Origin: Escherichia coli
Lineage (GTDB): Bacteria > Pseudomonadota > Gammaproteobacteria > Enterobacterales > Enterobacteriaceae
DNA length: 2,113 nt
Direction: 5' to 3' (one strand)
Assembly (NCBI RefSeq): GCF_013315695.1
Contig: NZ_CP054361.1
In this document: piece after piece, positions 1 to 2,113 of the stretch
How the letters are laid out: the number at the start of each line of letters is the position of its first letter
How positions within the stretch are numbered: position 1 is the first letter of the stretch
Notes under the pieces: model-generated
Databases searched by the model: none
Seen by the model: the letters and a program-made list of their open reading frames with translations, nothing else
Told to the model about the DNA's origin: nothing
Made by a program: the position numbers and the translations under genes

Positions 1-82
1 GGTTTTGAGGATGAATTAATTTTATATATTCAGAAAACAAACGAGAGGGTAAAAACTCTTTTTGTGAAAATAGATTTAAACG

Positions 83-90
83 GTATCAAG
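83..90 (-). other. Candidate double-strand-origin nick motif CTTGATAC (minus strand), pC194/pUB110/phiX174-type
   Basis: Plus-strand GTATCAAG at 83-90 gives CTTGATAC on the minus strand (context CCAAACTTGATACCG). As I recall, CTTGATA is the conserved nick core of this Rep family. A 6-bp-stem hairpin (TAAGAA-CGCA-TTCTTA, 101-116) is adjacent. The motif is absent from the plus strand, and an 8-mer has a non-trivial chance occurrence in about 4.2 kb of two-strand sequence. Confidence 0.3.
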
Positions 91-140
91 TTTGGATTTT
101 TAAGAACGCATTCTTAGTTCTGGAAAAGAGCCAGCGGCAG

Positions 141-150
141 GCTGAGGTGA
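141..150 (-). repeat. Inverted dispersed copy of the repeat core (reads TCACCTCAGC on the minus strand)
   Basis: Plus-strand GCTGAGGTGA at 141-150 is the reverse complement of TCACCTCAGC, which contains the CCTCAGC core of the tandem unit and is identical to the plus-strand 10-mer at 890-899. Confidence 0.5.
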
Positions 151-165
151 TAGGTACGAGATTGC

Positions 166-294
166 ATGCAATCTCTAGTGCTCTGTCTATCCTGCATTAT
201 CCTCAGCATTATCCTCAGCATTATCCTCAGCATTATCCTCAGCCTTGCCAACTCGACACCAATGCAGGATAGACAATCCGATGTCAAATGTTAA
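166..294 (+). CDS. Hypothetical 42-aa hydrophobic peptide reading through the tandem repeat (MQSLVLCLSCIILSIILSIILSIILSLANSTPMQDRQSDVKC); speculative
   Basis: ATG at 166 follows an in-frame TAG at 151-153; stop TAA at 292-294. The 12-bp repeat is in frame and encodes IILS x4, giving a roughly 25-residue hydrophobic segment followed by a charged tail. Only a weak SD (GAG at 158-160). All three frames through the repeat are open, so this may be an artefact. Confidence 0.15.
   Translation: MQSLVLCLSCIILSIILSIILSIILSLANSTPMQDRQSDVKC
195..242. repeat. Tandem direct repeat, 4 perfect copies of 12-bp unit CATTATCCTCAG
   Basis: Identical units at 195-206, 207-218, 219-230 and 231-242. A degenerate partial copy (TATCCTG) lies at 188-194 and the array decays into CCTTGCC at 243. 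Confidence 0.95.
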
Positions 295-480
295 CACTCT
301 GCGAGTGGTACATTTTCCCCGGATTATCGTCCTGAGCCTGCCGCTGGCTCTCTTTCTACCGCCTCGCTTTGCTCGTTGCTCAACGCCTCACAGACACGGA
401 TTAAAATCCGCATCCGTTCACCGTTTTTTAAAGTCCGTTAAAAGCATGATGCCATCTCCGAGAGTTAATCTCGTCAAATG

Positions 481-517
481 CTAAATCGTGGGGGTCCCCT
501 TTGGGGTTCCGATTTAG
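481..517. repeat. 8-bp perfect inverted repeat (CTAAATCG / CGATTTAG) enclosing a G/C-tract core TGGGGGTCCCCTTTGGGGTTC
   Basis: 481-488 is the reverse complement of 510-517. The enclosed CCCC(496-499)-TTT-GGGG(503-506) can form a nested mini-hairpin. Confidence 0.85.
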
Positions 518-553
518 TGATTGACGACACCACCGATTAAAAAACTTATGCGG

Positions 554-586
554 GGTGGATGGTTTCACGAAGTGAGGCCATCCACC
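554..586. repeat. 9-bp perfect inverted repeat (GGTGGATGG / CCATCCACC) with 15-nt loop
   Basis: 554-562 is the reverse complement of 578-586. Confidence 0.85.
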
Positions 587-593
587 TGTAAGA

Positions 594-620
594 CAGGGTT
601 TTGTTTTTATTCCCTGTTTT
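594..620 (+). terminator. Weak hairpin plus T-run (CAGGG-N13-CCCTG-TTTT); possible intrinsic terminator or third hairpin of a structured origin
   Basis: 5-bp stem 594-598 / 612-616 with a T-rich 13-nt loop, followed by TTTT at 617-620. The short stem and long loop make this weak. Confidence 0.2.
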
Positions 621-801
621 GGTGATCGGGTGTGTGGAAAAGGTTGGGGTAAGCCGTTCGGGGGTGCTTGTTTTGGGGGGTTAAAATTGTGGTTATTTTT
701 TGCGCAATTCTCGCGCGTGATCCTTGTATTTATACTTAAGGGATAAATGGCGGATATGAAATAGTGGTTTAGCCCAGTAATGACGAGGCTTTGAGTGGGT
801 T

Positions 802-830
802 TTGACAGGTCAAAGAAAATGGAGCAGAAT
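802..830 (+). promoter_or_regulatory. Candidate sigma70-type promoter: TTGACA (802-807) - 17 bp - CAGAAT (825-830)
   Basis: Perfect -35 hexamer embedded in the palindrome TTTGACAGGTCAAA (801-814). The -10 match is only 4/6 but keeps the conserved A2 and T6. It would place the 850-877 hairpin in the rep leader. By-eye prediction only. Confidence 0.2.
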
Positions 831-849
831 TGAGGCGTTTTTAATCGGC

Positions 850-877
850 GTTGGGGAGTGCGTCAACACTCCCCAAC
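850..877. repeat. 11-bp perfect inverted repeat (GTTGGGGAGTG / CACTCCCCAAC) with 6-nt loop CGTCAA; candidate origin or operator hairpin
   Basis: 850-860 is the exact reverse complement of 867-877. The stem is GC-rich and lies about 120 bp upstream of the rep start. No T-run follows it on either strand, so it is not a typical intrinsic terminator. Confidence 0.85.
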
Positions 878-886
878 ATTTCGAAT

Positions 887-917
887 GTGTCACCTCAGCG
901 GCAAACTCTGGTGACAT
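887..917. repeat. 7-bp inverted repeat (TGTCACC 888-894 / GGTGACA 910-916) carrying a CCTCAGC core copy in its left arm and spacer
   Basis: Arms are exact reverse complements, separated by 15 nt. TCACCTCAGC at 890-899 matches the reverse complement of 141-150 and shares CCTCAGC with the tandem array. Confidence 0.6.
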
Positions 918-982
918 GTACTGGCTCGCAATGCACAGGTACGTGATGAATATACCACATCAAATCACAGCCTGCCCAGATC

Positions 983-986
983 GGAG
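983..986 (+). promoter_or_regulatory. Shine-Dalgarno sequence (GGAG) for rep
   Basis: GGAG at 983-986 with an 8-nt spacer (987-994) before the rep ATG at 995. Confidence 0.6.
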
Positions 987-994
987 CAGGCTTA

Positions 995-1960
995 ATGTCA
1001 GAAGATAAATTCCTTTCGGACTACAGCCCCCGTGATGCAGTTTGGGATACCCAGCGCACGCTTACCGATTCTGTCGGGGGTATCTACCAGACTGCTGCTG
1101 AATTCGAGCGCTATGCACTCCGTATGGCCTCCTGTAGCGGTTTGTTACGTTTTGGTTGGTCTACCATCATGGAAACCGGAGAAACGCGCCTACGGCTTCG
1201 TAGTGCGCAATTTTGCCGTGTCCGTCATTGCCCTGTCTGCCAGTGGAGAAGAACCCTCATGTGGCAAGCCCGTTTTTATCAGGCTCTACCGAAAATCGTT
1301 GTGGATTACCCGTCTTCCCGATGGTTGTTTCTGACGTTAACTGTCAGGAACTGCGAGATAGGTGAACTTGGAACAGTCCTTACAGCAATGAATGCGGCGT
1401 TTAAGCGAATGGAAAAGCGAAAGGAGCTATCACCTGTTCAGGGGTGGATCAGGGCTACGGAGGTGACGCGAGGTAAGGATGGCAGCGCACATCCGCATTT
1501 TCACTGTCTGCTGATGGTGCAACCTTCTTGGTTTAAAGGGAAGAACTACGTTAAGCACGAACGTTGGGTAGAACTCTGGCGCGATTGCTTGCGGGTGAAC
1601 TATGAGCCGAATATCGATATTCGGGCAGTAAAAACTAAGACAGGTGAGGTTGTGGCCAACGTTGCCGAGCAACTGCAAAGCGCGGTTGCTGAAACGCTGA
1701 AATACTCCGTTAAACCGGAAGATATGGCAAACGATCCTGAGTGGTTTCTTGAGCTGACGCGGCAGCTTCACAAGCGCCGTTTTATCTCGACCGGTGGGGC
1801 GCTAAAAAACGTCCTCCAGTTGGATCGAGAAACCAATGAGGATCTTGTCATTGCCGACGATGTAGGGGATGGCACTGATGACGGGAAGCGGACGGCGTTT
1901 GTCTGGGATTCAGGTAAACGGCGTTACAAACGCGCCCCTGAGAAGGATAAATCGGATTAA
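995..1960 (+). CDS. rep: Rolling-circle replication initiator protein, Rep_1 (pC194/pUB110) HUH endonuclease family, 321 aa
   Basis: ATG at 995 is the first start after an in-frame TGA at 944-946, with GGAG at 983-986 eight nt upstream. Translation shows CRVRHCPVC (aa 74-82, nt 1214-1240), FLTLT (aa 112-116, nt 1328-1342), HUH motif HPHFH (aa 166-170, nt 1490-1504), WVELWRD (aa 191-197) and ETLKYSVK with Glu233/Tyr237 (Tyr codon 1703-1705). Motif order and spacing match my recollection of pC194 RepA and pUB110 RepU (FLTLT, HPHFH, CPVC and KYSxK motifs). No search was run. Confidence 0.93.
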   Translation: MSEDKFLSDYSPRDAVWDTQRTLTDSVGGIYQTAAEFERYALRMASCSGLLRFGWSTIMETGETRLRLRSAQFCRVRHCPVCQWRRTLMWQARFYQALPKIVVDYPSSRWLFLTLTVRNCEIGELGTVLTAMNAAFKRMEKRKELSPVQGWIRATEVTRGKDGSAHPHFHCLLMVQPSWFKGKNYVKHERWVELWRDCLRVNYEPNIDIRAVKTKTGEVVANVAEQLQSAVAETLKYSVKPEDMANDPEWFLELTRQLHKRRFISTGGALKNVLQLDRETNEDLVIADDVGDGTDDGKRTAFVWDSGKRRYKRAPEKDKSD

Positions 1961-2113
1961 CGTATGAATATTAATATTGAATACCTGAATGGAAATAAGA
2001 CTATTGGTTTATTTTTTTTAAGAAGTGAAGCGGTGATTCCTGACAGGTTTAAAAACCTTATTTTGCTTATTGATGGATTAAGTTTTGGCACATTTGGTTT
2101 TCATCCGCACGAA

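Follow-up and report, generated by a model that had tools for sequence, protein, structure and literature searches.

Among described plasmids, one of the closest to the locus reported here is pBuzz, a small cryptic E. coli rolling-circle plasmid (Moran & Hall 2019, cited in PMC11389934 and PMC6807383). According to those citing papers, pBuzz has no relaxase; it has captured two oriTs from a conjugative plasmid, which lie in inverse orientation, and it is mobilised in trans. Twin oriTs are also known from IncX plasmids, among them R6K, where they are called alpha and beta (Avila et al. 1996, as cited in PMC10123127); the account in PMC3402527 places two oriTs of IncX plasmids in long inverted repeats, near taxC and near rep. 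The relaxases of IncX plasmids are assigned to MOBP3 in PMC3394729. Orphan-oriT or "pOriT" plasmids, in the description given by Ares-Arroyo et al. (PMC10123127), have no relaxase or mating-pair genes and carry a helper-like oriT. In a follow-up survey, 2-kb Col(BS512) plasmids are classed as non-transmissible, without evidence of mobility, and make up 10% of E. coli non-transmissible plasmids (bioRxiv 10.1101/2024.01.30.577996).

The window, by which we mean the whole 2,113-nucleotide stretch of E. coli DNA analysed here, is the complete circle of a plasmid of this last kind, and it carries two inverted oriT-like units on either side of a 12-bp tandem array. It resembles pBuzz as summarized in the citing papers, being a small relaxase-less rolling-circle plasmid with two inversely oriented oriT-like units, but where the oriTs of pBuzz are of the I-complex (B/O) type, those of the window are of the IncX4 (MOBP3) type and belong to two hairpin subtypes. 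Moreover, across the forms of this plasmid the predicted nick sites face each other only 34–106 bp apart, with a nick-core-derived variable-number tandem repeat (VNTR) between them. With the IncX twin oriTs the window shares two inverted copies, facing nick sites and the unit boundaries (the IncX4 repeat is exactly 91 bp, AGAGCC to CATTG). In IncX4 plasmids, however, the nicks face across 6.7 kb that includes rep, the two copies do not differ and the plasmid encodes its relaxase in cis, whereas the window has a 70-bp gap, copies of different hairpin type, and neither taxA nor taxC. It also fits the published outline of pOriT plasmids, although the same survey left its replicon type, Col(BS512) (PTU-E47), among the non-transmissible. 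The IncX4 oriT type, the presence of two hairpin subtypes on one plasmid and the close convergent nicks with a VNTR between them are what set this locus apart from the known systems. On the comparisons below, we favour with moderate confidence a reading of the array as a hypermutable minisatellite lying in the gap between two head-to-head, relaxase-less IncX4-type oriTs, one that would change length by slippage and would have no sequence-specific binding role.

The plasmid itself is common and well represented in databases as the pKYM/Col(BS512) rolling-circle type. PLSDB holds dozens of 2113-bp records that are 100% identical to the window, and the Shigella sonnei plasmid pKYM (NC_001378.1; 2083 bp; Col(BS512) replicon) shares 99.5% identity with it. 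Hosts of these 2-kb plasmids include E. coli and also Shigella, Klebsiella, Salmonella and Enterobacter, and the pKYM region is present in 240 of 5426 complete E. coli genomes (~4%). Three of the complete-genome copies are labelled chromosomal; they are probably assembly artefacts, since at least one, the only one seen (NZ_CM167660.1, 4955301–4955557), lies near the end of its record. An 88-codon conserved open reading frame (WP_001024536.1) runs from 1964 to 2113 and on into 1–117, so the window is a circular permutation of the entire plasmid. This frame directly adjoins the left oriT unit; its product, which we considered as a relaxosome accessory protein, has no Pfam or NCBIfam match.

Replication functions lie well away from the array. 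The rep gene, encoding RepK (321 aa), occupies 995–1960 on the + strand, by our ORF call and by the "protein rep" annotation of pKYM NC_001378.1. The nick region of the rolling-circle double-strand origin lies at 698–746 (+), with TCCTTGTATTTATACTTAAGGGATAA at 721–746, ~480 bp from the array; we take it to resemble the nick motif of pC194. It is 94% identical to that of a pKYM-family relative (L017), whose Rep is just 69% identical to that of the window. Two further features of the plasmid are recorded here as observations. At 554–597 a hairpin is followed by a T-run, and 554–589 is 94% identical, in inverted orientation, to 773–808 of an otherwise unrelated 1408-bp plasmid (L006); the element could be a shared single-strand origin (sso) or terminator module. 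Just upstream of rep, 896–930 is a 25/35 direct copy of the distal-box region of the left oriT unit (132–166), a score reached in 0 of 40 shuffles; an operator or the remains of a third box are two readings of it.

The array was first described from the sequence alone, in an earlier note, as four perfect 12-bp tandem repeats about 750 bp upstream of rep, and both parts of that description are borne out. Tandem Repeats Finder reports a tract at 194–243 with period 12, 4.2 copies, 100% matches, no indels and a score of 100, and a second repeat search returned the identical tract. Within it are four perfect units of CATTATCCTCAG at 195–242 (+), and the array ends 752 bp before the rep start at 995. 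At 38 nt (period 12, from 194), the longest periodic self-match of the window exceeds the maximum of 11 seen in 200 dinucleotide-preserving shuffles, so the array is not a product of chance. Read in the TATCCT register, 195–242 (+) contains TATCCTCAGCAT three times and then TATCCTCAGCCT; five TATCCT copies begin at 188, 198, 210, 222 and 234. The array lies in the 62-nt interval between the arms of a perfect 15-bp inverted repeat (184–198 / 261–275), and a unique 17-bp spacer, CCTTGCCAACTCGACAC (243–259), separates it from the right nick region. Elsewhere in the plasmid, the unit with up to 3 mismatches has just two extra matches (311 and 1836), against a chance expectation of 1.5. An Rfam scan of the whole window gave two sub-threshold chance matches alone, and comparison by eye with the IHF and XerCD site consensus gave no fit.

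Two finer points of the earlier description do not hold. What had been taken for a degenerate fifth unit (183–194, CTGTCTATCCTG) matches the repeat at only 5 of 12 positions in register; it is the nick core of the left oriT unit and not a decayed repeat. Its true relation to the repeat is TATCCT--GCAT against TATCCTCAGCAT, a 2-nt indel. The proposal that 12 bp is close to one helical turn fails against the 10.5 bp of a turn: each unit adds ~51 degrees of rotation, and bound proteins would therefore not sit on one face of the helix.

The suggestion that the array might be a slippage-prone VNTR, by contrast with the phasing argument, is supported, and its status as a VNTR is confirmed. Alignment with related plasmids, which the earlier note had proposed as a check for copy-number variation, shows that unit number ranges from 1 to 7. 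Direct reading gave one unit in L007, two in pKYM and L010, three in L011, four in the window, five in L009 and seven in L008, and every unit is perfect in all of these plasmids. The 2- to 7-unit plasmids have no SNPs in ~830 nt of flank, and the 1-unit plasmid alone differs, by 3 SNPs. Record lengths fit 2077+12(n−1), giving 2089, 2101, 2113, 2125 and 2149 bp for the longer forms; the 1-unit record read directly is 2074 bp, and records of 2076–2077 bp are presumed to have one unit.

The same variation appears at population scale. Among 212 plasmids in PLSDB, identity bands that track unit number hold 38 (≥99%), 84 (95–99%), 80 (90–95%) and 10 (80–90%) members, and the corresponding bands in the 240 complete E. 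coli genomes with the region hold 35, 104, 101 and 1; two and three units are commonest. Because the flanks are identical and the bands track unit number, unit number must change much faster than point mutations accumulate. Of the 25 contigs recovered when metagenomes were scanned for the array, 22 were pKYM-like. The other three (L028, L039 and L042) contain unrelated repeats that have a 24-mer in common with the array by chance. Perfect head-to-tail units, whole-unit length polymorphism in otherwise identical sequences and change that outpaces point mutation are all features of slipped-strand VNTRs (minisatellites). The array differs from ordinary members of that class in that its unit is derived from a relaxase nick core and that it abuts a predicted nick.

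This variability bears directly on the idea, also raised in the earlier note, that the array is an iteron-like site at which RepK is bound or titrated for copy control. The repeats are indeed short, direct and perfect, and they lie in non-coding plasmid DNA, as do the iterons of theta-replicating plasmids. Iterons, however, which are sites bound by the initiator, are typically 17–22 bp long, imperfect, fixed in number, and located in or beside the origin and rep promoter, and the array has none of these last properties. The distance to the nick region is ~480 bp and that to rep 752 bp, neither the origin nor the rep promoter has additional copies nearby, and unit number varies from 1 to 7 in otherwise identical plasmids. 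The phase drift of 51 degrees per unit is a further mark against it. The reported plus origin of pKYM, moreover, consists of a 173-bp RepK-binding core and an HU-dependent enhancer (PMC4439123). We therefore regard a role in RepK binding as highly improbable, and this part of the earlier interpretation is not supported.

A host-factor site, the other binding role that had been proposed, yielded one weak lead. Each unit contains a 9-mer, TTATCCTCA, that matches the DnaA box TTATCCACA at 8 of 9 positions, so the units could be weak DnaA boxes that bind DnaA cooperatively; by our own estimate the chance of such a match is ~0.003 per random 12-mer unit, before correction for the several motifs tried. 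A relaxed-consensus box, TTTTCCACA, also occurs at 633–641 on the − strand, where ~0.13 such matches are expected by chance in the plasmid. Yet the change of A to T at position 7 of the 9-mer breaks even the relaxed consensus TTWTNCACA, and descent from the nick core TATCC accounts for the resemblance. Such boxes are absent from related plasmids, the number of units varies, and DnaA is not known to act in MOBP transfer or in rolling-circle replication. When the literature was searched for the 9-mer, primers alone came up. Cooperative DnaA binding is thus very unlikely to account for the array.

The flanks of the array are homologous to the oriT of IncX4 plasmids, and the geometry of hairpin and nick is conserved between them. 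The right oriT-like unit lies at 260–351 on the − strand, and its segment 260–296 matches both oriT repeats of the IncX4 plasmid pCFSA231 at 37 of 37 positions; high identity to IncX4 is limited to these nick-proximal 37 nt. In pCFSA231 the site occurs twice, ~70 bp upstream of taxA/taxC and next to rep, the two copies forming an exact 91-bp inverted repeat that runs from AGAGCC to TATCCTGCATTG. A site matching 260–296 likewise occurs twice in each of the 33-kb IncX4 plasmids. The left oriT-like unit lies at 127–199 on the + strand. Over 161–198 it matches a site upstream of ddp1/taxC in a second IncX4 lineage (lineage B, pJSMCR1_5) at 34 of 38 positions (89.5%), and over 75 nt (124–198) it shares 89% identity with the one unit that L006, the 1408-bp plasmid, carries.

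All units share a common plan. On the nicked strand each comprises a box AGAGCCWGCGGCAGGC, a spacer, a hairpin of variable sequence, and GTCTATCCTG|CATTG. In the left unit these parts are the distal palindromic box AGAGCCAGCGGCAGGC at 127–142, the palindrome GAGATTGCATGCAATCTC at 158–175, and the nick core TGTCTATCCTG|CATT at 184–198, with the predicted nick between G194 and C195, all on the + strand. Alone among the units extracted, the left unit reads CATTA and not CATTG after the nick. In the right unit, on the − strand, they are the distal box at 351–336, inverted-repeat arms at 328–310 and 291–272, and the nick core at 275–261, with the predicted nick between 265 and 264. A promoter and terminator scan placed a weak promoter-like site inside the right unit (294–266, − strand), which we judge incidental. 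The + and − units stand head-to-head: the two facing nick cores form the perfect 15-bp inverted repeat, and the outer 24-nt arms (124–147 / 331–354), which contain the two distal boxes, complete a palindrome that spans 124–354. The two predicted nicks lie 22+12n bp apart, hence 70 bp in the window.

The exact position of the nick is a prediction. The RP4-type MOBP nick consensus is YATCCTG|Y, and the motif CTATCCTG|CA present on both units of the window fits it. The IncX3 relaxase is 35% identical to IncX4 TaxC, and upstream of IncX3 ddp1 a long inverted repeat is directly followed by TATCCTG|CATCG. When nine unit variants, IncX3 included, were folded as single-stranded DNA, the last paired base lay 7 nt before the predicted nick in all nine. 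Fold z-scores ranged from −2.4 to −6.0 with one exception, the left unit of the window (−5.1 kcal/mol, z −0.9); the right-unit hairpin is stronger (−13.2 kcal/mol, z −3.5) and likewise ends 7 nt before its predicted nick. Both the IncX4 repeat and the homology to the window end 5 nt past that position. Our literature searches found no experimental mapping of an IncX4 oriT and, on the nick consensus string, nothing relevant. An oriTfinder prediction for IncX4, given in PMC6287198, names a different site.

The two units probably differ in specificity. The two IncX4 lineages differ by 5% in TaxC and by 38% in TaxA/Ddp1, and their hairpins differ as well (CAAATGTTAACATTTG versus AATTGCATGCAATT). 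Because the lineages diverge in both the accessory protein and the hairpin, the left and right units of the window probably represent two specificity types.

As single-stranded DNA, the region around the units (~123–357) folds into a very stable structure on either strand (dG −53.7 kcal/mol, z −8.4, on the + strand; −57.9, z −7.7, on the −), with the array as a 62-nt terminal loop. A single-strand origin, an element that rolling-circle plasmids need, is marked by extensive, strand-specific structure and conserved loop motifs, and the palindrome at 124–354 might be that sso with the array as its loop. The palindrome is, however, fully explained by two inverted oriT units that have homologues on plasmids without rolling-circle replication, and the structure forms on both strands. 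It contains no ssoA CS-6 motif (TAGCGT), and a specific function of the loop is hard to reconcile with a length that varies between 26 and 98 nt. A better sso candidate is the block conserved with L017 at 471–746, which has other hairpins. An sso at the array is for these reasons improbable.

Nor does the array look like a protein-coding repeat, a reading in which each unit would add four codons, to an IILS repeat in a frame at 166–294 (+) or to an LRIM repeat in a frame at 287–114 (−). All but one of the six reading frames stay open across the array, and changes in unit number preserve the reading frame. But no record examined has an annotated gene across the array, the conserved oriT palindrome takes in the ATG at 166, both frames overlap the oriT units, and neither has a convincing ribosome-binding site. 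We find a coding function scarcely credible.

How, then, did a tandem repeat come to lie between two oriT units? Insertion of CA ahead of the G in the nick core gives the repeat unit, TATCCT-CA-GCAT, and the tract starts at 194, where the left nick is predicted (194|195). The + strand reads ...TGTC TATCCTG|CAT TATCCTCAGCAT TATCCTCAGCAT TATCCTCAGCAT TATCCTCAGCCT TGCC..., and the 1-unit form already consists of a canonical core followed by a variant core (TATCCTGCAT-TATCCTCAGCCT). In the simplest and most likely history, the nick core would have been duplicated once, and the resulting 12-mer would then have been lengthened and shortened through slipped-strand mispairing. The location of the tract, in the unpaired loop of a very stable hairpin that could form in rolling-circle and in transfer intermediates, would favour slippage. 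We infer that slippage drives the change in length. The array itself probably has no sequence-specific binding role, and its sole likely effect is on nick-site spacing and loop size. The earlier note, supported on the VNTR and not supported on iterons, had missed both the inverted oriT flanks and the apparent descent of the repeat from the nick core.

The adjacency of array and nick admits another history, in which the IncX4 relaxase TaxC made the first duplication and resizes the array by initiating at the true nick and rejoining at a pseudo-nick, or vice versa. In such a scheme the units contain a pseudo-nick, ATCCTCAG|CATT, whose core, TATCCTCAG|CATT, stands against the true TATCCTG|CATT. 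No more than 1 nt separates the start of the array from the predicted nick, the unit differs from the nick core by the added CA, and TATCCTCAGCCTTG, which follows the last unit, once more resembles TATCCTGCATTG. Relaxases are established agents of oriT-specific recombination, as for TrwC of R388 and MobA of R1162, and the nick cores of these plasmids are recombination-active in nature, as the cointegrates described below illustrate. On the other hand, MOBP relaxases need bases −2 to −6 (RP4 TraI), the very bases that the CA insertion displaces, and recognition of the units should be crippled. The units also have no adjacent hairpin, slippage alone accounts for whole-unit changes, and no datum here separates relaxase rejoining from slippage. 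We consider authorship by the relaxase unlikely; in a variant of it, the array may also act as a decoy for the relaxase or keep a safe distance between the convergent nicks.

A more elaborate version holds that the 12-mers are pseudo-nicks written by the relaxase that record conjugative processing, and that array length tunes the spacing of two convergent nicks of different TaxA specificity. We rate this version as decidedly unlikely, but its consequences would be considerable. Either IncX4 lineage could then mobilise the plasmid without staggered nicks, which are 34 bp apart in the 1-unit form, breaking it, and one of the most abundant "non-transmissible" plasmid families of E. coli would be a dual-specificity hitchhiker of the main mcr-1 vector.

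Whichever process sets the length of the array, the junctions of natural recombinants fall inside the nick cores. E. coli CB7286 contains a circular plasmid of 3594 bp (L045, NZ_JBVDMM010000005.1) in which a pKYM-like plasmid is fused as a cointegrate to a pABU-like Col(MG828) plasmid, and both of its junctions fall within 17 nt around the right nick core. The same type of junction recurs in NZ_OZ392471.1 and in one further record; these 2–3 genomes may trace to one event. At the left unit, a single metagenome contig (L032, 1–3634) combines a pKYM-like plasmid with a Col(MG828) plasmid of 1458 bp, with both junctions of the exchange inside a shared 15-nt core. Efficient RecA recombination needs ~23–27 bp, and this core is shorter. 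The join also needs junction-spanning k-mers, and this speaks against an assembly chimera. In complete E. coli genomes, a search for the left junction of this contig found none.

Three other metagenome contigs of 3.5–6 kb (L025, L035 and L037) each contain two divergent pKYM-family replicons, 84–90% and 98–99% identical to the window. One homology block among them starts at window position 354, the outer edge of the right oriT unit, and L025 and L035 also hold ~2.6 kb of additional DNA.

IncX4-type units are not confined to the pKYM plasmids. The relative L017 (NZ_CP115348.1, ColpVC, 1989 bp; Rep 69% identical to RepK) carries two of them at ~200–450, arranged back-to-back with nick sites facing outward, the opposite of the head-to-head arrangement in the window. 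Single units occur on unrelated tiny plasmids, namely pABU (L015, 1566 bp), L014 (4237 bp), L006 (1408 bp) and two Col(MG828) plasmids (L012 and L013, 1458 and 1822 bp). MOB-suite calls some of these single-unit plasmids mobilizable and others not; pABU and L017 carriers are classed as mobilizable and plasmids of the window's own kind as non-mobilizable.

Enrichment of co-occurrence with the putative helper is modest. Across the 5426 complete E. coli genomes, the pKYM region is found in 240 and IncX4 taxC in 228 (union 449), and 19 genomes carry both where 10.1 are expected, a 1.9-fold excess (hypergeometric p=0.0055, with population structure ignored). Same-strain pairs are also found in PLSDB, among them CP135282, from the sole Enterobacter host, with the IncX4 plasmid CP135280, and CP046422 with CP046418. 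Together with the homology of the flanks, we infer from these data that IncX4 plasmids may mobilise the pKYM family. The comparison suggests that a common and supposedly immobile plasmid could be moved by them.

These findings have consequences for how small plasmids are annotated and followed. Database thresholds miss short oriT mimics that retain the nick-proximal region alone. Array length can be used as it stands as a marker to follow the plasmid, and the locus lends itself to asking whether relaxases can create repeats at their own nick sites and how close convergent oriTs can sit. For the plasmid family itself, twin IncX4-type oriT units would explain the spread of pKYM/Col(BS512) plasmids, for which the survey gives no known route, and would link them to IncX4, the main vehicle of mcr-1.

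What the first reader, a model, noticed from the sequence alone, without database searches (positions are those of the whole stretch)
481..620. Cluster of three consecutive hairpins in a non-coding segment: candidate single-strand origin or structured RNA
Perfect inverted repeats at 481-517 (8-bp arms around a nested CCCC-TTT-GGGG mini-hairpin) and 554-586 (9-bp arms), plus a weaker one at 594-616 followed by TTTT, fill about 140 bp with no credible ORF. Lagging-strand origins of RCR replicons, and the complementary-strand origins of E. coli ssDNA phages, are defined by exactly such multi-hairpin ssDNA structures recognised by RNA polymerase or primase. Alternatively the region could encode a small regulatory RNA ending at the T-run near 617-620.
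Basis: inference. Interest (0 to 1): 0.45.

Follow-up and report, generated by a model that had tools for sequence, protein, structure and literature searches.

The report
Phage-type single-strand origin of plasmid pKYM
The hairpin cluster is the lagging-strand (single-strand) replication origin of a common small E. coli/Shigella rolling-circle plasmid, and it is a clear relative of the well-studied minus-strand origin of M13/f1/IKe phages, so it is real but ordinary.

Summary
The window is a complete 2113-bp variant of the Shigella sonnei rolling-circle plasmid pKYM (Rep_1 initiator at 995-1960). The first two hairpins are real, stable and conserved. They are hairpin B (471-527) and hairpin C (554-586). 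They align base for base with the minus-strand origin of filamentous phages: f1/M13/fd 5624-5756, and IKe 6333-6438, which GenBank annotates as "minus-strand origin stem loop".

Across 35 distinct homologues, 95.7% of the cells in the proposed pairs are base-paired. Twelve pairs show compensatory double changes. The element is always on the phage coding (viral) strand. It is always co-oriented with rep in Rep_1 plasmids. It sits just 5' of an invariant block (720-746) that I take to be the double-strand-origin nick region, which is the f1 layout.

The third hairpin (593-617) is weak and not conserved. That stretch corresponds to the T-rich template on which f1's primer RNA is made. There is no support for a small RNA.

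Most likely mechanism: host sigma-70 RNA polymerase primes complementary-strand synthesis on the displaced + strand. DnaG primase priming at CTG 586-588 is the main rival.

Novelty is low. From memory, the pKYM single-strand origin was mapped in 1995.

The parts
471..527 (+). Hairpin B of the single-strand origin. Lower stem 471-477/521-527, 3x3 internal loop, upper stem 481-488/510-517. The apical part has unpaired TGGGGGT, the mini-hairpin 496-499/503-506, and unpaired TTC.
   Evidence: It aligns with f1 5624-5685 and with the IKe 6333-6385 feature annotated 'minus-strand origin stem loop'. The stems are 97-100% paired across 35 homologues, with 4 pairs changed on both sides. Insertions in the ColpVC-type plasmids lengthen the mini-hairpin while keeping it paired. 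Sequence is near invariant (GTCAA, AATCG, GGG, CC, GGGTTCCGATT, GTG, TT.AC), which suggests protein recognition.
528..553 (+). Single-stranded, A-rich linker between the hairpins.
   Evidence: Its length (about 22-29 nt) and A-rich character are kept across the family, while its sequence varies.
554..586 (+). Hairpin C of the single-strand origin. 15 pairs, of which 9 are perfect; GAA loop within the conserved TCACGNAGT motif.
   Evidence: It aligns with f1 5705-5735 and with the IKe 6410-6438 feature annotated 'minus-strand origin stem loop'. Seven of its 9 lower pairs show compensatory double changes. DNA fold z -5.1.
586..588 (+). CTG at the 3' foot of hairpin C.
   Evidence: It is conserved in most family members. 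In f1 the G of this CTG is nt 5737, which is where, from memory, the 20-nt primer ends. In G4 and in the large-plasmid variants, the T of a CTG is the primase start.
589..611 (+). AGAC-G-T-rich single-stranded segment, the predicted template for the primer RNA. The start is predicted near T607 by spacing analogy with f1 T5756.
   Evidence: The 16 nt starting at C586 match f1 at 11 of 16 positions and G4 at 6 of 16. The similarity to IKe and PEar phages, and to the sso regions of other small Rep_1 plasmids, runs to about 607-608. The start position itself is inference.
593..617 (+). Third, weak hairpin (6 bp, 13-nt loop). Probably incidental.
   Evidence: -4.6 kcal/mol, z -2.5, 3 of 200 shuffles as good. 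It arises from an 11-nt insertion relative to IKe and f1 and is absent in the 88%-identical Enterobacter plasmid and in Kosakonia.
720..746 (+). Invariant block ATCCTTGTATTTATACTTAAGGGATAA, the presumed nick region of the double-strand origin. The nick is predicted within about 724-735 on the + strand.
   Evidence: All or most of the block (18-27 nt) is identical in plasmids whose Rep proteins are only 46-72% identical. It always lies between the sso and rep, on the rep strand. The nicked strand is inferred from pC194 and pUB110, where CTTGATA lies upstream of rep and is co-oriented with it.
995..1960 (+). rep (RepK), the rolling-circle initiator that generates the single-stranded + strand.
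   Evidence: Pfam Rep_1 (PF01446), E 1.3e-88. 99-100% identical to pKYM Rep.

Best explanation
Window 471-611 (+ strand) is the single-strand origin (sso, or minus origin) of a pKYM-type rolling-circle plasmid. It belongs to the same sequence family as the minus-strand origin of the filamentous phages f1/M13/fd and IKe.

Proposed mechanism:
1. RepK (995-1960) nicks the + strand at the double-strand origin (conserved block 720-746).
2. Leading-strand synthesis displaces the old + strand as a circle. The sso lies just 5' of the nick, so it is the last part to become single-stranded.
3. SSB coats the circle, except for hairpins B (471-527) and C (554-586).
4. Host sigma-70 RNA polymerase holoenzyme binds the two hairpins. 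It makes a short primer RNA of about 20 nt on the T-rich single-stranded stretch 3' of hairpin C (about 589-611), reading toward the foot of hairpin C.
5. DNA polymerase extends the primer around the circle. The primer is removed and the strand is ligated.

Shown here: homology, conserved structure, strand and position.

Inferred: which strand RepK nicks, the use of RNA polymerase rather than primase, and the exact primer start.
For: Identity of the replicon. The window is 100% identical to more than 200 small plasmids of 2.09-2.13 kb. Over 621-994 it is 100% identical to Shigella sonnei pKYM, NC_001378. Its Rep is Pfam Rep_1, E 1e-88.

Homology.
- Window 471-608 matches the viral strand of Erwinia PEar inoviruses (83%, E 9e-26), IKe 6334-6461 (77%, E 5e-16) and f1/M13/fd 5625-5749 (76%, E 4e-11).
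- The IKe GenBank record annotates exactly these two hairpins as minus-strand origin stem-loops.
- The (-) strand origin of M13 lies just upstream of the (+) strand nick at 5780/5781 (PMC5405960; coordinates checked).

Structure. On 35 distinct homologues, 95.7% of cells are paired, 12 pairs have changes on both sides (67 cells), and the covariation score is 0.226 against 0.087 for shuffles (0 of 500 reach it). Slid-partner controls give 45% paired or less.

Strand.
- G.T wobbles outnumber A.C mismatches 35 to 12.
- The element is on the coding (viral) strand in all phage contigs.
- It is co-oriented with rep in all 18 Rep_1 loci, with Rep identity from 46% to 100%.
- The family profile scores the window's + strand at 136.7 bits and its - strand at 18.6 bits.

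Position. An invariant block at 720-746 lies between the sso and rep in all these plasmids. In pC194 and pUB110 the nicked motif is upstream of rep and co-oriented with it.

Priming type. The 3' flank is f1-like (11 of 16) and not G4-like (6 of 16). All phage members and nearly all small Rep_1 plasmid members share the T-run flank.

Established knowledge (my memory, not a tool result). Ff minus-strand synthesis is rifampicin-sensitive. It is primed by sigma-70 holoenzyme on SSB-coated DNA, starting at f1 nt 5756 (Geider 1978; Kaguni and Kornberg 1982; Higashitani 1996, 1997; Zenkin 2006). The role of sigma-70 holoenzyme is also stated in PMC3411601.
Against: - No experiment here shows single-stranded intermediates, the nick strand, or the priming enzyme.
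- The dso nick strand is inferred. Local alignment of the pC194 and pUB110 nick regions to the window is not above chance on either strand.
- A perfect pC194-type heptamer, CTTGATA, lies on the - strand at 84-90. About 0.26 such matches are expected by chance, and this stretch found no match outside pKYM-type plasmids in the search of window 1-470.
- A CTG sits at the foot of hairpin C, as in primase sites. Close relatives of the module in large plasmids carry a G4-type primase start. The priming enzyme therefore cannot be read from sequence alone.
- The window has an 11-nt insertion in the presumed primer-template segment relative to f1 and IKe.
Confidence: 0.75

Rival explanations
1. It is still a single-strand origin on the + strand, but it is primed by DnaG primase alone (a G4-type 'G site'). 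Primase would start opposite the T of CTG 586-588 and copy the 3' arm of hairpin C, as it copies stem-loop I in phage G4.
For: CTG lies immediately 3' of hairpin C in the window and in most family members. In large IncFII-like and IncI-gamma/K plasmids the same two hairpins are followed by CTGCAAAGCCAAAAGG. That sequence is 16 of 16 identical to G4 at its annotated primer start. The module is therefore compatible with primase sites.
Against: The window's flank matches G4 at only 6 of 16 positions, against 11 of 16 for f1. f1 itself has the same CTG yet is primed by RNA polymerase 20 nt further 3' (memory; coordinates). IKe, whose hairpins are annotated as the minus-strand origin, has TTG rather than CTG.
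Confidence: 0.15
2. The region encodes a small structured RNA, or acts as a transcription terminator in the double-stranded plasmid.
For: The covarying helices could in principle be RNA helices. A 5-bp stem at 585-597 followed by GTTTTGTTTT passes a loose terminator scan. The IKe record labels its hairpins 'pot. transcription termination'.
Against: - No Rfam family reaches its threshold. The best match is a microRNA model at 24 bits against a gathering score of 90.
- No promoter-like site lies on the + strand between 1 and 800.
- In the phages, the homologous element functions as DNA.
- The fixed orientation relative to rep and the position next to the nick block are what an sso predicts.
Confidence: 0.03
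3. It is a phage-derived relic or a hitch-hiking signal, for example part of a packaging or mobilisation module that lets the plasmid ride in filamentous-phage particles, rather than the plasmid's own lagging-strand origin.
For: The layout mirrors the Ff intergenic region: a large upstream hairpin region (122-356, z -8.4), then hairpins B and C, then the nick region. The element is shared between inoviruses and plasmids.
Against: The upstream structured region has no similarity to any phage. The sso module is kept in at least 12 distinct Rep_1 plasmids with otherwise unalignable non-coding DNA, which argues for a function in the plasmid's own replication. A rolling-circle plasmid needs an sso, and no other candidate is evident.
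Confidence: 0.05

Closest known systems
Minus-strand (complementary-strand) origin of Ff phages f1/M13/fd, hairpins [B] and [C], f1 nt about 5624-5756
   Same: - Two adjacent hairpins with alignable sequence, 76% identity over 131 nt.
- The same conserved loop and bulge motifs.
- CTG at the foot of hairpin C, followed by AGAC-G and a T-run.
- On the strand that is single-stranded, immediately 5' of the plus-strand nick.
   Different: - The host replicon is a Rep_1 plasmid, not an inovirus.
- The −35-like hexamer in the 3' arm of hairpin B is a fully paired TTGACG (521-526). In f1 it is TTTACG with a C.T mismatch.
- Hairpin C has a perfect 9-bp stem, where f1 has a T.G pair.
- An 11-nt insertion in the primer-template segment creates a weak third hairpin.
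- The distance to the nick region is about 110-250 nt, against about 25 nt in f1.
Minus-strand origin of phage IKe (X02139, features at 6333-6385 and 6410-6438) and of Erwinia PEar inoviruses
   Same: These are the closest phage relatives: 77% and 83% identity over 137 nt. They also share TTTTGGTGATCG 3' of the T-run with the window.
   Different: IKe has TTG instead of CTG at the foot of hairpin C and lacks 3 nt in the apical part of hairpin B. PEar keeps both CTG and the apical GGGTTC. Both lack the 11-nt insertion.
Primase-dependent G-type priming signals (phage G4 oric; the module found in IncFII-like and IncI large plasmids)
   Same: A stable stem-loop followed directly by 5'-CTG-3'. The large-plasmid versions share hairpins B and C with the window at 76-80% identity.
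   Different: The window lacks the G4-type start flank CTGCAAAGCCAAAAGG (6 of 16). G4's own three stem-loops are not alignable with hairpins B and C. R100, the classical G-site plasmid, has no homologue of this module in the half that contains repA.
ssoA/ssoU/ssoT/ssoW of Gram-positive rolling-circle plasmids
   Same: Same job and logic: an orientation-specific, folded ssDNA signal upstream of the dso, with priming by host RNA polymerase (function as summarised in PMC5714925).
   Different: No sequence relationship. The ssoA CS-6 motif TAGCGW is absent from the whole window.
Frpo / ssi single-stranded promoters of conjugative-plasmid leading regions
   Same: An ssDNA stem-loop that is recognised by host RNA polymerase and yields primer RNA (PMC7690428).
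   Different: Frpo is one long stem-loop of about 328 nt with −35 and −10 boxes in the stem. The family profile finds nothing in R100 45,000-94,281, which includes the psiB part of the leading region.

Membership tests
Filamentous-phage (Ff/IKe) type minus-strand origin | Two adjacent hairpins ([B] and [C]) homologous in sequence to those of f1 and IKe | tested here: met
   BLAST E 9e-26 (PEar), 5e-16 (IKe) and 4e-11 (f1) over both hairpins. Alignments. The IKe features annotated as minus-strand origin stem-loops coincide with the aligned parts.
Filamentous-phage (Ff/IKe) type minus-strand origin | Hairpins maintained by selection (compensatory substitutions) | tested here: met
   95.7% of cells paired, 12 pairs with double changes, 0 of 500 shuffles reach the observed values, slid controls 45% or less.
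Filamentous-phage (Ff/IKe) type minus-strand origin | Lies, in the active orientation, on the strand that exists as ssDNA | tested here: met
   This test is indirect.
- On the coding/viral strand in all phage contigs.
- Co-oriented with rep in 18 of 18 Rep_1 loci.
- In pC194 and pUB110 the nicked strand is the rep-sense strand.
- G.T exceeds A.C, 35 to 12.
The nicked strand of this plasmid itself was not determined.
Filamentous-phage (Ff/IKe) type minus-strand origin | Placed just 5' of the plus-strand nick, so that it is displaced last | tested here: met
   The sso ends at about 611. The invariant presumed nick block is at 720-746, on the same strand and upstream of rep. In f1 the hairpins end at 5735 and the nick is at 5780/5781.
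Filamentous-phage (Ff/IKe) type minus-strand origin | Rifampicin-sensitive priming by sigma-70 RNA polymerase holoenzyme on SSB-coated DNA, giving a primer of about 20 nt that starts 3' of hairpin C | not testable with these tools
   There is only a sequence proxy: the f1-like AGAC-G-T-run flank (11 of 16 against f1, 6 of 16 against G4).
G4-type primase-dependent priming site | 5'-CTG-3' directly 3' of a stable stem-loop | tested here: met
   CTG at 586-588, at the foot of hairpin C.
G4-type primase-dependent priming site | G4-like start-region sequence (CTGCAAAGCCAAAAGG) | tested here: not met
   6 of 16 identity in the window, against 14-16 of 16 in the best large-plasmid relatives L024, L026 and L043 (10-12 of 16 in L004, L025 and L075).
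G4-type primase-dependent priming site | Priming by DnaG and SSB alone, resistant to rifampicin | not testable with these tools
   Needs an in vitro or in vivo assay.
ssoA of Gram-positive RCR plasmids | CS-6 consensus (TAGCGT/A) in a terminal loop | tested here: not met
   TAGCGW has 0 matches on either strand of the window.
Frpo-type single-stranded DNA promoter | One long stem-loop (about 300 nt) carrying −35 and −10 boxes; sequence related to the leading-region copies in F and R100 | tested here: not met
   The architecture differs: two short hairpins. The family profile finds no hit at E of 1 or less in R100 45,000-94,281, which includes the psiB region.
Any curated RNA family (Rfam 15) | Score at or above the family's gathering threshold | tested here: not met
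   The best match is mir-5736 at 24.3 bits against a gathering score of 90.

The most novel reading that the evidence does not exclude
The B+C two-hairpin module may be one widespread, exchangeable priming cassette. It is shared by Ff/IKe-like inoviruses, by Rep_1 rolling-circle plasmids, and by hundreds of large IncF/IncI theta plasmids. On this reading, the choice of priming enzyme is set by the 3' flank: a T-run flank gives RNA polymerase priming, and the flank CTGCAAAGCCAAAAGG gives DnaG priming. The pKYM version has both a CTG at the foot of hairpin C and an f1-like flank. It might therefore be usable by either enzyme, which would make ss-to-ds conversion robust to rifampicin or to host differences.
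Probability: 0.15. Interest if true: 0.45.

Novelty: already known. Interest (0 to 1): 0.15.

Why it matters
This is the cis-acting signal that lets a very common cryptic plasmid finish each replication round. The region is present in 228 of 5426 complete E. coli genomes and in about 200 PLSDB records. It is unannotated in every record inspected.

Recognising it gives a ready annotation for the same module in more than 1000 plasmids. It also documents module sharing between inoviruses and plasmids.

It does not open a new question. The kind of element and its mechanism are textbook (Ff minus-strand origin), and pKYM is a studied plasmid. From memory, unverified here, its single-strand origin was mapped experimentally by Kodaira et al., Biochim Biophys Acta 1995, 1260:183.

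Tried and rejected
- Rfam, with permissive thresholds: nothing meaningful.
- Promoter/terminator scan: no + strand promoter upstream, and only a marginal 5-bp terminator-like stem.
- Literature: the pKYM papers (PNAS 1991), Higashitani 1997 and the del Solar and Khan reviews are not held. The open-access papers inspected that mention pKYM do not discuss its sso. Statements about earlier work on the pKYM sso therefore rest on my memory.
- pC194-type nick heptamer: the only CTTGATA is on the - strand at 84-90. I rejected it as the dso because this stretch found no match outside pKYM-type plasmids in the search of window 1-470, and a single match is near the chance expectation. In contrast, 720-746 is invariant across divergent Rep_1 plasmids.
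- Direct similarity of the window to the pC194 and pUB110 nick regions: not above the shuffled-query null on either strand. The MAFFT alignment is only suggestive.
- Is the large-plasmid homologue the classical R100 G site? No. R100 45,000-94,281, which includes repA and its downstream region, has no homologue.
- ssoA CS-6 motif: absent.
- Phage similarity of the upstream structured region 100-470: none.
- pIGRK, whose ssi deletion phenotype is published, could not be fetched to test whether it belongs to this family.

Full report
**What the window is.** The 2113 bases are a complete small plasmid.
- It is 100% identical to more than 200 plasmids of 2089-2125 bp from E. coli, Shigella, Klebsiella and Salmonella.
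- Over 621-994 it is 100% identical to Shigella sonnei pKYM, NC_001378. Window coordinate = pKYM coordinate + 296.
- The only long ORF (995-1960, + strand) is a Rep_1 rolling-circle initiator (PF01446, E 1.3e-88).
- PLSDB types the replicon as Col(BS512).
- pKYM is described in the literature as a rolling-circle plasmid with a 173-bp plus origin that needs HU and UvrD (PMC4439123).

**The observation.** All three inverted repeats are present at the stated coordinates.
Below the 8-bp stem 481-488/510-517 and a 3x3 internal loop there is a 7-bp stem, 471-477/521-527.
- Hairpin 2 extends from 9 perfect pairs to 15 pairs (554-568/572-586).
- As single-stranded DNA, the + strand 465-625 folds at -34.7 kcal/mol, z -6.7 against shuffles.
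- Hairpins 1 and 2 are each individually better than all 200 shuffles.
- Hairpin 3 (593-598/612-617) is marginal: -4.6 kcal/mol, with 3 of 200 shuffles as good.

**What it is.** A sensitive search of phage genomes shows that window 471-608 matches the viral strand of three groups of filamentous phages:

| Phage | Identity | E-value | Region |
|---|---|---|---|
| Erwinia PEar inoviruses | 83% | 9e-26 | – |
| IKe | 77% | 5e-16 | 6334-6461 |
| f1/M13/fd | 76% | 4e-11 | 5625-5749 |

- The IKe GenBank record annotates two "minus-strand origin stem loop" features at 6333-6385 and 6410-6438. These are exactly the segments that align with the window's hairpins 1 and 2.
- In f1 the aligned segment lies directly upstream of the plus-strand nick at 5780/5781. 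That is where the (-) strand origin is located (PMC5405960).
- I therefore call the window's hairpins B (471-527) and C (554-586), after the f1 nomenclature.

**The third hairpin.** It arises from an 11-nt insertion relative to IKe and f1.
- It is missing in the 88%-identical Enterobacter plasmid and in a Kosakonia relative. That relative nevertheless shares the T-rich sequence GGTTTTGYTTTTATTC.
- This stretch corresponds to the single-stranded segment 3' of hairpin C. From memory, this is where the f1 primer RNA is templated, from T5756 down to G5737, the G of the CTG at the foot of hairpin C. The coordinates are consistent.

**Conservation and structure.** I collected homologues from phage records, IMG/VR contigs, PLSDB plasmids and a scan of genome contigs. 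I aligned 35 distinct sequences (alignment A2).
- For a 29-pair structure covering both hairpins, 95.7% of cells are standard pairs.
- Twelve pairs carry changes on both sides (67 cells).
- The covariation score is 0.226 against 0.087 for shuffles. No shuffle of 500 reaches the observed values, and sliding the partners drops pairing to 45% or less.
- Hairpin C varies freely in sequence but keeps its stem: 7 of 9 lower pairs covary.
- Hairpin B is nearly invariant in sequence, including unpaired positions (TGGGG 5' of the mini-hairpin, TTC 3' of it, GTG in the internal loop, and TTGAC in the 3' arm). This is what a protein-recognised element would look like.
- In ColpVC-type plasmids, insertions lengthen the apical mini-hairpin while keeping it paired.

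**Which strand.** Inverted repeats fold on either strand, so I looked for asymmetry.
- G.T wobble cells outnumber A.C cells 35 to 12, and most A.C cells come from three sequences that are misaligned in hairpin C.
- In the phage contigs, the element is on the strand that carries the genes, which is the packaged viral strand.
- In all 18 loci that encode a Rep_1 protein (46-100% identical to the window's Rep), the element is co-oriented with rep.
- A profile of the family scores the window's + strand at 136.7 bits and its - strand at 18.6 bits.

**Relation to the double-strand origin.**
- Between the sso and rep, all or most of the 27-nt block ATCCTTGTATTTATACTTAAGGGATAA (window 720-746; 18-27 nt shared) is identical in plasmids whose Rep proteins are only 46-72% identical and whose other non-coding DNA does not align. 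Such invariance is typical of the nick region of a rolling-circle dso.
- In the family prototypes pC194 and pUB110, the nicked motif CTTGATA lies upstream of rep and is co-oriented with it.
- By analogy, the window's + strand is nicked, within about 724-735, and is displaced. The order on the displaced strand is then sso - nick - rep, the same as hairpins B and C followed by the nick in f1.

Two caveats apply.
- The similarity of the block to the Gram-positive nick regions is only suggestive and is not above chance in a local-alignment test.
- One exact CTTGATA lies on the - strand at 84-90. I regard it as chance. About 0.26 such matches are expected, it lies inside an annotated hypothetical ORF, and this stretch found no match outside pKYM-type plasmids in the search of window 1-470.

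**Mechanism.** The best-supported model is the Ff one.
1. After RepK-driven leading-strand synthesis releases the + strand circle, SSB covers it except for hairpins B and C.
2. Sigma-70 RNA polymerase holoenzyme binds there. It makes a short primer on the T-rich single-stranded stretch 3' of hairpin C, reading toward the hairpin foot.
3. DNA polymerase then completes the complementary strand.

The role of sigma-70 holoenzyme in Ff minus-strand priming is stated in PMC3411601. The details (primer start at 5756, length about 20 nt, need for SSB, rifampicin sensitivity) are from my memory of Geider, Kornberg, Higashitani/Horiuchi and Zenkin. By equal spacing from the CTG, the window's start would be near T607. 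That would give a primer 5'-AAAACAAAACCCUGUCUUAC. This is inference only.

**The main rival: primase.** The same B+C module occurs in about 400 large conjugative plasmids.
- In IncFII-like and IncI-gamma/K replicons it lies about 600 bp downstream of repA. It is on the strand that would template synthesis away from the origin.
- There its 3' flank is CTGCAAAGCCAAAAGG, identical at 16 of 16 positions to phage G4 at its annotated primer start.
- Scoring the 16 nt that start at the last C of hairpin C separates the family cleanly:

| Members | Identity to f1 flank | Identity to G4 flank |
|---|---|---|
| Named phages and small Rep_1 plasmids | 10-16 of 16 | low |
| Large theta plasmids with the G4-type flank (L004, L024, L025, L026, L043, L075) | low | 10-16 of 16 |
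| The window | 11 of 16 | 6 of 16 |

- This favours RNA polymerase, but sequence cannot settle the enzyme. I give the primase model 0.15.

**Other readings.** A small RNA or a terminator has no support: there is no Rfam match and no upstream promoter. A role as a phage packaging or hitch-hiking signal is not excluded but has no evidence. The structured region upstream (122-356, z -8.4) has no phage similarity.

**Comparison with known systems.** The element meets every sequence-testable criterion of the Ff/IKe minus-strand origin family. It is not an ssoA (no CS-6 motif). It is not Frpo-like (different architecture, and no hit in the R100 half that contains the psiB part of the leading region). 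It is not related to any Rfam family.

**Novelty and score.** The kind of element is textbook and the plasmid is a studied one. I recall, but could not retrieve, a 1995 paper that determined the pKYM single-strand origin experimentally (Kodaira, Oki, Taketo, Yasukawa, Masamune, BBA 1260:183). I therefore rate it as already known. The practical note is that it is unannotated in all records seen, although it is present in 228 of 5426 complete E. coli genomes. Interest is 0.15.

The one mildly interesting by-product is the apparent modularity of the cassette: the same hairpins with either an f1-type or a G4-type start flank, across phages, rolling-circle plasmids and theta plasmids.

Noticed in passing
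L026 5001-5150; L024 4001-4150; L025 5001-5150; L004 and L005 6001-6120: Large IncFII-like, IncI-gamma/K and IncFIA plasmids carry the same B+C hairpin module. In the IncFII-like and IncI-gamma/K loci it lies about 600 bp downstream of repA. In the IncFIA loci it lies beside a relE/parE toxin-antitoxin pair. The 3' flank in L026 (CTGCAAAGCCAAAAGG) is 16 of 16 identical to the phage G4 complementary-strand origin at its annotated primer start (15 of 16 in L024, 10-11 of 16 in L025 and L004, not G4-like in L005). This looks like a chimera of an Ff-type recognition structure and a G4-type primase start. R100 has no homologue in the repA-containing half examined (45,000-94,281).
   Followed up: partly
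window 122-356: There is a large nested inverted-repeat structure: 24-nt arms at 124-147/331-354 and perfect 15-nt arms at 184-198/261-275. It surrounds four tandem copies of the 12-bp unit GCATTATCCTCA. The ssDNA fold gives z -8.4. The repeat copy number explains the 2089/2101/2113/2125-bp size variants of the plasmid. Its function is unknown, and it has no phage similarity.
   Followed up: partly
window 260-296: A 37-nt stretch (AATGCAGGATAGACAATCCGATGTCAAATGTTAACAC) is 100% identical to a sequence found, often twice per record, in many plasmids of about 30-40 kb, and also in several 4.2-kb plasmids.
   Followed up: no
window 84-90 (- strand): There is an exact pC194/pUB110-type nick heptamer, CTTGATA, on the strand opposite rep. 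It lies inside the annotated hypothetical ORF 1964..117. This stretch found no match outside pKYM-type plasmids. It is probably chance, but it would matter if RepK nicked there.
   Followed up: partly
window 720-746: Most or all of the 27-nt block ATCCTTGTATTTATACTTAAGGGATAA (18-27 nt) is identical across Rep_1 plasmids whose Rep proteins are 46-72% identical. It is an imperfect palindrome (ATCCTT...AAGGGAT) with the CTTG/TATTTATAC core in the loop. It is the presumed dso nick site and is unannotated in the records inspected.
   Followed up: partly
L028 (pKYM NC_001378) 173-312 versus window 466-608: The original pKYM record lacks 3 nt inside hairpin B: two C's of the CCCC mini-hairpin arm, and A524. 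All the modern records examined carry these bases. The gaps are probably gel-compression errors from the original sequencing.
   Followed up: no
L040, L044, L047, L057, L064, L069, L074 and others; L058, L071: The genome-contig scan found exact f1-origin copies in assemblies of Nitrospira, Streptomyces, Paracoccus, Mycobacterium, Fructilactobacillus and others. These are most likely cloning-vector contamination. It also found pKYM-identical contigs in Streptococcus hillyeri and Streptantibioticus assemblies, which are likely contamination too.
   Followed up: no
window 585-597: A small 5-bp stem (CCTGT/ACAGG, loop AAG) overlaps the foot of hairpin C and is followed by GTTTTGTTTTT. A similar CCTG...CAGG plus T-run arrangement recurs in several small-plasmid relatives, but not in f1, IKe or PEar1. 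Its meaning is unclear.
   Followed up: no

Follow-up and report, generated by a model that had tools for sequence, protein, structure and literature searches.

A GT-rich tract with G-runs in a pKYM-type plasmid is probably a fast-evolving linker between two replication origins

The window analysed here, a stretch of 2,113 nt from Escherichia coli (NCBI RefSeq assembly GCF_013315695.1, contig NZ_CP054361.1), is a complete small plasmid, which is 100% identical to dozens of 2113-bp plasmids of E. coli and Klebsiella and of which at least 80% is covered by each of 211 plasmid records. It shares 99.5% identity over its full length with pKYM from Shigella sonnei (NC_001378.1, 2083 bp, Col(BS512)), from which it differs by additional copies of a 12-nt repeat (2113 versus 2083 bp). 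Window coordinates are offset from those of pKYM by 296, and the region 621-720 corresponds to pKYM nt 325-424, with the GT-rich tract proper (621-700) at pKYM nt 325-404. The sole long open reading frame, repK (995-1960, plus strand), annotated as 'protein rep' in NC_001378.1, encodes a rolling-circle initiator of the Pfam Rep_1 family (PF01446; E = 1.3e-88, 297 bits against a cutoff of 33) and lies beside the origin. The GC skew of the plus strand is positive across most of the plasmid. pKYM is a known plasmid, and nothing about its initiator family, nick core or phage-like lagging-strand origin is of a new kind.

A homologue of the minus-strand origin of filamentous phages, identified by blastn, multiple alignment and ssDNA folding, occupies approximately positions 470-628 of the plus strand. 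In blastn searches against phages, positions ~470-607 matched PEar1 (83% identity), IKe (77%) and f1/M13/fd (76%, phage positions 5625-5749) in viral-strand orientation, and the matching stem-loops are labelled 'minus-strand origin stem loop' in the IKe record. Multiple alignment prolongs this homology to TTTTGGTGATCG (617-628), which is common to IKe and PEar1. As ssDNA, the origin block is predicted to form two stable hairpins (471-527 and 553-587) and a small one (593-617), with a folding z-score of -4.85 and a stability matched by none of 100 shuffles. Judged by its homology to the phage ori(-) hairpins and its two stable predicted hairpins, 470-628 is classified as an Ff/IKe-type single-strand (lagging-strand) origin on the plus strand, and its viral-strand orientation implies that the plus strand would be the one displaced in rolling-circle replication. 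ATTCCCT (609-615, plus strand), which aligns with CGCCCT of f1, is the putative template site at which the RNA primer would start. The fd primer, pppAGGGCGAAAAACCGUCUAUCAGGGCG..., is the reverse complement of f1 ...GACGGTTTTTCGCCCT; by analogy, the pKYM primer would begin near T615 of ATTCCCT and proceed leftward into the hairpin at 553-587.

On the opposite side of the tract, similarity to a plasmid of E. tarda, the closest Rep relative, with a Rep of the same type and a common nick core, downstream origin and rep promoter, resumes at approximately position 693 and marks the left edge of plus-origin conservation (693-710, plus strand). This edge is followed by the nick core TCGCGCGYGATCCTTGTATTTATACTTAAGGGATAA (711-746, plus strand), which is near-identical in 20 plasmids and 16 genome contigs and invariant across Col(BS512), ColpVC and Col(MP18) replicons; a scan of viral contigs for the core yielded no match. 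Positions 704-746 share 92-97% identity with many otherwise unrelated small enterobacterial plasmids, and immediately to the right of 746 the sequence splits by Rep type. The conserved nick core that characterizes Rep_1 double-strand origins is thus present at 711-746 but not at 621-692. A putative nick site lies after G726 in CTTG, by analogy with the consensus CTTG/ATA of the pC194 family. Positions 747-877 (plus strand), which comprise the Rep-type-specific portion of the plus-origin together with the rep control region, show ~88% conservation relative to the E. tarda plasmid and include a predicted rep promoter (802-830, plus strand; promoter scan) and a perfect palindrome (850-877, plus strand; inverted repeat I3 of an inverted-repeat scan). 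In PMC4439123, citing Yasukawa 1997, the pKYM plus-origin is described as a 173-bp region consisting of a RepK-binding core and a downstream, HU-bound enhancer. Two short palindromes that an initial sequence-only reading had listed together with the GT-rich tract are present at exactly the positions given, TTGCGCAA at 700-707 and CGCGCG at 712-717; however, both are part of the plus-origin and hence of another feature, and only CGCGCG, which lies inside the invariant nick core, is conserved there. At the place of TTGCGCAA, relatives including ColpVC show TCAAGCAAA, TTGAGCAAA, TTGCTCAAA or CTGCGCGG, so its palindromy is not conserved. By chance alone, a 2.1-kb sequence should hold approximately 8 perfect 8-mer and 33 perfect 6-mer palindromes, and TTGCGCAA is a chance palindrome.

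The two origins are separated by a GT-rich, C- and A-poor, non-coding linker (approximately 608-692, plus strand), which is marked by its composition, its absence of predicted structure and its poor conservation. The region 621-700 had been described as almost devoid of C on the plus strand, and this is accurate (A12 C5 G34 T29), as are the positions reported for its four G-tracts: GGG at 628-630, GGGG at 646-649, GGGGG at 660-664 and GGGGGG at 675-680, separated by loops of 15, 10 and 10 nt. The G+T content of the plasmid is maximal in the 80-nt segments starting at 596-615 (64/80), a value reached by only 5 of 2000 dinucleotide-preserving shuffles (mean 55.6, sd 2.0). The GT strand asymmetry therefore exceeds chance, and the impression of an unusual composition was justified. 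The clustering of the G-runs is not beyond chance, as four runs of at least three G within 60 nt occurred in 1240 of the 2000 shuffles and at 42.5% G an 80-nt sequence should contain ~3.5 such runs (80 x 0.575 x 0.425^3). The G-tracts are thus accounted for by a G content of ~42%, together with length slippage as in any homopolymer. Folding of the tract as ssDNA gave an empty centroid on both strands and energies indistinguishable from those of shuffled sequences (minus strand: -3.1 kcal/mol, z = -0.19). A permissive Rfam scan returned two chance-level matches, both off the tract (mir-5736 at 540-603, E = 0.11, and STnc310 at 799-849, E = 0.48), and consensus scans identified no promoter or terminator within 621-720. 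Chi sites are absent from both strands. Inspection by eye of positions 600-720 for IHF and DnaA-box consensus sequences found a single DnaA-like match (7/9, minus strand), judged to be due to chance. The literature consulted on RepK, ColpVC and sso/M13 contains nothing on the GT tract.

Within the intergenic region, conservation is lowest in the tract. Between the window and the E. tarda plasmid, the sso hairpin is ~95% and the dso ~88% identical, whereas the tract can hardly be aligned and contains indels of 22 and 56 nt; in the E. tarda plasmid it lacks G-runs, with CGTG and TTGCC in place of the G5 and G6 tracts. The G-tracts are likewise absent from a close variant spacer. Substitution density across 22 close family members is highest in the tract (23.5 per 100 nt, compared with 3.3 in repK), which is partly due to a few divergent members, and the longer G-tracts vary in length within the pKYM family (G6, 4-7 nt; G5, 4-5 nt). 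Spacers between sso and dso gathered from plasmid, genome and metagenome collections fell into 25 sequence clusters and ranged from 12 to 449 nt in length. The sequence-only reading had itself named the lack of a shared G-tract pattern in relatives as a refuting outcome; the pattern is missing in the E. tarda homolog and in most spacer lineages, so that this is essentially what is observed, and only GT-richness recurs. Its suggestion of a protein-binding site is likewise not supported, given the low conservation of the tract relative to the rest of the intergenic region.

We consider it probable that positions ~608-692 constitute a fast-evolving, non-coding and unpaired linker between the two replication origins of pKYM, and that no specific information resides in its sequence, its length or its G-tracts. 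According to the model we propose, RepK, as a Rep_1 initiator, would nick the plus strand within the invariant core (711-746), and one round of leading-strand synthesis would displace the plus strand as ssDNA. The phage-type minus-strand origin (470-628), located just upstream, would then fold into its hairpins, which, by homology with Ff and IKe, host RNA polymerase would be expected to recognize, synthesizing a primer for the complementary strand leftward from near 609-615. The tract would be the piece of the displaced strand that extends from the primer start to the plus-origin, presumably coated with SSB and merely keeping the two origins apart. As it consists almost exclusively of G and T, it has no means of self-pairing and would remain single-stranded, and both its sequence and its length would be free to drift. 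The earlier suggestion of a strand-specific ssDNA element therefore agrees with this model insofar as the tract lies on the strand that would become single-stranded; however, a discrete element is not apparent, and a G4-aware folding model contains no quadruplex. Observations that fit less well with a passive linker include a GT excess (75-80%) that is too extreme for strand-wide mutation pressure alone, and family polymorphisms without clear strand asymmetry (C>T 10 versus G>A 4; A>G 12 versus T>C 16).

The same polymorphisms bear on the related explanation that the tract is a pure mutational footprint without even a spacer role, i.e. unconstrained, unpaired displaced-strand DNA that gathers C-to-T and A-to-G deaminations. 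The positive GC skew of the plus strand, the GT-rich spacers with hardly any C-runs in many lineages, the unpaired state of the tract in the predicted ssDNA fold, in which the flanking hairpins are protected, and the excess of C>T over G>A are all consistent with such a footprint, but A>G changes do not exceed T>C changes and 42% G is too high to result from loss of C alone. Furthermore, the same strand is far less biased elsewhere: G+T amounts to 59% at four-fold degenerate sites (mean of seven rep genes) and 55-58% in other non-coding DNA of the plasmid, compared with 75-80% in the linker, and strand-wide mutation pressure is therefore insufficient on its own. We regard a purely mutational origin as rather unlikely. 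If the tract is read on the minus strand, it could represent a Rho-utilisation (rut) site, with a leftward transcript across the plus-origin being terminated by Rho at the origin hairpins beyond. The minus strand of 621-700 (C34 G5 A29 T12; 42% C, 6% G) is predicted to be unstructured and has the properties of the ~70-80 nt of C-rich, G-poor, unstructured RNA that make up a rut site, and very stable, pause-prone hairpins follow in the leftward direction. A leftward promoter-like site that matches the consensus (978->949, TGGGCA-18-TATATT, TG-extended) is conserved in the E. tarda plasmid, and no obvious intrinsic terminator lies between it and the tract. The leftward transcript into the tract and its benefit to the plasmid are nevertheless hypothetical, the minus strand of the E. 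tarda homolog is not rut-like (C18 G14 per 80 nt), and the 12-45-nt spacers of relatives are too short to accommodate a rut site, which makes this explanation quite unlikely. The tract directly adjoins the nick core and might also be an accessory part of the plus-origin, such as a RepK- or HU-binding site or a bending site upstream of the nick; alternating T/A-tracts and G-tracts could bend DNA, and motifs combining a T-run with a G-run occur just upstream of the core in the unrelated lineages L020, L026, L036 and L088. Against such a function, the tract is the part least conserved between pKYM and the E. tarda plasmid despite their common Rep type, nick core and downstream origin, the centres of the G-tracts are 18.5, 14.5 and 15.5 nt apart and show no helical phasing, and in some functional relatives the spacer measures 12 nt or the sequence at this place is AT-rich. 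In PMC4439123, the enhancer and HU site of pKYM are placed downstream of the core. An accessory origin element is thus very unlikely.

The four G-tracts could alternatively form a long-loop G-quadruplex on the displaced plus strand, acting on the priming or completion of the lagging strand or on origin melting. The G4Hunter score (25-nt segments) reaches its plasmid maximum within the tract (1.80 at position 656), and close family members keep all four tracts at lengths of at least three. The caution, voiced at the outset, that the tracts are too far apart for a canonical G-quadruplex was well founded, given loops of 15, 10 and 10 nt: regex scans found no motif with loops of up to 7 or up to 12 nt, and the long-loop prediction that had been recommended gave a four-tract match (628-680) only if loops of up to 16 nt were permitted. 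The energy model likewise yielded no quadruplex, the G4-aware MFE (ViennaRNA gquad, DNA parameters) remaining unchanged at -2.7 kcal/mol and loops of 15+10+10 nt amounting to ~+6 kcal/mol. In contrast, the homologous spacer of ColpVC/pVCM01 contains the canonical motif GGGTGTAAGTGGGTGGGGTTGGG with a predicted fold of -7.4 to -16.3 kcal/mol (-16.3 kcal/mol for pVCM01), although this motif is broken in L062, L069 and L091. Composition-matched shuffles of the pKYM spacer form a G4 in 23% of cases, whereas the real spacer does not, and a G4 is part of the MFE in 2 of 12 non-coding spacer clusters, compared with 1.22 +/- 0.99 expected from composition-matched shuffles. As G4 counts match those expected from composition, the G-tracts are a consequence of G-richness rather than an arrangement selected for quadruplex formation. 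Together with the loss of the tracts from the E. tarda homolog and the close variant spacer, these results make a functional quadruplex highly improbable. Finally, an ORF with a GTG start (630-746, 38 aa) crosses the tract and could encode a small hydrophobic peptide, in which case the GT-richness would stem from Gly, Val, Phe, Leu and Trp codons, and a small conserved hydrophobic ORF is present just upstream of the core in L011, L012 and L014. However, the ORF has no ATG, and in ColpVC homologs of the same spacer its frame is closed 63 nt upstream of the core. Family members differ by non-triplet indels and by the length of homopolymers, and the C-terminal third of the peptide merely translates the invariant nick core. 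The frame across the tract is thus not conserved in homologs, in agreement with the hint of the sequence-only reading that the composition is unusual for coding DNA; a coding role is effectively refuted, and the peptide is scarcely credible.

While neither the sequence nor the G-tracts of the linker are shared among lineages, its GT-rich composition recurs. Relative to their own plasmids, the 80 nt ahead of the nick core are GT-rich (z > 1.5) in 13 of 23 independent clusters, with a mean z of 1.4, and across lineages the spacers commonly contain G-runs and almost never C-runs; several lineages (L034, L048, L082 and L109) show no GT bias. This recurrence in independent lineages hints at some selected property. 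Deamination of the single strand, selection against pairing, or a combination of the two may account for the bias. A more far-reaching idea is that GT-richness between the phage-type sso and the nick site is a selected trait of enterobacterial rolling-circle plasmids and IKe-like phages, which might serve as a platform for positioning SSB or RNA polymerase, as a G-run or G4 brake in finishing the complementary strand, or as a site of Rho loading that insulates the origins, with pKYM as an extreme case and ColpVC as one with a true G4. We consider this unlikely. If the bias were selected, it would point to an unrecognized requirement for lagging-strand initiation or origin insulation in very common cryptic plasmids, which the present evidence does not demand.

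A fast-evolving spacer being the most likely explanation, rather than a G-quadruplex or a protein-binding site, the finding is an ordinary one, and as the origins and the initiator of pKYM were characterized decades ago, a compositional oddity in a variable linker between them matters little. Two by-products of the analysis are a map of the intergenic region, consisting of the phage-type minus-strand origin (470-628), the linker (608-692) and the invariant nick core (711-746), and the recurrence of GT-rich linkers upstream of the nick site in many small enterobacterial rolling-circle plasmids.

Compared with known systems, the tract belongs to none of the element families considered. It shares with canonical intramolecular G-quadruplexes (four tracts of at least three G, loops of 1-7 nt) the presence of four tracts of 3-6 G on one strand and a G4Hunter score of 1.8, but differs in its loops, in the absence of a G4 from the energy model and in its lack of conservation and of enrichment over composition; neither the motif nor a favoured fold nor conservation or enrichment was found. 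The rut regions of Rho-dependent terminators resemble the tract in having a C-rich, G-poor, unstructured strand (here the minus strand) with hairpins, a fit by composition only, as this composition is not common to the closest Rep relative. With respect to the plus-origin of pKYM as described in PMC4439123, the tract lies upstream of the conserved core and outside both core and enhancer. The flanking DNA resembles that of the filamentous phages f1/M13/fd and IKe, whose minus-strand origin (hairpins [B] and [C]) is primed by host RNA polymerase, a rifampicin-sensitive synthesis by the sigma-70 holoenzyme on SSB-coated ssDNA; positions 470-628 are 76-83% identical to this origin and share its orientation and its hairpins. 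This homology ends at ~628 and thus includes only the first 8 nt of the region 621-720. In f1, the two origins are nearly contiguous and, unlike in pKYM, no GT-rich linker separates them, whereas IKe has its own G-rich, C-poor spacer of ~92 nt (C14 G35) ahead of the viral-strand origin, like the linker of pKYM.

The leader of the Rep_1 initiator gene repK contains a promoter-like site on the minus strand (window 949-978; TGGGCA-18-TATATT with a TG extension), which is directed leftward and could drive an antisense copy-control RNA. Conservation of this site extends to the E. tarda plasmid, which carries the closest relative of the Rep protein. Furthermore, a perfect 11-bp palindrome (GTTGGGGAGTG/CACTCCCCAAC) is located at 850-877, between the predicted rep promoter (802-830) and the leftward promoter-like site.

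At 194-243, the window contains a perfect tandem repeat of a 12-nt unit (GCATTATCCTCA, 4.2 copies), which is bracketed by the arms of a perfect 15-nt inverted repeat (184-198 and 261-275). Plasmids of the pKYM family have sizes of 2089, 2101, 2113 and 2125 bp and thus differ by increments of 12 nt, which is consistent with copy-number variation of the GCATTATCCTCA repeat.

Two segments of the plasmid are shared with other replicons. The 37 nt at 260-296 are 100% identical to sequences of conjugative plasmids of ~31-38 kb, usually at two sites per plasmid; in the single IncX4 plasmid examined, the match lies in an unannotated gap directly downstream of the replication genes. In addition, the 70 nt at 356-425 share 97% identity with the 5.9-kb Yersinia pestis plasmid NC_002144.1. 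GC skew is negative nowhere in the plasmid except at 126-425, and the location of this segment within that part suggests a mosaic insertion.

Exact copies of the nick core, the invariant part of the plus origin (711-746), were also identified on enterobacterial-type small-plasmid sequences in assemblies of unrelated taxa, including several genome contigs, among others those of Rhodosalinus (L029, L031) and Legionella feeleii (L034). A further contig of this kind, from the Streptococcus hillyeri genome (L039), carries a near-exact copy of the pKYM single-strand origin (sso), spacer and nick region. Contamination in the laboratory or from reagents, rather than host range, may account for these occurrences. 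The duplicated spacer of one metagenome contig (L099) contains a Nextera adapter (CTGTCTCTTATACACATCTCCGAGCCCACG) within one copy and is an assembly artefact, not a biological feature.

In pVCM01 (L018) and other ColpVC plasmids, the displaced strand carries a canonical G-quadruplex motif (GGGTGTAAGTGGGTGGGGTTGGG), which precedes the nick core by ~50-75 nt. The motif is predicted to fold with -7.4 to -16.3 kcal/mol and is retained in most, though not all, ColpVC variants.

Three small-plasmid sequences, CP057249.1 (L020) and contigs of Ca. Pantoea haifensis (L032, in which the extract starts within the left arm) and Kluyvera sichuanensis (L038), encode an IKe-like viral-strand origin hairpin (GAGTCCACTNTGTTTAATAGTGGACTCTTGTTGCA) ~100-270 nt upstream of a pKYM-type Rep_1 nick core. 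As both elements reside on the same molecule, a phage plus-origin remnant thus adjoins the plasmid plus-origin. In two metagenome contigs (L127, L135), a 45-nt spacer rich in G-runs (including GGGTGATCGGGGGTCAAAATCGGGGGTTTT) connects an Ff-type single-strand origin to a downstream pC194-like nick sequence (CTTCTCTTGATAATA), and therefore the pKYM-like arrangement of sso and linker is coupled to a different type of nick site.

Follow-up and report, generated by a model that had tools for sequence, protein, structure and literature searches.

Comparative evidence for a probable sigma-70 promoter of rep between the predicted double-strand origin and a structured leader in a Col(BS512)-type plasmid

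The question raised by this locus is whether a perfect -35 hexamer upstream of rep, embedded in a near-palindrome, marks the promoter from which rep is transcribed, and whether the palindrome itself acts as an operator. The window (the whole stretch of 2,113 nucleotides that was analyzed) is a complete circular plasmid of the Col(BS512) type. PLSDB contains 701 matching records from Escherichia, Salmonella, Klebsiella and Shigella, and for 492 of these the identity is at least 99%. MW363524 (pC3W), which is typed as Col(BS512) and has rep as its sole annotated gene, is identical to the window, and records from Shigella sonnei with lengths of 2089 and 2101 bp reach 99–100% identity with it. Between the window and the reference plasmid pBS512_2 (2089 bp) there are six substitutions, and pBS512_2 lacks two of the copies of a 12-bp repeat; the promoter regions of the two are the same.

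The rep gene (995–1960, plus strand) encodes 321 amino acids, and its product contains the Rep_1 domain PF01446 (E = 1.3e-88, 297 bits versus a cut-off of 33). The protein was aligned with RepA of pC194 over residues 47–225, through E156 and HPHFH (166–170), which pair with KLEIT and NPHFH of pC194, respectively. E233 and Y237 (ETLKY) have the same E-x3-Y spacing as E210 and Y214 of pC194, and lie outside the alignment, which stops at residue 225. The catalytic roles of E142, E210 and Y214 in pC194 have been described (PMC5703833). Judged from its Rep, the window plasmid is a member of the pC194/pUB110 (Rep_1) rolling-circle family.

Several other elements of the circle were recorded. A perfect 12-bp tandem repeat (GCATTATCCTCA) is present in 4.2 copies at 194–243, nested within inverted repeats at 184–198/261–275 and 124–147/331–354. 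Its copy number explains the 2089-bp form, pBS512_2 having two copies; the 2101-bp form presumably carries three. An AT-rich ORF of 88 amino acids lies 3′ of rep (1964–2113, continuing across the circle to 1–117) and is listed in RefSeq as a hypothetical protein. It matched no family in Pfam or NCBIfam, DNA-binding or other, and was rejected as a repressor on those grounds. Two strong hairpins, at 471–527 (TCGTCAAATGCTAAATCG/CGATTTAGTGATTGACGA) and at 554–597 (GGTGGATGG...CCATCCACC, then a short stem and a T-run), are found 5′ of the origin block discussed below, and both are conserved in ColpVC relatives. These are candidates for a single-strand origin and/or a terminator that shields the rep promoter.

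The flagged site consists of a -35 hexamer TTGACA (802–807, plus strand) that matches the consensus at 6/6 positions and is kept in relatives, a 17-nt spacer GGTCAAAGAAAATGGAG (808–824; column counts), and a -10 hexamer CAGAAT (825–830) that scores 4/6 in the consensus scan, with A2, A4, A5 and T6 present. It lacks the TG of an extended -10. The hexamers, the spacer length and a 14-bp near-palindrome over the -35 had all been pointed out in the earlier note, and each is read in the sequence. From promoter geometry, that is, 6–8 nt after the -10, transcription is predicted to start at 836–838. With 10 of 12 matches this is the top site of the window in our consensus scanner, and no other plus-strand candidate between it and rep reaches 8/12. 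The minus strand of the palindrome reads TTGACC and has no -10 sequence 17 nt downstream, so a divergent promoter was rejected by reading the sequence. ORFs that cover the site, at 802–1008 (68 amino acids, TTG start) and 851–946, were judged to be mechanical only.

To place these matches against chance, 2000 dinucleotide shuffles of the window were scanned. A site of at least 10/12 appeared anywhere on either strand in 30% of them, and the window contains three promoter-like sites versus 2.7 expected. On its own, the single sequence is therefore weak, suggestive evidence, and both figures would suit a functionless chance match to the promoter consensus. Against such a match, the strand and place of the site are right with respect to rep: only 1.75% of shuffles gave a rep-strand site of at least 10/12 inside an interval of 252 nt comparable to 749–1000 (P = 0.0175). 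It is the comparative evidence given below that raises the promoter match beyond chance. Searches of Rfam in E-value mode returned no family match and two weak hits that were attributed to chance, STnc310 at 799–849 (21.7 bits, the gathering threshold being 40) and mir-5736 at 540–603. In the accessible literature no description of this promoter was found, and Col(BS512) and ColpVC are mentioned there in epidemiology only.

The comparison was anchored on a conserved block upstream of the promoter. When the 450 nt 5′ of rep were aligned among nine plasmids (Rep 56–100% identical), the block ATCCTTGTATTTATACTTAAGGGATAA (719–748, plus strand) was near-invariant in the eight loci with Rep 69–100% identical to that of the window. 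In the most distant locus (L008, Rep 56%) it is more diverged, and the aligned position reads CTTGATA. Small plasmids with Rep proteins of only 53–69% identity share the core of the block (CTTGTATTTATACTTAAGGGATAA, 723–746) without change. Among GTDB species genomes, 23 contigs contain its exact 24-mer, and at least 120 metagenome contigs contain a 20-mer. The ∼2-kb contigs with the 24-mer are attributed to Acetobacter, Gluconacetobacter, Legionella, Salinivibrio, Vreelandella, Xenorhabdus, Pantoea and others. On every contig with an identified Rep_1 gene, which includes most of those from GTDB, the block precedes that gene and is co-oriented with it.

Conservation in the family and position strongly suggest that 719–748 is the double-strand origin (DSO). 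Positions 723–746 align with CTTATCTTGATAATAAGGGTAA of pC194, for which the pairwise score alone is non-significant (P ∼0.07), and pC194 has TCTTATCTTGATAATAAGGGTAAC upstream of its own rep, on the rep strand. The nick region of the window reads TTTATA where the pC194 type has TTGATA. By analogy with CTTG/ATA of pC194, nicking within the block ATCCTTGTATTTATACTTAAGGGATAAAT is predicted between T731 and A732. The flagged promoter is thus placed between origin and rep, co-oriented with the origin, with the predicted nick 71 nt upstream of it. The earlier note had overlooked the origin block, as well as the convergent promoter described below.

Origin-anchored segments (158 in total) were reduced to 78 non-redundant relatives with Rep 53–100% identical; note that these share descent and recombine, and so should not be counted as independent events. 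In 76% of the 78, a promoter-like site that scores 8/12 or better, with A2 and T6 of the -10 present, begins at +77 to +79 from the start of the origin block. The same criterion applied at other offsets (0–109) gave a mean of 0.2% and a maximum of 2.6%. In the 71 anchored non-redundant relatives, TTG is invariant at the orthologous -35 and TTGAC predominates; by clade, most have TTGAC(N) and the ColpVC clade has TTG(N)3. The spacer at the orthologous site is 16–18 nt and nearly always 17 or 18. At the -10, ∼20 distinct hexamers are used, including CAGAAT, CAAAAT, CAAGAT, GATGAT, GATAAT, GATCAT, GAAGAT, CATGAT and CATAAT, along with TATTCT, TATGAT, TATTAT, TATCTT, TACCTT and others. With TTG as the anchor, the columns of the -10 that carry information are precisely A2 (57/71), A5 (50/71) and T6 (62/71).

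This turnover of the -10, in which the sigma-70 signature is kept at a fixed spacing, is what would be expected of a working promoter, and it is not predicted by a mere binding site. Together with positional conservation (76% versus 0.2%), the conserved -10 signature makes a functionless chance match very improbable. Plus-strand sites with a promoter score of at least 9 downstream of the flagged site occur in only 7% of family leaders. We conclude that 802–830 is very probably a sigma-70 promoter of rep, designated P_rep. The earlier proposal that a promoter here reads through the 850–877 hairpin and the inverted repeat at 888–916 into rep is supported by the conserved position, by the site being the lone candidate, and by covariation in the leader.

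Distances also speak for P_rep: in 68 of the 78 relatives the -35 follows the origin block with a variation of at most 2 nt, while the conserved DYSP-like motif of the Rep N-terminus follows the origin block at 213–357 nt. The upstream half of the spacer, GT[C/A][A/G]AAGAAAA, is unusually conserved for a promoter spacer. The conserved TTGAC, the spacer half and the fixed distance to the nick block could partly or additionally reflect origin function (binding of Rep or HU). Taken further, TTGAC-NN-GT..AAGAAAA might be chiefly an “enhancer” of an extended DSO that is bound by Rep and/or HU, with its likeness to a promoter secondary or with both roles combined. We regard this reading as possible, if doubtful. 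It draws on the fixed 77–79 nt to the nick block, compared with an onward distance to the Rep N-terminal motif of 134–278 nt, and on conservation of the spacer columns just 3′ of the -35 beyond the needs of a promoter spacer. It is also consistent with the origin of pKYM, described (PMC4439123) as 173 bp with a RepK-binding core and a downstream enhancer bound by HU, and with pUB110, where RepU coats the dso and reaches the promoter (PMC5703833). However, the A2/A5/T6 pattern with free turnover of the -10 is unexpected of an origin-binding site, rep would be left with no other promoter candidate, and for the conserved right half of the spacer two alternatives, GTCAA and GTAGA, are found with Rep proteins that are nearly identical.

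Because phasing between origin and -35 is tight despite variable leader lengths, and because the spacer is conserved, room is given to a dual role. It is tentatively proposed, as a rather unlikely case, that 795–830 is both the rep promoter and a distal DSO “enhancer” kept at a constant phase of 71 nt relative to the nick. If so, Rep and HU assembled at initiation would occupy the promoter and couple each replication round to shut-off of rep transcription, and GTCAAAGAAAA and GTAGAAGA, the alternative forms of the spacer, would be modules of the element that can replace each other.

With P_rep as the preferred assignment, the palindrome over its -35 was considered separately. The sequence TTTGAC-AG-GTCAAA (TTTGACAGGTCAAA, 801–814) has 6-bp arms and a 2-nt center, and 12 of its 14 positions are self-complementary. 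The earlier note had suggested that it could be an operator, and in an extended form this would make TTTGACAGGTCAAA the binding site of a dimeric repressor, Rep or another protein, that autoregulates rep. A palindrome of 6+2+6 over a given hexamer is rare (∼0.2% by chance over a few spacings, by our own estimate), and TTGAC-NN-GTCAA recurs in distant clades (L010, L012, L022, L024, L115, L121, L135 and L138, Rep 53–67% identical). The alternative TTGAC-NN-GTAGAAGA is, however, as widespread as the palindromic form. In L073, whose Rep is 99.7% identical to that of the window, TTTGACGTGTAGAAGG replaces the palindrome, so the palindrome is dispensable with this Rep; it is also absent from the nearest diverged relatives (L002, L004 and L037). 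The non-palindromic TTGACGTGTAGAAG is present in all four of these and in L043 and L134. In addition, promoter and leader modules recombine freely (L068, L037), the left arm is already fixed by -35 function so that covariation of the arms is untestable, and the only other ORF, of 88 amino acids, is without a family in Pfam or NCBIfam. The operator reading is therefore considered improbable. Sites for IHF or FNR within the palindrome were rejected by eye against the consensus sequences, as spacing and bases do not fit.

The region as a whole has a mosaic structure. When L068, L037, L073 and L113 were compared with the window (alignment A1, window 768–1009), the promoter module, the leader module and rep were found in differing combinations, which implies recombination among co-resident relatives. 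For example, L068 and L113 have the palindromic promoter module of the window together with diverged leaders and Rep proteins ∼91% identical. Both promoter forms coexist on contig L043, separated by 2100 bp. A AAAAACCCC...GGGGTTTTT hairpin spans the -10 at about +90 to +150 from the origin block in at least 16 of 71 relatives, all from other clades (L010, L011, L015, L022–L024, L032, L093, L103, L111, L117, L118, L135 and L149 among them), and the A-run of the spacer is the 5′ flank of this hairpin. The hairpin, which has been lost from the window, looks like a bidirectional terminator. Since its 5′ arm lies in the spacer, it would stop antisense or read-through transcripts and not those started at P_rep.

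Unusual records were also encountered among the relatives. In L029 (Xenorhabdus stockiae, 686–709 onward) the origin block and a promoter-like site are followed by AAGAAYTTAGAA-type repeats, and tblastn detected no Rep gene after the origin block; it may represent a satellite that lacks Rep, or an element that has been rearranged. Closely matching stretches also appear in assemblies of unrelated organisms. The stretch in L031 (Streptococcus hillyeri) is identical to the window over the compared origin-to-rep region, and those in L014 and L019 (Rhodosalinus), L027 (Marinobacter) and L030 (Kineobactrum) equal the Klebsiella ColpVC plasmid L007 from origin to rep, except that L030 differs after ∼+180. 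All five are probably contamination, and for this reason claims of host range from such contigs need caution.

Leader structure was assessed with RNAalifold on thirteen distinct leaders of the Col(BS512) clade (A1). The window leader (837–1015) folds at -63 kcal/mol (z = -4.6), and compensatory changes occur in six leader pairs overall. Hairpin I (850–877, plus strand), found by RNAalifold and by folding, has an 11-bp stem from G850 to C877 and a loop CGTCAA. Pairs change on both sides at 851/876 (UA in 7, CG in 5 and AU in 1) and at 854/873 (GC in 10 and AU in 2). Hairpin II (888–916, plus strand) is formed by TGTCACC (888–894) and GGTGACA (910–916) around a variable loop. Both structures had been anticipated as a hairpin and as a CCTCAGC-containing inverted repeat, and both are real. 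The CCTCAGC within the loop of hairpin II is restricted to the window and unconserved in relatives, and its link to the 12-bp repeats at 194–243 is therefore probably incidental. A third hairpin (969–992, plus strand), with three compensatory pairs, sequesters the rep Shine-Dalgarno sequence GGAG (983–986). ColpVC relatives have a different covarying stem at the ribosome-binding site (CATCGCCC/GGGGCGGTG), in which a T-G pair works on the plus strand only.

RNAalifold also paired TTTGACA (801–807) with TGTCAGA (996–1002). This pairing was rejected as spurious because the -35 lies outside a transcript that starts at ∼837. A role for the 850–877 hairpin as terminator or attenuator was likewise rejected, as no T-run follows it on either strand. 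When L145 and L065 were compared at the equivalent of 850–877, the loop was exactly reverse-complemented (CGCTAA versus TTAGCG) and the stem unchanged; the difference is an inversion of the loop across the stem.

A second promoter-like element faces the leader from the opposite direction. On the minus strand, TGGGCA (978–973), an 18-nt spacer and the extended -10 TGgTATATT (957–949) form a candidate promoter (978–949) for an antisense RNA that would start near 942. The element is at a fixed position within each clade. Its equivalents are TGGGCG/18/TGtTATCAT in ColpVC, TTGGCA/18/TGtTAGAAT in Legionella contigs and TTGGTG/17/TGtTATGTT in Acetobacter. Scores of at least 9 were obtained for 69% of leaders on the minus strand, versus 7% on the plus strand and 13% after shuffling; for scores of at least 10 the corresponding values were 46%, 0% and 1.6%. 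In the window, no intrinsic terminator for the proposed antisense RNA was found on the minus strand between 942 and 795, and for that reason the antisense step stays conditional here. For pC194 and pUB110, antisense RNAs that arise by counter-transcription of the region of rep initiation have been described (PMC5703833), and the pattern seen here matches this. The family-wide pattern points to control by antisense RNA as the better-supported regulatory reading when set against the operator-based autoregulation of the earlier note. Autoregulation by Rep is nevertheless plausible by another route, because the RepU protein of pUB110 extends from the dso over the neighboring repU promoter and silences it (PMC5703833).

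The following order of events would fit these observations. P_rep would start a transcript near 837 with a structured leader of ∼158 nt, in which hairpins 850–877 and 888–916 are followed by the 969–992 hairpin covering the Shine-Dalgarno sequence, and rep begins at 995. Rep output would be set mainly after transcription has started, by an antisense RNA from 978–949 acting on the leader hairpins and on the hairpin at the ribosome-binding site. Rep bound at the neighboring origin may also damp P_rep, as RepU does in pUB110.

We take the window plasmid to be probably of the pKYM type (Shigella sonnei, RepK), a lead from host and size only. Like pKYM, it is a rolling-circle plasmid of ∼2.1 kb with a pUB110-like Rep that is found in Shigella, the near-identical 2089- and 2101-bp plasmids of Shigella sonnei being circumstantial support, and an enhancer “downstream” of the core would fall where P_rep lies. 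With pUB110 and pC194 it shares a Rep_1 initiator with E...HUH...E-x3-Y residues, a DSO (predicted here) upstream of rep and co-oriented with it, a rep promoter (probable here) between DSO and rep, and a convergent promoter, here a candidate, for antisense RNA in the rep initiation region. It differs from both in its Gram-negative host, in a nick block that reads TATTTATAC and not CTTGATA, in a -35 at a fixed 71 nt from the predicted nick, and in a long predicted leader (∼158 nt) with several hairpins. Systems under countertranscript control (pT181, pMV158 and pSK41; PMC5703833) resemble it in three respects: the rep leader contains a convergent promoter, the target leader forms stem-loops, and the ribosome-binding site is covered by a hairpin. 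Unlike these, the window contains neither an antisense terminator nor a T-run attenuator upstream of rep, and it has no Cop-type repressor gene.

The layout of origin, rep promoter, structured leader with convergent promoter, and rep is that of known Rep_1 plasmids, and because it is already known from pUB110 and pC194 the understanding of rolling-circle plasmids is unchanged. Only the tight phasing of origin block and -35 despite variation in leader length, and the conserved spacer, are mildly unusual here. In clinical genomes of E. coli, Shigella, Salmonella and Klebsiella, the Col(BS512) and ColpVC types rank among the most frequent small plasmids, and annotation in the records inspected is limited to rep and hypothetical-protein genes. 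For these plasmids, the probable rep promoter, the predicted origin block and the candidate convergent promoter together give a replicon map that may be used for annotation, for copy-number engineering and in the design of plasmid curing.

What the first reader, a model, noticed from the sequence alone, without database searches (positions are those of the whole stretch)
850..877. GC-rich 11-bp perfect inverted repeat in the rep upstream region
GTTGGGGAGTG-CGTCAA-CACTCCCCAAC is the strongest hairpin or cruciform candidate in the window and lies between a candidate promoter (802-830) and the rep start. In RCR plasmids such hairpins near rep are typically the Rep-binding or nick-presenting element of the dso, or an operator or attenuator of rep expression. 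No T-run follows it, so it is unlikely to be a simple terminator.
Basis: partly seen in the sequence, partly recalled or inferred. Interest (0 to 1): 0.5.

Follow-up and report, generated by a model that had tools for sequence, protein, structure and literature searches.

The report
Stem-loop in pKYM rep control region
The 11-bp palindrome is real and is kept base-paired by evolution. It lies in the transcribed leader of the replication gene of the known rolling-circle plasmid pKYM, about 120 bases from the predicted nick site, so it is most likely an ordinary copy-control RNA stem-loop and not the origin hairpin.

Summary
The window is a complete 2113-bp Col(BS512)-type plasmid. It is essentially Shigella sonnei pKYM, a known rolling-circle plasmid with a Rep_1 (pC194/pUB110-family) initiator.

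The inverted repeat 850-860/867-877 is exactly as described: 11/11 bp with a 6-nt loop. A perfect repeat this long arose in 0.9% of shuffles. It is the longest perfect repeat in the window, but two imperfect hairpins are slightly more stable.

In 14 distinct relatives every cell of the stem is Watson-Crick paired. Three positions show compensatory double changes, and one relative has lost one base pair from both arms. The loop sequence varies.

The nick-site homologue (TCCTTGTATTTATAC, aligned to the pC194/pUB110 CTTG^ATA region) is at 721-735, about 118 nt upstream. The hairpin is therefore not the nick-presenting element.

The hairpin lies about 13 nt downstream of the predicted start of a conserved rep promoter (802-830). 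It also lies about 95 nt from a conserved convergent extended -10 promoter on the minus strand (978->949). In the sister ColpVC family, a hairpin at the same distance from that promoter carries a U-rich tail on the minus strand, as an antisense-RNA terminator would.

Best reading: a stem-loop shared by the rep leader and a roughly 100-nt antisense RNA that controls copy number. Main rival: part of the published pKYM origin "enhancer". This is an ordinary element of a known kind.

The parts
850..877 (.). The palindrome itself: 11-bp arms 850-860 and 867-877, loop 861-866 (the loop region contains a HincII site, GTCAAC, at 862-867). It encodes a stem-loop on both strands: stem-loop 1 of the rep leader (+) and the 3'-proximal stem-loop of the predicted antisense RNA (-).
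   Evidence: existence, stability, chance; 153 of 153 cells Watson-Crick paired; 3 pairs with changes on both sides (11 cells; 0 of 500 shuffles reach this); four pair types at position 851/876; a paired 1-bp deletion in L134; slid controls only 41-59% paired.
802..830 (+). Predicted rep promoter (-35 TTGACA 802-807, 17-nt spacer, -10 CAGAAT 825-830). The inferred transcription start is about G837, which puts the hairpin at about +14 to +41 of the leader.
   Evidence: 10 of 12 match. TTGAC, and A2 and T6 of the -10 hexamer, are invariant in 14 relatives, as are G837 and the following T-run. The start site is inferred, not mapped.
888..916 (+). Leader stem-loop 2 (arms TGTCACC 888-894 and GGTGACA 910-916). 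Its loop varies greatly in sequence and length among relatives.
   Evidence: 97.9% of cells paired and 2 pairs with double changes. The outer pair is U:A or U:G, a wobble that is valid only on the + strand.
949..978 (-). Predicted antisense promoter (-35 TGGGCA 978->973, 18-nt spacer, extended -10 TGgTATATT 957->949). The inferred start is about 942, reading leftward across stem-loops 2 and 1.
   Evidence: T, A, T, A and the final T of the hexamer and the TG are invariant, while the 'n' of TGn (955) varies among C, A, T and G; the ColpVC relatives have the same architecture (TGGGCR-18-TGTTATCAT, invariant in 35 sequences, and detected by the scan tool in L073).
842..942 (-). Predicted antisense (counter-transcript) RNA of about 100 nt. 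It contains the complements of stem-loops 2 and 1. Its 3' end is not defined by a canonical U-tract.
   Evidence: MFE -43.6 kcal/mol, z = -4.6; the hairpin's left end lies 96-103 nt from the antisense -10 in Col(BS512)-type plasmids and 82-89 nt in ColpVC-type plasmids. The transcript itself is inferred; nothing here observed it.
969..992 (+). Leader stem-loop 3, which sequesters the rep Shine-Dalgarno sequence (GGAG, 983-986) just before the ATG at 995.
   Evidence: compensatory changes at 3 pairs; it is also kept, with a different sequence, in the ColpVC family (CGCCC...GGGCG).
995..1960 (+). rep (RepK), the rolling-circle initiator of the pC194/pUB110 family.
   Evidence: ORF of 321 aa. (Pfam Rep_1 PF01446, E = 1.5e-88). 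(annotated as 'protein rep'; identical region in pKYM NC_001378.1).
721..746 (+). Invariant double-strand-origin block TCCTTGTATTTATACTTAAGGGATAA. The predicted nick is between T731 and A732.
   Evidence: distant plasmids share only about 704-746. (the 25 bases 722-746 of the block are identical in 87 distinct downstream contexts). (alignment to pC194 TTCTTATCTTGATAA and pUB110 TTCTTATCTTGATAC). The CTTG^ATA nick position comes from my own knowledge of the pC194 literature and was not mapped here.

Best explanation
The palindrome is a structural element of the rep (repK) expression-control region of a pKYM-type rolling-circle plasmid. It is not part of the nick site.

Proposed mechanism:
1. 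Transcription from the rep promoter (802-830) starts near 837, so the palindrome becomes the first stem-loop of a roughly 160-nt leader.
2. That leader also carries stem-loop 2 (888-916) and a stem-loop that hides the ribosome-binding site (969-992).
3. A convergent promoter on the other strand (978->949) makes an antisense RNA of about 100 nt. This RNA carries the complementary versions of stem-loops 2 and 1, and the palindrome forms its 3'-proximal stem-loop. In the sister ColpVC family the hairpin at this position is a recognisable intrinsic terminator.
4. Loop-loop pairing between the antisense RNA and the leader would then hold down Rep translation and hence copy number, as in other antisense-controlled plasmids.

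Shown here: the palindrome, selection for base pairing, its position relative to conserved promoter-like elements, and its separation from the nick homologue.

Inferred: that both promoters fire, the transcript ends, the kissing interaction, and the effect on Rep synthesis.
For: 1. Identity of the plasmid: the window is a complete Col(BS512)-type plasmid, 100% identical to pKYM over 780-1000, and its Rep is Pfam Rep_1.

2. Selection for pairing: in 14 distinct relatives, 153 of 153 stem cells are Watson-Crick paired. Position 851/876 occurs as T:A, C:G, A:T and G:C. Positions 852/875 and 854/873 also switch on both sides. L134 has lost one pair from both arms. Loops vary (CGTCAA, CGCTAA, CTGAAA, TTAGCG). 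Shuffle and slide controls are far lower.

3. The outer stem varies freely in sequence while staying complementary, which fits a folded strand better than a sequence-read protein site.

4. Both strands seem to need the fold. No G:U or G:T pair is seen. One relative (L005) carries the exact inversion of another's loop (L048), a change that merely swaps the two strands' hairpins.

5. Transcription context: both the rep promoter and the antisense promoter show the conservation pattern of real sigma-70 promoters, with invariant key positions and a variable 'n' in TGn.

6. Sister-family homology of position: ColpVC plasmids have the same antisense promoter. They also have a covarying hairpin 82-89 nt from it whose minus-strand tail is U-rich in all 21 distinct variants, and the scan tool calls it terminator-like in L011. 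Its distance from the origin block varies from 129 to 242 nt, so the hairpin travels with the antisense unit and not with the origin.

7. The leader as a whole is more structured than shuffles (z = -4.45), as is the antisense RNA (z = -4.6). The stem-loop hiding the ribosome-binding site also covaries.

8. Mosaic relatives (L096, L134) have recombination junctions at about 836-844, so the hairpin segregates with the downstream leader and rep module.
Against: - No transcript was observed. Both start sites and the antisense 3' end are predictions.
- In Col(BS512)-type plasmids the minus-strand tail after the hairpin is GCCGAUUAAAAAC, with only 1-4 U in the relatives, so it is not a canonical terminator. 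Where the antisense RNA ends is unexplained.
- No Rfam family, including the known plasmid ctRNA families, matches.
- The inner 7 bp (GGGAGTG/CACTCCC) never vary, which would also fit sequence-specific recognition by a protein.
- Strict Watson-Crick covariation and a tolerated loop flip fit a DNA cruciform equally well.
- The literature summary available to me says the pKYM plus origin is 173 bp with a downstream HU-binding enhancer (PMC4439123). If its left edge is near 704, that origin would reach about 877.
- I could not read the primary pKYM papers.
Confidence: 0.55

Rival explanations
1. DNA-level origin accessory element. The palindrome is part of the 'enhancer' of the pKYM plus origin, downstream of the RepK-binding core. 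It could act as a cruciform or bendable site recognised by HU, or as a secondary RepK site, helping RepK load at the nick 118 bp away. This is not mutually exclusive with the RNA reading.
For: - PMC4439123 summarises Yasukawa et al. 1997: the origin is 173 bp, made of a core plus a downstream enhancer, and HU binds the enhancer and assists RepK.
- Sequence conserved across families starts at about 704, and 704 + 173 is about 877, the end of the hairpin.
- HU's preference for cruciform and distorted DNA is established knowledge (my own knowledge, not tested here).
- Exclusively Watson-Crick covariation, a constant 6-nt spacer and a tolerated loop inversion are what a cruciform would need.
- The inner 7 bp are invariant.
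Against: - The coordinates of the 173-bp origin could not be retrieved. A restriction-fragment guess was uninformative.
- The arm motif occurs nowhere else in the plasmid, so there is no iteron-like relation to the nick region.
- A conserved promoter sits between the nick and the hairpin, so the hairpin is transcribed.
- In the sister ColpVC family the equivalent hairpin keeps its distance to the antisense promoter, while its distance to the origin block varies from 129 to 242 bp. That is hard to reconcile with a phased architectural role.
- An 11-bp arm with a 6-nt loop is a marginal cruciform former (my own knowledge).
Confidence: 0.25
2. Constitutive partial transcription attenuator. The strong + strand RNA hairpin followed by AUUU stops a fraction of transcripts about 45 nt after the rep promoter, keeping Rep synthesis low.
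For: - The RNA hairpin is strong at -19.6 kcal/mol.
- It is followed by A-U-U-U, and the A and two of the U positions are invariant in 14 relatives.
- It lies immediately downstream of the rep promoter.
Against: - The scan does not call it terminator-like on either strand.
- Only 2-3 U follow the stem, and relatives have AUUCGAAU or AUUUGAGG.
- It lies upstream of most of the antisense-complementary region, so it cannot work like the pT181 or pIP501 antisense-induced attenuators.
- The ColpVC equivalent has no U on the + strand side.
Confidence: 0.08
3. Nick-presenting hairpin or primary Rep recognition hairpin of the double-strand origin, like IR-II of pT181 or IR-I of pMV158.
For: It is a stable inverted repeat upstream of rep in a rolling-circle plasmid.
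Against: - The pC194/pUB110-type nick homologue is at 721-735.
- Bases 722-746 of that block are identical in 87 distinct plasmid contexts, most of which have unrelated sequence at the hairpin position.
- The hairpin loop varies and carries no nick consensus.
Confidence: 0.02
4. Part of the single-strand (lagging-strand) origin, folding on the displaced + strand.
For: The + strand between 850 and 992 carries three conserved hairpins, and the displaced strand is the + strand if the nick is at 731/732.
Against: - A much better candidate lies at about 470-595. It is conserved in 1408 plasmids, including 607 conjugative ones, and in pO145-12581 it lies about 580 bp from the repA coding sequence, beyond its 3' end. 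That is the behaviour of a single-strand initiation signal.
- The conservation of promoter elements around the hairpin is explained by transcription, not by priming.
Confidence: 0.03

Closest known systems
Antisense (counter-transcript) RNA control of rep in rolling-circle plasmids: pMV158/pLS1 RNA II, pE194 ctRNA, pUB110 IncA region (from my own knowledge of this literature)
   Same: A small RNA is made from a convergent promoter inside the rep leader. It carries one to three stem-loops whose complements exist in the leader, the last stem-loop sits at the RNA's 3' end, and the output is reduced Rep translation. The architecture predicted here matches.
   Different: There is no sequence or Rfam similarity. 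No Cop-type repressor gene lies upstream of rep. In Col(BS512)-type plasmids the 3' stem-loop lacks a proper U-tail. Nothing has been shown experimentally for this plasmid group as far as I could find.
pKYM plus-origin 'enhancer' bound by HU (Yasukawa et al. 1997, as summarised in PMC4439123)
   Same: It is the same plasmid. The enhancer is described as lying downstream of the RepK-binding core, which is the side on which the hairpin lies.
   Different: I could not obtain the enhancer's coordinates. The hairpin is transcribed and behaves evolutionarily as part of the leader/antisense unit.
Nick-site hairpins of rolling-circle origins (pT181 IR-II, pMV158 IR-I)
   Same: Both are G+C-rich inverted repeats near rep in a rolling-circle plasmid.
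   Different: Those hairpins carry the nick consensus in the loop or stem and are conserved within a Rep family. Here the nick homologue is 118 nt away and the loop is variable.
Kissing stem-loops of ColE1 RNA I/RNA II and R1 CopA/CopT (from my own knowledge)
   Same: Stems are conserved while loops diverge, a pattern that sets control specificity. Both sense and antisense RNAs must fold, which forbids G:U pairs. The pattern seen here matches.
   Different: Those are theta replicons with different outputs (primer maturation, or leader-peptide coupling). There is no homology.

Membership tests
Rolling-circle dso nick-presenting hairpin | The Rep-family nick consensus (pC194/pUB110 type CTTGATA-like) lies within the hairpin | tested here: not met
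   The consensus homologue is at 721-735, with a predicted nick at 731/732. The hairpin loop is CGTCAA and varies among relatives.
Rolling-circle dso nick-presenting hairpin | The element is conserved wherever the same nick region is used | tested here: not met
   Bases 722-746 of the nick block are identical in 87 distinct contexts. Only the Col(BS512)-type ones (about 17) carry this hairpin.
Rep-binding (bind) locus of a dso | Physical binding of Rep, with loss of origin function on deletion | not testable with these tools
   Indirect evidence only. The arm motif is not repeated near the nick. The outer stem changes freely while staying complementary. The inner 7 bp are invariant.
Intrinsic (rho-independent) terminator or attenuator | A G+C-rich stem immediately followed by a U-tract on the transcribed strand | tested here: not met
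   The scan does not list it on either strand. The tails are AUUUCGAAU (+) and GCCGAUUAAAAAC (-). The positional equivalent in ColpVC plasmids does meet this feature on the minus strand.
Antisense-RNA (ctRNA) copy-control region of small plasmids | A promoter convergent with the rep promoter inside the leader | tested here: met
   TGGGCA-18-TGgTATATT at 978->949. Key positions are invariant and the 'n' position varies in 14 relatives. The ColpVC family has the same architecture. This is a consensus-plus-conservation test, not a transcript.
Antisense-RNA (ctRNA) copy-control region of small plasmids | Stem-loops in the overlap region are maintained by compensatory change | tested here: met
   Stem-loop 1 is 100% paired, with 3 covarying pairs. 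Stem-loop 2 is 97.9% paired.
Antisense-RNA (ctRNA) copy-control region of small plasmids | A defined 3' end (terminator) for the antisense RNA | tested here: inconclusive
   Clear in ColpVC relatives. Degenerate in Col(BS512)-type plasmids.
Antisense-RNA (ctRNA) copy-control region of small plasmids | The antisense RNA is detected, it inhibits Rep synthesis, and it exerts incompatibility | not testable with these tools
   Needs RNA mapping and genetics.
Rfam plasmid ctRNA families and other curated RNA families | A match to a covariance model | tested here: not met
   Only two sub-threshold chance-level hits were found, neither at 850-877.
pKYM origin enhancer (HU-binding) | It lies within the experimentally defined 173-bp origin and is footprinted by HU | not testable with these tools
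   Only a secondary summary was available. The primary papers are not held.

The most novel reading that the evidence does not exclude
The palindrome is a dual-use element. As double-stranded DNA it would be the HU-recognised, cruciform-prone part of the pKYM origin enhancer. As RNA it would be the shared stem-loop of the rep leader and its antisense regulator. Transcription through it from either side would then directly modulate origin firing, coupling copy-number sensing to initiation at the DNA level.
Probability: 0.1. Interest if true: 0.5.

Novelty: new member of a known kind. Interest (0 to 1): 0.2.

Why it matters
Col(BS512)/pKYM-type and ColpVC-type plasmids are among the commonest small plasmids of clinical Enterobacteriaceae. 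The 780-1000 region was found in 248 of 5426 complete E. coli genomes and in 222 plasmid records.

Their copy-control circuit does not appear in the literature I could search. A clear prediction is therefore useful for plasmid typing, incompatibility prediction and vector design. The prediction comprises the two convergent promoters, a roughly 100-nt antisense RNA, three covarying stem-loops and a separate nick site.

It is not a new principle. It is the usual antisense logic of small plasmids, found in a Gram-negative branch of the pC194 family.

Tried and rejected
- Rfam search at a permissive E-value: nothing relevant.
- NCBIfam on Rep: no family. Pfam did identify Rep_1.
- Primary pKYM papers and the two classic plasmid-replication reviews are not held. 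Searches for pKYM, RepK and ColpVC gave only secondary mentions.
- Viral-contig scan with the origin block: 0 hits.
- Genome-contig scan with a Col(BS512)-specific rep-start pattern: only two low-coverage contigs, identical to the window over the region examined (upstream of rep), probably contamination.
- I tried to guess the 173-bp origin from restriction sites. Many enzyme pairs give 171-175 bp (for example BstUI at 716 to MaeIII at 889), so this is not evidence.
- I looked for the arm motif elsewhere in the plasmid as a sign of iteron-like Rep sites: none beyond the two arms.
- I looked for G:U intermediates to decide which strand folds. None were found in stem-loop 1. Only stem-loop 2's outer pair and a ColpVC upstream hairpin show wobbles valid on the + strand alone.
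- Rejected as a canonical terminator on either strand.
- Rejected as the single-strand origin, because a far better candidate exists at about 470-595.

Full report
**What the window is.** The 2113 bases are a complete circular plasmid. Identical 2113-bp records exist in E. coli and Klebsiella quasipneumoniae, and 211 plasmid records (mostly E. coli, Salmonella, Klebsiella and Shigella) hold at least 80% of it. The records are typed as replicon Col(BS512) and non-mobilizable. The region 780-1000 is 100% identical to Shigella sonnei pKYM (NC_001378.1, 2083 bp). The only long ORF (995-1960, 321 aa) is a Pfam Rep_1 protein (PF01446, E = 1.5e-88), the initiator family of pC194 and pUB110. pKYM is a known rolling-circle plasmid. 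The one summary I could read says its plus origin is 173 bp long, with a RepK-binding core and a downstream enhancer bound by HU (PMC4439123). The size classes 2089, 2101 and 2113 bp come from the copy number of a 12-bp repeat.

**The observation.** GTTGGGGAGTG-CGTCAA-CACTCCCCAAC sits at exactly 850-877 as a perfect 11-bp inverted repeat with a 6-nt loop. It is the longest perfect inverted repeat with a 3-20 nt loop in the window, and a repeat of at least 11 bp arose in only 9 of 1000 dinucleotide-preserving shuffles. As single-stranded DNA it folds at -11.6 kcal/mol (z = -5.8). Two imperfect hairpins, 471-527 (-13.0) and 554-586 (-12.0), are slightly more stable, so "strongest" holds only for perfect repeats. 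As RNA it folds at -19.6 kcal/mol (+) and -20.9 (-).

**Where the nick site is.** Distant small plasmids share only about 704-746 with the window. An alignment of rep-upstream regions from seven Col(BS512)-type plasmids and four ColpVC-type plasmids (Rep 69% identical) shows an invariant block, TCCTTGTATTTATACTTAAGGGATAA (721-746). A more distant relative in the same alignment (L014, NZ_AP026958.1) carries a diverged version of the block that contains CTTGATAC. A metagenome scan with 25 bases of this block (722-746) returned 120 loci with 87 distinct downstream sequences. Aligned with pC194 and pUB110, which I fetched, window TCCTTGTATTTATAC pairs with TTCTTATCTTGATAA and TTCTTATCTTGATAC, and the following AAGGG is also shared with pC194. 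The nick in that family is CTTG^ATA (my own knowledge of the pC194 literature). This predicts a nick at T731^A732 on the + strand, 118 nt upstream of the hairpin. Most plasmids with the identical nick block have unrelated sequence where the hairpin lies. The hairpin is therefore not the nick-presenting element.

**Is the hairpin under selection?** I collected 14 distinct Col(BS512)-type leaders from plasmid records and metagenomes and aligned them as alignment A1.
- All 153 stem cells are Watson-Crick paired.
- Pair 851/876 occurs as T:A, C:G, A:T and G:C.
- Pairs 852/875 and 854/873 also switch on both sides.
- L134 has lost one G:C pair from both arms.
- Eleven cells carry double changes, against 2.3 +/- 1.4 in shuffles (0 of 500 shuffles reach the observed value). 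Sliding the 3' arm by 1-3 columns drops pairing to 41-59%.
- Loops vary (CGTCAA, CGCTAA, CTGAAA), and L005 has TTAGCG, the exact inversion of the CGCTAA loop of its near-twin L048.
- The inner 7 bp never change.
- Three further natural variants keep the stem intact.

Free change of outer-stem sequence with retained complementarity points to intramolecular pairing, not to a protein reading the sequence.

**Context on both strands.** The -35 TTGAC and the A2 and T6 positions of the -10 hexamer of the 802-830 promoter are invariant, as are G837 and the T-run after it. I infer a start near 837, which places the hairpin at about +14 to +41 of a roughly 160-nt rep leader. RNAalifold on A1 also predicts stem-loop 2 (888-894/910-916, with a hypervariable loop) and a stem-loop that sequesters the Shine-Dalgarno GGAG (969-992). 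Both have compensatory changes. The leader folds at -63 kcal/mol, z = -4.45.

On the minus strand the scan finds TGGGCA-18-TATATT preceded by TG (978->949). Across relatives the hexamer's T, A, T, A and final T and the TG are invariant, while the "n" of TGn is C, A, T or G. That is the signature expected of a working extended -10 promoter. It would start an RNA near 942 that runs leftward through the complements of stem-loops 2 and 1 (about 100 nt, -43.6 kcal/mol, z = -4.6).

**The sister family.** In 35 distinct ColpVC-type sequences the most conserved stretch of the leader is CAGGTGATA..G.AATGATAACAC. On the minus strand this reads TGTTATCATT, again an extended -10, 18 nt from TGGGCR. The scan tool reports it in L073.

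A long covarying hairpin (ACCCC[C/T]GC...G[G/A]GGGGT) lies 82-89 nt from that -10. Its distance from the origin block ranges from 129 to 242 nt because of insertions. In all 21 distinct variants its minus-strand tail is U-rich, for example UUUUCAUUUC, UUAUUUUUUG and CGCUUUUAAU. The scan calls it terminator-like in L011. ColpVC plasmids therefore carry what looks like a complete antisense RNA gene.

In Col(BS512)-type plasmids the hairpin under study sits at the same place, 96-103 nt from the antisense -10. A second ColpVC hairpin, which lies beyond the predicted antisense 3' end, shows G:U wobbles valid only on the + strand (GGTTGC/GTGACC). This fits a leader-only element. The hairpins shared by both transcripts show only Watson-Crick changes.

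**Interpretation.** I conclude that the palindrome is most likely the DNA for a stem-loop shared by the rep leader and a counter-transcript, and so part of an antisense copy-control circuit of the usual small-plasmid kind. The supporting points are:
- strict Watson-Crick covariation, which is expected when both RNAs must fold;
- stems conserved while loops diverge;
- a tolerated loop flip;
- recombination junctions at the transcription start in mosaics L096 and L134;
- a sequestered ribosome-binding site.

The weak points are:
- no transcript was observed;
- the minus-strand tail here (GCCGAUUAAAAAC) is not a proper terminator;
- no Rfam family matches.

**Rivals.** The main rival is a DNA-level role in the published origin enhancer. 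The conserved origin starts at about 704, and 173 bp from there ends at about 877. HU likes distorted DNA. A cruciform would also demand strict Watson-Crick symmetry. I could not obtain the coordinates, and a restriction-site guess was uninformative.

Three observations count against this rival: the arm motif is not repeated near the nick, a conserved promoter separates nick and hairpin, and the ColpVC equivalent follows the antisense promoter and not the origin. The two roles could coexist.

A constitutive + strand attenuator is possible but weak, because only AUUU follows the stem and the scan does not call it a terminator. A single-strand-origin role is unlikely, because 470-595 is a much better candidate.

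**Verdict.** The element is an ordinary member of a known kind, in a plasmid that has been known since the 1980s. Interest is low.

Noticed in passing
window 470-595 (hairpins 471-527 and 554-586, then 585-597 followed by a T-run): This structured non-coding region has homologues in 1408 plasmid records, including 607 conjugative plasmids of 70-160 kb. In pO145-12581 the match lies about 580 bp from the IncI/K-type repA coding sequence, beyond its 3' end. This looks like a single-strand initiation signal, which makes it the likely lagging-strand origin of this plasmid. That reading rests on my own knowledge of primase-dependent ssi signals near oriR of IncF/IncI plasmids.
   Followed up: partly
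window 182-253, flanked by inverted repeats 184-198/261-275 and 124-147/331-354: The 12-bp tandem repeat GCATTATCCTCA is present in 4 perfect copies here, 2 in pKYM, and 1-4 in metagenome copies. This explains the 2089, 2101 and 2113 bp size classes. The repeat sits inside two nested long inverted repeats. Its function is unknown.
   Followed up: partly
window 771-790 (AGCC...GGCT) between the nick block and the rep promoter: A short inverted repeat about 40-60 nt downstream of the predicted nick is kept with different arm sequences in relatives (ACCC/GGGT, AAGCC/GGCTT; in ColpVC CCTTG-TGCCG-CAAGG). It is a better-placed candidate than 850-877 for the RepK recognition element next to the nick.
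   Followed up: no
window 837-842 (GTTTTT at the predicted rep transcription start): G837 followed by a T-run is invariant in all 14 relatives even though the flanks vary. A start-site T-run could allow reiterative, UTP-sensitive initiation. This is pure speculation.
   Followed up: no
L005 versus L048 (loop of the hairpin); L096 and L134 (junction at about window 836-844): One relative carries the exact inversion of the 6-nt loop, a small inversion between the arms that shows the palindrome folds back in DNA at least as a mutational intermediate. Two relatives are mosaics whose recombination junction falls at the predicted rep transcription start.
   Followed up: partly
window 1964-2113 continuing to 1-117 (+ strand, wraps the record start): A second small ORF of 88 aa, annotated as a hypothetical protein (WP_001024536.1), lies directly after rep. 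I did not examine it.
   Followed up: no
L137 and L138 (genome contigs): Fragments matching the window exactly upstream of rep turn up as very low-coverage contigs in a Vreelandella and a Streptococcus assembly, which is probably contamination. One contig ends exactly in the hairpin loop, suggesting that assemblers break at the palindrome.
   Followed up: no
loci with short leaders (for example L064, L091, L111): Other plasmid families with the identical nick block have a different, short leader. A covarying hairpin with a semi-conserved loop (for example ATTGTTGG-TGTCTGAAGT-CAACAAT) sits between the -10 region and the ribosome-binding site. A leader hairpin just downstream of the promoter therefore seems to be a general feature of plasmids that use this origin.
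   Followed up: no

Follow-up and report, generated by a model that had tools for sequence, protein, structure and literature searches.

A complete 2,113-bp Col(BS512) rolling-circle plasmid with a second gene under purifying selection and a putative pair of inverted IncX4-type oriT copies

The stretch of Escherichia coli DNA analysed here, 2,113 nt in its full length and called the window in the following, carries a gene for a rolling-circle initiator. This raises the question whether the window is an entire plasmid or a piece of a larger molecule, and which functions the DNA outside this gene may have. The gene, rep, starts with an ATG, spans positions 995–1960 on the + strand and encodes a 321 aa HUH initiator of the Rep_1 (pC194/pUB110) type. 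By script we located the motifs CRVRHCPVC (aa 74–82, nt 1214–1240), FLTLT (aa 112–116, nt 1328–1342), HPHFH (aa 166–170, nt 1490–1504) and ETLKYSVK (aa 233–240, nt 1691–1714), the last one comprising E233 and Y237. This open reading frame, the canonical order of the four motifs and the position of the Glu four residues before the Tyr had all been part of the original prediction, and were confirmed. The profile search against Pfam Rep_1 (PF01446) that it had proposed gave a very strong match (297.2 bits at a cut-off of 33.2, E=1.3e-88, profile positions 2–252 of 253), and a score this far above the cut-off argues against a chance occurrence of the motif set. All further profile matches of Rep were below threshold and limited to IS91-type and viral HUH domains, which fits shared HUH ancestry and nothing more. 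Comparison of Rep to solved structures gave no meaningful match.

For comparison to well-known members of the family, reference proteins and nick regions were taken from pC194 (NC_002013.1) and pUB110 (NC_001384.1). Their initiators RepA and RepU are Rep_1 proteins like the window Rep, and both plasmids show nick-region homology upstream of rep on the same strand, but the amino acid identity to the window Rep is only 27–35%. Rep shares with RepU a C-terminal extension that is missing from RepA. In a three-way protein alignment C.xR.CP.C.WR, FLTLT, H.H.L and E..KY are conserved. The N-terminal Cys cluster, CRVRHCPVCQWR in the window, is conserved together with FLTLT and fits the pattern C-x-x-R-x-C-P-x-C-x-W-R, the HUH motif HPHFH aligns with NPHFH in pC194 and NQHMH in pUB110, and ETLKY aligns with EMAKY and ETAKY, respectively. 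A tblastn search with Rep against PLSDB returned 2,314 records, dominated by Staphylococcus (926) and Bacillus (250) with 25–37% identity. Against a 92%-identical relative the dN/dS of rep is 0.10. Rep belongs to the Rep_1 (pC194/pUB110) family of initiators, and as judged from the motifs Y237 together with E233 would be the putative catalytic residues for nicking of the + strand.

Is the window then a whole plasmid? It is an exact rotation of NZ_CP070424.1 (p4B2663 from Klebsiella quasipneumoniae) and of MW363524.1 (pC3W), with 100% identity over the full length. Both records are circular, have 2,113 bp and are typed as Col(BS512), a PlasmidFinder/MOB-suite type named after Shigella boydii BS512, and both are labelled "non-mobilizable". 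There is no sequence difference to these two plasmids, and sister records vary only in the number of 12-bp units (1 to 7) in a tandem array. A megablast search of the window against PLSDB found 701 records, 211 of them with at least 80% query cover. The best 30 of the 701 all show 100% identity, and nearly all have a length of exactly 2,113 bp. The match to each of them is split in two, a hallmark of circular permutation; at least 30 PLSDB records of 2,113 bp match the window at 100%. The junction of the window end to its start is contiguous in six other records. The plasmid is present in 240 of 5,426 complete E. coli genomes (about 4%, at a cover of at least 80%), and the exact Rep protein was found on at least 1,000 contigs.

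One could also regard the window as a chromosome segment, an IS91-like rolling-circle transposon or a phage instead of an autonomous plasmid. Such a view could point to a sub-threshold match to Zn_Tnp_IS91 (18 bits), to a score of 14 bits against NF033538 (cut-off 125) and to six matching places on E. coli chromosomes, which are possibly short matches. The IS91 scores, however, fall far short of their cut-offs, while the Rep_1 score exceeds its cut-off about ninefold. After rotation, the window coincides exactly with many independent circular records of 2,113 bp, and in complete E. coli genomes 577 of the 583 matching places are on plasmids. An embedding in a larger chromosome, the outcome that the original prediction had named as speaking against a plasmid, is therefore not what was found. 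A non-plasmid nature of the window is already effectively refuted and its probability negligible. The window is one complete copy of the catalogued Col(BS512) cryptic circular plasmid, which is very common in E. coli and Shigella, and we are nearly certain that it represents the whole 2,113-bp Col(BS512)/pKYM-like plasmid replicating by the rolling-circle mechanism. This bears out the proposal of an entire minimal rolling-circle replicon. The view that it belongs to a known family and is not novel also agrees with the Rep_1 match and the Col(BS512) typing: this plasmid type is already known and no new system. The finding itself matters little, since it re-identifies a catalogued cryptic plasmid. 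Some modest interest lies in a second gene under purifying selection, in a pair of oriT-like elements and in a hypervariable array between the two copies.

Among Gram-negative hosts, it was Shigella sonnei from which a rolling-circle plasmid, pKYM (RepK), was first described. A single-stranded intermediate of pKYM and a loss of replication in a Tyr-to-Phe mutant have reportedly been observed. Like the window, pKYM has a size of about 2.1 kb and an enterobacterial host. It encodes a Rep with homology to the pUB110 family and has, upstream of rep, an origin that is homologous to the pUB110 plus origin (in part PMC4439123). Its rolling-circle replication starts from a 173-bp origin, in which a core bound by RepK is followed downstream by an enhancer bound by HU, and depends on HU and UvrD (PMC4439123). 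We found a Rep identical to that of the window on 2,089-bp plasmids of S. sonnei, which makes a link to pKYM plausible. Most likely the window plasmid corresponds to the pKYM group, a kinship that is inferred from these features and not from a sequence alignment to pKYM.

The original prediction had counted one gene in 2,113 bp. This had to be revised, as a second gene, which encodes a conserved protein of 88 aa, crosses the ends of the window. The 5′ part of this ORF2 (WP_001024536.1) covers positions 1964–2113 on the + strand and begins 3 nt behind the stop codon of rep; its 3′ part with the stop codon covers positions 1–117. The circle was linearised inside ORF2, and the gene is invisible to a reader of the linear window. 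RefSeq annotates ORF2 as a CDS; automated annotation often drops one of the two genes, because the deposited records are cut at arbitrary points of the circle.

No family match to ORF2 was obtained from Pfam, NCBIfam, PHROGs or PADLOC; the gene has 30% GC versus 51% for rep, and its Shine-Dalgarno sequence, as read from the sequence, is weak. These features would be in line with a non-coding, AT-rich spacer that is open by chance. Comparison to a 2,207-bp metagenomic relative, whose ORF2 product is 84% identical on the amino acid level, clearly points to the opposite: dN/dS is 0.095 and 32 of the 45 nucleotide differences are at codon position 3, while the shifted frames have dN/dS values of 3.0 and 0.9 and contain 8–13 stops. 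Moreover, other tiny plasmids, whose Rep is a different one, carry homologues of 37–51% identity that are kept open, and the AlphaFold model of ORF2 is confident (pLDDT 92.6). We consider a spacer very improbable; ORF2 is a real gene under purifying selection. A HMMER scan of 1.8 billion representative proteins detected only 16 relatives, all of them small and unannotated, and solved structures gave generic fold matches only. The diverged relatives (37–51% identity) are found on other tiny contigs of 1.3–2.4 kb, where they adjoin a replication-like gene of the HTH_36 type and not Rep_1, in one case directly downstream of it. The ORF2 family would be confined to the smallest plasmids, which differ in their replication systems. 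From the position directly after rep, a function in maintenance or transfer of the plasmid may be suspected, and with low confidence we guess that ORF2 encodes a horizontally acquired accessory protein for one of these functions.

In order to get an idea on the position of the double-strand origin (dso), we compared seven plasmids, among them ColpVC, Col(MP18) and an Edwardsiella plasmid, in an alignment of the 540 nt that precede rep. The Reps of these seven are 66–91% identical to that of the window. A 37-nt block at positions 710–746 of the + strand, CTCGCGCG(T/C)GATCCTTGTATTTATACTTAAGGGATAA, stands out in the otherwise diverged upstream regions. It is invariant except for T or C at position 718 across plasmids with Reps that are 66–92% identical, and is also intact in the 2,207-bp relative. 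In pC194 and pUB110 the nick region (...TTCTTATCTTGATA...) is located 168–202 nt upstream of rep on the rep strand, and the nick of the pC194 family is CTTG/ATA (here and below, a slash within a nick site marks the cleaved position). Local alignment puts the block 710–746 on the CTTATCTTGATA nick regions of both plasmids: CTTGTATTTATACTTAAGGGATAA in the window, from position 723, aligns with CTTATCTTGATA-ATAAGGG-TAA of pC194 and with CTTATCTTGATACATATAGAAATAA of pUB110. By homology, the nick is predicted between positions 731 and 732 (TTT/ATA). The heptamer in the dso block reads TTTATAC, versus TTGATA(A/C) in the references. A search for CTTGATA in the window revealed no copy at the dso, and a single one at positions 84–90 on the minus strand, inside ORF2, which is the chance frequency. 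The predicted nick position thus rests on an alignment with substitutions, and this exact heptamer is the only one of the sequence-level defining features tested for Rep_1/Col(BS512) that is missing. Folding of the block did not reveal a significant hairpin compared to shuffled sequences (z = −0.97), and we therefore make no claim of a nick in a loop. Rep would nick the + strand in this block, between 731 and 732, and leading-strand synthesis would then displace the + strand.

Between the dso and rep a promoter-like sequence (TTGACA-17-CAGAAT) is present at positions 802–830 of the + strand and conserved in close relatives, making it a candidate for the rep promoter, and transcription of rep may start from around this site. 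The number of hits in the promoter scan was no higher than in shuffled sequences, and both the terminator and the promoter scans of the window gave counts at chance level and served as pointers only. A perfect 11-bp inverted repeat, GTTGGGGAGTG and CACTCCCCAAC, is located in the rep leader (850–877, + strand) and conserved in two related loci. By analogy, it would lie within the span expected for the enhancer of the pKYM origin, which might correspond to about 700–880 in the window. The Shine-Dalgarno sequence of rep (GGAG, 982–985) is surrounded by a hairpin at positions 969–992 of the + strand that is kept in eight plasmids. Of 13 pairs that are predicted for the aligned region, 6 show compensatory changes, three of these being in the core stem. 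The ribosome-binding site of rep would thus sit inside a conserved hairpin, a plausible candidate for a translational control element. An Rfam search (window at E≤1, seven related loci at gathering score) resulted in two sub-threshold chance matches only and no antisense or copy-control RNA.

After displacement, the + strand would be converted to duplex DNA from a structured single-strand origin (sso). Most probably the candidate sso is a module of two hairpins (471–527 and 554–586) followed by a T-rich run, which together span positions 471–606 of the + strand. As single-stranded DNA, the region 471–586 folds with a z of −5.5; the minus strand folds equally well, and folding does not tell the active strand. 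Nine plasmids share this conserved module, in which five pairs show compensation. One of these nine, a 3,764-bp plasmid of the MobC/MbeD type, has no Rep_1 gene, which fits a priming signal that is recognised by the host better than a Rep-specific site. The preceding non-coding stretch (355–470, + strand) shares about 97% identity with the 2,207-bp relative; the same value applies to 355–590 as a whole, while the synonymous divergence of the two genes is 0.45 and 0.90. This indicates strong constraint or recent exchange. The stretch 355–470 is constrained and may be part of the sso.

The dso block, the two-hairpin module and the Shine-Dalgarno hairpin are shared with ColpVC and Col(MP18) plasmids of Enterobacteriaceae, a group to which pBuzz may belong. 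The Reps of these plasmids are 66–69% identical to the window Rep. In contrast to the window, they lack a homologue of ORF2, and their replicon type is a different one. One ColpVC plasmid of 1,989 bp also carries two inverted copies of GTCTATCCTGCAT, while the oriT copies of the window are of the IncX4 type.

The latter assignment concerns the region 124–354, which is the part of the non-coding DNA with the most conspicuous structure. The original prediction had considered the non-coding elements as candidates for dso, sso and copy-control sites, but for this region a pair of inverted IncX4-type oriT copies is the best reading of the sequence. The left oriT-like element (124–198, + strand) is of the IncX4-variant/Col(MG828) type, with the box AAAGAGCCAGCGGCAGGC in its distal part, a perfect 9+9 hairpin at 158–175 and a nic core TGTCTATCCTG/CATT at 184–198. 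The right element (260–354, minus strand) is colinear from end to end with a 94-bp inverted repeat of IncX4 plasmids: the nic-proximal part (260–296) is identical in 37 of 37 bp and the distal 21 bp in 90%, whereas the middle is unrelated. The segment 260–296 matches with 100% identity two inverted places in hundreds of IncX4 plasmids of roughly 33 kb. In pA2 (NZ_LC477294.1, IncX4, mcr-1.1) the 94-bp repeat is found at 1317–1410 and 27929–27836, one copy directly following the rep-proximal genes, the other immediately upstream of taxA. In conjugative IncX plasmids, long inverted repeats are known to contain two oriTs, of which one is close to taxC and the other close to the replication gene (PMC3402527). 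The left element of the window constitutes the inverted second copy and resembles the repeat of a variant IncX4 plasmid as well as that of a 1,459-bp Col(MG828) plasmid, which MOB-suite calls "mobilizable" though its single annotated gene encodes a hypothetical protein.

When seven oriT-like elements were aligned, the distal box AAGAGCC.GCGGCAGGC and the terminal TGTCTATCCTGCATT were common to all. The heptamer TATCCTG occurs exactly twice in the window, once per strand, at 188–194 (+) and 265–271 (−), and at least two copies were found in only 4 of 200 shuffled sequences. The consensus for nic sites of the MOBP family is YATCCTG/Y. The nic core TATCCTG/C at 188–195 (+) and 264–271 (−) fits this consensus. 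Of the inverted repeat 5′ of nic, the right copy has an intact proximal arm and a replaced distal arm, and the left copy has kept the inner 9+9 hairpin with degraded outer arms. The 2,207-bp relative and the 1,989-bp ColpVC plasmid have this inverted pair as well, and unrelated tiny plasmids contain the oriT-like element as a single copy.

Long imperfect palindromes are typical of single-strand origins in rolling-circle plasmids, and as single-stranded DNA the region 118–360 folds into one long hairpin (z = −8.5). The long imperfect palindrome at 124–354 could therefore also be an sso with an ssoA-like hairpin, its likeness to IncX4 being incidental or reflecting a shared priming signal. Each arm, however, is colinear with the 94-bp IncX4 repeat, which is placed where IncX plasmids carry their oriTs, and the same element stands alone in unrelated tiny plasmids. 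Several differences distinguish the two copies of the 2,207-bp relative, which indicates that pairing between the arms is not what is conserved. In addition, a separate module at 471–586 is conserved, covaries and is present in a plasmid without Rep_1. Considering the single elements elsewhere and the copies that were not kept complementary, a long sso hairpin is the weaker explanation for 124–354 and in our view unlikely.

With a pair of IncX4-type oriT copies as the preferred reading, the window shares two inverted oriT copies with the IncX plasmids (R6K-like, with the MOBP relaxase TaxC). The two copies of pA2 are about 6.7 kb apart around the circle, whereas those of the window are only 62 bp apart and face each other. 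Unlike IncX plasmids, the window plasmid has neither taxA nor taxC, and MOB-suite labels it non-mobilizable. Judging from the oriT-like sequences, a co-resident conjugative IncX4 plasmid would probably mobilise it in trans. A more comprehensive view would be that the plasmid is a hitchhiker of conjugation by means of two convergent mimics of IncX4 oriTs and carries in ORF2 a member of a family confined to tiny plasmids. Taken together in all its parts, we rate this view as tentative, its chances being somewhat short of even. One of the mimics would correspond to the mainstream IncX4 type and the other to a variant IncX4 type, and IncX4 plasmids carrying mcr-1 would act as helpers. If the oriT copies work, the spread of this plasmid is tied to the IncX4 plasmids that disseminate mcr-1, and this would be another case of oriT mimicry by minimal plasmids. 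It is also of relevance for typing tools, which label a plasmid found in about 4% of complete E. coli genomes as non-mobilizable despite its two IncX4-type oriT copies. A literature search retrieved no paper linking Col(BS512) to an IncX4 oriT, which is no proof that none exists; selection on ORF2, the oriT pair and the 12-bp array were likewise not found described for this plasmid type, and this search does not establish that they are unpublished.

The array just mentioned lies between the two nic cores, at positions 194–243, and consists of 4.2 copies of the 12-bp unit GCATTATCCTCA. It starts at the left nic core. Open reading frames overlapping the repeat array (114–297, both strands) were dismissed as products of the repeats. 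The number of units is 1, 2, 3, 4, 5 or 7 in otherwise near-identical plasmids of 2076–2149 bp: records of 2,076 bp have one unit, those of 2,089 bp two, of 2,101 bp three, of 2,113 bp four, of 2,125 bp five and of 2,149 bp seven. The array is missing from the 2,207-bp relative. A function as iterons was considered for the array and rejected, since plasmids that are otherwise identical differ in copy number between 1 and 7 and the 2,207-bp relative has no array. The variation in length is most simply explained by slippage; a link to relaxase activity would be speculation. The unit resembles the nic core with an insertion of two bases (TATCCTCAGCAT versus TATCCTGCAT), and by sequence the units of the array look like duplicated nic cores.

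IncX4 mcr-1 plasmids carry a 94-bp long inverted repeat at the oriT position, located in the IncX4 plasmid pA2 (NZ_LC477294.1) at 1317–1410 and 27836–27929; a 37-bp stretch of the window (260–296) was 100% identical to each of its two copies. A second copy at window position 124–198 is inverted and resembles the repeat of a variant IncX4. The motif TATCCTG|C is found within both putative oriT copies of the window (124–198 and 260–354). The typing label of the window plasmid is "non-mobilizable". Two inverted GTCTATCCTGCAT cores, as in the window, also occur in a ColpVC plasmid (NZ_CP032422.1, 1,989 bp, positions 676–688 and 910–922), which belongs to another family of small rolling-circle plasmids, and thus the layout with two putative oriT copies recurs across Rep lineages.

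The window also contains an array of the 12-bp unit GCATTATCCTCA (194–243), which resembles the adjacent nic core plus a 2-nt insertion. The copy number of this unit varied from 1 to 7 across otherwise near-identical plasmids of 2,076–2,149 bp.

The non-coding region 355–470 shares about 97% identity with a 2,207-bp metagenomic relative, while dS values for the genes of this relative were 0.45–0.9. Judged from these values, this region is either under strong constraint or recently exchanged. A module of two hairpins (window 471–586) was found with 84% identity in NZ_CP063514.1 (3312–3433), a 3,764-bp MobC/MbeD/VRR-NUC plasmid. Since this plasmid has no Rep_1 gene, the sequence match suggests that the module is a portable single-strand priming signal.

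The second gene, ORF2 (88 aa), spans the window junction (1964–2113 and 1–117). It showed a dN/dS of 0.095 and a confident AlphaFold model; searches of profile libraries and solved structures gave no family match and no informative fold match. Diverged ORF2 homologues are encoded on other plasmids of 1.3–2.4 kb, adjoining a HTH_36-type Rep-like gene. ORF2 fragments (three proteins) are also filed under the names Bifidobacterium breve, Staphylococcus aureus and Mycobacterium tuberculosis, and most likely these assemblies are contaminated by this E. coli plasmid. In NZ_CP083708.1, a larger Col(BS512) variant of 2,634 bp, the ORF2 region is disrupted or duplicated with several partial ORF2 matches, and this record appears to be either an artefact of assembly or a derivative formed by rearrangement.

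Of 583 matching sites in complete E. coli genomes, six were chromosomal; these may represent short oriT-like matches or integrated copies.

Follow-up and report, generated by a model that had tools for sequence, protein, structure and literature searches.

A conserved cysteine quartet, probably a structural metal site, in the Rep_1 rolling-circle initiator of a common cryptic enterobacterial plasmid

The window, i.e., the whole stretch of DNA analysed here, is 2,113 nucleotides in length and comes from Escherichia coli (contig NZ_CP054361.1 of assembly GCF_013315695.1). Megablast matches all of its bases (2113/2113), with 100% identity, to numerous E. coli and Klebsiella plasmids that are circular and 2113 bp in length; the window thus holds the whole of a common cryptic plasmid, in rotated form. 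One identical plasmid record is of Col(BS512) type, is non-mobilizable, and carries two annotated genes, that is, ‘protein rep’ and a hypothetical protein. The sole long open reading frame of the window is that of rep, whose product matches Pfam Rep_1 (PF01446) over residues 66-311 with 297.2 bits, the cut-off being 33.2 (E=1.3e-88). The same Rep, 100% identical, is found in a 2089-bp plasmid of Shigella sonnei. As pKYM, the prototype of this family in Gram-negative bacteria and an RCR plasmid whose 173-bp origin binds both RepK and HU (PMC4439123), likewise comes from S. sonnei, the plasmid considered here probably belongs to the pKYM lineage. Features of the window that are relevant to what follows, all within rep, are these:

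995..1960, plus strand: rep, encoding a 321-aa Rep_1 (pC194/pUB110/pKYM-type) rolling-circle replication initiator (from the ORF, from Pfam, and from its annotation in identical plasmids as ‘protein rep’, WP_001287824.1).
1097..1306, plus strand: predicted N-terminal Cys4 module, residues 35-104 (from an AlphaFold2 model and its secondary structure).
1133..1135, plus strand: codon (TGT) of C47, the putative fourth metal ligand, lying outside of 1214-1240 (from conservation).
1214..1240, plus strand: CRVRHCPVC, with C74, C79, and C82 as putative ligands, R75 and R77 as conserved basic residues, and H78 as a variable one (from sequence and conservation).
1244..1252, plus strand: W84-R85-R86, a conserved aromatic/basic triplet in the first turns of the helix which follows the CPxC cap (from conservation).
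1328..1342, plus strand: FLTLT, residues 112-116, HUH-superfamily motif 1 (T116 is invariant, and L113, T114, and L115 nearly so, in alignment A1).
1490..1504, plus strand: HPHFH, residues 166-170, the HUH motif (H166, P167, and H168 are invariant in alignment A1).
1691..1714, plus strand: ETLKYSVK, catalytic motif 3, with E233 and Y237 (Y237 is invariant in alignment A1).

The FLTLT of this Rep aligns with the FLTLT of pC194 and pUB110, and its HPHFH with the NPHFH of pC194. Among the best 150 of 3902 representatives, as described below, Y237 is Tyr in 149/150 and E233 is Glu in 140/149, and these two residues align with E210 and Y214 of pC194, both of which are invariant in alignment A2. The catalytic role of that pC194 pair reportedly was described by Noirot-Gros et al. 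in 1994. The family HMM, FLTLT, HxHxH, a single Tyr with a Glu four residues before it, and a cysteine quartet are all to be read in this protein and, going by its Rep_1 membership, it clearly is a rolling-circle initiator, one expected to nick at a double-strand origin.

Outside of rep, an Rfam scan of the window returned no match, and several observations can be recorded in their own right. A perfect 12-bp tandem repeat (GCATTATCCTCA, 4.2 copies, at 194-243) sits within nested inverted repeats, i.e., 124-147/331-354 (24 nt, 92%) and 184-198/261-275 (15 nt, 100% complementarity). Sister plasmids are 2089, 2101, and 2113 bp in length, which are 12-bp steps and which suggest variation in the copy number of the GCATTATCCTCA repeat. 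The large imperfect palindrome found around 124-354 may serve as a single-strand origin. The 37 bp at 260-296 overlap the inner repeat on its right arm and are 100% identical in E. coli, Klebsiella, and Salmonella plasmids of about 31-36 kb, in most of the listed records at two places per plasmid; this match probably is the source of most of 343 ‘conjugative’ plasmid matches. Closer to rep, about 250 bp upstream of it, are 43 bp at 704-746 (..GCGCAATTCTCGCGCGTGATCCTTGTATTTATACTT..) that are 95-98% identical in small plasmids of 1.8-2.6 kb. Those plasmids match the 994-bp non-coding query at 704-746 only, and these bases are, on sequence grounds, a candidate double-strand origin core or Rep binding site. 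An exact CTTGATA, taken here to be the pC194-family nick-site core, lies at 84-90 on the minus strand, opposite to rep, and is not significant by itself since about 0.26 exact matches would be expected by chance. A terminator-like element lies at 554-586, where the arms of an inverted repeat (GGTGGATGGTTTCAC / GTGAGGCCATCCACC) enclose a 3-nt loop and a run rich in T comes next. Around it, 471-588 shares 85% identity with a portion of a 3.7-kb E. coli plasmid, there falling under a CDS annotated as VRR-NUC.

Bases 1214-1240 read TGC CGT GTC CGT CAT TGC CCT GTC TGC, that is, CRVRHCPVC, with codon 74 beginning at 1214, and the original prediction of a Cys/His cluster consisting of C74, H78, C79, and C82 thereby placed and numbered its residues correctly, as judged against both the sequence and the ORF table. 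That table holds no minus-strand ORF of at least 30 aa over 1214-1240, and the plus-strand ORFs found in other frames, 1032..1334 and 1213..1365, both lie inside rep. Given the seven cysteines (47, 74, 79, 82, 120, 171, and 198) and six histidines of this Rep, random placement would put at least three of the seven cysteines within nine residues with a probability of 0.05, and at least four Cys/His within nine residues with a probability of 0.023. In this one protein the cluster therefore is only weakly non-random, and it is conservation that carries the case.

That conservation was viewed by running HMMER against 1.84 billion representatives of clusters made at 50% identity, a search that returned 3902 relatives of this Rep at E<=0.001. 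The best 150 of these, 36-60% identical to the query, were aligned, with 145 covering the motif positions. Within this set, i.e., the best 150 of 3902 representatives, cysteine is kept at C74 in 144/145, at C79 in 143/145, and at C82 in 144/145, and an upstream cysteine, C47, is Cys in 143/145, but position 78 is His in 50/145 only, otherwise being F, L, Y, or T. In a 106-sequence alignment of Proteobacteria and Firmicutes (A3), no column of the module is invariant except those of C47, C74, and C82, with that of C79 nearly so. A lack of cysteine conservation, which had been set beforehand as a possible refutation, thus is not what multiple alignment displays, all of these cysteines being near-invariant. 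As H78 is variable, however, and C47 is as conserved as the other three, the unit that emerges is C47+C74+C79+C82 rather than the C74/H78/C79/C82 which had been put forward as a potential metal-binding motif. That is, the three cysteines of that motif hold, its histidine does not, and C47 had been overlooked.

More distant members consisted of the plasmid Reps of Staphylococcus (pC194, pUB110, and others), Streptococcus, Bacillus, Enterococcus, Lactiplantibacillus, and Lactococcus, plus those of Nitrosomonas pAYL, Shewanella pDolos, Arsenophonus, and Polaromonas. All 16 of the 16 chosen keep C-x20..26-C-x4/5-C-[PA]-x-C, the C47 equivalent included, and the six that were scanned (6/6) reach the Pfam Rep_1 threshold. 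The quartet consequently is shared by Proteobacteria and Firmicutes and persists to identities as low as about 24%, and the suggestion that C74, C79, and C82 belong to a conserved family feature is borne out. So too is the likeness to a C-x4-CPxC in pC194 RepA, which can be read from the plasmid record as C37-x22-C60-KNRF-C65-PV-C68; the equivalent quartet of pUB110 RepU is C56-x22-C79-KSRL-C84-PM-C87. All Firmicute members sampled, pC194 and pUB110 among them, have L, F, or Q at position 78, with His kept instead by the nearest enterobacterial relatives and by Arsenophonus (CRVRHCP / CHFRHCP). Two homologue searches returned little beyond these sets: one seeded with alignment A1 found Rep_1 relatives only, 54-100% identical and none beyond the distance of the best-150 set, and one seeded with Firmicute Reps found near-identical pC194-type proteins only, with no added diversity. 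As an aside, the rep frame in pC194 record NC_002013.1 closes after 232 codons, or 229 from the first ATG, and the PLSDB table is without a rep CDS; modern pC194-type Reps are 307-311 aa in length, and an old frameshift or sequencing error in this record is likely.

Two sequences call for comment. The Polaromonas pW11NP1 Rep (NZ_MG869624.1, 823-1926) has three N-terminal cysteines when read from its annotated start. The open frame upstream of that start, however, supplies the fourth Cys, exactly 26 residues ahead of the C-x5-CPxC motif, so that most likely the start has been annotated too far downstream, i.e., a start miscall as judged from sequence, and this Rep would then be only an apparent exception to the quartet. 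A metagenomic Rep_1 representative of 348 aa (P0125), by contrast with the rest, has all four cysteines replaced (by T, S, D, and T) and still keeps the flanking WRR and the remainder of Rep_1. This joint loss is what would be anticipated of four residues acting in a single site, and it shows that the Cys4 site is dispensable in at least one lineage.

Conservation extends to residues lying beside the cysteines. Again among the best 150 of 3902 representatives, R75 is R in 111/145 (plus H in 22 and K in 10), R77 is R in 125/145, W84 is W in 125/145, R85 is R in 142/145, and R86 is R or K in 142/145. In ISCR transposases, too, basic and aromatic residues beside the cysteines are conserved. The columns of residues 59-63, METGE in this Rep, are in that same best 150 of 3902 by majority D/E, T, G, and E.

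How these residues may be disposed in space was approached with AlphaFold2, as run on a 95-sequence alignment, with the full-length model having a mean pLDDT of 95.7 and a pTM of 0.92. The module is modelled, in order, as a helix (35-46), C47, a β-hairpin (50-58/64-71), a loop bearing C74, a C79-P-V-C82 cap, and a further helix (80-104), the latter capped N-terminally by C79/C82 and running straight into the motif-1 strand (FLTLT, 112-116). An isolated fragment consisting of residues 33-106 is predicted to take on the same fold (pLDDT 92.8), which suggests that these residues behave as a small autonomous module. As C47 and C74 flank the hairpin, they would be neighbours at its base, and as residues 72-79 form an eight-residue, non-β coil in the model, C74, C79, and C82 would necessarily be close together in space. 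The four sulfurs plausibly can meet at one site. Foldseek, run with the full model on PDB entries, gave no match at E<=1e-3, and a search for a solved structure of any Rep_1 family member found none.

A different perspective on the module comes from its likeness to a domain found in certain transposases. Pfam Zn_Tnp_IS91 (PF14319) matches Rep residues 71-97 over profile positions 51-77 of 90, with 18.0 bits and an E of 0.003, which is short of the membership threshold of 26.3 bits, and the NCBIfam IS91 transposase model gives a weak, collinear match to residues 71-173 (E 0.014). Nor is this peculiar to a single Rep, since 56/95 Rep_1 members match Zn_Tnp_IS91 at E<=0.1 (best E=1.1e-4), pC194 RepA and pUB110 RepU likewise match it, and the Pfam scan found no other zinc-finger family recurring among the 95. 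REP_ORF2-G2P is matched by 90/95 and, beyond it, Rep_1, and Zn_Tnp_IS91, no family is seen in more than three members. The ISCR1 transposase of a class 1 integron (7245-8783 of its record) served as positive control, with a Zn_Tnp_IS91 score of 76.6 bits and a Y2_Tnp domain after it.

The ISCR1 transposase reads LLQC65GRLEYGFMRVRC77EDC80HHERLVAFSC90KRRGFC96PSC99GARR, and its six cysteines (C65, C77, C80, C90, C96, and C99) are conserved in 113 ISCR-type proteins. When Rep_1 and ISCR profiles are compared, hhalign pairs AQFCRV-RHCPVCQWRR with AFSCKRRGFCPSCGARR, and an extended profile alignment pairs Rep C47 with ISCR1 C65, FLTLT with transposase motif 1, and HPHFH with HYHMLF; here the motifs are collinear but the statistics are weak (E 0.02, probability 2%), and BLASTP of Rep against the ISCR1 transposase gives no match. 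The ISCR1 domain, for its part, is similar to the ribosomal protein S27e zinc ribbon by way of C77-x2-C80...C96-x2-C99 (E 0.0034), with the C77-x2-C80 knuckle, found at a hairpin tip, supplying IS91/ISCR with an S27e-like C-x2-C-x15-C-x2-C ribbon signature. (Several sources in fact label ISCR-type proteins as ‘ribosomal protein S27E’, and the ISCR1 transposase has as well an extra CxxC near its C-terminus, CEHC, at about residues 460-463.) The Rep module appears in this light to correspond to the second half of the IS91/ISCR zinc-binding domain, with all matches below curated thresholds and with ‘zinc-binding’, as the name of the PF14319 domain, itself a prediction. What the Rep module does not present is a classical ribbon, i.e., two CxxC knuckles along with a three-stranded antiparallel sheet; the first CxxC is absent.

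The reading preferred here, at a probability of roughly two in three (0.66), is that C47, C74, C79, and C82 make up one structural Cys4 metal site, with Zn2+ as the most likely metal. CRVRHCPVC would supply three of the four ligands and C47 the fourth, with H78 a subgroup-specific residue rather than a ligand. The metal then would tie the N-terminal helix/hairpin module to the helix (80-104) that enters the HUH core, and it would hold R75, R77, W84, R85, and R86 as a rigid, basic/aromatic array. That array might contact origin DNA and so set the strand that is to be nicked beside the HUH metal/Tyr237 active site. It is from the sequence and its conservation, from the joint loss of four cysteines in one lineage, from the predicted secondary-structure context, and from the IS91 similarity that I infer a bound metal, zinc as its identity, and a convergence of the four sulfurs; the DNA-contact role of the array, and with it any positioning of DNA, is held with less confidence than is the metal site.

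Other interpretations nevertheless have to be weighed. That the stretch is a chance Cys/His cluster, or instead a signal at the level of DNA, with no role for the protein, can be given practically no credence. Speaking for it are the clustering p of about 0.05 seen in this protein and a near-repeat in the DNA of the stretch, TGCCGTGTC / TGCCCTGTC. Against this, the cysteines are retained across the full Proteobacteria-to-Firmicutes range, to about 24% identity, with synonymous codons free to change: homologues swap TGC and TGT, and nearby codons vary synonymously (CGT/CGG/CGC, GTC/GTT, CAT/CAC, CCT/CCG) with amino acids kept, so that constraint acts on protein rather than on DNA. The TGCCGTGTC/TGCCCTGTC near-repeat, which is there because Cys-x-Val is encoded twice, was rejected as a DNA signal given that same variation of its codons. 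A compact CHCC zinc ‘knuckle’, formed within nine residues by C74, H78, C79, and C82, is a more substantial proposal, one having all four residues present in this Rep and H78 kept among its closest enterobacterial relatives and in Arsenophonus. It is nonetheless highly improbable, as it leaves unused a C47 whose conservation equals that of the other three cysteines, depends on a His that is found in 50/145 only and that gives way to L, F, or Q in Firmicutes, and calls upon adjacent residues, H78 and C79, which are an uncommon ligand pair.

The remaining interpretations accept the quartet while differing as to its chemistry. The four cysteines might bind no metal at all, being instead structural or redox thiols, e.g., as C47-C74 and C79-C82 disulfides or as a thiol switch. 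C-x2-C is also a motif of thiol-disulfide oxidoreductases, and the model sets C47 opposite C74 at the base of the hairpin. Rep works, though, in the cytoplasm of bacteria, a reducing setting with few stable structural disulfides, the similarity that is seen points to zinc domains, and four near-invariant cysteines, along with their joint loss in P0125, fit one shared site better than they do two pairs, all of which makes this reading quite improbable. Iron is unlikely as well, but less far-fetched. AddB, Dna2, and Cas4 are DNA-processing nucleases/helicases that possess Fe-S clusters, and a rubredoxin-like Fe(Cys)4 or a [4Fe-4S] cluster in Rep could make initiation redox- or iron-sensitive. 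An invariant Cys4 with a CPxC knuckle suits rubredoxin-type iron as well as zinc, sequence being unable to separate the metals, and the joint loss in P0125 would fit any shared cofactor. The Rep spacing, however, C-x26-C-x4-C-x2-C, is unlike that of the Fe-S nucleases, C-xn-C-x2-C-x5-C; no domain similarity recurs other than that to a domain listed as zinc-binding, which in its ISCR1 copy is reminiscent of the S27e zinc ribbon; and a simple structural zinc would seem more economical for a small plasmid that replicates in many hosts. Doubtful to a like extent is a quartet that is no degenerate zinc ribbon but a differently wired site, with two hairpin-base cysteines, conserved in IS91 transposases as well (their C65 and C90), replacing the first knuckle of a ribbon, and which, beyond a stapling role, may read a CTTG-type nick-site core, such as is common to pC194-family origins and IS91 ends, or may gate initiation (iron/redox).

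With a structural Cys4 zinc site as the preferred reading, the original prediction overall is partly supported. Its remark that the site is little characterised accords with a literature search that gave no paper on metal binding or on cysteines in Rep_1 proteins. Much nevertheless is already known, as the plasmid and its Rep have been deposited hundreds of times and the cysteine motif is visible in any Rep_1 alignment. What is new is the corrected set of ligands, the placement of C47 outside of the Pfam match (which starts at residue 66, downstream of C47, and so leaves out one ligand), the mapping of the quartet to four of the six IS91-domain cysteines, and a natural, four-fold loss of cysteine. 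Rep_1 initiators drive many small plasmids, both Gram-positive and Gram-negative, including the classical vectors pC194 and pUB110, and a ligand set of C47/C74/C79/C82, with H78 irrelevant, would provide clean targets for mutagenesis. The module in addition is linked to the IS91/ISCR transposases, which mobilise resistance genes.

In comparison with its own family, this Rep, pC194 RepA, and pUB110 RepU all display the same order, i.e., Cys4 module, FLTLT, HUH, and then an E...Y catalytic motif, and the Cys4 module is a hallmark of Rep_1, one that is ordinary for it. The enterobacterial branch differs from other Rep_1 in having His at 78, a slightly longer hairpin (x26 vs. x20-23), and an extra, subgroup cysteine at 120. 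With IS91/ISCR there is shared a collinear cysteine module, motif 1, and HUH and, at the core, A-F-x-C-[KR]-x-R-x(1,2)-C-P-x-C-x-x-R-R together with a Cys about 25 residues upstream. Rep C47/C74/C79/C82 pair with ISCR1 C65/C90/C96/C99, and the second-knuckle pattern, C-x5-C-P-x-C-x-x-R-R, is found in the module. IS91/ISCR, however, have a hairpin-tip CxxC (ISCR1 C77 and C80) where Rep has METGE (59-63) and no Cys, and the catalytic domain is Y2_Tnp in IS91, whereas here it is of the Rep_1 type, with one Tyr plus Glu. That the IS91 transposase is related to Reps of the pUB110 family was in the literature by 1992 (Mendiola and de la Cruz, cited in PMC4778049). More remote is the Helitron (Helraiser) transposase (PDB 7LCC, a 1369-residue solved chain; 11% identity), a eukaryotic Rep-helicase fusion with two catalytic Tyr. 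Its N-terminal region has a predicted zinc-finger-like motif and is needed if ssDNA is to be bound and cleaved (PMC4778049), and that region may be viewed, by analogy, as a parallel for what is proposed of the Rep module.

Follow-up and report, generated by a model that had tools for sequence, protein, structure and literature searches.

The stretch of DNA analysed here (called the window throughout; 2113 nt of Escherichia coli contig NZ_CP054361.1) contains a rep gene for a rolling-circle initiator and, directly behind it on the same strand, an open reading frame of 88 codons, ORF88, which runs off one end of the window and continues in frame at the other. The rep product is 35% identical to the Rep protein of pUB110 and 27% identical to that of pC194, as revealed by tblastn. 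The remainder comprises a long hairpin downstream of ORF88, a conserved non-coding region and the leader of rep. All features are listed with their coordinates in Table 1.

Table 1. Positions of genes, motifs and candidate elements in the window.
Feature	Position	Strand	Remarks
ORF88, last 38 codons and stop	1..117	+	Frame runs exactly from 2113 into 1; TAG stop at 115-117
CTTGATAC (= GTATCAAG on the plus strand)	83..90	-	Within codons Gly-Ile-Lys; chance match to pC194-type nick motif
Long composite hairpin	124..354		Inverted repeats, starting 7 nt past the ORF88 stop; arms 124-147/331-354 and 184-198/261-275
Four exact tandem copies of 12-nt unit GCATTATCCTCA	194..241	+	Starts right after a plus-strand TATCCTG motif
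Segment identical to taxA-upstream region of IncX4 plasmids	260..296	-	37 nt; contains TATCCTGC (264-271, minus)
Hairpins within 355-600	471-488/510-527 and 554-568/572-586
TCCTTGTATTTATACTTAAGGGATAA, candidate double-strand-origin (nick) core	721..746	+	The rep ATG lies 249 nt beyond its end
Promoter-like site, TTGACA-17-CAGAAT	802-830	+	Upstream of rep
Perfect hairpin, 11-bp stem	850-877		Between the two promoter-like sites
Convergent promoter-like site, extended -10	978-949	-	Inside the rep leader
rep (RepK of pKYM)	995..1960	+	321 aa; Rep_1 / pC194-pUB110 family rolling-circle initiator; Pfam PF01446, E = 1.3e-88
GGA, weak Shine-Dalgarno-like triplet	1954..1956	+	7 nt before the ORF88 ATG, in the last rep codons; read from the sequence
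rep stop codon TAA	1958-1960	+
ORF88, first 50 codons	1964..2113	+	ATG 3 nt past the rep stop; translation continues across the junction
T8 run	2012..2019	+	Codons Leu-Phe-Phe-Leu (TTA TTT TTT TTA)
Small palindrome AGGTTTAAAAACCT	2045..2058		Within codons Arg-Phe-Lys-Asn-Leu

A megablast search against 72,556 plasmid records identified 211 that span at least 80% of the window. They are mostly 2088-2113 bp long, with Escherichia, Shigella, Klebsiella and Salmonella as hosts, and those inspected are typed as Col(BS512), non-mobilizable. Two independent circular deposits of 2113 bp, NZ_CP070424.1 (offset 489) and NZ_CP049842.1 (offset 1669), are exact rotations of the window, and the 300-nt sequence of the end-to-start junction is found within both. 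This settles the question of circularity: the window is a complete circle, and its cut point lies inside ORF88. The first-pass annotation had left circularity open, had suggested that the flanks would join if the molecule were circular and had pointed to the end-to-start junction as the place to look. This expectation is borne out, as the same DNA continues across the ends in the two circular records.

The full circle, the Rep_1 initiator and the near-identity to pKYM place the window among the circular rolling-circle plasmids of the pKYM / Col(BS512) type. pKYM is a classic rolling-circle plasmid of Gram-negative bacteria. Its sequence (Shigella sonnei, NC_001378.1, 2083 bp; PlasmidFinder type Col(BS512)) differs from the window in 34 alignment columns, which comprise a 24-nt deletion of two 12-nt repeat units (two copies in pKYM, four in the window), six single-base gaps and two CG/GC swaps.

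The G+C content is 31.4% at positions 1961-2113 and 28.3% at positions 1-120, which gives 30.0% for the joined block against 49.7% for the remainder of the window. The edges at about 1960 and about 120 are sharp when measured in segments of 30 nt, and the 273-nt segment of the circle with the lowest G+C content (28.9%, 3.3 sd under the mean) begins at 1947. The first-pass annotation was thus right in calling both ends markedly AT-rich (about 30% G+C, about 50% elsewhere), and the T-run, the palindrome and the minus-strand CTTGATAC lie at the positions it gave. The ends of the block agree with those of ORF88 within three bases on each side, and ORF88 itself has a G+C content of 29.6%, compared with the same 49.7% for the rest of the window. 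RefSeq lists its product as hypothetical protein WP_001024536.1 wherever the start point of a record leaves the gene uncut; a single 267-nt CDS across the junction is annotated in NZ_CP070424.1, NZ_CP049842.1 and NZ_CP082065.1. The AT-rich feature is therefore an ordinary one, a hypothetical gene already annotated on pKYM, a plasmid that has been known for a long time.

Diverged relatives were recovered by means of the ORF88 protein. They are a 2207-bp element from rat-gut metagenomes (a tandem concatemer in contig L004, a circle in L007), a 2432-bp element (L009) and a Klebsiella contig (L011). All show the same arrangement of rep, a 3-nt gap and an 88-codon ORF. For the pairs among the window, L004 and L009, dN/dS is 0.07-0.10 at dS 0.7-1.1 (Nei-Gojobori); the value of 0.81 for L011 against the window, at dS 0.07, comes from a divergence too small to inform. 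Twelve family members can be aligned, with gaps that are small and in-frame only. As almost all ORF88 copies in the databases are at least 99% identical, selection was measured on few lineages, namely four within the pKYM group, of which three have diverged well, together with eight remote homologues. The open frame is kept in the diverged relatives and synonymous changes are in excess, as expected of a protein-coding sequence. Because these relatives keep the ORF intact at a dN/dS of 0.07-0.10, ORF88 can be regarded as a real gene, and the comparisons show it, as far as substitution patterns tell, to be under strong purifying selection.

The AT-rich block is thus very probably the coding sequence of an 88-residue cytoplasmic protein, encoded by the second gene of a rep operon on a rolling-circle plasmid of the pKYM / Col(BS512) type. 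ORF88 would be transcribed from the rep promoter. The 3-nt gap and the weak GGA suggest that it may be translated by coupling to rep; GGAT or GGAG ahead of the start is retained in all nine family members inspected.

None of the three details within the block, the T-run, the small palindrome and the minus-strand CTTGATAC, is above chance level. A/T runs of at least eight occur in 6% of block shuffles, and an exact CTTGATA in 26%; with one mismatch allowed, CTTGATA has two matches where 5.7 are expected. Three palindromes with 6-bp stems were found against 0.95 expected, a number which 10% of the shuffles reach. In L004, synonymous changes interrupt the T-run (TTG TTC TTT TTA) while the amino acids are retained. 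The palindrome is lost in L004 and regained in L009, each time by synonymous third-position changes. In L004, L009 and L011, the three diverged relatives, codon changes turn GTATCAAG into GCCTCAAT, GCATTAAT and GTATCAAT. A terminator at the T-run and a functional hairpin at the palindrome were both considered and ruled out: each sequence is made by codons and varies synonymously, and the 2-nt loop of the palindrome is too small for a hairpin. An Rfam scan of the window gave two sub-threshold chance matches, none of them inside the AT-rich block.

ORF88 has escaped notice in the pKYM reference sequence. The frame is broken in NC_001378.1 by two single-base gaps, which correspond to positions 2032 and 2046 of the window, and the annotation of that record retains just a 55-residue remnant of ORF88. 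Most of the differences between this record and modern ones are single-base gaps and CG/GC swaps such as early sequencing used to produce. Because an intact frame of 88 residues is supported by all modern records as well as by the diverged relatives, it is most likely that both gaps arose as errors in the early pKYM sequence.

The first-pass annotation had interpreted the block as a plausible origin-proximal or termination region containing a minus-strand CTTGATAC. As a non-coding replication element, the block would be either a double-strand origin nicked at this motif or the region where the leading strand terminates. In favour of this view, AT-richness is typical of origins, and pC194 and pUB110 have CTTGATA as their nick motif, which is present in both records. 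The minus strand of the window holds a single exact copy, at 84-90. This copy, however, lies opposite to the rep strand and inside ORF88; in pC194 and pUB110, by contrast, the motif precedes rep and shares its strand. The number of copies is at chance level, and the motif is altered in all three diverged relatives although they kept the ORF. CTTGATA was not found on either strand of nine other related Rep_1 plasmids (L004, L009, L011 and six plasmids of the ColpVC or Col(MP18) type), all of which contain the 25-mer of positions 722-746. Moreover, relatives without the block replicate using a homologous Rep, and the substitution pattern within the block is that of a protein. The region being a constrained gene, with the motif on the wrong strand and unconserved, the interpretation as a replication element is not supported, and we consider it extremely improbable. 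A pC194/pUB110-type double-strand origin in the block fails on strand and position as well as on conservation. The block is also unlike a single-strand origin, as its single-stranded DNA folds no better than shuffled sequences (z = -0.34).

A better candidate for the origin lies upstream of rep. The 25-mer CCTTGTATTTATACTTAAGGGATAA (722-746 in the window) is identical and on the rep strand in 11 of 11 related plasmids, including the window and pKYM. In the relatives it sits about 220-290 nt ahead of rep, amid flanks that no longer align, and a wider invariant 40-mer extends over 707-746. A 39-nt query centred on 721-746 retrieved 513 plasmid records. The sequence at 721-746 is thus an invariant non-coding block on the rep strand, conserved down to a Rep identity of 67%, as would be expected for the origin of enterobacterial Rep_1 plasmids. 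Because the invariant 25-mer is found on the rep strand upstream of rep in diverged plasmids, we place the likely core of the double-strand origin at 721-746 on this strand. In rolling-circle plasmids, the regenerated nick site is where the leading strand ends; replication of the present plasmid would most likely both start and end at the 26-mer 721-746 on the rep strand.

Among pKYM-like relatives, the best-conserved non-coding stretch is 355-600, with 89-95% identity while the neighbouring DNA is unalignable. Its single-stranded fold has a z-score of -2.8, and it is a candidate for a single-strand origin or an origin enhancer. Positions 504-746 are about 73% identical to ColpVC plasmids. Between 802 and 978, the layout of two convergent promoter-like sites and a hairpin, as read from the sequence, would fit control of rep by an antisense RNA.

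The composite hairpin at 124-354 encloses the tandem repeats and a segment resembling an oriT. Single-stranded DNA of 118-360 folds with -53.7 kcal/mol (z = -8.5), and terminator-like sites at the hairpin point both ways. In L009 the interior of the hairpin is swapped for about 250 nt of unrelated sequence, the outer arms being retained. The hairpin may serve as a single-strand origin, stop transcription in both directions or do both; alternatively, it may be an oriT-like element. As candidates for a single-strand origin, 124-354 and 355-600 are both better than the AT-rich block. The family records are 2089, 2101, 2113 and 2125 bp long, size classes that result from the varying copy number of the 12-nt unit. 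This unit, GCATTATCCTCA, itself resembles the TATCCTG motif.

The oriT-like sequences comprise 260-296 and 331-354, and also 184-198. The 37-nt segment is shared without mismatch by conjugative IncX4 plasmids, and 343 plasmid records typed as 'conjugative' match the window. In pMCR-NMG38, about 70 nt separate this segment from the downstream genes taxA-taxC, which encode a relaxosome accessory protein and a MOBP relaxase. A second, collinear block of 24 nt at 331-354 is 87.5% identical to IncX4, with equal spacing. TATCCTGC occurs twice in the window (188-195, plus strand; 264-271, minus strand) against 0.2 expected, and fits the MOBP nick consensus, YATCCTG|Y. By these matches, 260-354 looks like the presumed oriT region of IncX4 plasmids and would represent an orphan oriT of IncX4 type, carried by a plasmid that is typed as non-mobilizable. 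This plasmid type has been described as lacking evidence of mobility (bioRxiv 10.1101/2024.01.30.577996), and oriTfinder is reported to find no oriT in one IncX4 plasmid (PMC10604428).

An exhaustive HMMER search of 1.8 billion representatives, together with a profile search, yielded only eight remote homologues of ORF88, which are 71-88 residues long and 30-51% identical. All eight are on contigs of 1.3-2.4 kb. Contigs were retrieved for six of them (L018, L020, L021, L022, L023 and L024). In four, L020 to L023, the homologue starts 1-32 nt past a rep gene of the RepL/HTH_36 type; L020 and L022 have terminal overlaps which point to circles of about 1.7 kb, containing only rep and the homologue. 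The homologue is convergent with RepL in L018 and lies beside a Rep_3 gene in L024. Positions 107-141 of L024, upstream of the homologue, still bear a resemblance to the 3' ends of RepL genes such as those of L021 and L023, which suggests that the cassette moved along with a piece of a former rep gene. The homologue genes have a G+C content of 25-34% on backbones of 37-45%. Low G+C is thus a property of the ORF88 gene family as such: its members are at 25-34% and the backbones at 37-50%.

Searches of Pfam, NCBIfam, PADLOC and PDB sequences with ORF88 gave no match, and in PHROGs only families of unknown function were hit, with E-values of 1e-3 or weaker. The protein therefore has no significant match to a described family in these five collections, and a solved structure that would give a function was not found among the matches. 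The AlphaFold model is confident (pLDDT 84) and predicts a compact beta-beta-alpha-alpha-beta-beta fold. A hydrophobic stretch long enough to span a membrane was not found in ORF88, and most family members have a neutral to acidic pI of 5-7.

ORF88 is missing from sister plasmids whose Rep is homologous and whose origin core is the same, and its relatives adjoin genes of the RepL type or Rep_3. For these reasons ORF88 may be viewed as a portable accessory cassette that would use the rep promoter while standing outside the replication machinery. Our best guess is that its product is a cargo which benefits the plasmid or host whatever the type of initiator, for example by stability, immunity or anti-defence. 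The main competitor is a role as an accessory of replication or copy number acting with host machinery such as HU, UvrD or the sliding clamp. It would explain the position of ORF88 directly behind rep genes, but we consider it unlikely.

A third possibility is that ORF88 is a mobilisation accessory which works with the adjacent oriT-like hairpin. Blocks resembling an oriT lie just downstream of ORF88 and also adjoin the homologues in L020 and L024. However, four of the six contigs with remote homologues are without such a block. According to tblastn, ORF88 is found in 213 plasmid records, of which 212 are non-mobilizable and of the Col(BS512) type and one is typed as conjugative; a homologue in IncX4 is therefore not evident. 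The neutral-to-acidic protein is also unlike typical DNA-binding accessories of relaxosomes. A role in mobilisation is thus very unlikely.

Going further, we tentatively propose that ORF88 founds an undescribed family of proteins of about 85 residues, which would be the only cargo, or the chief one, that very small enterobacterial plasmids carry. The family would have moved among Rep_1, RepL-type and Rep_3 replicons, whose initiators are unrelated, usually landing behind rep, and would have been missed for 40 years owing to two frameshift errors in the original pKYM sequence. This is a possibility which, taken as a whole, we regard as somewhat doubtful.

Among 5,426 complete genomes of E. coli, 242 carry the ORF88 gene. 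Its matches in complete E. coli genomes amount to 269 places; three are on records labelled as chromosome and may be integrations or assembly artefacts. Were ORF88 to confer a selectable benefit, be it stability, buffering of copy number, immunity or anti-defence, this could partly explain why a 'cryptic', officially non-mobilisable 2-kb plasmid persists in about 4% of the complete E. coli genomes. The remnant of an IncX4-like oriT might add to the persistence of the plasmid by permitting hitch-hiking.

For plasmid biology the stakes are modest. It is nevertheless worth recording that ORF88 is real, strongly constrained and broken in the reference record of pKYM. What remains of interest is an uncharacterised, constrained family confined to mini-plasmids of several replicon types. 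More generally, when a circular replicon is cut into a window, one gene can be split across both ends. A split AT-rich gene then mimics two non-coding AT-rich flanks, and short motifs within it mimic origin signals.

Among known systems, pKYM is the closest, sharing with the window the Rep_1 initiator RepK and a 39-nt origin core. For pKYM, the rolling-circle mode, a 173-bp plus origin consisting of core and enhancer, and a dependence on HU and UvrD have been reported (PMC4439123). pC194 and pUB110 have Rep_1 initiators like that of the window, which holds one exact CTTGATAC. The layout of 721-746 is loosely similar to the pC194 origin (CTTG...TAAGGG.TAA). When 700-767 is aligned with the pC194 and pUB110 origins, the scores are not significant by themselves, being reached by 12% and 29% of shuffles, so that the origin assignment rests on conservation, strand and position. 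In IncX4 plasmids, the nick-like motif comes immediately after an inverted repeat; only the arm on the motif side is present in the window. As to the protein, fold searches gave one match: the BFVD model of A0A8S5LB40 from Podoviridae sp. ctBev14 (84 residues) resembles ORF88 in size and predicted fold (Foldseek E = 7e-4, TM 0.68/0.71); the two are just 16% identical, and A0A8S5LB40 is likewise uncharacterised.

The small Rep_1 plasmids ColpVC and Col(MP18) of Enterobacteriaceae have a Rep that is 67-69% identical and contain the same 25-mer core. Unlike the window, they are without ORF88, which tblastn did not find in these relatives, and without a block of 30% G+C. The 267-nt segment with the lowest G+C content in the six relatives lacking ORF88 has 40-47%; for four of these plasmids, this segment extends over the origin core. 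The rule that the most AT-rich region is the origin would therefore work for most relatives lacking ORF88, and it is an AT-rich gene that misleads it here.
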